Below, one piece after another: positions 1 to 64,000 of a stretch of 64,000 nucleotides of DNA (position 1 is the stretch's first letter; every line of letters starts with the position of its first letter). The notes below the pieces were generated by a model. It was not told the DNA's origin and ran no database searches. It saw nothing but the letters and a program-made list of their open reading frames with translations. The stretch lies in assembly GCA_964016885.1 (NCBI GenBank), contig OZ024742.1, positions 118,730,001 through 118,794,000 of the forward strand. The letters are read 5' to 3'. The DNA comes from Eledone cirrhosa (taxonomy: Eukaryota). Position numbers and translations under genes: made by a program.

Positions 1-1132
1 AATTAAATTAACTTTTTACATTTATGATTCCCCACCTCCCAAATGAGATTTGATTGTTGCACAAAAAATATTTTAATCTAAATGTCTTTATATTTCTTTA
101 AAGTTTTTAAAACCAACAATGAGAGTGTAGGATGGCTGAATCAACATGATACCGGATGACTAACTGCGGTATTAGCTATGTCTGTCCTGCACCAGAAAGC
201 CAAAAGACCTGCCTTGCAAGCTCTTATATCTCTCTAGCTGCAGCTATGTAGTTTGGATGTTGTTAAGAGGATGTTTTCCAATTTTTTCAAGCTTTCTTGC
301 CCACCACTTCTCAAAGAGGCTCTCTCAACAGTAGCCTTGCTGTTATATTCAAGATCAATTTTATTTCTCTATGCACTAATCTCCTCAGGAGTTTCCTTCA
401 TTCTAACAGCATTTTTTCTGCTTTAAAGAAATCTTAATAACATAGTCATTAAGTGGTAGCATTTCAAAATCATTGGAGAGATATTAAAGTTTAAATAAAA
501 CATGTCAAACATCTTGAATATAATTAAATATTTATTAACAAAAGCATTTCAATGATCTCATTGGTTCTATCCCTCTTTGTGCTTGTATGTCTTATAAATA
601 GTCAATATTTGATTGAATTTTCAATGCCTATATTTGGCATGGCATAACTTCATCCAGGCTATTGCTGCATGTTTCCAACATTGGCTTTATTAGATTGTAA
701 AAGAGGCTTAGAATTAGCGAATGACTAGTAGCAAAAAGTAATACATACTACTATTAACTCAGTGGTGTCTATTTTAAACACTGTAAATTGTGTATATTTA
801 ACGAAATAAGTTCTGGAAATTACCAGTCGTTTTTCATTAAACATTTTTTACAAGGAATAAATATTTTTAGGGAATAGCTTCTTAGACTAAACAAACACAT
901 TAAGCAGTATTTTATTTCATCCCTCTTGGTTTTAAGATCAAATCCCTCAGGGATCAATTTTAATTTTTATCCATCACTGGTACTGTTAATTGCCAGGGAT
1001 GATTCATCCAACTACATTCCTCTCTTCTAAATTAAAATTTGTTAAAAATATTAATATTTTCAAATTTGTTTGAAAGAGATTTTGAAATAAACTGGTTCCT
1101 TTAATAATTTCTGTTTTCTTTCACGCTTGTAG

Positions 1133-1606
1133 GATTGTGGTATGCAACTAACAGATGAACCTGATAAGCGGTGCTATCCATACCAAAATGTATTGCTCTG
1201 CCGAGACTGTCACATAAAACGCCTCAATGACCGCTATCCCGATGAGCAGTTTTGCATTGATCCAGTTACTCAGCTTATTAAAACCATAAATAATGAAAAC
1301 TCTAAAGTGGATTCTCAAGGTGGCTCTCTTGGTGGAACTGTTGGAGACTTTGCTCCTGCCACTATCAGTGTTCTTACAGCTCCACGTATGAATACACCAG
1401 CTGGTTATCGTGGCTCATATTGCAGCAATAGTACTGTAGGAGATGCAAATGGTGCTAACTCCAACACTAATACACACAATTTTAGTTCTGGCCAAGAACA
1501 GTATTTGCTATCTAACAACTATCAATCACCACAAAGACCATATGATCAAAAAGCACCTCTATCTCCTGTAAAATCTTCTATGAAATACCAAATAACAGAA
1601 CTTTGA
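1133..1606 (+). CDS. WTIP: Terminal coding exon of an Ajuba/LIMD1/WTIP-family LIM protein (end of LIM3 plus C-terminal tail)
   Basis: Pyrimidine tract and AG at 1131-1132, then DCGMQLTDEPDKRCYPYQNVLLCRDCHIKRL, matching the family LIM3 end (DCGxQLxDExxxRCYPLxxxLLCxxCH). Ends YQITEL*, like the WTIP VTEL PDZ-binding terminus. The symbol is family-level only. Confidence 0.88.
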   Translation, partial: DCGMQLTDEPDKRCYPYQNVLLCRDCHIKRLNDRYPDEQFCIDPVTQLIKTINNENSKVDSQGGSLGGTVGDFAPATISVLTAPRMNTPAGYRGSYCSNSTVGDANGANSNTNTHNFSSGQEQYLLSNNYQSPQRPYDQKAPLSPVKSSMKYQITEL

Positions 1607-2367
1607 TACTGTTGATATAGTTGATATAATAATATACATAGTGAAATTATGTAAATTTTTTATTTTGGTTCGTTAATTAAAAAAGTAATAATGAAATCTG
1701 GAAAAACATATTCAAGTTTGACAGGAAAATAGCTAAAGCTTGATATGTCATGAGTTTCTTTAAGATAGTCAACCAATTTTATTCTGTTGGAATATCATAG
1801 AAATTTATCCTTTTCATTATTTATTATTTATCAATGCTTATGAATAATTTCTATTGAATATAATTTTATTGACTGCCACCCCAAGATCTGAAGTTTTGAG
1901 AAAGATAATTCTTAAGTATTTTACATAACCATTTGGTTGAAAAAGTTAGAATCTCTCGTTTCCAATCTGGCAAAAAATATTTTTATCCTTTAAGGTTTAA
2001 CTGAAATTAAAGGAATGCCTAGAGGAAATTAGCATATTATTCCACAGATCTGGCATAAGCAAAATCCAAAGACACAGTCTTCAGTAATATGACAGTGCTA
2101 ATAATAATATATGTAAGTTTCATTTTTGATCTTTTGTCAACCATGCATAATTATTCTCCTTTTTAATTTTTTGGGGGTAGATTTTTCAAATCATATTTTT
2201 ACAGGCTGTAAATATTATCTAGTCATTCATTGACATTTTCTAGAGTTTTGCCAGCAGGTCTTTAAATGTATGCATTTAGTTGTAACTAATGATATGAACA
2301 TTTTGAAATGACAATTAAAACTTGTTAAATATATAAATATTTGAAGAGATTTATTAAAAGCAATGTA

Positions 2368-2377
2368 AATAAATAAA
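2368..2377 (+). terminator. Candidate polyadenylation signals for the LIM gene
   Basis: Overlapping AATAAA hexamers about 760 nt after the stop codon; weak evidence in AT-rich DNA. Confidence 0.25.
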
Positions 2378-2910
2378 GGTTGATTTCACTGTTGACAAGA
2401 ATTGGGATTAAAATGTTAGATGTTAAAATATTTTTCAAGGTTATCTTTTTTTATTTGCAAATCTTGTTATCTGATTTAACCATATTAAATTCAAATACTG
2501 ATTTGAATTTTATGAAGAAGTGTAGCAATGCACATGTTCTTTGGTTATTAGTAAAAGCCTTTCAAGTTTACTAAGATAAAACAGTGATCTCACATATATG
2601 GTTACCAAATTCCAAAATGTTTATCATTTCAAGTTATTTGAATGTTTTCTTCCAGATATAGTGTTTCAAGTGAAAGCTTATTTCTATTGTTGACACTTCA
2701 GCTTAAATCCTAACAATTCACTGGAAACATTTTTACATGAAATATATAGTATAGGACCACATCTGACTGCAGTATGTATGTGTGTGATTCTGTTTAGAAT
2801 TGATGGTTCCTAGAATAGGTACTCAATACTCTAGAGTTTCTCCTTTATGATTAGTCATCAGACAATTAACTGTTTAATGACTCTGTAATCATACAGAAAA
2901 AACTCTAGAG

Positions 2911-3220
2911 CAGGGGCGTGCAACAGGTGACCCGCAGGCCATAATCCGGCCCACCAGACCAGTCAGAGTGGCCCGCGATGACCATTTAAAATTTTTAGCT
3001 TGTAGGCTTTAGAATTTTTTTCGTAACCATAATACAATTTTCTGTTAGTTGACCTATACTAAAGGCCTTCACTGATTGGGTTATGCGTGTTATAATTTCC
3101 CAGTTCCATGAAAGAAGTTGTGGTGAATCTTTGGAATAGTGCTTAATTAATATTAATGGCCCTAATAGTCGTTCCAATGTTCAAAAGTGGCCTGCCAATG
3201 GAATATGTTGCACACCCCTG
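2911..3220. mobile_element. Non-autonomous hAT (Charlie-type) MITE, 310 bp
   Basis: 15-bp TIRs CAGGGGCGTGCAACA / TGTTGCACACCCCTG (1 mismatch); perfect 8-bp TSD CTCTAGAG at 2903-2910 and 3221-3228. Confidence 0.92.
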
Positions 3221-3501
3221 CTCTAGAGTAATAAGCCACTGACTCAACCTGAATAAAACTATATATATATTATGCAGGCATATACAATACGTTTATGTAT
3301 AATAAAGTTACAAGAGTTTTGTTATGTGAAAACCATATGCACTCATTATCAACCATGTTAGTGCTGCAGCGCTATTGCTAATATATATATATATGTGTGC
3401 GTGAGTATTTGGGTAAATTACGAAACATTGAGGAATTTTGAAAATTTGTTACTCGCAATATAGACAACTATTATTATTATTATTAGTTGATAACTGAAAA
3501 T

Positions 3502-3664
3502 AATAGTTGAATAAGTCAATTAAAATACCCCAGAAGACAGAATAAAGTGGCAAGAGACACGTGCAGGGATCAAACACTGCATCTCTCATGGTTCAATTCT
3601 TTCAAGTGTCTCTGTCCATCTTTTTCTGTCACTTGGGATATTTTACCCGATTTATTCAACTATT
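3502..3664. repeat. Imperfect inverted repeat, about 60-bp arms
   Basis: AATAGTTGAATAA...AGAGACAC (3502-3560) is the imperfect reverse complement of GTGTCTCT...TTATTCAACTATT (3606-3664). Confidence 0.7.
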
Positions 3665-3864
3665 TATAGTTGTCCACATTTTCAAATATATTTCCATCCC
3701 TTGCTGCCAGGGAAAATGGATACTCAATAATAATGATGTATATAAAATATTTAAATTTGCTCAAAACTAATAAAAATATTGAGAACTAGACACAAAAAAT
3801 ACATAATGGTATATATAAAATGTTTGATAAATTTACCCAAAACTAATGAAAACAATGTGAACTA

Positions 3865-5123
3865 CAAGGGTGAATTGAAAAGTTCATAGGCTGACTATGA
3901 AAGAATGATGCTAGAGCTGTGAAATTTTGCATGTATTAATTTCAACTCATATTAATAAGTGCATTATTCTTTTCCAGGTAAACTGACATTTGACTGTTTA
4001 AAGAAGACTTCAACGGTAACTGGTCGCGACTTCTCTTGAAAATGGACAAAATTTGGCATCATTGTGTTATCAGTACTTGTAGAAAAGGGGTTTAGCCTCC
4101 CCACTTCCCCCAGGACATTCATGCTGACATGGTTGCTACATTAGGGGATGATGCTCTAGCTTTATCAACAGTGTAAAAGTGGGCACCTGAATTTAGGAGG
4201 GGAAATGACCCAAGGTTTAGATGTCCTACAACTGCTACCACCAAGGAAGATATTGATCATGTTCATCCTTTGGTGATAGATGACAGGCAATTGGCTATGT
4301 ATCAAATAGCTAATGCTATTAGTATATCCCATGAAAGAGTTGAGAATATTCTGCTCAAAGAACATGGCATGATGAAGGTTTATGTTCGGTGGGTGCCATG
4401 TCTTTTGATAACTGATCAAAAGAGCACCAGGCTGATCACATCATGAGAAAACCTGACATTGTTTGAGACAGATCCAGCTGGTTTCCTTGAATGTTTCCTA
4501 ACCCAGGACCAAGTGTTGGGTTCATCACTTTCAGCCAGAGACAGTCCATGCAGTGAAAACACTCCTCCTCACTTGCTCCAAAGAAGGCCATGGTTGTTTC
4601 ATCTGCAGGGAAGGTAATGGCCTGAGTTTTGGGGGCATGACAAGCATAATGTTTATTGACTATCTTCAAAGGGTCCACACCATCTATGGAGAGTACTATG
4701 CCAACTGGCTGAGGCAGTTACAAAAGGCTATCAAGACCAAACACCCAGGAAAACTGATGAAAGGGGGGGTCTTGTTTCATCGGGACAATGCTCCAACACA
4801 CAAGTCCTTAGTTTTGAATGGCTATTGTGCGTGACTGTGACATTGAACTGGTTGATGACCCTCCCTGTTCTCTTGATTTGGCTCCGTCTGACTTTCATCC
4901 GTTCTCCAACATGAAAAATCACTTCGTTCGGAAGCAGTATTGTAGTGATGATGACATCATATCTGCTGTTGATGACGTTTTTTACCAACAGGATGAAAGC
5001 TTCTTCACCAATGGGATCTAAGGACTGTAACACTGACGGAAGAAGTGTGTGGACCACAAAGGGGACTATTTTGAAAAATAAACCTTGAGAGTATCTTGGT
5101 TAACCTATGAACTTTTCAGCCAT
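3865..5123 (+). mobile_element. Near full-length degenerate mariner (DD34D) transposon
   Basis: TA at the left end; TIR core GAAAAGTTCATAGG / CCTATGAACTTTTC. Frameshifted transposase ~4042-5081 with WVPCLL, HRDNAPTH and PPCSLDLAPSDFHPF motifs. Confidence 0.9.
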
Positions 5124-5500
5124 ATACACAACAATACATTATGTGGTAATTCTTTAGATATGTAATGGTCGTCATGCTCATCTCATGTGTATGTATATTT
5201 AAAGGAAGGGAATTAGAAATCAAAATGAGAGAGATTAGTCATATTTTTATTGGCCTTCAAAATATATGGTAAATTGTAAATTTGTATATAAAATAAAAGG
5301 TAATTGGCTTGAGAAAGAGTGCAACACTCAGGCAGGTTAGATCAATGCAGTGGATATTCAGCTTAAATGTATGTAGGTTGATGTCTGCTGGAAAAATATT
5401 GGTGGGAAGTAGTGATTTTATAGCGTTTAGTGTTAGACATGAGGTGAGACACAGTTAGGATGATGGGATGAGGAAAGTTGTGTAGATTGAGTGGAAGATG

Positions 5501-5845
5501 TCATCATCATCATCATCATTTCATTTTACGTCCGCTTTTTCCCTGCTTGCAAGGGTGGGACGGGAACTGATTCTGGCTTGATTTCTACAGCTGGATGCCC
5601 TTCCTAACACCAACCTCATTTACAGTGAGTGCTGGGTGCTTTTTTGCCGTGGCACCTCCACGACCACTTTGCAGTGGAATGATATGGACCCCAGACCCTA
5701 TCATCTCATTTCTACAGCTGAGTAAACTGGAGCAATGTGAAATGAAGTGTCTTGCTCAAGGAAACAACACATCACCCGGTCTGAGAATTGAACTCACAAC
5801 CTTTCGATTGCAAGGCCAATGCTCTAACCACTAAGCCATGTGCCT
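5501..5845 (-). mobile_element. tRNA-derived SINE with RTE-LINE-derived 3' tail
   Basis: The minus strand starts GGCACATGGCTTAGTGGTTAGAGC (A box), has GAGTTCAATTC (B box-like) and ends CCCACCCTTGCAAGCAGGGAAAAAGCGGACGTAAAATG...(ATG)n. Near-identical copy at 26797-27106. Confidence 0.85.
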
Positions 5846-5947
5846 CCATGTATGCAACTTAATGTTTCAGAGATTCTTATAGTAAAGATTATGGAATTGA
5901 ACACAAGAATCAGCTGTTAGAGACCAACTTATTTAACAACCAAACCT

Positions 5948-6499
5948 ACTGACATCTCAAACTCAGTTCTCCAGACATACTGACATCTCTAGCTCAGTTC
6001 TCCAGACACACTGATGTCTCTAGCTCAGTTCTCCAAACATACTGACATCTCTAGCTCAGTTCTCCAGACACACTGACATCTCTAGCTCAGTTCTCCAGAC
6101 ATACTGACGTCTCTAGCTCAGTTCTCCAGACATACTGAGCCATTTACACTGACGTCCCTAGCTCAGTTCTCCAGACATACTGAGCCATTTACACTGACGT
6201 CTCTAGCTCAGTTCTCCAGACATACTGAGCCAGTTACACTGACGTCTCTAGCTCAGTTCTCCAGACATACTGAGCCAGTTACACTGACGTCTCTAGCTCA
6301 GTTCTCCAGACATACTGAGCCAGTTACACTGACGTCTCTAGCTCAGTTCTCCAGACATACTGAGCCAGTTACACTGACGTCTCTAGTTCAGTTCTCCAGA
6401 CATACTGAGCCAGTTACACTGACATCTCTAGCTCAGTTCTCCAGACATACTGAGCCAGTTACACTGACGTCTCTAGCTCAGTTCTCCAGACATACCGAC
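5948..6499. repeat. Minisatellite: five 31-bp units, then eight 45-bp units and a final short unit
   Basis: Unit ACTGAC(A/G)TCTCTAGCTCAGTTCTCCAGACAT; from 6103 each unit gains ACTGAGCCA(G/T)TTAC. Confidence 0.95.
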
Positions 6500-7575
6500 A
6501 AGGCTACATTGGTATTACTTATTCAGTTCTTCATTTTCTGCAACCCTGATTGTTTTTTGCTTTTTTTCTTAACTTGTAATGTATCAACTATTATGATTTA
6601 ATAAAACAAAGTAATCAAAGTTTAGAAATGTACACTATAATTGTAAGTATTTTATCTCAAGTTACCTGTAGACTATTCTCATTATAGAAATATTTACTGC
6701 TAAACTCTGCTATCATTACTTAAACAGCATAAAATAAGTTGTCAGTTTGAAATAGTTACTGATAGTTAGAAGTATTTCAAATATTTGAGTGATGATAGGG
6801 CTTCAACATTTGAATTTGTTTTATACAAATTATTTAATCACTTTTTTCTCAAGTACATTTATATTTCACTATACTACATAGTTTCATTGGTTATTCTTTA
6901 TTTCATCATATATTTTTAGATTAACTTCATCAACTTTCACTATCAAACCACCCTTGGTTCTATGATACTAAGTTGTTTATTTTACAGTGTTTATATTTCT
7001 TTAAAATCCTTTCATCATAATTTTGTACAAGAACCTCTGTTAAGTTATATTCTGAACACCAGCTAAATAATGAGACAATTCTTGATTACTTTAAAAATGA
7101 TTTGAAAATCATAAGCAATGTCTTTCATTAGAAATATGGTAATGAAAGGGTTATGGTAGTTTCTGATACCATTTTGTCTTCTTCAATGACATGACAATCA
7201 TATTAAGCTATATAAAATAATTTGCTACTCAATGCCCTTTATTCAAATAATTTAGATCTTCCAAATTTCTTGAAATTAATCTAATCAGTTCTATAAATTT
7301 TCAGATGCAGTAACTCCTAATGATCCATTATAGTAATAGTCAAACAATATTTATTTTCTTGAAAAAGAATTGTATTCACTTCACTGTTTACATAAGGTAC
7401 CTAATGTAAGCAATTCTTTGTGTGTGTCTGTGTGAATATATATGTATATATATATATATATTGTATTGGTTAATAAATGTTATTTTGTAGAGATAATCTA
7501 AATGCCAGTATTTAAAACAACTAGTGTTTTATTGCTATCATTGTATTATCAATTTTGTGTGTGTTTGTGTGTATA

Positions 7576-7952
7576 TCATTATCATCATCTTCGTTTAACG
7601 TCCATTTTCCACGCTAACGGATATTGTCGTCGTAGACCCCTTCAGTCACTAATGACCATGGTTTTGCACCTAGAAAGTTCCCCTCCGAGGCACAAGCCTG
7701 GGCAAGGTGTGTTTGTGGAAAACCAGCAGTTGACTATGCATGACAGTCTTCCCTCTTCACGCAACTGATGTTGTCCAAGGGAAAGGCAATGGCCAATACA
7801 GCTTGGCACCAGTGACGTACGTCTCAACTCATTTCTACAGCTGAGTAAACTGGAGCAATGTGAAATAGTGTTTTGCTCAATAACACAATGCACTACCCAG
7901 TCCAGGATTTGAACTCACAACCTTACGATTGTGAGCTCTAACCACTAAGCCA
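7576..7952 (-). mobile_element. tRNA-derived SINE (longer subfamily)
   Basis: Same tRNA-like head and core as 5501-5845, plus a GCACCTAGAAAGTT...CACAAG block shared with 34249-34825, 47545-47833 and 60775-61068. Confidence 0.8.
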
Positions 7953-7964
7953 TATATATAATGT

Positions 7965-8218
7965 GTGATAGGAAGGGCATCCAGTCGTAGAAATCTTGCC
8001 AAACAAAAGGGTCAGGAGGACCCTCAGTTATGTCAAAGACATGACAACCTCTCCTGTGCATTCGGTGGAGCATCGATCGTACGTAAAGCGAGACAAAGAT
8101 CCCTGGCCTGTCTGGGAGATCAGTGGCTCTGCTTCAGTACTGACTTATATGTAGACCTGTCCAATCCCTGCTAGCAGGGAAAGCAGATGTTAAAATGACG
8201 ATGATGATGATGATGATG
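7965..8218 (+). mobile_element. SINE 3' part with RTE-type tail
   Basis: AGGAAGGGCATCCAG motif; ends CCCTGCTAGCAGGGAAAGCAGATGTTAAAATGACGATGATG. Confidence 0.7.
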
Positions 8219-8427
8219 TTATGACTGATTTCTATTTTTAAAGTCATTCATACAAAATGCCAAAGGAATCTATTCCCAATAATTTTGCAAGTAATATGTC
8301 CTTGATATAAGTGTTTTCTAATGTATTTAGTTTTTGTGTTATGGTACAGAATATTTTAGTTTCTGTTCTAAATAAAGCATGAGTTCAACCAAATTTAGAA
8401 TGTTGCTATTATTTGAGGAACTTTGAG

Positions 8428-8626
8428 GCCAGTAGATTGGCATAGTTGTTATAGTATTGGCTAGATAATTAGCAGTATTTGTTCCAGCTCTTTACAATCT
8501 GAATTGAAATCCTGCCAAAATCAACTTTGCCTTGATAAAATAAAGTACCAGTCATGAACTGGTGTCAATTTAATAAACTTTCCCCTCCAAAATTACAGGC
8601 TTTATGTCTAAAATAAAAACCATTAT
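8428..8626 (+). mobile_element. Degenerate Nin/Deu-domain-type SINE
   Basis: CAACTTTGCC...GATAAAATAAAGTACCAG core shared with 44129-44345, 54286-54469 and other copies. Confidence 0.6.
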
Positions 8627-10836
8627 TTGGAAAAAGTTCAAGTGGAATGTCTATAAAGCAGACTTTATTCCTGTAATCTGTCAGATTTAATTTTAGATGG
8701 AAGCTGACTACATGTAACTCTATTCTTCCCTCAGACATGATATTATGTTGCATATTTCAGTTTTTTCTTCTGGAACTCTTTTTTAAAGTTCTCTACAATC
8801 AACCTTTAAGAATGAAGACACAAGTGTTTTAATGGTATTCTCCTTGCTATAGCAAGGGTTAGCCATGTGAGTCCCATGAATGGCTTCATATTCCTCATGG
8901 GGTCCTTTTTGAAGCAGTGTTTTATGGTCAGATGCCCTTTTTGATGCCAACACAATTAATCATCTATTACAAACTGGGGTACAGTGTACCTAGTCTAAAC
9001 TTGATACACACTTTTAAGAATTAAAGGAAAAAAATATGTACACATACATACATCATTTTTGCCTGTATTCTATAGTTCACACAATTATTCTCTTTGGAGA
9101 AAAATCTTATGTGTGTCATCCTCATCGTTATTACATACGCTGTGCCGTGCTTTCACATGTGTGATAAAAGCTATGAGAAGTAGAGACAGAGGAGAAAAAA
9201 GGAACAATATATATTAGGACTTTAAAGATAATGAGTTGATATCAACTTAATATAGCTTAATTTATATACTTTTCAAAAAGCTTGCATGCTTTATGAATAA
9301 TCCTTTTTATATTATGTTTTATTTTTAAAGAAAATACATTTTTTTTTAATCAGTAAGAAATTTTTTTACGTTTTAATTTATTTTAGCATCATTCTTCAAT
9401 GAAACATTTTATAAAATTGATTCACAAATCTTGCCAATTCACACAACTGGATCTGATTTCAATACACAAACTGTTAAATATTTTAGTGAAATTGAATTAG
9501 TTTCCTATATATTTAGTTGTTCTATATCAGTTCTTTGTCATAAATGCTTGTATGAAGTTCTGTTTGATATTTAAATTTTAAGACCCTCAAGATATTTTCA
9601 GGAATCCTCATCTATATTTAATTTTGTTTTTTATCAAATAACTTTTATTAACCAGTTAAAATCTCAGTGTTTGTCTTTCTACATATTTTGCACTCATATG
9701 TAAATGACAGAATAACTTCATAACACCAGTGTTGAAATTAAGATTACTGAAAGATAAAATGTGTTGAGAGAAATGACATGAATTAATGCTCTCCTTTTTT
9801 ATTTTCCTGTTAACTACAATTAAATAAATATTCTTACTATTGTATTATGAAGAAAAATTCAAATACAGAAATATTTCAGTTTATGTATGAATAGTTTTAC
9901 TTTTTTTTTTCCTCTGTGATGGAAGAAGTTTGAAAATGTAACACTTTCAAATATTCTTAAGATGTATATATAATTTTGTATCTGTTCATATTGCTATTAC
10001 TAAATTTTTCATCTTATATTCTTAATTGTTATTTAATATGTTCACACTGGACAAAAATGTATTCTCTGAACCTTTTCCTTATTTGCTAACAGTTTTGATT
10101 TTGCAAATAGTCAGTAGACTATCATTTTTTTAAACATGTTTTCGTAAAAGATAAACTGTTGTAAAACCTTCGTCAGAGAAGATTCAGTTCTGGTTGTTTA
10201 TTTTTAAAAAATTAATTACAAAATCTTTAATTAAAACAAATTACAAGATCAACAGTAACTTTGCAGTATTGAACTCATATATTGTTTCAAAATTGTTCCT
10301 TGAGTAACTTACACCTCTGCTGGATCAGGTATGATCTGAGGCTACACCATAATGTAATTTTTGTTTTGACTAAACTGTATAAAACTATATTATAAACCAT
10401 TTTATACTGATTAAGTTGTTATAAGAGCTATGAGTCTAATGTTTAGTCTTATTGGTACCAAATTTATTCCTTCTTAAAAGCAGATTAACCAATCTTTTTA
10501 TCTGATACTTTATTACACAGTTTTTTCTTTATTTTAAAATTATATATTACACCTTAAATATATTATATAAATTGTATTTCAATTCTATTTTTACACAAAA
10601 TTATGATAAGACTTATTTGTATATTTCTATTTGTTTCATATATCCAAACTTGATTTACCTCTGGTACATTTCTATCTAAGAAGCACACATATACAAGAGA
10701 TTTGTATGTTTAAATACACAAGCGTAATAGAGTAAAAAGTAATATTGTGTTGAAGGTAGTTAAAACTGGAATTATTTATTCACATCATATTAAGCACTGT
10801 TTATTACAGATGTGTTTACAGCTTCAGATTTATTAA

Positions 10837-11053
10837 CCCTTTAGCATTTACATTACTCTATATTTGTTATTATATTTTCGTAGTAAAGGCTTTATAGCAC
10901 ATAATTATCTCACATAATATTGAATCTACAAGATTTTGATATTATTTTGAGAATAATACCTTAACATCAATATGAGTGGCCAGTTACAGCTGGTTTGAAC
11001 AGAAAGAGGCGAGATAATTCTGGCCAGATACAGCCTGTTTATATGCTAAAGGG
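10837..11053. mobile_element. piggyBac-type MITE, 217 bp
   Basis: TTAA on both sides (10833-10836, 11054-11057); perfect 11-bp TIR CCCTTTAGCAT / ATGCTAAAGGG. Confidence 0.8.
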
Positions 11054-11794
11054 TTAAAGTAGTCATTGTGTTCTTTAATTTATAAAGACTCGTGTTCATT
11101 TGGTTCTGTTGTCTATCTGCAACTGGTTTGTGACTATCATTCATCAACCTTGACTGTTTTTATAAATTGAAGAGTTTGAACCCTGTCTCCAACTCAATTT
11201 TCCTTAAATACATGGTTTTTGGGGCTAGACAAGAAAGTAGATTATGTAGTGAATTGATTGTAATTTATTACTGGTACTTTATGGAGAGGAAAGCTAAAGT
11301 TGACAATGTCAGGGCTGAAACTTAATATTGTAAAACATTTAGTTTGGTCTATCGCTATCAAAGCCATATCCACTCAGTTATACATATATACAAACATTAG
11401 TTTTTGTTTTTACAAAGCTATTTTTATCTTAACTTATAAAACAAGTGGTATGTTCCCAGCAAGCTGAGCCTATGACAAACCTTGAAGCTATTTTAATTCA
11501 CTTATGTTACTAATTTCCTTAGGAGACACAGAAACATTACAAATACATTTTTCTTTGATATCTCCCAAAAAGAAAACCAATAATGAATGCTATTTTTATT
11601 TAGATCGAAGGCAGAACACAGCTTTTATCAACTAGACAGTCTTTAACTAAACATTGCTTCTCATTCCATGCTACAGTAAGAAATAAAAAAAGAAACAATC
11701 TGCTAACTGAATAAGTTTAAAGGAAAATTCTTATAATTTAAGATACCCATGTTAATAACAGTTGTAAACATAGTTATGTATGTATGTATGTATG

Positions 11795-11826
<32 letters not shown>

Positions 11827-13239
11827 GATATATGAATTGTGTTTTTATTTTGTACAATAGCTAGGTTTCCAATCTTTATAGAATTTATCCTTCTGTGCAA
11901 GGATTTCAATATTTATAGCTAATAATGAGTGTTTGATAGGTAGAAATAGTAAAACATTTGACTAAATTATTTTTTAATGTTTGATTTATAGCTTCCTGAA
12001 GTTCAAAATTAGGTTGAGTGACTTTGCAGTTCATCTCCTCGGGGTCAATAAAATAAAATACAGGAAATAATTCGATCAGTTTTACTTATCAAAAATTGAT
12101 GTGGAACTTGGTATGAAAAAAGAAACGTTCATTTAATCACAGTAATTTTCTTATTATAATATCTAATCATTTGATGATTATCCAAATTTAAGTATAGCAC
12201 ATCTAGCACCTTTTGTTATTAAAATGAACCCCTGTTGGGTCATTGAGTTGCTTCTGAAGACATTATCTTCATGTAGTGTGTCAATGGCAAGTAGACATCT
12301 CTCTGCAAACCAGTTATTGGTCAGAAATCACAGGTATAAGAGATAAGGAAGTGAAATGACTTCCAGTTGGAATCAGATTACGTTAAGACGTTTACCATCA
12401 GTCTACAGTGTTCGTCGTTTACCATAAATCTACAGTGTTTGACCAGTTTATGAATGAATAATTTTACTGCTTTATTTCAAATCTCGTGAAAGGCTTTTTG
12501 GTCTTCACAAATTTTTGAAAGCTGGCTCTTTTCTTGATTATTTTTTCTTTCTCTTTCTCTAATTAGAAACTATTAAACAATAACCAAGAAGGATTATATT
12601 AGCTATGGTTATTGCTAATTAAAAGCTATTCTTAATTGTATAAATCTGTATTTCACACAAGTTTCAACACTATTATGTATGCTTTCAATGGTGTATGGCA
12701 ATGTATAAGCAGTAAACACTGAAACCATTTTATTCCTGTGAGAAAACTGTAGTTTTTTCTTTTCTTTCTTTTTGATGCTGTTATGCAAATATTTCAAATG
12801 TATACGTTTTAAAACAGAAAATAAACTTGCAAATTTATTTTTTCTAAAACATACATTTTTCACTTTTACATTATTTCACTTGGTGGTGGCAGAAGGATTG
12901 ATGAGTGACAAAATTAGAATGTTTAAAGTTACTGAAATACTAGAATCATTGGAATGTGTTGACATGTGCAATTGTTTAAATTATTATTCCCTTGATACAC
13001 ATATTTTTCTCTTACTGGATGTAAGTATATGGAAACAGTTGTCATCATCATCATCATTTTACATCTTTTCCATGCTGGCATGGGTTGGACTGGTCTTGTG
13101 TTATCTCTGTGAGCTTCAGCAATTTGAGATTTCTTAGCACAATAATGATCGAAACTACGATCTCAGATGCTAGTAATAATTTCTCTTTGAAAATTTGAGT
13201 TTAGAGACTCCCAAAACATTCTCCAATGAGGACATGTCT

Positions 13240-13700
13240 TGATTCCTTCAACAGTACAAAGAGACAATCACTGCACATATCGAGGAAACTCTTGTACATC
13301 ACTCTTTCTAGTCTTAGACTGGCAATCCTATATAGATAACATAGCAAAAACTGTATCCCAGACACTAGTCTTCAAGCCAGATAATATTTTTATCCTTGAA
13401 CATCTGATGATGTCTACAAAGATAACGAGAGATCCATTATAGAGAACTGATTTCATATTTTAGGTGGCACTGGTGCTATACAAAAACATCCAATACCACA
13501 TCTTGCCTGTAGATGTGCTGTCTCCTCATTCTGCCTTTTCTACAGCTACTAAAGTAGCTTCTGCTCCTTAGAGCTAGCTAGTTGCATGCCTATTTCATCC
13601 AAGTCCACCCATTTCTCCTCTCCTTATCACCTATCCATGTCCCACATATCTTTGTGAACATCCTTCCTTTTCTGTCCACAAAGATATTGTATATAATAAT
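13240..13700 (+). mobile_element. Decayed CR1/L2-group LINE 3' fragment
   Basis: Interrupted translations LDWQSYIDNIAKTVSQ and LFYSY...CSLELA resemble the CR1/L2 ORF2 C-terminal region. Confidence 0.5.
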
Positions 13701-14439
13701 TGTTTCTACTTTTGGCAGAGGGCCAGCAAATACCCAGTGTATTACTGGTACTATATAATAATGAAGTGTTAACATCTGTCTATTAGTGTTGCCTAAAATC
13801 TATAGATGTATTCAGTAGTATATTATAGCCTTAACGCTATTTATTTAACAAACTAATAGAATGAAAAAAAAATGGATATCGAATAAAATAGGAAACATAA
13901 TAGTGTATTTAATTCAGCATCTTAACTTTTTGGTGGTGAATTTTTTCTTTTATAAAGACCATAAAAGATTTTATGATAGTCTGTTGTACAAGAGCGGTAA
14001 TTGAAAGCAGAGTATTCTCCCTTGGTTTGTATAGAAAAATTTCTAATTTCAATTTTTTTAATTATTATTTTGTTTTCGAAAAAGAAGCTTTGATAATTCA
14101 ATCTGCAATTTAAAATCTAATATGTCTGCTACATAAAATTTGAAGTTGCAAAAGTTTTAAAAACTTCAAAATTTATTGAGAAATAAATCGGGTATTACAA
14201 TTTTAATAATTTTAAATATTTTTTAAAGTTCTTTCCACTGTTATATTACTCAGTATTTTCTTTGATGTTAGTTACTAAGTAACAGCAAATAATAAATTTC
14301 TGTCTACTTCTGAATGTTAATATATAGCATATATTTAGCATTCAGATTAACATTTTCTATTAAATATTTTTTGCTTGATGTAGTGGTCTAAAAAGTCATA
14401 GTATGCACTTTATAACTGTTGTGCATGGAAGTCAAAATA

Positions 14440-15995
14440 TTTGATTATAGTTTGCAGGAAACTTTAATGGGTATGTTGGGCAACACTGTGATGGTTTTGG
14501 TAGAATCTGTAGGGGCTATGAGGAAGGTTTCAGGCTCCTGAAATTCTGTAATGCAATGATCTATCTATAACACGAACTTCAAAGAATGCGACAATCACTT
14601 GATCACATATAGATCAGGGGAGCACACCAGCCAGATAGATTTTATCCTTACCAGAATACGAGACAGTGATAGTTGTAAACACTAAGTCCCTCCCTAGTGG
14701 TTAGCAACCTTATAGTTAGGGCTTGACGACAGAGGTATTTTGATTGATGCTATTGACTGTAAGGAAGAACAAATAGAGACATACAATATAGAGGAGCAGT
14801 GAGAATTCCTGAAAGATAACCTACTGAAGGCGACAAATAAAATCTGTGGTTGGAGCATGTCTCTAGGGAGGAGAGTGACTTGGTGGTGGTGGAACAGTAG
14901 GGTAGATAAGACAATTAAGGTCAAAAGAATGGCAGAATGGGGGAAATAGAGAACACTGCCAGGATGCTAGGAGAGAAGCTAGGCAACAAGTGTACTTTGC
15001 AAGAAGAGAAGCATGTTCTGCAATATGAGGACCATGATTGCGAGGCAGTGTGTCAGGGAAAATTGTGATGTTGATAGCATACTTGCCCTCACTGACACTG
15101 AAAAGAATGGTAGCATGGAAGTGCCACAATGAAAGACTACTAAATGAGGAGAATGCATGAGAAGATAGTTTGCCCCAAGTTGGCACAATAGAAGGACTGA
15201 CTGTACAAGTTAACAGTAGTATAGTAAGTAAAGCAATCAAGGATATGGCAGGTAAAGTAGCTGGACCTTTGGGGATAGTTGTCGAGATGCTGAAATCATC
15301 TGGGCTGGTGGGTCACGCCATAGGCATTTGTATTGAAAACCAAGTAATACAAAATGGTGTCATACCTAATGACTGGTGTAGCAGCAGCAGCACTGTCAAT
15401 GCTGTAAGGAGATGCTCTAGACAGAATACTATAGAGGCATCAAGTTCTTTGACCAGGTCATGAAGGTCAGAAAGAGTTATACCACAGCTGATTAGATACC
15501 AAGTTAACGTAGATGAGATGCAGTTTGGATTTGTGCCAGGTAAAAGTACCACAGATGCTCTCTTCCTTGTGAGGCAACTGCAGATGTACCCAGCTAAAAG
15601 TAAACCCCCTCTACTTGACATTTGTTGACCTGGAGAAAGCTTTTGGCATAGTCCCCCGTTCCATTATCTGGTAGGCTCTTAGAAAACTAAGAGTAGATGA
15701 ATGGCTTGTGAGAGCAGTACAAGCCGTGTATAGAGGAACAGTCAGTAAGGTTAGGATTAACAATGACTATAGTGAAGAATTTAGTGTGCAGGTAGCTGTC
15801 CGTTCTAAGCCCTCTCCTGTTTATTATCGTCCTGCAGTCTATAACAAGAATTTATCACTGGTTGCCCATGGGAACTTCTGTATACAGATGATCTAATCCT
15901 TATAGATTAAAGTATGTAGAAAGGAAAACAGGTCCCAGATTCCCTCAGGGAAATGGCCTCACTCTGTGCAGGAAAAGAGTAGGTAGAAATTCCTC
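14440..15995 (+). mobile_element. Decayed RTE-clade LINE (APE plus RT remnants)
   Basis: Remnant motifs FNGYVG, QIDFILT, TWWWWN, YRGIK and MQFGFVPGKSTTDALFLVRQLQ; many stops and frameshifts. Confidence 0.85.
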
Positions 15996-16739
15996 CCTAT
16001 GAGAGTCAACGGCCATCCAATAGTGTGTACATATGTATATATTGTGTGGATGTGTAAATATGTTTGTTAATTTAAGAGTGTGCACAGCTGTAATAGCTTT
16101 CACTTGTTGGCACTGGAAGATCTTTTGTTGTATCTGTGTGTCTGTTCAACATGCCACACAGCGAACTGATGACGTGCAATATATGCTCATTCAAGCTGAA
16201 CACCTAGCCTCTCTGTTTGAAGGCTGACCTATGTGGTGAAGAGCCACATCCTAAATGAGGTGCCGCTGATACAGCTATCATTGGATAGTCTAGCAGAACA
16301 GGTCAGATCTAGAGGAGTAAGCCTCAATAACAGTCCTGCTTGTCTCATAGTAAGCAGTAGCTCATGCGGCAACCATTAGTTTAATTAGATGACCTTGGCA
16401 TAGTGAACACCAGTGTCTTCACAGATGATCAACTATTAATTCAACAATGGGTTGGGCACAACTGCTCCAGTTAGATCTATAAGTATGCAGGTGTGGCAAG
16501 CCACATATATTCTAGGCATAAAAAGCAAAATGCTTCACATTCGATGCAGGGGTGACTCAAGAAAAAGAAGACTTTAAAATCTAGATGTACCATTACCCAC
16601 TGTCTCTTTGGAAGTAGAGTGAAACTACTTAAAGAAATGTTATTTCAATACTGGGCATAGCATTATCTAATGTTCCTTTAAAAATAGAGTGAAGGGATTT
16701 GAAGAAATGTTATTGCAATACCAGACGTATTGTTATCCA

Positions 16740-18640
16740 GGATTTAATACCAGGGTGCTTGGATGGAGAAAATACCATATCTGGTAATGGCATGCTTAAA
16801 GATGACCGAGTATACTGGATCTCTGACTCTTCCTTTTGGCTCTGGGACATTTTTCAGCCACACCTTGGTAACTGCTTCTGCTTGCAGTGCTAAACTTAGT
16901 GAAGGACTGAACATTTGGAGAAGAGATGAGCACCACCAAACATTTGTAAGGCTCACTGAAATTTCATGGTGGACATGGTCAAACATGTAGAGTGGCACTG
17001 CAAACAACTGGCTGCACAAGCTGTGGAGACTTGAGTGATTATTTATTGATCATGTGTAGCTCTAGGCCAGTTTTGATTGAGCAGACCTATCATGTAGGCA
17101 ACCAAATAACAAGTCATGACTGAATCACATATCTATTCTAGATTTAACCATGACACCACCAAGCTGAGCCCTAGCATGTTGAAACATGCAGTGATGAATT
17201 GTATCGAGTGCAGATACACAGATATATATAGATAGAAACTGGATATCAAACAGAGACTTTTCATTAATTTGATTTAAACATTTTTGGCCATGTGAACATT
17301 CGGCTATATAGGATGTCCTCAAGGGTTCTGGTGGTGGCCACAATCATAGCAGCAAAGTAAGGTTGGTCAGAACATAACAGTTGGAGTTTCTCTGCACTTA
17401 TCATTTGTCTTGCAACACTGTTGTAGGGTGTGAAAGTAAACAGTTTGTAACAAGACATTGCTTAACTGACTAGTGGCTAGAATGATGAATTTTTGAAAAG
17501 GGGCTCACAATATTTAAAGGATATGAAAAGGTACAAATACCAAATCTCTATATATGATGTTTGCTCCGTCTATCTGACAGACAGATTATGCTTCATTGAT
17601 GTGTATCTGGTGCTCTTCTTTCTGAGGAGCTGTTTTGCTCTCCCCAAACTCCTCTTCACGCTGTGCCTTGTCACCCTCATGCAGATTGCCTCATCAAACT
17701 CGATACTGTGTTGAACTAATCTACAATGTCAGTTTTAACAGCAGAAGCTGTGAAATTCAGTGGCTTTGACCTCCAAGTGGCTTCTGACCTGGCACTGTCA
17801 TCTTAACTACCCTCCATCACCTCGTGCTGCACATTCATCAGAAAGGTGCTTCACAAGACAGCAGAACCAGATATGGACAGAAAATGGAGTCAGCTCTGGC
17901 TGACTGGATTGATGAAGGCTTCGTCATCCCTTAGTATACAGGTGTCCAATGCAACTAGGATGACTTCAAATGCAGTTCAACCTTCAGGAAAATCGAGGCT
18001 TCCTTGAACCAATACCATCTTGCCTGCCTATGTTCTGCCTTGTAGCTAATTAGTAACATGTGGTTCGATTCAGTGCCCTCCTTATCAATCAGTACCCTTG
18101 CATCAGAGTAGCCCAGTGCCTTGGCCTCTGCATATGTAACACAAATGCCCTTTTTAACTGGCTTGGTCTGTATCTATCCTGCTGCCATAGCACAGGCTGC
18201 TTCCTTCTATATGCTGCTCTAAATGACATTCAGGAGCCTAATGCAGCCAGCTGGCCTTGACCGTGATGATGGTAAGCGCCTAGACAGGATAACTCTTTTC
18301 CCATTCGAAGGAGGTAAATACCTAATCTGGAATGCCACATGCTGCGACTCATTCACCACCTCCAGCTATGTCGCTGTGGCCGATAACTCAGGCACTACTG
18401 CCCACAATGCAGAGGAGAAGAAGACAACCAAATACAAGGGCTTGACTGACTGCTTCCTTTTCATGCAAGTTACTGGTGAGATCTCAGGTTTCCTCGAACT
18501 GCTGCTTCCTCTTCAAAATTGGGAAGACTGCAACCCACCTGAGAAAGGAAGCTCGTGGGGTAGGGTGGCTGTTGCAGTGGGTGTCATTGACTGTTTTCGA
18601 CAGCAATATCTTTGCGATTTTGTCTGCAGGGCATAGCCGA
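16740..18640 (+). mobile_element. Decayed CRE-type non-LTR retrotransposon (zinc-knuckle/restriction-like endonuclease C-terminus)
   Basis: LSCCHSTG...ALNDI, then PAGLDRDDGKRLDRITLFPFEGGKYLIWNATCCDSF...AEEKKTTKY fit the DGKRPDG...WD...AE..K..KY pattern. Best supported at 17980-18640; left boundary uncertain. Confidence 0.65.
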
Positions 18641-19069
18641 AACAAACAGCTCAGAATAGTGTGTAGTCTATTGCTCCTTCCCCCTTCATTTTATTTTGTT
18701 GCTTAGTTTCTCTATTTTCATTTGCATATTGCCATTTATATTGTAGTTTCAATAAATTAAACTTTATTAGTTGATAGACCAGTTTTCAGTAAAAATTTTA
18801 TTTTTATTTCTTTATTTTAAAAACAAACTGTTATATCTACCAGTAATATCTATATTTCACTGTCCCTTTCTGTCTGCTGCCTCTCTCGGCAATAAATCAA
18901 TTTATATCTTTTCATAAAGTCAGTCGATGGAACAAACAGACAGGACATGAGCAAACAGTAACGGTTGTTAAGCTGTTTAATGTAAATACAAACATGCACA
19001 TGCGCACATGTAATATATATAATGTGTATATTGTTTCATAAACACACCCACTACATGTGTTTATATATA

Positions 19070-19955
19070 TCTATATATATAAAACTGAGGTGTCTGTCTG
19101 TGTGAGTTTGAATCTCTAAAACTCGGGAACCACCCAACCGACTGTTTTCAAACTTTACACATGTAATACTAAAATTTTCAATGCCCTAGGGACCGCATTA
19201 GGCGATTTAGCGATCCCTCTCTATAATTCTTAGTCTTTCTCTTTTTAGATAGATACATACATATAACGTCGCGCCCTTATAGTATCTGTCTCTATCGCTG
19301 GCTGTCTGCATTATGTCACTTCCCTGAGGATGTCTGTCTGTGTGTTGTGTGTGTGTCTGTGAGTTTGAATCCCTGAAACTCGAGAAGTACCCAACCGATT
19401 TTTTTCAAACTTTACATGTGTATTACTTATGTTTCAGGGAGTGATATGTACATAAAATTAAACATTTTGTCTCCTAGGGCCAGCATGAGGTGAAAAACTG
19501 CGTTTTTTAAGCTTTTTAGGATGTTTTTGAGGCGTTACGTCAGACTGATTTCCTTGAAATTGTAACTATGTATTAGTCAGTCTCTTCTTCATACCGTGAG
19601 CAAAGAAAATCCAACTTTTTTATGGCCTAGGGCCCGCATTAAGTGAAAAACTTCATTTTTTCAACTTTTTAGGGCTTTTTGGAGGCGTTACGTCTAGCCG
19701 ATTTTCCCGAAATTTCAAAGCATATTATGCACATACAAAAAATTCATTTTTTTTATCCCCTAGGGCCCGCATTAGGTGAAAACCTGCATTTTTCCTGCTT
19801 CATCGAGGAAAATCTTAAAGATTATCCAGCCATCAGAGTATTCGGTTTATTTTCTTTACATATTGTCGAGGCATGAAGTTTTTCCACGATTAGGTCTGTT
19901 GGCGTCACGCGTTCCAAAATACCTTATCCCGTGCAACGCCGGGTACCACTGCTAG
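19070..19955 (+). mobile_element. Non-autonomous Helitron
   Basis: A|TCTATATATATAAA start; subterminal hairpin CCCGTGCAACGCCGGG; CTAG|T end; no TSD; internal duplicated blocks. Confidence 0.85.
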
Positions 19956-21019
19956 TATTATATAAAATAGAATATTACTTATTCCTTTAGCAAACTAATA
20001 TTTATAAATATATTTCTTATAAAAGTTAGCTTTATTGTCGATGTCCAACTGGTTATTGAAATTATATTTACACTATCAAATCTTTTATTTAAATATTCAA
20101 TGTAGCAGACATGGTTCTATTGTAGATGTTTGTCAGCTTGGTCGTAGTTGTCAAACTGGTTATTGAAATTGCAAGACTATTTACATTGTCAAATCTGTGT
20201 GAAATAGTCAATGTAGGTAGGTTACTTGGTTCTATTGCCACTCGAACAAAATATTGAAGGTAACGTGCACAATGAAAGCTTAAATTTGTTATCTTCCATT
20301 TACAATGGATGACCAGGTCATCAAATGATGACCAGGTGCATAAGTGTCAAAATATGTTTTTGACATGTCCTTAAAAATATAAACAAATCAAGAATATTTC
20401 AAATTTTACAAAAACAAATCAAAACTATTCAGGGTAAATTTATAAAAAAAAAAAAAGTACCCGCTTCTAGTTCGTTATGGGAACTATATACAAAAATTAA
20501 CGTATTTAAAAAAAAAAAACATATTCGTAATCTACATCATAGAAAATGTACCACTTCCAAATTTTATTTTAATATACTCTGTCCTTTACTGTGGAAAGTA
20601 AACTTAACTGAATTCATTTGTGTCTGGTGGGTCTGATGTAAAAACCTTACAACAGTTCAGATTAATTCTACAGTTAACGATAATTCTGGATTATAATGTG
20701 CTGTCTTTGTTTCGCGAATAAATTAAAGGTTGTCAATAACAATATTTTAAACTGAAAGAAATATTGTTCACATATGACAAGGAGAATTTACAGTAAATCA
20801 AAGTATATTTATATTATGGAACAAACAACAAATCCACAAAATAAACAATTACAGAAGAGAGAAAGATTGGGCCCCATTTGCTCATAATAGTGAGAGATGG
20901 GAGAGCGGGAGAGACTGAGACATGAAAGTTTGGTTCCTTTGTGTTCAGACTTGGTGTATATGTATATGTTTCACAGACACACATCCATAGAAGGAGTGCT
21001 AAAACAAATTTTACAGTAT

Positions 21020-21290
21020 GTCTTATCTGAGGCTTCCCCATGATATTAACAAATACTGTGACTTGACGGACCGCTCCTTCTTCGTACCGGTCGGCGTTGG
21101 GACCTCGGTTGCCCAACTGCCAATTTCCCCAGCAAAATCGGAAAGACAGCAGCCAGTCCGAGGAAGGAACCTCTTGAGACGGGGCTGCTGTTTCAGCGGA
21201 TATCGCTGGCCATTCTCTGTAGCAATACTTTCGCCATATTTTTCTGCGAGGCACAGCCGAATCACAGCTCAGACTGGGGTGTAGAGTCCT
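21020..21290 (-). other. GC-rich, stem-loop-rich island; candidate first exon/5' UTR or ncRNA
   Basis: Sharp GC and CpG rise; AAAATATGGCG motif; short ORF 21237-21193; several stems. No recognised family, and strand is tentative. Confidence 0.4.
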
Positions 21291-21964
21291 TCACTCCCCC
21301 TCACTTTCGTTGCTTAATTCTCTTTGTCTTTTTTAAACATTATCCCGCCTTTCATCCTTACGGAGTCGATAAAATAAAGTACCAGTAATGCACTGTGCCA
21401 AAAAGTAGAAACAATTATTAATTTTTAATTGTAAATATTATAGAAAAAAAATTACAGAAAATGTTTTTCAAAAGTAATAGCTAATAAAATTAAACCTAGT
21501 TTCTTTGGAAATTGGAAAAGTATTCGAAAAGTTCGGTAAAAGTCTTATGATATAATAGATAAAGCAGAACAATTTAAGGGGTTTGCCAGCTTTGAAGACA
21601 ATTGAAAATGTTTTGTGGATGAAGAACTAAGCGACATTGATATGAATGAACGCCAACTTTGTCAACCGAGATTGAACGACAAATTGAAATGAAAGAGGAA
21701 TTGGAAATATTGAAAAATGGGAGATTAGCCTTTATGGATAATTAATGTCAATAGTACGATTGAGTTTAAAACTATGGCACTTCTATTTAAAATACCTCTT
21801 AAAACGGATTGATATGTCATAAAAAATTAAAGCGTTAAATGTTTCAAATAATATATAAAAAATACATTTAAATCCAAACACAATTAAATAACAAGATTTA
21901 ATGCAAAACCATTTGCTCAAACACAAGTACAATCAAAATAATATTCAGTAGCCATAATTGAACA

Positions 21965-22216
21965 TTAGGTATAAATTATTGGAGTAAATTCCTTTAGAAC
22001 AGGCTTGTATATCTGAGGTACGTGCTTAACAGGAGGTTTCTTTTTCACAGTTTTTTGAAGTTCCCGGCGGCGAATATTCTTTCTTTGCCTTCTTGATCGC
22101 TTGATTTGTTCAGAATCTGCCGACTGGTTAACTTCGCTGGAATTTGGACTTTCTGCAGACATATTGGAGCTGCTTTTTGTTTCAATATTGTCCTCCGAAT
22201 CAGATGTAGCGGGCAT
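21965..22216 (-). CDS. Candidate 83-aa protein with Ser/acidic N-terminus and Arg/Lys-rich C-terminus
   Basis: AAATATGC start; non-repetitive ORF MPATSDSEDN...KRSRRQRKNIRRRELQKTVKKKPP...; ATTAAA about 65 nt after the stop. No homolog recognised. Confidence 0.4.
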   Translation of the reverse strand: MPATSDSEDNIETKSSSNMSAESPNSSEVNQSADSEQIKRSRRQRKNIRRRELQKTVKKKPPVKHVPQIYKPVLKEFTPIIYT

Positions 22217-22404
22217 ATTTAACTTGGTGCTTTTTCCCCTCAACAATAATAGCTGACAAAGATTAAATACGCTGCGTTTGTTTCGCAACTGTAAAAAGTT
22301 CTGGATGAGTCTATTATCCGTTAGAATGTTTGGTATTTCACAGAGAACAAAATAACAAACGCCATTAAATTTTCTCAAAAACTAACTTCTATATATGCCG
22401 GTGC

Positions 22405-22647
22405 TTATCTCGGTTTCCATGGCGTTACGCAACTGAAGGTACAATACTAACCCTTGGACAGGACGTCAGTCCATCGCAGGGTTAAATTCCCAGCAATTGC
22501 TGGTACTCATTTTTAGTTGAATATACTGGAGCAACATGAAATGAAGTGTTTTGCTCAAGAACACAACACACAACCCAGCGCAGGAATTGGACCCACAACG
22601 TTATGGTCATAAGTCCAACACCCTTACCACTAGGTCACGTGCTTCCA
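22405..22647 (-). mobile_element. tRNA-derived SINE (different body)
   Basis: Shares GGAGCAAC.TGAAATGAAGTGTTTTGCTCAAG.ACACAAC core and a tRNA-like head with the other SINEs. Confidence 0.7.
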
Positions 22648-23117
22648 TGTAACTTCTTTGACCTGTAATTCCTGGTGGAGTTGTAAGGACACTGTAGTGA
22701 CATACAGAAGTTCTTGGGTATTTTTTAAATATGGCAGAACCCATCTCCAAAAACCAGGTGTGAAAACAGGCGATTACTTCTTGAGAAGGAGAGAGAGAGT
22801 GATAGAGAGGAAGTAAGAAGGAGAGAGAGTGGTAGAGAAGAAGATATGAGATAAAAAAGAAGAAACAACCCTAGTTTTGTCTGTAAAATCTCTAGCAATT
22901 CCTTTCTGAGACTTCCGACCTCATATCTGTAGTATCAGAACTATACTCTCCTGACGCAAAGAAGCAGCAGCTCCACCTGGTGTGACTACTTAATCTCCAA
23001 ATTATGCACGCTATTGAGTAACGTTATGGAGAGAATATATGTTGCTCACCACTCCTGCATACTCATTGATATTTCCGCTAACTGGAGCAGTTGTGCCAAC
23101 CCATTGTCGAATTAATA

Positions 23118-23178
<61 letters not shown>

Positions 23179-23179
<1 letters not shown>

Positions 23180-26100
23180 TAGCATTAAAGCCCGGCGTTG
23201 CTCGGGGTCAGTAAGTTACCAAAGTTAGGTTGCACCACCCATTTTATGGCAGCACTTTTTTGTCTACCAGGCACTGGGTGAATGAATTGCAGACCTGGAC
23301 TGCCGAAGCAGGAGCTGCGCCAGCAGTGACAATTGTAGTTTCGCCTATGGATATTATCTCTGTGCAAAGAAGTGTTGAAATTTATTGTTTCACAGTACTT
23401 GCGCAACACGCGCGTAGACGATGCCAGCCGAACAACAGAGCTGCGATGGAGTTGTTCTGCATGGTTGTCTAATGTGTGTTTTTTAAATTTAAGACAGTAG
23501 GGAGTGGTGTGATAGGGGGGATAGTTAGCTGCTATTTCTAGCAGGTTTAGTGTCCTCATAGAGGATATGTTTTCTAAATTTAAGACAGTAGGGAGTGGTG
23601 TAATAGGGGGGATAGTTAGCTGCTGTTTCTAGCAGGTTTAGTGACCTCATAGAGGATATGTTTTCTAAATTTAAGACAGTAGGGAGTGGTGTGATAGGGG
23701 GGATAGTTAGCTGCTGTTTCTAGCAGGTTTAGTGACCTCATAGCGGATATGTTTTCTAAATTTAAGACAGTAGGGAGTGGTGTGATATGGGGGAGAGTTA
23801 GGTGCTGTTTCTAACAGGTTTAGTGACCTCATAGAGGATATGTTTTCTAAATTTAAGACAGTAGGGAGTGGTGTGATGGGGGGGGGGGGGGAGTTAGCTG
23901 CTGTTTCTAGCAGGTTTAGTGACCTCATAGAGTATATTATTGTGTATAGTAAATAAACTGATACTTCTTTCTTCCACGTTCGTTGATAGAGGTTTTAAAA
24001 AAGATTTATCGCTATTTTTGTTGTTGAATAAATTTATCTGTTGCTTTTGAATAATTGTTGTTTCGAATGAAATGTAATAAGTTCTCTTTGTCATTGAAGT
24101 AAATACATATTTGACCGTTCCACACTCAAAACAAACGTTCTCTCTCTCTTAAAGTTTAAGGGGTGTAGAGAGAGATAATCGGATTCTATTAGAGAGTAAG
24201 CGTCATGTATTTAGTTTTATCGATTATTTCCGTAATTGTGGGTGAGTGTGAATGAAATAAATAGTCGTTGACCTAAGTTAGACCATTTACAACATTCTTA
24301 TCGAATCAGTTTGAAATTGTGCAAATGTATAAACATGGAACATGCACACACACAACAACAATCTGCCTTTTATAGATAACTAGCGTTAAAGCCCGGCGTT
24401 GCTCGGGGTCAGTAAGTTACCAAAGTTAGGTTGCACCACCCATTTTATGGCAACACTTTTTTGTCTGCCAGGCACTGGGTGAATGAATTGCAGACCTGGA
24501 CTGCCGAAGCAGGAGCTGCGCCAGCAGTGACAATTGTAGTTTCGCCTATGGATATTATCTCTGTGCAAAGAAGTGTTGAAATTTATTGTTTCACAGTACT
24601 TGCGCAACACGCGCGTAGACGATGCCAGCCGAACAACAGAGCTGCGATGGAGTTGTTCTGCATGGTTGTCTAATGTGTGTTTTTTAAATTTAAGACAGTA
24701 GGGAGTGGTGTGATAGGGGGGAGAGTTAGCTGCTGTTTCTAGCAGGTTTAGTGTCCTCATAGAGGATATGTTTTCTAAATTTAAGACAGTAGGGAGTGGT
24801 GTAATAGGGGGGATAGTTAGCTGCTGTTTCTAGCAGGTTTAGTGACCTCATAGGTTTTCTAAATTTAAGACAGTAAGGAGTGGTGTGATAGGGGGGATAG
24901 TTAGCTGATGTTTCTAGCAGGTTTAGTGACCTCATAGAGGATATGTTTTCTAAACTTAAGACAGTAGGGAGTGGTGTGATAGGGGGGATAGTTAGCTGCT
25001 GTTTCTAGCAGGTTTAGTGACCTCATAGAGGATACGTTTTCTAAATTTAAGACAGTAGGGAGTGGTGTGATAGGGGGGAGAGTTAGCTGCTGTTTCTAGC
25101 AGGTTTAGTGACCTCATAGCGGATATGTTTTCTAAATTTAAGACAGTAGGGAGTGGTGTGATATGGGGGAGAGTTAGGTGCTGTTTCTAGCAGGTTTAGT
25201 GACCTCATAGAGGATATGTTTTCTAAATTTAAGACAGTAGGGAGTGGTGTGATGGGGGGGGGGGGGTTAGCTGCTGTTTCTAGCAGGTTTAGTGACCTCA
25301 TAGAGGATATGTTTTCTAAATTTAAGACAGTAGGGAGTGGTGTGATATGGGGGAGAGTTAGCTGCTGTTTCTAGCAGGTTTAGTGACCTCATAGAGTATA
25401 TTATTGTGTATAGTAAATAAACTGATACTTCTTTCTTCCACGTTCGTTGATAGAGGTTTTAAAAAAGATTTATCGCTATTTTTGTTGTTGTTGAATAAAT
25501 TTATCTGTTGCTTTTGAATAATTGTTGTTTCGTATGAAATGTAATAAGTTCTCTTTGTCATTGAAGTAAATACATATTTGACCGTTCCACACTCAAAACA
25601 AACGTTCTCTCTCTCTTAAAGTTTAAGGGGTGTAGAGAGAGATAATCGGATTCTATTAGAGAGTAAGCGTCATGTATTTAGTTTTATCGATTATTTCCGT
25701 AATTGTGGGTGAGTATGAATGAAATAAATAGTCGTTGACCTAAGTTAGACCATTTACAACATTCTTACAGACTTTGAGTCGAATCAGTTTGAAATTGTGC
25801 AAATGTATAAACATGGAACATGCACACACACAACAACAACAATCTGCCTTTTATAGATAACTAGCGTTAAAGCCCGGCGTTGCTCGGGGTCAGGAAGTTA
25901 CCAAAGTTAGGTTGCACCACCCATTTTATGCCAACACTTTTTTGTCTGCCAGGCACTGAGTGAATGAATTGCAGACCTGGACTGCCGAAGCAGGAGCTGT
26001 GCCAGCAGTGACAATTGTAGTTTCGCCTATTGATATTATCTCTGTGCAAAAAAGTGTTGAAATTTATTGTTTCACAGTACTTGCGCAACGTGCGTAGACG

Positions 26101-26786
26101 ATGCCAGCCGAACAGAGCTGCGATGGAGTTGTTCTGCATGGTTGTCTAATATGTGTTTTCTAAATTTAAGGCAGTAGGGAGTGGTGTGATAGGGTGGAGA
26201 GTTAGCTGCTGTTTCTAGCAGGTTTAGTGACCTCATAGAGTATATTATTGTGTATAGTAAATAAACTGATACTTCTTTCTTCCACGTTCGTTGAGAGGTT
26301 TCAAAAAAGATTTATCGCTATTTTTGTTGTTGTTGAATAAATGTATCGGTTGCTTTTGAATAATTGTTGTTTCGTATGAAATGTAAAAAGTTCTCTCTGT
26401 CATTGAAGTAAATAAATGTTTGACCGTTCCACACTCAAAAACAAACGTTCTCTCTCTCTCTCCCCTCTCACTCTCTTCTCTCTCTCTCTCTTCGGCGTTC
26501 CTAAAGGAAGTTTGTAAGCATGTATGTAGTTTTATTGAATTTGAAGGGGAGTAGATAGAGGTAATCAGATTCTATTAGAGGGGTAAAGCGTCATGTATTA
26601 GTTTTATCGATTATTTCCGTAATTGTGGGTGAGTGTGAATGAAATAAATAGTCGTTGACCATTTAGTTAGACCATTTACAACATTCTTACAGACTTTGAG
26701 TCGAATCGGTTTGAAATTGTGCAAATGTATAAACATGGAACATGCACACACACACACAACAACAACAATCTGCCTTTTATAGATAA
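23179..26786 (-). mobile_element. Head-to-tail trimer of non-autonomous Helitrons (23179-24379, 24380-25860, 25861-26786)
   Basis: Each unit on the minus strand starts TTATCTATAAAAGG and ends CCCGAGCAACGCCGGG...CTAG. An internal 91-bp repeat is present 5, 8 and 1 times. Confidence 0.85.
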
Positions 26787-26796
26787 TGATGATGAT

Positions 26797-27106
26797 ATCA
26801 TCATTTCATTTCATTTTACGTCCGCTTTTTCTCTGCTTGCAAGGGTTGGACGGGAACTGATGCTGGCTTGATTTCTACAGCTGGATACCCTTCCTAACAC
26901 CAACCTCAGTTACAGTGAGTACTGGGTGCTTTTTTGCCGTGGCACTTCCACGACCACTTTGCAGTGGTATGATATGGACCCCAGTCCCTATCATCTCATT
27001 TCTACAGCTGAGTAAACTGGAGCAATGTGAAATAAAGTGTCTTGCTCAAGGAAACAACACATCACCCGGTCTGAGAATTGAACTCACAACCTTTCGATTG
27101 CAAGGC
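26797..27106 (-). mobile_element. SINE copy, same subfamily as 5501-5845, 5'-truncated
   Basis: Direct near-identity to 5510-5817. Confidence 0.85.
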
Positions 27107-27263
27107 ATGTATATACTTTACTATAAACAACTATAAACAGGGAAGGTCAGTAATTTATTACTACCTTATTACCAGTAAGAGAAATAGCTTTGCCTATATG
27201 GCAGTAGGATCTTGTTTGAATTCTTCAGTTGAATAGGAGGTTAATTATATGTACAAACATTGA

Positions 27264-27317
27264 TAATGCTCCGAGGACTCCAAGCTTAAGTTTGGAAGAA
27301 ACAATTGTCAGCGATTA
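27264..27317 (+). ncRNA. Degenerate type I hammerhead ribozyme
   Basis: GCT-CCGAGGA-cTCCAAGC ttaa GTTTGGAa-GAA-ACAATTGT-C-AGC; U4C core change and a mismatched base of stem II. Confidence 0.55.
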
Positions 27318-27347
27318 AATGATTTAAACATAACTTTGATACTTATG

Positions 27348-27404
<57 letters not shown>

Positions 27405-27489
27405 GAATATTATGATATAATGGTTACAGAACGAAAACACAAACACATAATATATACAAAGTAGGTAATACATACATCTGGGACCACAT

Positions 27490-27667
27490 ACAACAAAAGG
27501 GGTGGGCAAACGAATCGCTACCAGAGCAAAAGATAACAGTATCGCGAGGAGCAGTGGCAAACCTCTCTTTAGGCAAGCCAGCATGCTCGCAGCGTTATCT
27601 CGGGTGATGGCGAGGCTGATGCGCTGGAACAACCAAGCGCCCTCACGAGCATCACCAGTTACCTCGA
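27490..27667 (-). mobile_element. CRE-type retrotransposon extreme 3' fragment
   Basis: TGDAREGAWLFQRISLAITRDNAASMLACL matches the FQRISIAIQRGNAASIL terminal motif. Confidence 0.7.
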
Positions 27668-28699
27668 TATATAATATATCATACATATCATCATCATCAT
27701 TTAACGTCTATCTTCCACGCTAGCTTAAGGCAAGTTGGATCGGGTGACCGTCTCGCGCTCGTACAGGACTGTTTCTGGCTGGTTTTCTACGGATGGATGC
27801 CCTTCCTAACGCCAACCACATGTACAGTGTAGGCTGGATATTTTGTAGTACCAACATAACTTTACTGAGTAAGGGCGGTGTGGCCGGAAGTGGGAGGGAG
27901 CTGTAAGGGGTATATATATAATATATATATACTCGCAGAAGTACTTGGTGATGCCCTGGTATTTTATGTAAGTTATAATATATTTTGGCCCATATTTCAA
28001 AATATATGACCAATGAAATATGATTACAGTATTTTAACTTAAAGTAGGAATTATAGCAGAATATTTATTGTCACTTGTTCAAAGCAAATCATCTAGATAA
28101 AAATATTAGTTTTGTCCAGTGGTCTTTTTTTTAATACTGCTTGTTATTACAGCCAGCATATATATATACTGCTTCACACCTAGATAAATCATTAGGTATG
28201 TTGTCAGTGAAAAGGGTATGACCAAAAATATATTTGGACTTTTTTATTTATCTTTTTTTTTTTTTTTTGCACAATCAGAACCTCTGAAATTCAAACAACA
28301 TGTGAAGGCTATTTTGAAAACAATAAATAAAATGAAAAATAAAAAAAAATAAATAAATTTAGCATTTACTTACTCATTTCTGTAATTCAGGAAAATTTAT
28401 TAAAATGTTTACACTTTAGCTCTCATTAACCTTGCCTATATGGCAGTAGGATCTTGTTTGCATGAGATTAGTTTTCTATTTCTTTTCAGTATACTAACAG
28501 TTATAGTGACTCCCATGACACACAGATGTATGTGTGTTTGTGTGTATGACTGTTGGCAGTGATTTGAAATAGATTTTATTAATATTTCTAGTAGATCGAG
28601 GTATCACATAGAAACTTTCCTTTTTTATTCATACATAAATTTGGCTGCTATTTCTAACAGGTCTAGCTAGTTATCATAAAAAGATCTCACTTATACAAC

Positions 28700-30950
28700 T
28701 TTATATAGCAGAGGTACCCAGGAATGTCTCCATATTCTTCCAAAGTAACACTATGCAGTAAAGTTGTGACTTCAGAATTCCTTACAAACTATATGACTAA
28801 TGAACTAGGATCTATTGTCATTGAATCAGGAATTACGATATTGCTCATTCCAAAGCCTCTGGATAAACAACATTCTTGTTTTTGCCCTGTGGTGCTACAA
28901 TGAAGAGACAATCAGGCTTTCCAGCCTTTGTAGTACCAACATCGAGCTGATCATGCGAAAAGACAGGATCTGCCAGGTTCAATCCAATGACTTTCAACAA
29001 TTGCCCGAGATTTATTGATGGTCATGGTAAAACTGAGTCTGATAGGAAATTGAAGCCTTTGAAATTCAAATAGCAGAGGTATTCTGGGAATGAAACAATT
29101 ATATAGGACATTGGGCATTATATGTTTGATGATGAGTCTTGTGGCATTGCAAAGTTTTGGAGGATCCAGATTATGAAGTAGCATAACCGATGCTCCAAGA
29201 TTCAATATCAGGTTGTGTAGAAGAGTTCCTGCTACTTCAAGAATGTTTATAAATATTCAGTTGGATAGTTTACAACCTGATCTTGGGAAGTGATTGTGTC
29301 AACTGATTTGTAGCATCTTTTCCCTCCCAGTAACATGTCCAGCAGCCTTCTGTTGATTTCTTTCACATCAACATTTTTTGGGTCTAAGATTGCTTGTTCC
29401 CAGAGACATTTGGGAATATTGTCTGCTCTGAATATTTGGAAACACTCTGGCAATCAGTTCTTGTTCTCTTTCAATGATATGGCCAAATTACAACTGATTT
29501 TGGCTGTTGGAGTCCTTTTCAAGTAGCCCATTTTCCCAATTTAAGTAATTGGATGGCAAACTCACTGACACCTTCGTCACCAGTCAAGTGCACTCGCATA
29601 TTGGTTGTAAAGCTCAGCCACCGAAAGCAGAGCTAGAGATAAAATGTTTTCAGATAGGCATTGACCTGATCAGCTCAGGTCCCTTGGGGAAATTCAGCAG
29701 ATTTTGTCTGAAATCACCACAAGAACCATTGTTACTCATCCCATTCTGCAAGTATTTTCTCTCTGATCTCTTATTGTCCAGGTGAAAAGTTCAATTGCTT
29801 GGTAATGGCTCATGGTAGCTCCATCCCAAATTATCATCTTGCATGTTCACAGAAGCTTGTCCTTGGATGAGTTCTTTTTGATGTTGCAAAAAGATTGTTC
29901 AGGTCATAAGGGCAGCTTAAACATGGAGTGTGCAGTTCTTCCTCTATTCAGAAGTGTTGCTGCAATTCCACTTGAAACCACAACAAGAGCAATATGTTGC
30001 ATTTGGCGAAATTTTGCAAGCAGGTAATTTATGAGGAATATCTTACCTGTGCTAGCAGGAACATCGATGAAGAAAAGTCCTCCGATGTCATTTTGAATGT
30101 TTTCCATGATATTGTGGTAGGCGTATTTTTGGTCATCCACCAATTGAGGTTCATTTTTATCCACAAACTTACGCAAGGCTTGAATATGGTAGTTTGTCTC
30201 CTGAAAAATGTCTTGTACTATCTCCATTTCTTCATCTTGCAGTTAGCTAATGTGTTACTCATTACCTGAACTCAATGGGACAAGTGACTCGAGTGACTGC
30301 TGCTTTTTCTAGGGTTTTCTTCCAATGTCCATTGTCATGCAGGAGTCCATGATATTTACATGCTTCTTGGTATGTTGTGCACATTCTTCTTCCAAAGCAC
30401 CTGAGATCCTCAAATGATGTTGGACCTCGAACAATATGCAGAAGTAGCTGTAAATGAAACCACTCTCTGTTGTTGGGGTAGTCATTGTAAACACGCCCAA
30501 TAGCATCACTTACCTTGACTTCATGACCCTGCTTCCTTCAATTTCAGGTCTTTCAATTGGTCCAGTTGTAGTATGTTGAGATGTCAACATATAGGAGGGA
30601 TCAAACAAATTCATCATTCTGGCAGAGTTTTAAAAATGCAGTTAGAGTAGTCGCAGGTGGTGCTTGTGCCAACTCATGAGTAGTAATATCAGTGAAGTAC
30701 ACTCTCCGTCCATTTTCTAGATGGTTGAGGTTGACCACTATTGGGTGGCGTTGGTGGATATCAAATCCAAAGATCTGCCAGATAGATTTATTGCGGGAGA
30801 TGTATCAAACTGTCTGATACTGTTTGACAATCTTCATTTAGTTATTTGTCAGTAATAAAGGTAGCCATGTCACTGCCCTTGTTGATATATTTTGACATAT
30901 AGTATTGCTTTGAAAGATCTGTAATATTCAAAATTGATATGAGCTTTGAG
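28700..30950 (-). mobile_element. Decayed autonomous Helitron (end of Rep plus PIF1-like helicase)
   Basis: FFIDVPASTGKIFL, SSGIAATLL..GRTAHSMFKLPL, MLLHNLDPPKLCNATRL, RLQFPIRLSFTMTINKS and HINFEY motifs; many frameshifts. Confidence 0.88.
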
Positions 30951-30956
30951 AAGTTT

Positions 30957-32097
30957 AAATTGAGGGTAGGAATGAAGTTTAGAGAGGAATTCCAGATACA
31001 AATAGGAGTACATCAGGGTTCGGTCCTCAGCCCGCTCTTGTTCAGTATAGTCCTCCAAGCCATAACAGAGGAGTTTAAGACTGGCTGCCCATGGGAACTT
31101 CTCTATGCTGATGATCTGGTTCTTATAGCAAAATCAGTAGAGGAGCTAGAGAATAAATTCTGGCTATGGAAACAGCAGTTGGAATTAAGAGGACTGAGAG
31201 TGAACATAGCTAAGACAAAAGTGTTGATAAGTAGAAAAGAGGACAAAACTCTGATTAGGTCAGGGAAATGGCCATGTTCAATATGTAGAAAAGGAACTGG
31301 CATAAATTTTATAAAATATACACAATGCAGATCTTGGGTACACAAGAGATGTAGCGGGATAGCAGGCACAGGGAAAAATATGTATGCAATAGATGTACAG
31401 GGAAATTTGACAGTAGAAGTCGCAGTGATAGACACATTTTTCAAATGCAGGTAGGTTCTATAGAAGTGGTTGATAGCTTCCGGTACCTAGGTGATCAGAT
31501 TAGCATGGGAGGGGGTGTTCCGAGGCCATAGTATCTAGAATAAGGATGGGTTGAAAGAAGTTTAGGGAGCTGCTTCCTCTGCTGACAAAGAAGGGTTTCT
31601 CCCTGCGTACGAAAGGCCGGTTATATGATGCCTGTGTGAGATACGCGATGCTGCATAGTAGTGAGACATGGGCAGCAACTGCAGAGGATATGCGAGAGCT
31701 GGAGAGAAATGAAGCAAGCATGCTCCGTTGGATATGTAATGTCAATGTATGTGAATGACCAAGCATGGATGAGTTGAGAGAGAAACTGTGTATAAGAGGG
31801 ATAAGTTGTAGTGTGCGGGAGAGAAGAATGCGATGGTATGGACATGTGATGCGCCTGGAGGATGACCGCTGGGTAAAGAAGTGTCAAGAAATGCCAGTAA
31901 AAGGAAGACTCAGTAGAGATAGATCACGATAAACATGGGCGGTGATGGTGTGAGCGGACCTCAGATCGCTGAAGCTCACGGAGGAGATGACGAAGGACCA
32001 TGACAAGCGGAGAAATGCTGTGCTGAATAGGACCCGTCCCACCCTTGCAAGCAGGGAAAAGCAGATGTAAAATGATGATGATGATAATGATGATGAC
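30957..32097 (+). mobile_element. 5'-truncated RTE LINE
   Basis: GVHQGSVLSPLLF, LLYADDL and WPCSIC...WVHKRC; in-frame stops; 3' tail CCCTTGCAAGCAGGGAAAAGCAGATGTAAAATGATGATG. Confidence 0.92.
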
Positions 32098-32630
32098 TAC
32101 CCATCGATAGTCTATGATCAGCTTTAAGTCAAATGACGTTGGAAAAAAATAACGCACAAATTTTTCCTAATATTGCCAAAATAATAATTGTTTCTACTTT
32201 AGGCACAAGGCCAGCAATTACCCAGTGCATTACTGGTACTTTATTTTATCGACCCCGTAAGGATGAAAGGCAAAAATAACTCTTAGAATGGCGCTGTTCA
32301 GTATAATGAAAGGCAATGACTTGAAGGTTATTAACCATGTTCATAGAATGATGTCAGTCACTATTTTTTCAGTGATAAAAATAGTGTCAGGGACCAGGCT
32401 GCCACTGACACTAAAAAAGTTTACATCAATTTAACAGTAAATAAACATTAAAATAATAATACTTGTTTCTAATTTGGGCACAAGGCCAGCAATATTAGGG
32501 GAATTGAGTTTATTATATCGACCAAGTACTTTACTGGTACTTTATTTTATTGACCGCAGAATGATGATTTGAACTCAGAACGTGGGTGGGTGGGGGGGGG
32601 CCTAACGTACAATGCATTTCACCCCTACCC

Positions 32631-32689
<59 letters not shown>

Positions 32690-32696
<7 letters not shown>

Positions 32697-33145
32697 TAAC
32701 AGATTAAAGTTTAAGCAAAGAATCGCTGCTTTCACTCTTAACGGGATCTTCTGAAACTGACAAAGTCAATCTGTAAACGCAGAAGTGAATATTTCAAAAA
32801 ACGTTGCAACCGGAGGAAGACAGGAAGACGATACTTTGGTTCGCGGAGACGTTCCCTGGCAAAGAACGGGAAAAAACGAATATAATACGTCATTATTTGG
32901 AGCATGTACTGGGTAATTGCTGGCCTTGTGCCTAAAGTAGAAACAATTATTTGGAGCGGTGAAAAACAATTACACGCAAAGACAGAACCACGTTTATGGT
33001 ATAAAAGAAGTCGTAGACTAATCTTCTATTAGGTGGTTCATAGAGACGTTCTCTGGCAATGAACGGAAAAAACGAAGATAATACGTCATATGTGGAGCGT
33101 GGAGAACAATTGCACGCAAAGATAAAACCACGTAAATGGTATTAG
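32690..33145. repeat. Unclassified dispersed repeat (second copy 46441-46692)
   Basis: About 240 bp shared with 46441-46692. This copy has an internal partial duplication and an inserted SINE-tail fragment. Confidence 0.75.
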
Positions 33146-33285
33146 AATTGGTGCTCTGAAATAGCGATATATATATGAATGAATATATAGTGTATTTTGC
33201 AATACACTGTATGCTTAATTAAAAGCATTTTGAAGACCATACGCTATTATTTTAAAGTAGTGACAATATCACTTACTTAAATTTT

Positions 33286-33369
33286 CAGCAAACAGGGGAG
33301 ATAAGCTGACAGAGCTCTGTTTCGTACTTGTTGGTACTTATCAAAGCTCACAACTCTTCCTGTTTGCTG
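33286..33369 (-). ncRNA. Type I hammerhead ribozyme, U3-A8 core variant
   Basis: Minus strand AGCT-TTGATAA-GTAC caacaa GTAC-GAA-ACAGAGCTCTGT-C-AGCT with extended stem I; predicted cut between 33308 and 33307. Confidence 0.8.
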
Positions 33370-33473
33370 AAAATTATGTGTGTTGGATTCTTATAGAATT
33401 CCAGTAATAATCAGGAACTGATTATATAGAGTGGTCGCCGGTCCATCAGAAACTGAAAATTAGAATTGGTGCC

Positions 33474-33556
33474 CAGCAAACAGGAAGAGTAGGAGCTTTG
33501 ATAAGTACCAACAAGTACGAAACAGGGCTCTGTCAGCTTATCTCTCCTATTTGCTG
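33474..33556 (+). ncRNA. Type I hammerhead ribozyme, U3-A8 core variant
   Basis: AGCT-TTGATAA(33498-33504)-GTAC caacaa GTAC-GAA-ACAG ggct CTGT-C(33534)-AGCT; stem I extended by CAGCAAA.AGGA / TCCT.TTTGCTG. Confidence 0.8.
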
Positions 33557-33648
33557 AAAATTTAAGTAAGTAACATTGTCACTACTTTAAAACAATAGAT
33601 ATATTCTTCAAAATGCTTTTAATTAAGCATACAGTGTATTGCAAAATA

Positions 33649-33718
<70 letters not shown>

Positions 33719-33760
33719 ATTGAACACAAAATATTCCTTTGCTTTTCCTTCGGAATTACC

Positions 33761-33876
<116 letters not shown>

Positions 33877-34092
33877 TATTTTGCAATACACTGTATGCTT
33901 AATATATATATATAGTATAACTGAACAAAAAAGAAAAACGAACACAGACATATGCATGTATGCGTTCAAATCGTAATGGACCAGAAACGCTAAGGTGAAA
34001 AAAATACTAACTACAGACAATAGGGTTTGCTAGACTCAATTTAAGAATAAATCAAGAAAAATAAATACAAACCAGTATTGTGGTAACTACCA

Positions 34093-34177
34093 TTCACCCG
34101 GACGGTTTTTGATGGAACCGTTTCGCAATATTATTTGTGAAGAGGTATATCAAATTCTTGGCTCATCAGCGGGTGAA
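34093..34177 (-). ncRNA. Canonical type I hammerhead ribozyme
   Basis: Minus strand TTCACCCG-CTGATGA-GC...GC-GAA-ACGGTT ccatcaaa AACCGT-C-CGGGTGAA: 8-bp stem I, 6-bp stem III, GUC site. Confidence 0.88.
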
Positions 34178-34248
34178 GAATTAGTATCCTAATCACTTCT
34201 AAATAAAATAAAAAAACTGGACAGTGTGTATATATATATACACATATG

Positions 34249-34823
34249 ACGGCTCCCATCGGTCACTAATGACCGTGGTTTTGCGCCTAGAAAGTTTCCC
34301 TCTGAGGCACATACTCACCACCATAGGCGATGAGCTGGCCAGCCGCAGTTGTGAGCCCCGCGAGTTGGAGTAGCATTTCCAGCGGTCTCCCTTGCCGTCC
34401 TCCGGAGAAAGGCCATCTCCATTCTGACCGCCGGGGTTGTGGGGGGGGGGGGGGGGGGCATCGCGTATCATTCCACATTTAAGTATGGTCATAAATGCTT
34501 CCCTCTCTCTCACCATGCGTGTAACATTTAAAAAAAAAAAGCCTAGGCGTATTTGTGGAAGCCCTGCAGTCGCCCATGCGTACCAGCACCCCCCTCTACA
34601 CGCCACTGATGTTGTCTATGGAAAAGGTACAACGTCACTGATGCCAAACTGTATCGATACAGTTTGGCATCAGTGACGTTGCAACTCATTTCTACAGCTG
34701 TATAAACTGGAGCAACGTGAAATTACGTGTTTTGCTCAAGGACACAACTCATCACCCGGTCTGAGAATCGAACTCACAACCTTTCAATTGCAAGCCCAAC
34801 GCTCTAACCACTAAGCCATGCGC

Positions 34824-34825
<2 letters not shown>
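34249..34825 (-). mobile_element. tRNA-derived SINE interrupted by a GC-rich insert (~34312-34545)
   Basis: Flanks align to the 7576-7952 subfamily; the insert is absent from the other copies. Confidence 0.75.
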
Positions 34826-34903
<78 letters not shown>

Positions 34904-35818
34904 CATCTGCAGAATATATATAGTGGTTATGTAATAAAACACTATAAGCCCTGGTAAACGGTACATAAAATTTTGTTATCAACAACAAAATCATCCAACA
35001 AAAGATAAACAGTCAGAAGATTACTCAAGCTGTCATTATAAATCTAGAATCTTCACCTTTCATCAGACAGACAGGCGAAACTGTACAACAGCACTTTCTC
35101 TGGTTGGTTCCCATTACATACCGACTTAACATTTATTAACTTACGTATTAAATGTCAATTGACAGCTAGAGAAGTTCATGATATTCATTAAAGACACATG
35201 AGATTGTTTAGTTTTTAATTGACATATAGTATGTATATGATCTTTTTTAATTTTTTTAATTATTTGAATAACGCCTACGTGTAAGAAATCATAGTTTCTG
35301 ACAAAGAAACAAATTTTCATTAGTGGATTTTTACTGCCAACACATACATCCAGAAAGAGGCTACACGTTTGATTGGCTCACATTTCTACCACTTCTGCAA
35401 CGACATCTTTGGGGTTGCACAAACTCATGTCATCTTCATTCAGGCACTTCTGCCACACTTGTCCCTCCACCTTTCATCGCCCATTTCGTGTCCACCCTCC
35501 ACTCCAGGCACTGTATTAAACACTACACCCAATCATTCCTTTCCAGAATGTAGTCATTCTGGGTTTTTTTCCTTGCACATATCTTTCATGCATGAATTTA
35601 CAACAATTTTAATTGAGCCTCACAATTTTCAATCTCTTCGGACTCGGGGGGTTACAAAGGTCATAGGCAGAGTCCCTTCCTCCAGTCCTAGCAAACATTT
35701 TCTTTCATGACGCAACTTCCCCTTCTCAATGTCCCAACAAGCAGTCTTATACATCAAAATAAAGGTTACCATAACCTGTCCGGTGACCACTGCAGACTAA
35801 AGGAAATATTCCAAATGT

Positions 35819-35856
<38 letters not shown>

Positions 35857-35945
35857 TGATAAATGGAAGCGAATGAGTAATGTGAAGAGAAGTAAAACAC
35901 AGCCTGAAGGGAGGCAGAGGGGGAGGGACAGAATATTGTTTAACA

Positions 35946-36056
<111 letters not shown>

Positions 36057-36392
36057 GTATCATCATCACCGCTTTACATCCATTGTCTACGCTGTCATGG
36101 ATAAGACGTACTGTGACTAGACAAGTCAGATAACCGCGTTCTACTCATAAGTTCCAGTTTACATGACTGGAAGCTCTTCATATCATCAACCACTTTACGG
36201 TGTGTACTGAGTGCATGTTATCGTGACACTGGCGTTATCACTTTATAAAATGGACTTGATGCATACACATATATATATTTAAAAAATTAGCTGGGATAAA
36301 CTACTAACGTGAAGTGCTTTTGGATCGCTCGAACCGGCCTATCCTCACGAAGTTACTGCGTAACTACCACATATAAGCATCTTATATTCTAC

Positions 36393-36670
<278 letters not shown>

Positions 36671-36786
36671 AAAAATTAAAGAAGATAGAAGAAACTGGGC
36701 AGTGACAGAAATGTAAAAAGATTACATTGAGAAAAAACAGGTCTATTCACATCGCCATCTCTTTGAACACACACACACATACACAT

Positions 36787-36872
<86 letters not shown>

Positions 36873-36881
36873 CCACCCACC

Positions 36882-36922
<41 letters not shown>

Positions 36923-37092
36923 TGTTTTATGGATTTGTGTGACCAAACTAAACATGCACTGAATTAAGAACTCAATACTATATAGATAGTCAATATAATA
37001 TTTGTTACTAATGGTGACGGATTACGTTTAGTTTTGTCGACCTAACCATCTTAGTAACGTCAGCAAAAAGAAACAATCACCATTAGTAACAC

Positions 37093-37275
37093 CAGACCTA
37101 CCAACCTCTAAAAACCCTAATAGGGAGTACCATGAAAAAAGTGCCCCGAAAGAAGAAAAATGGGGATATTTTACATAATGAAAGCTATACCCATTTTCAC
37201 AAGAAAGGACATCTCTCATCCACCCCTAAGTGGGTGGGAGATCTCTCCATCGGACGGGGAGATTTGACAGATCTG
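37093..37275. mobile_element. MITE with CAGAC(C/A)T...AAC termini (sister copy 43064-43265)
   Basis: Imperfect TIRs; flanks TAACAC / TAACAA (5 of 6 match); internal GGGAGTACCATGAAAAAA shared with the sister copy. Confidence 0.65.
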
Positions 37276-37649
37276 TAACAACACACATACGTGTATGTCG
37301 ACAAAACTACTCCAAATAAATGAATTAGTTCGGTAAATGTTGTGGTTATTACCTCAGGCGTACCGGGCTCTTTGGTTAGGGGGTAAAGAAGTTAACCTGC
37401 CTAAAAACTTTACACAGGCAAAAACGCAAATATCAATTGACGATACACAACATAAATCACACACCATGCAACTTAAATATCGTTTTTTGCTTTTCTTTGC
37501 TATAAAAATATCAATTATATTTGGTTTACATATTTGCCAAGTCATGTTGGCATGCTTACACTCAATTTTTCTTACGTATGAAGCCATTAGAGAAGCGCTT
37601 TACAGAATACACTGTAGCCGAATTGGTTGCCAAGATACCAGCCATTTTG

Positions 37650-38525
37650 ATGATGGCTGACATTTTGTTGATCGTTTTTGTAAATAGTTTCAACAACACT
37701 AGCTGCAGTTGCCTTTAAACCTGATGGACGTCATTTCTGCAATGACTTTACTCAGACTAGATACATGATAGCAGCCTTTGGCTATTTTATTATAAGGCAC
37801 TTCCATTGCTGATTGGCCAATCACGGCTTACAATAGACCTGACATTTTTAAAAATCTCTGGAACAATCGTTTCCTTAAATGAGGATCGTGTGCTTTGGAT
37901 AATTTCATTTATAGTTTCACCTAACTTTTCATCGAATTTGCAAACACTTAGAAACAATATTACATATTACTTCATATCTGCAGTTAGTAATAATTTACTT
38001 AGCCACTGAAGCTGTTTTAGCTGTTATAACATCTACAGTCTTTCCTTGGACATATTTGGTGTGGCTGTTTGTGTTTGATAGTAATATCTTGAGTACAACC
38101 AATCCAATTAAAAAGTTAAGATCTCACATGGAATACGATAATGCCCGGCTCTCCGTATATGTTTTGAGGTCCTGATCAACATCTTTACGACATGAGATAA
38201 TTATTTTACTACAGCTTTTACTCCTTCATATTTACAAGACCACCTTGTTACACTTGGGACTATAAGTGTCCATAAGAAACTTGTAGTTTGTTGACTGTAA
38301 TGCTTTCAAAGAGTACCGGTTATTTGAGACTGGTCACTAGAAATTTGTAGAGGTTCTGGATAGTTCTTAAGGTATTGTGGAGTGGTTCTGTGCCTGTCAT
38401 TGTATCTTGGATAGTAAGATTTAGTGGGTACTATTAACAATGGAACATGATAGCAAGTAGGAAAACACTGTTTTATTCTTGGCGGTAAGCCTGCATGAAA
38501 ACTGTTTATATTTGCTGCACTATCA
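37650..38525 (-). mobile_element. Decayed hAT (Tip100/ZMYM-like) transposase fragment
   Basis: Interrupted minus-strand translation AAN...HC...LNL, TRWSC.YEGVKAV, FLIGLVVL and QGKTVDV. Confidence 0.55.
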
Positions 38526-38934
38526 AAATATTTGAGGGGGAAACAGAGAGAGAGAGGGAGGGAGAGAGAGGGGGGGTTATATATTTACATATATAATTGT
38601 ATGCATATAATTTATTATTTTTATTAAATGACAAAGAGGAACATAAAAGTTTGCCTCAGGAAATGAAGTATATAACTGAATATTTATCATGTGTTGATTT
38701 TCCACAAGGACCCACTCACGAGGACATTAATACAGCTGTGTTGTCAGGTGGTCCTTCAAATGTATGTCTGTATTTCTGCATGAATGTATGTATGTGTAAA
38801 TGTGCATATATACATGTGAATGTGTGTGTGTGTATGTATGATGTATGTATGCTTACACACACACACACATACACACACACATCAGGTGGCTCTATGATCG
38901 CTCAATCAGAGAATTGAAGCTTAAAATCCAAAAC

Positions 38935-38990
<56 letters not shown>

Positions 38991-38994
<4 letters not shown>

Positions 38995-39300
38995 CAGACC
39001 TGTATGGGAGCCTCCCAAAAGTCAGCTCAAAAGTGACACAGAGGAGACTGAGGTTAGCTGGACATGCTCACCGACATCCAGAGTTGTCATTGCACTCAGT
39101 GCTCCTGTGGGAGCCCCTACATGGACACACTGGAAGAGGAAGACCAAGGTTAACGTATGTTGATGCCCTAAGGATAGACACTGGTCTGTTGGAGACGCAG
39201 GACATGGCAGCGATAATGAGGGACAGAGACCGCTGGAGAGAACTCGTCCATGGATCTCGGGAATTTTACCCGCCCTAGAGAATATATATATGATGATGAT
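38991..39300 (+). mobile_element. 3' fragment of a second RTE-group LINE family
   Basis: LYGSLPKVS...RRLRLAGHAHRH...LLWEP...GRPRLTY...MRDRDRWR; abuts a (TA)n tract. Confidence 0.8.
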
Positions 39301-39646
39301 GACTGCAACTAGATTTCGTGTAATGCCTTTGCTTGATACTTAGGAACCCGCTCATGGCCAGCAATGCCATACATTGCAAAGAAAATGTCACATATCAAGC
39401 CATGCCTATGCTTGAAGCTTTTTTAAGTGAGGAAATCCTTTGCAAGGAGCCAATCCCACTCTCTGAAATTCGAATGTATTTACCCAGAAAGAACTGGTCT
39501 ACATCATATCATTGGATGCAAACGAATATAAATCAGCATATAGAGATATATGTTCAATCATAGGGGATTTAAAACCACCAGCGCGGCGAACATATTAACT
39601 ACGGAAGGAATGGTCCACTATTTAATTTTATATTAATGTATATATG

Positions 39647-41190
<1,544 letters not shown>

Positions 41191-41196
41191 ATATAT

Positions 41197-42662
41197 ATCA
41201 TCATCATCATCATCATCATCATCATTTTACGTCTGCTTTTCCCTGCTTGCAAGGGTTGGACGGGTCCTATTCAGCACAGCATCTCTCCACTTGTCACGGT
41301 CCTTCGTCATCTCCTCGGTGAGCTGAAACTCACCGAGGAGATGACGAAGGACCTCTGCCCATGTTTTACGTGGTCTACCTCTTCTGCGTCTTCCTTCTAC
41401 TGGGATTTCTTGGCACTTTTTTACCCAGCGGCCATCCTCCATGCGCATCATATACCCATACCATCTCAGCCTTCTCTCCTGCACACCACGACTTATCCCT
41501 CTTATACCCAGTTTCTTTCTCAACTCGTTCATGCTTGGTCGTTCATGCACATTGACATTGCACATCCAACGGAGCATACTTGCTTCATTTCTCTCCAGCC
41601 GTCGCATATCCTCTGCAGTTGCCGCCCATGTCTCACTACCATGCAGCATCGTGTATCTCACACAGGCATCATATAACCGTCCTTTCGTACGCAGGGAGAA
41701 ACACTTCTTTGTCAACAAAGGAAGCAGCTCCCTAAACTTCTTCCAACCCGTCCTTGTTCTAGATACTATGGCCACGGATCCCCCCCCCCATGCTAATCTG
41801 ATCTCTTATGTACCGGAAGCTATCAACCACTTCTATAGAACCCACCTGCATTGGAAAAATATGTCTATCACTGCATTTAATACTGCCAACTTTCCCTGTA
41901 CACCTACTGCATACGTAGTTTTCCGTACCTGTTAGTTTGCCTGCTATCCCACTACATCTCTTGTGTACCCAAGATCTGCATTGCGTACATTTTATAGAAT
42001 TTATGCCAGTTCCTTTCCTACATATTGAACAAGGCCATTTCCCTGATGGAATCGGAGTATTGTCCTTTCTTCTACTTATCAACACTTTTGTCTTAGCTAT
42101 GTTCACCCTCAGTCCTCTTGATTCCAACTGCTGTTTCCATAGCCAGAATTTATTCTTTAGCTCCTCTACTGATTCTGCTATAAGAAACAGATCGTCAGCA
42201 TAGAGAAGTTCCCATGGGCATCCAGTTTTAAACTCCTCTGTTATGGCTTGGAGGACTATAATGAACAAGAGCGGGCTGGGAACCGAACCCTGATGTACAC
42301 CTACTTGTATCTGGAAATCCTCACTAAACTCCATACCTACTCTCACTTTACTGACAGCACCCCTGTACATAGCTTGCACTGCCCTCACAAGCCATTCCTC
42401 TACGCCTAGTTTCCTTAGGGACCACCAGATGACAGATCGGGGTACCATATCAAAGGCGTTCTCTAGGTCAATAAAAGCTAAGTATAGTGGCTTATTCTTC
42501 TCTAAGAACTTCTCTTGTAGTTGTCTCACTAAGAAGAGAGCAACTGTTGTACTTTTGCCAGGCACAAAACCAAACTGCATCTCATCTAATTTGACCCTTT
42601 CTCTAATCAGTTGCGCTAATATTCTCTGTGCCACTTTCATGACCTGATCCATCAGCTTTATG

Positions 42663-42667
<5 letters not shown>
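41197..42667 (-). mobile_element. 5'-truncated, relatively young RTE LINE
   Basis: ORFs 41759-42652 and 41227-41775 (one frameshift at a G run) with QFGFVPGKSTT, LYADD and RRLRWYG; (ATG)n tail; same family as 30957-32097. Confidence 0.93.
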
Positions 42668-42700
<33 letters not shown>

Positions 42701-42829
42701 GCATATAAAGACACACATATAAACTCATATATATGGGTGTGGGGGTGTGAGGGTGTATGTGTGTGTAAGTGTATATATCAGAGATTTAAATAAAAAAAAT
42801 TGAAGTGACAAGAAATGAAGATTTAAATG

Positions 42830-44120
42830 CTAAGTCTCCCAACAAAAGGTGTACTTACTGGAACAGTGGAATACCATGTCAGTGACCGAAATAGCGCGGG
42901 AAAATGTAGAGAAATGAGTCTAAAATTCGTGAGATAAAACAAAGAAAAAATGACATTCATAGAATTTATAAATACGTCGTCTGTAACGGTGAAAGTCGTT
43001 TGTCAGGTCCGTGATAAAGTATTTGTAAAGACAGAGAAAGTTTGAAATATATGGCAAAAGAACCAGACATGTCAACCTCTAAAAACTCAAACGGGGAGTA
43101 CCATGAAAAAAAGAGCCCCCAAATGGGGAGAAATAAGTCAAAATTGGAGATATTTTACATAATATAATTTTCATATAAGATAATTTTCACAAAAATGAGG
43201 AGACGGCGAGAAATGAGCCAAAACGGAGAGATCTTCTCGTCGGACAGGGAGAGTTGATAGGTCTGAAGAACATGATGCAGAAGCATCTCTTTGTTGGCAG
43301 AAACAGTTTGCATGGAAAGGCGCTAGATTATACGAACATTACAGTAAGGGTGTTGATCAGGACGTTAAGAAGTGGTTTAAAGGTAGCAAAGGATAACATT
43401 ACAACGTTATACAGCATTAAAGCTTCAAGATTACTTGAAAATCAACATTGGCTGATACAGAAGCAGCGTCAGGGTTCTCAGAATACCTAAAAATGAAAAA
43501 AAAAAAAAAAAAAAAATAGTCGACATAAAAAAAAAACTTTCCTCAAAAGTATGTCTTTCTTGAAGAAAATGACGAAGCTTACCTATCTATGCATTGGAGT
43601 GCCAGACTCCAGGATTTAAGGTTTGGAAAGATTATCTTATTCTGGTACTAAGTGGCGCCATAACAGATTATAAGATCAAGCCAGTTCTAGTGTACAGAGC
43701 AAAACTATCTCCGTCCCTTTAAAAACCAAAACAAAATCACGCTACCTGTGTTCTGGTAACACATGCGGAAGCTTGGGTCACGTCATTTTGTTCCTCAATT
43801 GGTTCCCCAACTTCTTAATACCTGAAGTGAAGAAATATCTCGAAAATGGAGCTGTCATTCAAAGTCCTTCTTAACATCGACAATATTCCTGGCCATACTA
43901 TATCTCTGAGGTGTGGAGATGAAAATATTGAAGTGATCCAGCACGTTACAACTATAGCCACTCAATCAAGACATCATGTAGTGTGTGAAAGTGACGTACA
44001 TCATCCTTATCATTGCCAACCCGAATTACTGCACAACTGCAGATGTAACTGAGTTCCTTATTGAGTCTATTGATGCTCGAAAGCCAGAAACAGTCAATAC
44101 CCGCTGGAATTCGTTATACA
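42830..44120 (+). mobile_element. Decayed Tigger/pogo transposase, interrupted by a MITE
   Basis: NESKIREIK HTH remnant, PGFKVWKD, IKPVLVYR, LPVFW...KAWVT-like segment and LSFKVLLNIDNIPGH. Confidence 0.75.
43064..43265. mobile_element. MITE with 6-bp TSD
   Basis: TIRs CAGACATGTCAAC / GTTGATAGGTCTG; exact AAGAAC duplication at 43058-43063 and 43266-43271. Confidence 0.75.
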
Positions 44121-44128
44121 GAGATAAG

Positions 44129-44345
44129 GGGGTGTATTGGCAGAGTTGTAAAAACGTCGGATAAAATGCTTTGCGGTATTTAGTTACAACTTCTACGCTC
44201 TGAGTTCAAATCCCACTAAGGTCAAACTTTGCTTTTCATCCTTTAGGAGTCGATAAGATAAAGTACCAATAAAGTACCAGGGTCGGTATAATCAACTTTC
44301 CCCTTACCCCCAAAATTGTTAGCCTTGTGCCCAAATTAGAAACCG
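44129..44345 (+). mobile_element. Nin/Deu-domain-type SINE
   Basis: GAGTTCAAATCCC B box, CTTTTCATCCTTTAGGAGTCGATAA core and GCCTTGTGCCCAAATTAGAAAC tail. Confidence 0.75.
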
Positions 44346-44559
44346 TTATTGATAGAGATAACACTATAACATGATTTTTGTCCTTGGGTAGCAACTGTTA
44401 TTTTCTATTTGCTTATGCCGAGAAAGTATGAAAAATGGCTGTTATTTCCTTAAAACTTTGCTTTTATGGCCATGATAATATTTCTAGATTTACCTAATAC
44501 CATTGGGAAAACTGCCAAATGTGAACATTCTCGTTCAAGCAAAGTTAGAATAAAATGAC

Positions 44560-45190
44560 ATGATTCAAAATCTAGCATTTATATATTCTAGGATTATACA
44601 AAAAACTTAGAAGTGAGCAGGTTTTGGGGATTTACGCTTAAGCTGAAAATTGCTTTCACGAATCAGCCCCCATATATAGTCTCCCATCATGTTTTCATTA
44701 TATGATCCTTGATAGCGAGGTTCAAAACCAAGTATATCCTGGTGGAAGCACTCGCATTGCTCTTCAGAGTATGCCCCCATGTTTCCTTTGAATTTATCAA
44801 GATGAACGTCAAGGATATGTACTTTGAGGGACAACTGCAACACATTTTCACCAGTGTTTCAACAAACTCCACATAATTTGTGATTCCCCCAGGAAGCCCC
44901 GAACCACTTCAACAAAACTGTTCCACGCTGCCTCATCTGTCCTAGTGAGCTTCTAGGGGAATACTTTGCACTCCACAATCTTCCTTATTTGTGGTCCAAC
45001 AAAGACACTGGCTTTCACTTTTGCCACAGACAACTTAGGGAAGAAGTCTCGAAGGTACTTGAGGCTGCCGACTCCTTATCTAGAGCTGTGACAAACTGTT
45101 TCATAAGGCATTAAGTGAAGCAGTGGGAACAATACCTTCCCGGGGTCAACCAGTGGCTGTCCAAGTCACAAAAGCAAATTTATAGGAGAA
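44560..45190 (-). mobile_element. Decayed Chapaev3-like (CMC) transposase C-terminus
   Basis: FPKLSVAKVKASVFVGPQI and SLKVHILDVHLDKF...YSEEQCECFHQDI...RYQG...MMGDYIW. Confidence 0.7.
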
Positions 45191-46804
45191 TAATAGTCTT
45201 TTCCTGTGGTTTCTAGGCAGAAGAAAGCAGGAAATAGCACTTATTGACCAAAGACAAAAAAAAAAAGTAAAATTACATAGTGTAATAAACTATTTCAAGG
45301 TTTTCCTTATAATCGATGGGGAAGTGCAGGAGGTTTTTCAGGTTTTCAGGGAAGTTGTCGGGGAAGATTTCTCTAACATGATCAATGAAGTACATTGAAA
45401 AGCACCGAGAAATCCTTTCTGACAAATATCTGGAACACCTGCTGAAGTTGTCGACAAAAGAAAGAAGAGGAAGAAATGGAGGCTGGCCCATCACTGTGGA
45501 GACTAGAAAAGTTCGCAGCAGTTTTCCACCGGGTCTCTGTTTTGAAGAATGTGATTAAGGAGTAAGACTCTTCGATGGGACGAAGCCTATATCACCAGTG
45601 CAATTACTGCAAAGCAGCTATTTATGAATATGTTAATTGCTAAGAAATCGGCAATTGTGAAGCCTACATTTCATCCACTCTCAAGAATCAATCTCCAGAC
45701 TACTCGACGTTATGTGTCCTCCAAACCATCCATGTACATCCACACTTTTATGTAAATGTCTTGAACATCTGCGCTTTCATTAGAATATTCTTTGGGGAAC
45801 TAATTGATTGCGTAAGATGCGAAGTTACTACACACACACACATACATATACACACACACTCACACAGACACACACACAGACACACACACTCACACTCACA
45901 CACACTCACACAGACACACACACAGACACACACACTCACACAGACACACACACTCACACAGACACACACACACTCACACAGTCACACATTATGCACATAC
46001 TAATTTGCCATCATCGTTTATTTGTTAATCTTTTTGCTTTCTTTGTCCAATTATTTCTTGCTTTGCTCGAATTTTCTAAGATGTTTTGATCGAATTTAGG
46101 GAGTCGACTTCAAATTACGTGACCGCTGGGGACAATTATGTCGTCTATATCACTTTCTCTAAATCTGCGAACTTTTGACACATCATCGTCGTTATTATTG
46201 TCACCGTCGTCATCGTGGTTGTCACCAGCATGATTATCACAATCACCATCATCATCACCATTATATTAGCCTCATAATCATCACCATCATCATTACCACC
46301 ACCACTACCACCATCATCATCATAATCAAGTCGCGGCATCATGGGACAAGTGTCTTCTAATATAACCTTGTTAGTGGAATCTGGTAGACGGAAACTGCAG
46401 AAGCCCGTCATATATATATATATATATATATATACATTTATTAAATAACGGATTAAAGTTTAAGCAAAGAATCGCTGCTTTCACCCTTAACGGGATCTTC
46501 TGAAACTAACAAAGTCAATCTGTAAACGCAGAACTGGATATTTCAAAAAACGTTGCAACCGGAGGAAGACAGGAAGACGATACTTTGGTTCGTGGTAACG
46601 TTCGCTGGCAAAGAACGGGAAAAAACGAATAATACGTCATTAATAGGAGCGGTGAAAAACAATTACGCGCAAAGACAGAACCACGTTTATGGTATATATA
46701 TATATTGAGAGTTACTAGTTTAAACAAGACCAGTGCAATGAGGAAGCGGTTGGTCAGTCAGGCCCCGGTATTTGACTATCTTCCTCTCCTCCGTATTGCG
46801 GGAG

Positions 46805-47265
46805 ACGGGGCCCGGTTTGTGGCCAAAATGACAAGGCTGGAGGCGGAGAACGAGCCGCTGCTCGTCGCGTCCCAAATTAGGGATTTACTCTACTTGGAAA
46901 GAAGAGGGTTAATCCGTCGGTGCGCTTGGTATCGCCACGGTCGATGCCAGCCGGCTCCATTTATGAAGGAAGACCGGCTGTGTTGAGGCTCCATCTGATG
47001 ATGTCGTTCCGAGCAGCGTAACGAGGGAGCCGGCCTACACTAGGGTGGCAAGATAGCGGGTGCAGACCGAACTCGCCGATCATTGCTTTATAACGGCATC
47101 CAACGGCATCTGTGTGGGTCGCACATGCCAGGGCGCTGTGCCACCCCGATACGTGTGCACTCCTCATCAAGAAGGGAATTGGTTGATGAGGAAAGCACCG
47201 AATGGAGCCAAGTATCACTATTTGGTTGAGAGGCGGAACGTAGGCAGGCGAGACGATGCTGGTCC
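46805..47265 (-). mobile_element. CRE-type retrotransposon fragment
   Basis: HPLSCHPSVGRLPRYAARNDIIRWSLNTAGLPS followed by EPAGIDRGDTKRTDGLTLF. Confidence 0.7.
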
Positions 47266-47407
47266 GAGGAAGTTTTTTTTTTTTCCATGAACGGATACAT
47301 AATAAACATACATATTAACACTAAAAAAATTATAACATACACAGACAAACCATACACATATCAGACAATGTTAATACAACCAGACACACATAATCTACTA
47401 TTGTACT

Positions 47408-47442
47408 CTCCCGATGAAGGACTAAGGTCCAATACGTTGGAC
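47408..47442 (+). ncRNA. Degenerate PLE-type hammerhead
   Basis: CCGATGAA-GGAC taag GTCC-AATACGTT; related to 41067-41102 but both core segments are mutated. Confidence 0.5.
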
Positions 47443-47544
47443 TTTTCTCTCTCTTTCATTCAAAGCATGAACTTAATAAGATTAATTGTTTTTGTATCTC
47501 TGTGTTTGCCATTTGTTGTTACATATTCATATATATTTCGTAGA

Positions 47545-47833
47545 CTCCCTTCGGTGACGAATGACCATGGTTTTTGCATCTAAAAAGTTCTCTTCCAAGG
47601 CACAAGTCTGTGCAAGGTGTGTTTGTGGAAGACCAATGCTGTCCAAAGGAAAGATAAAGTCCGATACAGCTTGGCACCAGTGACGTCGCAACTCATTTTT
47701 ACAGCTGAGTGGCTTGGAGTAACGTGAAATAAAGTGTTTTGTTCAAGAACACAACACACCGCCTGGTCCAGGATTCGAACTCACCACTTTACGATTGTGA
47801 GCTCAACACTCTAACCTCTAAGCCACGACCTTC
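47545..47833 (-). mobile_element. tRNA-derived SINE
   Basis: Aligns to the 7576-7952 subfamily. Confidence 0.8.
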
Positions 47834-48145
47834 ACACACACATATCTATATATAATTTAACGTCAATTTTTCGTTAGCAATATTTAATCGGAGCTACTGA
47901 CCTCACAGGCGGGCCAGAGATACACAGCTTACTAACATAGTTCTCATATTCGACAGAGACACCGTGTGCATTTTATTGTGACACCAGCATTATTGAGGTT
48001 GTCGTGACTGGAGAGTCCTCGCAACAATTCTTAGCATTGTTTCTAGTCACGTTGATACTACTTAAAGGAAACACGTGTTTATGGAGTCCCTTTCTCTCTC
48101 CCCTCTCGGACAATAAAATACAAATACAATAGAGACAGAGAGACA

Positions 48146-48232
<87 letters not shown>

Positions 48233-48235
48233 GTA

Positions 48236-48492
48236 CAGTGGAACCTCGGTTCGCGAACTTACTGCCTTCTTGAAAGCCGTTCGTCATCCGAAATGTTCGT
48301 AAACTGAAGCTATTTTTTCTCATGAAATGTTGAAGAATGCAGTGAGAGAGACAGACTGTGTGTGAAAGACAAATTAATATCACCATAGTAACTAACTACA
48401 CAGCAAATAACGCTTTCCCGCCGATACTCCCAACTTGTCGCCGGCTTGCGTGTTCGTTACTCGAGCCACTGTTCGTCAACCAAGACGTTATA
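48236..48492. mobile_element. Tigger-type MITE remnant
   Basis: TA|CAGTGGAACCTCGGTTCGCGAAC left end; decayed right end GTTCGTCAACCAAG. Confidence 0.45.
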
Positions 48493-48811
48493 GTAGGAAA
48501 AGTTGTCCGTGAACCGTGTCTTTGAGCATGACATGTTACTGTTACTACAGTCCACTCAACTCGCAAAAAAGAGTTGTACCTGTAATTCAAGGGATCAGCA
48601 TTGTCACATATTGTGTATTGTTGAATCTCCATTAAGGAGTACGTGTTTGTAGAATGCTCAGCCACTTATACGCTAACTCCACCAGCTGGCAGTTCCATTG
48701 ATTGAAGCAACTGGAGCACTCGTTGTGGGAAACGACAGTGGTCCAACACACAGTGTGGGTGTATGTGTAGACATATATGTATGTGTGTGTATATATATAT
48801 ATGTGTGTGTG

Positions 48812-51800
48812 TGTAGCGACGTGGTTGGTCAGTCTAGTCACTACTTCCGATCAGATCCGAGAATAGCCCTTAAAAGAACTGTTATCGCATACGGTCTGAT
48901 CGTATCTGAAGATAGCCCTTAAAAGAACTGTTGTCACATACGGTGAGGATGAACAGACGAAAGCACAATTTGAAAGGACGAGGCAAGGCGAGGGATGTAA
49001 ATTCGATCAGCTATTTATTTTCACATGAAGCGACGATACAAGGTACAAGGCGTGTGTGAGTGACAAAGCGTGGCAGAGGCGAGGAACAACGATACGCGGG
49101 TTGACTCTGCCAAATGTCGACTGGTGAAAGTGTTTTGGATCACTCTATTTATACAGAAATAATCGTTTGATGTTTAGCCGCTGTGTAGGCGTTTATTCTG
49201 ATGGTTTCTAAGTGTTTTGTTTCACGGTGAGGTAGCTAGCTAACAGATAGATGGAGCTGTATATTTCACATGTTATTTCCGGTGGCTGTACATTATCCCA
49301 CTGCCAGATCTTTTGTACAACAAAAAAGCGAAATATCGTATAGTAATGGGCCAGTGGTGCATTTGTCATGACAATAGCCCAAGGAGTGTCCAGCACCTTG
49401 TGAAATTTTGTGATCATCGAGTATAGGACAGAGTCGATGTAGAGATGATATGGCAAGATGTGTGTGTCAGGAAGAGAAAAAAAGAAATAAACTATAAAAT
49501 GATTTTGACCAGATTTATGCAGGCGTGATGAATGAGCCTGTTGCAATTTGGGTTGAGCTGCCTGTGAATTGCGTGACAAAATGTCTAACTGGGCAGTGAA
49601 GATAACCGTAATGTGTGAACTGAATGGCCGTAAGCATGCTGCCTAAAGGTAACAGCTTGCTCCACAGCATATGACTTGAGCGAATGCATGTGGTAAAAAA
49701 ATAGCGAGGCATTCTCGAGCTATTGAGTGAATGTGTACGTGAAAAAAGAAAGCCAGTGTTTTGAGGATGCGATTTGTGAAATGCGTGATCAAAGAGAAAA
49801 CATTTTGTAGTGTAAGAGTTAGAGGGACACAAATATCTATTGCTCCGTGTATGAACCAAAAGGTGAAACAAACGTGGTTTTGTAGTGTGCATGAAAAACA
49901 GAATATGTACACGCCTTGTATGTATATAAAAATTATGCAAATTACACAATCAATGTTACAGAACAAGAAAAATAAAAATTTTTGCAAAACAAGAGAGAGA
50001 AGAAAAAAAATGATATACACAATGTTTGTTCTTAAATAGTGTTTGTAATAGATAATGCTCATAATAAATAATGTTCTTCGTGACATGAGCACATGGTCAC
50101 TAAAAATTGCAATTGTTCAAGCAGAACGTTCATTGTATTTGAAACTGGAAATAGTAAACACAAGAAAAATGGAAATGTTTTGCACGAAGAATGATTAAGA
50201 AACTCACTTGAGGTTAATGGTAATTCACATATTGTGCCAACTTGGCGGGCCAATGGACGCGTCGTCCACTTCTCGTGACTGGAGATGAAACAGGTGGCTC
50301 GCTGGGACAGCAATCTGTTGGAGTTTCTGGTGTAGAGACTGTAACAGTATCCATGGTGGCTTTTTTTAATCTGTCTACGCTGACAGAATTCTGTTTACCA
50401 TCTAGATCGAGAATAAAATATTTCGGATATTTTTTTAGAACACGATAAGGGCCAGAATATGGAGGTCGAAGATGAGCTGAGATGGTGTCGTTTCGAACGA
50501 AAACGTGTGTCCAATCATCAATGTCTGAAGGTACGTGTGTGGCCGTGTTCTGTTGACGGGTGCTTGCCGGAGCAAGGTGAGACATATATTGTCGAAGACG
50601 GTGTACGTATGATCCTGGGTCTGGAACATCCTGAGGAGAGATGGGAGCAACCATCTGACCAGGTAGAACCAGGGTGGTGCCGTACACTAATTCTGCAGGT
50701 GTGTGTCCGAATTCCTCCTTAACGGTGGATCGAATGCCCAGAAGGATGAGTGGTAGGTATTCAAACCAGTGTGTCTTGTCTGGATATGCTTTTATTGCAG
50801 CTTTCAATTGGCGATGGAATCTTTCCACGAGACCATTAGCTTGCGGGTGATAAGCTGTCGTGCGGATGTTTACATCCTAACAGGCGAGTCAGTTCTCTGA
50901 AGAGGTGAGAGTCAAATTGGCGTCCTCTGTCCGTTGTTATCTTCGCTGGGGCGCCATAACGTAATACCCAGTGTAAAACCAAAGTTTTAGCGACTATTTC
51001 CGCTGAGGTATCATTTATGGGAAAAGCCTCAGGCCAACGAGAAAATCGATCTATGCAGGTGAGCAAGTGTGTGTAGTTCTGTGATGGTGGTAGAGGTCCG
51101 ACGATGTCGATATGCACATGATGAAAACGTGCATCAGGTTGCGCGAATGTGCCGAGTGGAGTTTTGATGTGTCCGTGGACTTTGGCTTTCTGGCAGGCAA
51201 TGCAGCTCCTGGACCAGTCGCGCACGTCCTTGTTAATGTTAGTCCACATAAAATGAGCAGAGATGAGTTTCTGTGTAGCCCGGATTCCCGGGTGCGACAA
51301 GCAGTGTAAAGCAGAAATAACTTGACGATGCATCTGTGGTACGTACGGTCGTTCATGACCGGTAGAAAAGTCGCACCAAATTTGTCCCGGAGAAGAAGGA
51401 ATGGGAACTTGCTGAAACTTGAGGGATGGCGAATCTCGGAGCTTGATAAACTCTTCGTCAGTCTCTTGGTCAGCTGCGATCTGTTGACAGTCGATGCCTG
51501 AATGCACATGTATTGTGTTCAGCTGGGTTCGGGACAGGGCGTCGGCTGCTACGTTGTCTGATCCCTTGATATGCCGAATATCAGTTGAATATTGGGAGAC
51601 AAAATCCAGGTGTCGGAGTTCTCTCGGTGAATGTCGATCAGGTTTGGTACGGAACGCATAAACTAGTGGTTTATGGTCCGTGTAGATCACGAAATCTGAT
51701 CCTTCGAGCAAGTGCCGAAAATGCTTAACCGAAAGATAGGTTGCCAAGAGTTCGCGGCCAAAGGTACTGTATTTCGTTTCTGCCGGTTGCAACCGCTTAG

Positions 51801-52770
51801 AAAAGAAGGATAAGGGGTTGCCACACGCCGTCGACATGTTGTTGTAAAATGCCTCCAACCCCCGTATCTGATGCGTCCACTATCAGCGAAAGAGGAGCGC
51901 CAGACCTGGGGAAAACGAGCATGGAGTGATCTCTTCGTTTTTGCGAGTCCGGTTACGAAGAAGGTCCGTGAGGAGTCTGGCTGCGTCGGAACAATGAGAG
52001 ATAAAACGCCTATAAAAAATCACCAGACCGAGGAATTCACGCAGTTTCCGAAGTGATGTAGGTGCGGGAAAACTGCGGATAGCTTCTACTTTCTCGGGAA
52101 GTGGACAAATGCCGTCTTTATCGATGATGTGCCCGAGAAAGGACAGTGAAGGAACGCCGAGAAGACACTTGTTGGGGTTGATGATGATACCGTACTCAGC
52201 GAAACGTTGGAAAAGGAGATCTAAGTGCTTCTCGTGTTCTTGCTCGGAAGTACTTGCTACCAGCACGTCGTCAATATACGCGTATACGAAGGGTAGATCG
52301 CGTAACACGGTGTCAATAAACCGCTGAAAAGTTTGTGCAGCGTTGCGCAGACCGAACGGCATTCGCAGGAATTCGAATAAACCGAACGGTGTTGTGATTG
52401 CGGTCTTCGGAATATCTGCAGGCTCCACAGGTATCTGGTTATATGCACGCACCAAATCTATCTTGGAAAAGATGCGTGCGCCTTGCAGAGAGGCAGAAAA
52501 AGCGTGCAGGTGAGGTACAGGGTAATTATCGGGCACTGTAGAATTGTTAAGTGCACGATAATCCCCACATGGTCGCCAATCATTCTCGGTTTTGTTAGGA
52601 ACAAGGTGTAGGGGTGCAGACCAGTTGCTGGAGGAAGGGCGAATGATTCCGAGGTCCAGCATGTGTTGGAAGTCCTGCTTGGCGATTCTCAATCGGTCTG
52701 GAGGCAGTCTCCTTGGTCGGGCAGCTGTGGGTGGTCCCCTTGTCTCGATGTGGTGCGTGACACTATGCTT
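48812..52770 (-). mobile_element. 5'-truncated Ty3/Gypsy LTR retrotransposon with 3' LTR (~48812-49292)
   Basis: RT ([16 protein letters not shown]), RNase H ([16 protein letters not shown]) and integrase (HPGI, CIAC, HIDIVGP, TTDRG, VERFHR) at 50214-52770, with frameshifts. The LTR has TG...CA ends, with TATAAA (~49150) then AATAAA (~49017) on the minus strand. Confidence 0.92.
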
Positions 52771-53188
52771 AATAGGACCATCCTTCTATTTCTAATTCTT
52801 CATTTATTATATATATCCTATTTGCAACAACACAGCTCGCCATTTTTCATTCATATATTTTTCATTCTTTCTAAGAGATTCACGAGCGAAAGGTCTGTTT
52901 TTCTGACTCGCTCATATATTCACACAGCTTATGCTGAAAGAATAACTATGTTGCTTGTGTTTATTTCCATCTTCGGTTAGCTTCCCCCTGTGTTGTTTAC
53001 TTGTCTCACTCGCTTTACGCGTTTCTATTGTCCTAATAACTTATTTTAGTTATTATCGCTCCAACGTGAGGTATATGATTTTTAATGCGATGAAATACCC
53101 ATGATCGTTTGGTAAATCACTGATGAGGGACTCATTTTATAACATGTTATCCATGTGCAACCAACAGTTTTCTTCTCACCCATATTTT

Positions 53189-53240
<52 letters not shown>

Positions 53241-53586
53241 AAGTATTTCCGTAGAAAAGGTAGTGGATATATATATAAATATAAATACATATATACATCC
53301 ATGAACGATGAATGTAAAATGAAACTATTGATCGAAGATTATATATATATATATATATATAAGTAGAAGTGGTATTTAATTTGTTGGAAGTCCGACAAAC
53401 ATAAATGTTTAAAACTGATTTAGAGCACTCAACAAATTACTGGAGTAATTATTCAATTATATTAAATAAATGGAAACTATATTTTATAAATATGGTTTTA
53501 TAAATATAGTTTCCATTTATTTAATATCATTGTATATATACGGAAAAAATGAAACGAAATTTCATTTCCCACTCTTAGTACGGCTG

Positions 53587-53663
<77 letters not shown>

Positions 53664-53688
53664 GATCAAAAGATGGTTAAAGGAGTTC

Positions 53689-53773
53689 CATGTATTTTAT
53701 TATGCGCATTTCAAAAACAAACATCATCATGCAATAATATTTGTGTTTTCATCAGATAAAACAGGAGAACATG
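53689..53773 (-). ncRNA. Type I hammerhead ribozyme (AUA site)
   Basis: Reverse complement of the 53866-53947 motif. Confidence 0.75.
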
Positions 53774-53865
53774 ATATGAAGGCTAAAAAACACTTGTGGA
53801 TAGTGCAGTTTTAAATCAACATATCCACAACTGCACTATCCACAAGTGTTTTTTAGCCTTCATAT

Positions 53866-53947
53866 CATGTTCTGTTTTATCTGATGAAAACACAAATATT
53901 ATTGCATGATGATGTTTGTTTTTGAAATGCGCATAATAAAATACATG
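53866..53947 (+). ncRNA. Type I hammerhead ribozyme (AUA site, long stem II)
   Basis: TTTTAT-CTGATGA(53881-53887)-AAAc ACAAATATTATT gcat GATGATGTTTGT tTTT-GAA-ATGCGCAT-A(53935)-ATAAAA. Confidence 0.78.
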
Positions 53948-54069
53948 GAACTCCTTTAACCATCTTTTGATCTTATATTATGTATACTCCAGTCCTACAA
54001 ACTGTAGAGTGCTTCTTATCCGATATCTGCATTGCTTTATTGTACTACAATAAAACTCACCTCCTACAT

Positions 54070-54097
<28 letters not shown>

Positions 54098-54100
<3 letters not shown>

Positions 54101-54613
54101 TTGTCCCCGGTATTCGTGGGTTAACGTTCCTAGAGTACCCGCGAAGAGTGAAAAACCGTGAATATTGGACGGGGTTTATAAGAATATAAGAATGCCTATA
54201 AACGTCAAAACGTAAAATATAGGCCGGCAAACACAGTATATTGTTATTAATAATTTAGCGTTAAAAAGCGTGAAAAAAATATATTTGTTTCTACTTTAGG
54301 CACAAGGCCAGCAATTAACCAGTTCATTACTGGTACTTTATTTTATCGACCCCGTAAGGATGAAAGGCAAAGTCACCTCGGCGGGATTTGAACTCAGATC
54401 GTAAACGGACATAACTATGCTGGAAAGCATGGCGTCCAACCCTCTACCGATACTGCCAATCCACCGTGAAAAAAGCGTGAAAAAAATATATTGCCACGAA
54501 AAAAGCTATAGAAAAATCGCGGAAGATATTTACGATCCCGCGAATAAGTATATTATTAGGTTCTAAGAAAAATTCCGCAAATAACAGGGACCGCGAATGC
54601 TAGGGGTACACTG
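54098..54613. mobile_element. Tigger/pogo-type MITE containing a SINE
   Basis: TA-flanked; imperfect TIRs CAGTTGTCCCCGGTATTCGTGG / CCGCGAATGCTAGGGGTACACTG. Confidence 0.65.
54286..54469 (-). mobile_element. Full-length Nin/Deu-domain-type SINE with 23-bp TSD
   Basis: AAAAAGCGTGAAAAAAATATATT at 54263-54285 and 54470-54492; A and B boxes on the minus strand. Confidence 0.88.
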
Positions 54614-55419
54614 TATACACACACACACACACACACATAGTCACTTATATGTATGAATTACTGTTGGCTTCTTGCTCACATTAATTTCTCCAAAATACGT
54701 AGAAATGTGTCTTTATAAGCAAAAACACTTGAATCACAAGGAAATAAAGTTACCACCGAAAATGTTCATTAATTATCTCATAAAACTCGTTTTTCCATAG
54801 ATTCTTACTATGGAGATATCAGCAGCCAGTATAGACGCGTACGCTGATATTTATTGCGAAAAGTAATCCCCTTAATATTTATAACTTCTAATTTCCCATC
54901 GCCCTTCCCTCTCCCATTCTTCTGTAAAGGTAGAGCCATTGCCTTTCCCTTTTTTTTCCCGTATTTATTCAGGAATATTTATATTTGATTAAATAAAGTC
55001 GGCTTTAGTATTTGCAGCTTCTTTACCTATATACACTACTATAATCAAATTTTTTTTAAAATTTAATTCTGTATCTGTTAATTTCCATTTTGACGTATTA
55101 TAACTGTTAATCATTGTGTGAAGAGATATGTTATTAACCAGATAGTCACTTTTCTCTTGAGAAAAACACGAATGTCTCACAAATTATTACTTCTCTTCTA
55201 TCAATCTATTTTGTGCGTCTATTTTTGGAATCAATACGTAGTAGTTACTTTAGATTATATACCTCCGCAGTTTTGACTGGACACTGCGGTTTTAGTATAA
55301 GTGTAAGTGCTTTCGGACTAAGAAAAACAGTATTACAAAGGAAGAGTATTAGGAATCAATAGCGAGAAAGAAGAAATTATTCAGAAATGGAGTTAAACCT
55401 GTTTATAGCTCCTCCCACT

Positions 55420-55470
55420 TCTCATGACGTAACCAATGACGGTATCATAATTTCACTGGCATGACACGCT
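55420..55470 (+). promoter_or_regulatory. Candidate promoter: TGACGTAA / CCAAT / TGACG cluster
   Basis: ATGACGTAACCAATGACGG in unique sequence about 220 nt upstream of an ATG and a consensus splice donor. Confidence 0.4.
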
Positions 55471-55657
55471 GCAAGTCTTTGCAGCAATTATCTGCTTTAA
55501 ATTATCCATCTAAATCTATTTTATAGTATTTAATCTAATTTCTTCTCCTAGAAGCAAACTACGTTTCATCGCTTTGCATCTATTTCAAGTTCCTATTATA
55601 TAAAAAAGTAATATGGACCTAAAGAAAAACGTTGATTGTTTCATTTCTCCCGCAAAC

Positions 55658-55695
55658 ATGGAGCTGAACAGCCATCAAACCGCAAATCATAAAAG
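55658..55695 (+). CDS. Candidate first coding exon or uORF start (MELNSHQTANHK, phase 2)
   Basis: CAAACATGG start context; consensus donor AAG|GTGAGT at 55696. No downstream coding exon identified. Confidence 0.35.
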
Positions 55696-56285
55696 GTGAG
55701 TATCCTTTGAAATCTATTTCTCACTAACTCTATAATAATAGTATATTATTGCATCATACTCTGTACCTTTACTGTCTTAATAACTACAAATAGAATATGT
55801 TTACTTATTGCATGAAATTACAAAACTGACTTAATTTACTGACGCGAATGTTTTGAAAATATGAACCGCAGGCATAAAAGAATGAATTAAATAAAATGCC
55901 CTACTCGATGAAAGGGACTGGGGATTTTAATTTAAATGTCGGAATATCGTTCTTCATTCTTATTCAATAAATACGATTTTTATTAAAAGAAATTACTTGC
56001 ATCGTTAATTTAAAAATTATTACTACTACTATTTTTATTTCTATATTTCATCAATCTTATTCAATAAGTACCATTTTTATTAAAAGAAATCACCAACATC
56101 GTCATTAATAAAAAAAAAAAAAATTGCTATTATTATTTCTGTTTTTCTATTTTTTGTGTTTGTTTTTAATAAAAATTAAAGAAACTGTTTGGCAAGGGCA
56201 ATGGATTGAAAAAATCAGTTGAATATTGGAAAGAAAAAAAAAAGGTTTTGCGGTAATAGTTACGTCTCTACGTGCCCAAGATTAA

Positions 56286-56344
56286 ATCGAATAAGATCGA
56301 CTGCTTGTCATTTTTCTTGTGGGCGATATATATATATATATATC

Positions 56345-56383
<39 letters not shown>

Positions 56384-56480
56384 CCCACAATGTCATTTTT
56401 CTTGTGGGCTGTGGGCGATATATATATATATATATATATCGCCCACAAGAAAAATGACAAGCAGTCAATCTTATTCGATT
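56286..56480. repeat. Nested fold-back repeat around (TA)n tracts
   Basis: AATCGAATAAGAT...GTGGGCGATA is mirrored by TATCGCCCAC...ATCTTATTCGATT, with partial internal copies. Confidence 0.85.
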
Positions 56481-56555
56481 ATATCGATTATATATATATA
56501 TATATATACTCTTTTACCTGTTCCAACTGTCCGGCCGAGGCCTTGCTGGGGCACC

Positions 56556-56638
<83 letters not shown>

Positions 56639-56989
56639 ATGTATATACAGAGGCGGTGGAAACACTTCTGAATTGGAGGGGTGGATGGCAAATTTAGTCA
56701 ATTTAGTTGTGGTGATGCACTCTAAAATGATCAGAAAACTTCGATATGCGATAAACAGAATGTACATAAATTGCAGTGCATATACAAATAGATGTGCGTT
56801 TTGGTAATTTGGGGAGAAAATTATTTTGCGGGAATATGCCCCCCCCCCCTTCCCGTTCCATCGCCCTTGATATATATATATATATATCTATATATATATA
56901 TATATATATATATAACGAAGGAAATGTGGTAAGGAACCAGGTGGACCATAACGCACCAAAGTACTCAATACTTGGGGTAGTAGAGTGGG

Positions 56990-57111
56990 TAATAGGAACC
57001 AGTAAGACCCCGACAGCTGAGCTCAAGCCGTTTCGACGGCTAATTTTTAGTCCAGAATTAGCCGTCGAAACGGCTTGAGCTCAGCCGTCGGGGTCTTACT
57101 GGTTCCTATTA
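56990..57111. repeat. 56-bp-arm palindrome made of hammerhead 3' halves
   Basis: Arms 56990-57045 and 57056-57111; the right arm reads GTC-GAA-ACGGCT tgagctc AGCCGT-C-GGGGTC; no CTGANGA present. Confidence 0.75.
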
Positions 57112-57130
57112 TCCTATTACCTTACTGATT

Positions 57131-57177
<47 letters not shown>

Positions 57178-57253
57178 GTATATAAATATATATCTGTGTT
57201 TGTGTATTGCTCTTATACTAAAGGATATATGCGCTTTATAGTTATATACATTG

Positions 57254-57284
<31 letters not shown>

Positions 57285-57774
57285 TACACGGTATAATCGG
57301 CCAACACTAGTATATTGATTGAATGGACACAGCTGGATCGACGCGTTTGCTATGATATATTTTTTCTTATTTTGTCCACCGTCTGCCATGGAACGCCCCA
57401 AATATTCTTTCTAAATTTAATAACAAAATAATGAAATTACGCACACACACATTTATATATATTGCGGCACTTGGTGGTGAATTGCCCCCCCCCCCCTCTT
57501 TTATTTTTCCTTTATAATTTTTTTCCTTTATCATTCCTGTTCAATGAGTTATACAAATGCTATTTTCATAATAAAGCTATTCATTTTTCGTTCACAATAT
57601 ATATATATATATAATATATGCTTCATATGCACGCACACACATACACACACACACACATATATTTGTATGTGTATATATGAATATGATGCATATATATATG
57701 TGTGTGTGTATGATGCATATATAATATATGCGTATGTGTGTATATATATATATGTATATGTATATATATGTGTG

Positions 57775-57807
<33 letters not shown>

Positions 57808-57837
57808 TTATATATATATATGTGTGTATATATATAT

Positions 57838-57884
<47 letters not shown>

Positions 57885-57901
57885 TATATATATGTATATA
57901 T

Positions 57902-58456
57902 ATATTCATTAGTTAAGCAAAGACAAGCCCACAAATTTCACAAGGAAGACGTTATTTAAAGAAAGTCAACAGTTTCAGTATATGTGAGGAATAAGGAGTG
58001 TAATTATAATAATTAGTGTAATTATAGTTTAATGTAAGGAATGTTAATTGTTTCTAATTTAGGCACAAGGCCAGCAAATTTTTTAAGGGGAAGGAAAAGT
58101 CGAATAAATCGACCTCAGCGCATTACTGGTGCTTTATTTTATCGACCCCATAAGGATGAAAGGCAAAGTTAACCTCGGCGGGATTAACTTTGCCTTTCAT
58201 CCTTACGGTTACGGGGTCGATAAAATAAAGCACCAGTAATGCGCTGAGGTCGATTTATTCGACTTTTCCTTCCCCTTAAAAAATTTGCTGGCCTTGTGCC
58301 TAAATTAGAAACAACATTCCTTACATTAAACTATAATTACACTAATTATTATAATTACACTCCTTATTCCTCACATATACTGAAACTGTTGACTTTCTTT
58401 AAATAACGTCTTCCTTGTGAAATTTGTGGGCTTGTCTTTGCTTAACTAATGAATAT
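57902..58456. repeat. Near-perfect inverted repeat, about 270-bp arms, centred in a Nin-type SINE
   Basis: 57902-58172 versus 58184-58456; 11-nt loop; a few small indels. Confidence 0.95.
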
Positions 58457-58614
58457 TTCCAGCTGTGTGCACCTAATCTCTGCACGAAGCCTGCCTTCCA
58501 CTGCTTATTGTATATTGAGCACATGCCTTTACGCTTTTGGCTTCTAACAAATTCACCAATCTCTCTTCTCGCCTATATCCGTCTCCCCCTTTAAGATTGG
58601 TTTACTCTTGAACT

Positions 58615-59057
58615 GTGTATGTGTATATATATATATGTATGTGTGTGTGTGTGTATATATACGTATATATATATATGTATGTATATATATATGTGTATGT
58701 ATGTACATATATATATATGTGTATGTATATATATATGTATGTATATATATATATATGTGTGTGTATGTATATATATATATGTGTATGTATATATATGTGT
58801 ATATGTATATATATATGTGTATATGTATATATATATGTGTATATGTATATATATATGTGTATATGTATATATATATATGTGTATATGTATATATATATGT
58901 ATATATATATATATGTATATATATATGTATATATGTATATATATATGTATATATATATATATGTATGTATGTATATATATACATATATATATGTGTATAT
59001 ATGTATATATATATATATATGTGTATATATGTATATATATATATATGTGTATATATG

Positions 59058-59095
<38 letters not shown>

Positions 59096-59130
59096 TATGT
59101 GTGTATATATGTATATATATATATACATAC
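58615..59130. repeat. Compound (TA)/(TG) microsatellite
   Basis: About 500 bp of alternating purine-pyrimidine sequence; many other (TA)n, (CA)n and (GA)n tracts occur from 23 kb onward. Confidence 0.95.
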
Positions 59131-59142
59131 GGACAGAGTAAT

Positions 59143-59356
59143 GTTTTTTTTTAATGTAGCAATCTATAAATGTAGAGTGCTCATGCTTAATATTTTAAAT
59201 ATGTCCCTATTAGTTCATTGTATTTGGAACATTAGCGTCCCTAAATCTAACGTTTCGAGATTTTCATTGCACCATCTTCGTTGGTGACGCATTGTTCACG
59301 TGCTTTGCGGAGGTCGCAAAGGTTCATGGGAAATAAAGAAAAATCTAGAACACCAG

Positions 59357-59413
<57 letters not shown>

Positions 59414-59731
59414 CCACACACCCACACGCATATATATACATGTGTGTGTGTATATATATGTGTGTGTGTATATATATACAAGGCCTATGAGAAGGGGTGT
59501 CCAGCTGGTTCTTTGCTCCAGGGGCCCAAGAGGTAAGAAGGCCCTACAACAACCATGCAACCTCCATTTTGAGAAAAATCTTTGCCTGCTTCGGGTCCCA
59601 AAGATGTCTTGTACCACCTTGTGAAATTTTTCTTGGAGGCTCTGTGTATATATATTCACAATCATTAGGTGCAATTATGCAATCATGGGGATATGTCACT
59701 GGTCATGTATTATCATCTTGTTGGGATGCTA

Positions 59732-59800
<69 letters not shown>

Positions 59801-60445
59801 ATGTAGGCGTTGTATTTAATTTGTTGGAATTCCGACAAACATAAATACTTGGTTGCCCTTGAAATATATATAATAAAATAAATAAATATGGTTTTATAAA
59901 TATAGTTTCCATTTATTATTATCTTGGTATATATATATATATATATATATATATGCAGATCATCATCTTCATCATCATCATCGTTTAATGTGTATCTTCC
60001 ACGCTACCATGGGTTTAGACAGGAATTGTCCCACTTGAGGCAAGATTGGTTGTCTCGCTCGTATGGGACTGTCTGGCAGGTTTTCTATGGCTGGATGCCC
60101 TTCCTAACACCAACCACGTTTTAAATATATATATATATATATGTGATGCATACATACATTCATACATACATACATACATAAAGAGACAGTGCTGACTAGG
60201 TAATATGGGTTTTTTTTAATGTAGCAATCCATAAATGTAGAGTGCTCATGCTTAATATTTTAAATATGTCCCTATTAGTTCATTGTATTTGGAACATTAG
60301 CGTCCCTAAATCTAACGTTTCGAGATTTTCATTGCACCATCTTCGTAATATCAATGATAGTATTGGTGACGCATTGTTCACGTGCTTTGCGGAGCTCGCA
60401 AAGGTTCATGGGACATTCAGAAAAATCTAGAATGCCAGATTTTAT
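59143..60445. repeat. Local direct duplication (59143-59362 and 60208-60443)
   Basis: Near-identical blocks of about 220 bp; the second has extra TAATATCAATGATAGTA. Confidence 0.85.
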
Positions 60446-60484
60446 ACATACACACACACACACACACGCATATACACATATGTG

Positions 60485-60628
<144 letters not shown>

Positions 60629-60774
60629 CGGTCACCTGACCCAACTTGCCTCTAATGAGACAAACCCGTCTAACCCATGCTAGAGTGGAAAATAGACGTT
60701 AAATGATGATATATGTATGTGTGTGTGTGAATATGTGTATAAATATAATGTATATATATATGTGTATATTTGCA

Positions 60775-61068
60775 TAAGGCTTAGTGGTTAGAGAGTTGGG
60801 CTTGCAAACGTGAGGTTGTGAGTTTGATTCTCAGACCGGATGGTGCGTTGCGTCCTTGAGCAAAACACCTTATTTCATGTTGCTTGAGTTTTTTCGGCTG
60901 TAGAAATGAGTTACGTCACTAGTGCGAAACTGTATGAGCCTTAGCCTTTCCCTTGGACAATGGTGGCATGGAGAGTGGAGACTGGTATGCATGGATGACT
61001 AGTGATCTTCCACAAACAACCTTGCCTGGAATTGTGTCTCAAAGGAGAGCTTTCTAGGTGCAAATCCC
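60775..61068 (+). mobile_element. tRNA-derived SINE
   Basis: GGCTTAGTGGTTAGAG A box, GAGTTTGATTC B box-like segment and CCTTGAGCAAAACAC core. Confidence 0.8.
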
Positions 61069-61113
61069 TTTATGTGTATATATATATATATTCATATATA
61101 TATATATATATCT

Positions 61114-61145
<32 letters not shown>

Positions 61146-61899
61146 ATGTGTGTGTGTATATATATGTATATATGTGTGTGTGTATACATATATAGTACAC
61201 ACACACACACACATTTGTTGCGGCGTATATTAAGAATTTGGTTTTCAATTTGGTTTTCTCCTCAGAATAACAATACTCACTTTTTAGCCTTAATAAAAAT
61301 GAATATATATGTAATATACTTCCCTCCATTATTTTTGTCTTGTGTCTATGTTTGAAATAATTATTTGTACAGATGCATTATCAAAGACTTAGACCTAGAA
61401 CTCGTGATTTCTTTGCATTATTTACTACTAGCTTTCTTTTAAATGCAGTTAGATATTGTAGGCAAATACATCACTTACATATTAAATATTTGAAGTTTAT
61501 TCAACCTAGTTAAAACAATTTAAATAATGTTAAATTTATTGACAAATTATAAAGAAATAAAATAGAATAACAAATTTTTGGAATAACCCTCTCTCCCCAT
61601 ATTAACTTTTTAAAAACTTTTTTGAAAAAAATTTTGTATTTCAACGTTTTAACCATTAGAGATCACAAAACTCCAAAACATTCAAAATTTCAATTTTTGA
61701 AAATATTTTCCCTTTTTTGCTTTTCGAAAATAAATAAGTTTTGTTTCAGTGTGGATTTTTAACCCTTCCCTATACACATTTGTTTTGAATTTTTCAATAA
61801 ATAACTTGTTTTATATGCAAAAAAAACATAAGCTTTTAACTGATTCTTGTCTCAGTACTGAGTGAGTAATTACCACTATTTAAAAATCCAGAAACATGT

Positions 61900-62215
61900 A
61901 TTCCATTGTCCCTGGCTACAGAGACCAAAGACACCCAAGCCCTTGACAGCAACCAGCTCGAAAAGGATGTAGTCAGTGAAGTCCCAGTATTTAGCTATCT
62001 TCTTTGTGTTGTGAGATGTGGTGCCAAGGTTGGAGGGGGAAGAATGTCTTGCAACACATGTTGTCCCAGATTAGAGATTTACCTCCCTCAAATGAGAAGA
62101 AGGTTATTTTGTCTGGCCACTTACCATCACTTCAGTTGAGGCCAGCAGGCTTCAATTGTGACAAGAAACTGGCCACGTCAAGACTCCTGATGGCATTCAA
62201 GGCAATATGTTAAGG
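61900..62215 (-). mobile_element. CRE-type retrotransposon endonuclease fragment
   Basis: Minus strand PAGLN*SDGKWPDKITFFSFEGGKSLIWD, homologous to 18245-18345. Confidence 0.7.
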
Positions 62216-62704
62216 GAACTGACAACAGCTGTTCTCAAATCTAGGTTCTATTAAATCAACAACAACCCTTTTTCTTTCATTTCTTAAAAGAAAACAAGAT
62301 ACTATAAATAAACATCTAGAATTGTTGGAACAATGTTACTTATTTTGTTTTCTCTTTTTTTCTCTTTGCTTTTGCAGATGTTAACTATACACTCACATTA
62401 ACTATACATTAATATACATTAACAAATTATTTTTAATATGAGTGATACAACTACTAGCAATATATTACAGATTTATTATAAATGCTCATAACATTTTACA
62501 TGTATTAACAATTGAGCAAAGCTGCCACTGATTACTATGTTACCCAACATACCAAGTAAAAGGAAATAACAGATTGTAGGCTTAGCAGTATGTCCCTTGC
62601 ACATGAAGTGATACAATGAGATAGTATCATTTTACTAACAATGCTTGGGTTTGACTTTTGTGTCAGTGTTAAGATTTTCTAACCAGTTAACTATTTTAAA
62701 CAAT

Positions 62705-62960
62705 GGTTGCAGCATGCAGGAGAGAAGACTTTGATGGTATGGATGTGTGATATGTATGAAGATTGACAGCTGCATAAAGAAATACAGAGCTCTTGAAGTC
62801 AAAGGAACCTTTGAAAGGAGAAGACCTAGGAAAATGTGGGATGATGTGGTGAAGGCTGATCTCATACAGCTGAATCTCACAAAGGAAATGACCCAGGACT
62901 GAGAAAACTGGGGATATTATGTAATATGGAGAACTTGCCTTCCCATGCAAGTAGAATGAA
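62705..62960 (+). mobile_element. Decayed RTE LINE 3' end
   Basis: MQERRL*WYG...RRRPRKMWDDVVKADL...LTKEMTQD. Confidence 0.75.
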
Positions 62961-63799
62961 GCAGCACAAAGAGAATAGCAAAATGCATACCTCCCTCTAC
63001 CCTAAAGCTGAAAAAGCAGGGAGATGATACAGCACTCAGTCCCACTACCACCACCACCTGCCAGTATACTTCTGAATTCCCTCCAGCATGCATGCCGCTG
63101 ATCCCCTTCTCCACCCTAAACCTGAAGAAGCAGAGAGATAGAACAACTGTCAGGTCCTCACATGCTAGTATACACCTGACATCTTCACCCAACCCTTGCT
63201 GCCATGGAAAGCTAGACTGTACCTTGACTTATAACCCCCCCCCCCCCCTAAACTCTTGTGCCTCCAACACTTTCCCACCTTAGGAAAGCCTGGCACACCC
63301 CAGAATATGTCAGTCATCATCCACTTGCTTGAAGGCCATCACCATGATGCACCTCCCTCCAGTAGTGCAATGTCTCTACCTCAGTCCCAACCTTACCAAT
63401 GCATCCTGAGATAGTGCTGGTGCTATGATGAAAAGCACCTAGTCCACTCTGTAAAATTGGTAGTACCGGTGTCATGATAAAATTCTCCCAGTATATGCTG
63501 TAAATGGTTGGTGTTAGGAAGGGCATCCAACCATAGAAAACATGCTCCCAATACATGCTGTAAAGGGGTCAGCATTAGGAAAGACATCCAGCCGTAGAAA
63601 CCAAGCCAAAACAATGTAGGAGCATGACCTAGTCACCTGATGCAACTCCAGATGGAGTTGTAGGGGTGCAGTAATGACATATGACGAGTCTTGTGCATTT
63701 TAAGCCTGGCAGAGCCCATCCCCTCTCCAGGTCTGAACACAGTAGATTTCTTCCATAGAAGGAGTGAAAGGGACAGAGAGGAAATGAGGAAGAATCAAC

Positions 63800-63950
63800 T
63801 CCAGTATTGGACAGGTACTTTCTTTATCGACCTTGAAAGGATGAAAGTGTAAAGTTGACCTTGGCAGGATTGGAAGTCAGACTGCATATAGCTGGAACAA
63901 ATACTGCAAAGTATTCTATTCAACATTCTACAGATTCTGACAGTTCACCG
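63800..63950 (-). mobile_element. Nin/Deu-domain-type SINE remnant
   Basis: GGTACTTT.TTTATCGACC...AGGATGAAAG core. Confidence 0.6.
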
Positions 63951-64000
63951 ATATTTTAAAGAAAGGTGTCTCTGTTCCCAATATACTGTCTGTAAACACA

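Follow-up and report, generated by a model that had tools for sequence, protein, structure and literature searches.

A two-armed (TA)n insertion of a non-coding 318-nt hammerhead retrozyme in Eledone cirrhosa, likely made by a Penelope-like enzyme

The stretch of DNA analysed here, which we call the window, comprises 64,000 nucleotides (G000:C3:118730001-118794000) of a eukaryotic assembly of 3.0 Gb, and is full of TA/CA microsatellites and retroelement fragments. The locus under study consists of one complete 318-nt monomer on the minus strand (33141-33472), standing head-to-head with a 5'-truncated piece on the plus strand (33474-33656). Its features, together with a related fragment nearby, are as follows (window coordinates; PLE, Penelope-like element):

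33141..33472, minus strand: left arm, a complete 318-nt retrozyme unit and a terminally redundant 14 nt (33459-33472 recurs as 33141-33154), delimited by direct repeat D13 and by mapping
33141..33166, minus strand: unique part of the PLE-type tail (long 3' end), monomer positions 307-332, found at one end only; the locus (L008) is scored long/short
33189..33208, minus strand: sub-terminal hairpin, adjoining the short 3' end point on its 5' side; mirrored on the plus strand at 33633-33652
33286..33369, minus strand: left type I hammerhead, core UUGAUAA at 33344..33338, predicted cut after 33308
33370..33472, minus strand: part of the monomer 5' of the left ribozyme, with two small hairpins; called a spacer in an earlier, sequence-only reading
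33474..33656, plus strand: right arm, a 5'-truncated unit starting from monomer position 104, whose short 3' end enters (TA)n; the head-to-head join is at 33473
33474..33556, plus strand: right type I hammerhead, core UUGAUAA at 33498-33504, predicted cut after 33534
33652..33712, no strand: (TA)n microsatellite, the likely target site; TA runs also flank most ends in the family
33851..33903, minus strand: separate, heavily 5'-truncated 3'-end fragment of the same retrozyme family (direct repeat D4), inside a (CA)n(TA)n tract 200 bp from the main locus

Direct repeat D13 recurs in the window at a spacing of 318 nt, i.e., the left arm and the supposed spacer are one monomer. The 185-bp inverted repeat, which the sequence-only reading took for the element itself, is a by-product of the insertion of this 318-nt tandem unit, and the left arm runs on to 33141. 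The two arms are 93.5% identical (12 of 185 columns differ), and their identical cores between diverged flanks had been regarded as a sign of conservation; all 12 differences would miss the 25-nt core block by chance with a probability of 0.17, and this argument is therefore dropped. The long end of the locus does not enter a TA run, unlike the short end. No target-site duplication was seen by eye at the locus, where the (TA)n flanks obscure such duplications; in non-LTR retrozymes these, when present, exceed 4 bp.

Several other sequences of the window were recorded. Another repeat (32690-33140), with an internal duplication at a spacing of ~196 nt (D8-D10), adjoins the long end, and its first bases also come after (TA)n in L055, L066 and L085. 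A near-perfect palindrome of ~80 nt lies at 34611-34702, and a weak tRNA-like match (27.6 bits versus 29), possibly the head of a SINE, at 34761-34818. Fragments at 30903-31454, 41227-42664 and 50214-52785 are putatively assigned, by their motifs, to RTE-like LINE reverse transcriptase and Gypsy-like pol.

As had been proposed, all parts of a type I hammerhead ribozyme can be located in each arm: the core UUGAUAA, stem II GUAC/GUAC with the loop CAACAA, GAAA, a stem III of 4 bp, the GUC site, and a stem I that is extended and bulged. As to a loop 1-loop 2 tertiary contact, loop 2 (CAA..A) and the bulge in stem I may resemble the Schistosoma motif. Each arm matches the type I hammerhead pattern and is predicted to be self-cutting. 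Two observations count against the interpretation given below. In secondary-structure energies calculated without tertiary contacts, the hammerhead fold in the two arms lies 5.4 and 6.0 kcal/mol above the minimum-energy alternative, in which the 5' strand of stem I and the core pair with stem III, and it lies 1.5-6.0 kcal/mol above the competitor in 8 of 8 modelled copies; in addition, a strict pattern of an intact ribozyme is matched by 40 of 74 sampled ribozymes. An obligatory dimer was also considered, and is unsupported: stem III has 4 bp, and its palindromic loop is lost in sister subfamilies.

The covariation looked for in other copies is present. Among 25 hand-picked, related ribozyme rows, the stems are paired in 94.3% of cells, compared to 25-46% in slid controls, and changes on both sides were found in 11 of 22 pairs, with stems I and II covarying across subfamilies. 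The 3-8 pair in these hand-picked ribozymes is CG in 12, UA in 11 and other in 2. Core mismatch among copies is low (3 of 514 cells); this was not taken as selection because of post-insertion decay, the AT-rich core and the choice of half of the loci by core similarity. Rfam produced only weak HH9 matches on the two arms (18.8 and 18.6 bits versus a cut-off of 52; E 0.79 and 0.94) and, at the gathering score, no matches in 20 loci, 10 of them canonical C3-G8. It had been suggested that CUGANGA scans miss such a variant; indeed, CUGANGA-only descriptors would miss >90% of the cores counted in the clade, but the Rfam cut-off also misses the canonical C3-G8 sisters, and the U3-A8 variant is thus not the sole reason why the family escapes scans.

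The retrozyme repeat occurs well over a thousand times in the genome. Two DNA searches of the same genome (best 40 of 1769 and best 40 of 524 candidates) gave 60 loci, and mapping to the window minus strand 33155-33472 as a reference revealed a circularly permuted unit of ~318 nt. Altogether, 104 retrozyme loci were fetched and 17 overlapping or duplicate ones dropped, leaving 87 for analysis; these were picked by best similarity or first exact pattern match and are not a random sample. The next unit follows 42 of 178 sub-terminal anchors (39 of the 87 loci), and two same-strand ribozymes are 307-330 nt apart in 14 of the 87 loci. The unit is non-coding, with no reading frame of >47 codons even when doubled. 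Cut-to-cut monomers have a GC content of 34-35%, and in four of five loci tried the predicted circular folds are branched, 59-65% paired, with z from -6.0 to -7.4, none of 100 shuffles being as stable; one locus was unparsed. The family accordingly has several of the properties by which a retrozyme is recognised, i.e., a tandem unit of 150-450 bp with one type I hammerhead, non-coding, with GC below 50% and a predicted stable circle. Contigs from three sequencing runs of a single sample, of unrecorded kind, span the stretch, with a 318-nt back-joint in two of the three; they were not counted as support because they may derive from the assembly's own sample.

The copies have a median end branch of 2.5% and mostly private differences, indicating that the family is recent, though not necessarily active today. 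At G000:C2:338330094-338463079 the same C3-G8 core recurs four times at ~44-kb spacing, and L042 and L043 are near-identical inverted duplicates; segmental duplication and assembly redundancy are alternative explanations of both.

The metazoan non-LTR retrozymes described in two reports have units of 220-245 nt in coral, 350-390 nt in mussel and 330/350 nt in axolotl (Cervera and de la Pena 2020, PMC7229834; Li, Clavereau and Pollet 2026, bioRxiv 10.64898/2026.07.22.740005). The present family resembles them in its tandem unit, which is short, non-coding and low in GC and bears a single type I hammerhead, in its dispersed monomers and oligomers, in its stable predicted circle and in the co-existence of PLEs. 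It differs from them, as there described, in that the dominant core is U3-A8, and in that the copies are mostly of 1-3 units, divergent and two-armed, with a one-sided PLE tail.

The window copy itself is probably an inert insertion product rather than a source, and was likely dead from the moment of its insertion. Each strand bears a single ribozyme, which makes the release of a monomer impossible, and a transcript across the locus is predicted to form an arm-arm hairpin of -295 kcal/mol that buries the ribozyme. Two or more consecutive ribozyme-bearing units, which define an ‘active’ locus according to Li 2026, are absent from the window locus and present in 14 of 87 other loci.

The ends of the copies are informative as to how they were inserted. 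PLE insertions are described as containing partial tandems, an inverted 5'-truncated copy and a tail of 30-40 bp, often at one end only (Craig 2021, PMC8557442); the tail corresponds to the distance between two internal start sites of the reverse transcriptase (RT), and is said to be unique to PLEs (Frangieh 2024, PMC11167929). Across our loci, 5' ends are scattered along the unit, whereas 3' ends cluster at two fixed points: 75 are short and follow the sub-terminal hairpin, 60 are long and lie ~26-35 nt further, and one is intermediate. Junctions in the 87 loci are head-to-head in 62 cases versus one tail-to-tail. TA runs follow the long end in 53 of 60 cases and the short end in 58 of 75. 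Among 46 divergent pairs with both ends scored, 42, including the window locus, combine a long and a short end, compared to three short/short and one long/long (p 2e-9). Rare variants are common to 42 of 128 segment pairs within one locus (12% of variants) and to 487 of 7667 segment pairs between different loci (1.6%), i.e., sharing is 7.5 times higher within loci, as is expected if both arms share one template.

The insertions thus display 5' truncation, partial tandems, an inverted 5' copy, a tail at one end and a microsatellite or AT-rich target, all of which are also described for EN+ PLEs (PMC8557442; PAc, PMC11167929). In contrast to EN+ PLEs as presented in these sources, there is no RT-EN ORF here, the tail measures ~26-35 nt versus 30-40 bp, and extended homology to the two autonomous families examined is lacking. 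The proposal that the locus belongs to a non-autonomous PLE/retrozyme-like family is therefore sustained by a non-coding 318-nt tandem unit with a PLE insertion footprint. In the 2026 preprint, animal retrozymes are argued to be non-autonomous PLE derivatives (10.64898/2026.07.22.740005).

We conclude, with a probability of roughly 0.7, that the locus is a two-armed insertion into (TA)n of a non-coding 318-nt retrozyme unit with a U3-A8 type I hammerhead, likely produced by a PLE RT/endonuclease. Under the mechanism that we propose, tandem source loci would be transcribed, consecutive hammerheads would release monomers, and a host ligase would seal these into circles, as in the retrozymes of coral, mussel and axolotl. 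A PLE protein would then nick both strands of AT-rich DNA, and its RT would start at two internal sites ~30 nt apart. Each start would give a 5'-truncated arm, the two diverging and only one of them bearing the tail, and copying beyond the junction of the circle would yield more than one unit. It should be noted that in Xenopus eight of nine predicted retrozyme dimers were uncleaved and one was cleaved (10.64898/2026.07.22.740005), which counts against this reading.

The same element and PLE enzyme could have operated with an uncut or linear multimeric transcript as the template, without a circle, the ribozyme only trimming the RNA or being assisted by protein; we consider this unlikely. The PLE PAc is reported to use unprocessed RNA, and hammerhead cutting to be dispensable for PLE insertion in vitro (PMC11167929), the latter also counting against the circular template. 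Arms mostly span fewer than two units, and at most ~3 in the loci seen, which suits a linear template as well. In the same direction points the lack of an A>G excess that would mark a single edited RNA template: A>G and T>C changes number 8.5 and 8.7 per 1000, and no signature of RNA editing was found among the copies (Fisher p 0.94). Conversely, with respect to the cut site, both insertion ends lie ~120-170 nt downstream, and arms cross it into further units, so that a cut linear monomer is impossible as a template. The repeated compensatory changes in the core, described below, imply that its pairing mattered, and the rare variants shared within loci fit repeated copying of one template, although a young homogeneous tandem would produce these as well.

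Insertion from a circle by a PLE enzyme leads to the question of a partner. Two PLE families, A and B, were labelled on the basis of RT and cysteine-linker motifs judged by eye. A broken copy of family A lies in the window itself (39750-41190, plus strand), with a cysteine linker and, by eye, a GIY-YIG-like end; it carries a minimal C3-G8 hammerhead at 41071, Pfam reports nothing on it, and the family has 2597 first-look candidates in the genome. Family B (L135-L165) is very abundant, the most so of the autonomous PLEs encountered here, with 13,725 first-look candidates, of which the best 150 were scored, and shows a sub-threshold Pfam match to GIY-YIG (20.6 bits versus 22.6). Its minimal-hammerhead-like motif, recognised by eye, has the core UUGAUAA in 21 of 25 sampled motifs, and exact motif matches in the genome number 1102 for U3-A8 and 0 for C3-G8. 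Short ends of family B read TTCA(TA)n (20 ends), whereas long ends add ~33 nt before (TA)n (5 ends). The unit has no RT + GIY-YIG ORF, and no extended homology was found between it and family A (30 loci) or family B, 3' ends included; the sole real match in the partner search was an unrelated nearby retrozyme copy in L112. Family B shares the end design of the retrozyme, yet without extended homology, and the partnership is therefore a lead only.

The same comparison bears on the idea that the unit is a pseudo-LTR (pLTR) of an autonomous PLE, the copies being truncated, inverted, pLTR-only insertions. All the PLE insertion signatures are compatible with it, opposite-strand hammerhead pairs have been tied to truncated PLEs in Schistosoma (PMC4209133), and the fetched loci extend only ~1.5 kb to either side. 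Nevertheless, arms that extend 5' past one unit always enter another unit, the unit is without homology to the 3' ends of the two PLE families, and its ribozyme is a type I of canonical size, whereas both PLE families carry minimal ones; we regard a pLTR origin as quite improbable. Another candidate, with the 185-bp arms as terminal inverted repeats, is a MITE or a foldback DNA transposon inserted at TA. It is suggested by the look of the window arms with their TA flanks, and is highly improbable: arm lengths vary from ~40 to 960 nt, inner junctions fall anywhere in the unit, the tail makes the two outer ends unequal, and there are also copies with a single arm or in direct tandem, so that this candidate was rejected on its variable inner junctions and unequal ends.

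For the retrozyme core, exact occurrences were counted genome-wide with stem II fixed as GTAC/GTAC, the reversed control being 0 for each pattern. The numbers are 1405 for U3-A8, 106 for C3-G8, 14 for U3-G8 and 12 for C3-A8, the mismatched cores thus amounting to 26 of 1537. The C3-G8 copies represent a sister subfamily, 86-90% identical over the unit, and form a clade with a support of 100/99, although the bootstrap is not fully settled. Single-change cores nest within larger clades, whereas expanded subfamilies are fixed for the double change, as befits the compensatory variant that had been postulated. A distant retrozyme clade (L166-L189), 68-80% identical, with a different stem II and 176 exact marker matches, contains both states as well: 33 segments comprise 11 C-G, 9 U-A, 2 other and 11 unparsed cores, and in its U3-A8 subfamily the base of stem II shows an A-A opposition.

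The commonest changes in the copies are C>T and G>A (~21-22 per 1000 versus ~8.5 for the reverse transitions), and one may ask if U3-A8 is simply the product of mutational decay of a once-canonical ribozyme, with the variant inactive. The greater stability of the competing fold and the A-A opposition in the divergent subfamily would agree with this, but the scarcity of single-change cores and the fixation of the double change make it very improbable.

The history of the U3-A8 retrozyme core was traced in a midpoint-rooted tree of 50 copies (24 of 66 near U3-A8 copies, 10 of 18 near C3-G8 copies, and, from the distant clade, all 16 that are full-length and have a paired core), from which mismatched cores were left out. 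The tree requires two state changes between C3-G8 and U3-A8, and a single U3-A8 clade is rejected both when the core columns are dropped (p-AU 1e-37) and when the whole ribozyme is dropped (p-AU 8e-5). Both switches run from C-G to U-A under the midpoint root, which leaves the direction unproved; it is the direction favoured by the mutation spectrum of the copies. U3-A8 likely arose more than once via U3-G8 or C3-A8, aided by the C>T/G>A bias, and would have been kept because pairing was preserved. Template switching between subfamilies could also contribute to the core pattern. Taken together, the core switches, the stem covariation and the counts suggest that selection probably acted on the source ribozymes to maintain the 3-8 pair.

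The U3-A8 variant is not new, having been published earlier (PMC3088659, PMC4209133). In Perreault 2011 (PMC3088659), natural covariation from C3-G8 to U3-A8 is described in scattered examples, and U3-A8 is stated, with reference to earlier work, to be active in vitro; the natural cases given there are few, whereas here a single lineage contains both states and has switched at least twice. Cervera and de la Pena 2014 (PMC4209133) reported ~1,300 U3-A8 minimal hammerheads tied to Schistosoma PLEs, a number close to that counted here, and the Cercyon PLE of Schistosoma mansoni likewise combines U3-A8 covariation with opposite-strand pairs 100-700 bp apart. According to the same source, the Schistosoma hammerheads are minimal and reside in the pLTRs of coding PLEs, in contrast to the full stem III, extended stem I and non-coding tandem unit found here. 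The locus in itself is unremarkable, since its class, its core variant and pairs of hammerheads on opposite strands have all been reported before. We found no description of the 318-nt family or of a retrozyme tail in the open-access literature, although the supplements of PMC7229834 and the preprint could list it; the family thus appears to be a previously undescribed retrozyme, within the literature searched, of a known class and with a known core variant.

In earlier reports, PLE mobilisation of animal retrozymes has been argued from co-occurrence and pLTR similarity (PMC7229834; 10.64898/2026.07.22.740005). Direct anatomical support for such mobilisation comes from 42 of 46 inverted insertions, in which only one end carries the tail, and family B names a candidate enzyme. 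With sister subfamilies that are 86-90% identical and differ in C3-G8 versus U3-A8, the two cores can be compared in a matched setting. We tentatively suggest, as a possibility that we hold to be rather doubtful, that among actively copied RNA circles the catalytic 3-8 pair switched two or more times between C-G and U-A, with U-A becoming dominant, and that the family B enzyme copied the circle from two start sites, on both strands, at a cut in (TA)n. If this is true, the family would be a natural experiment in the evolution of a ribozyme core, as well as a genomic record of retrozyme mobilisation.
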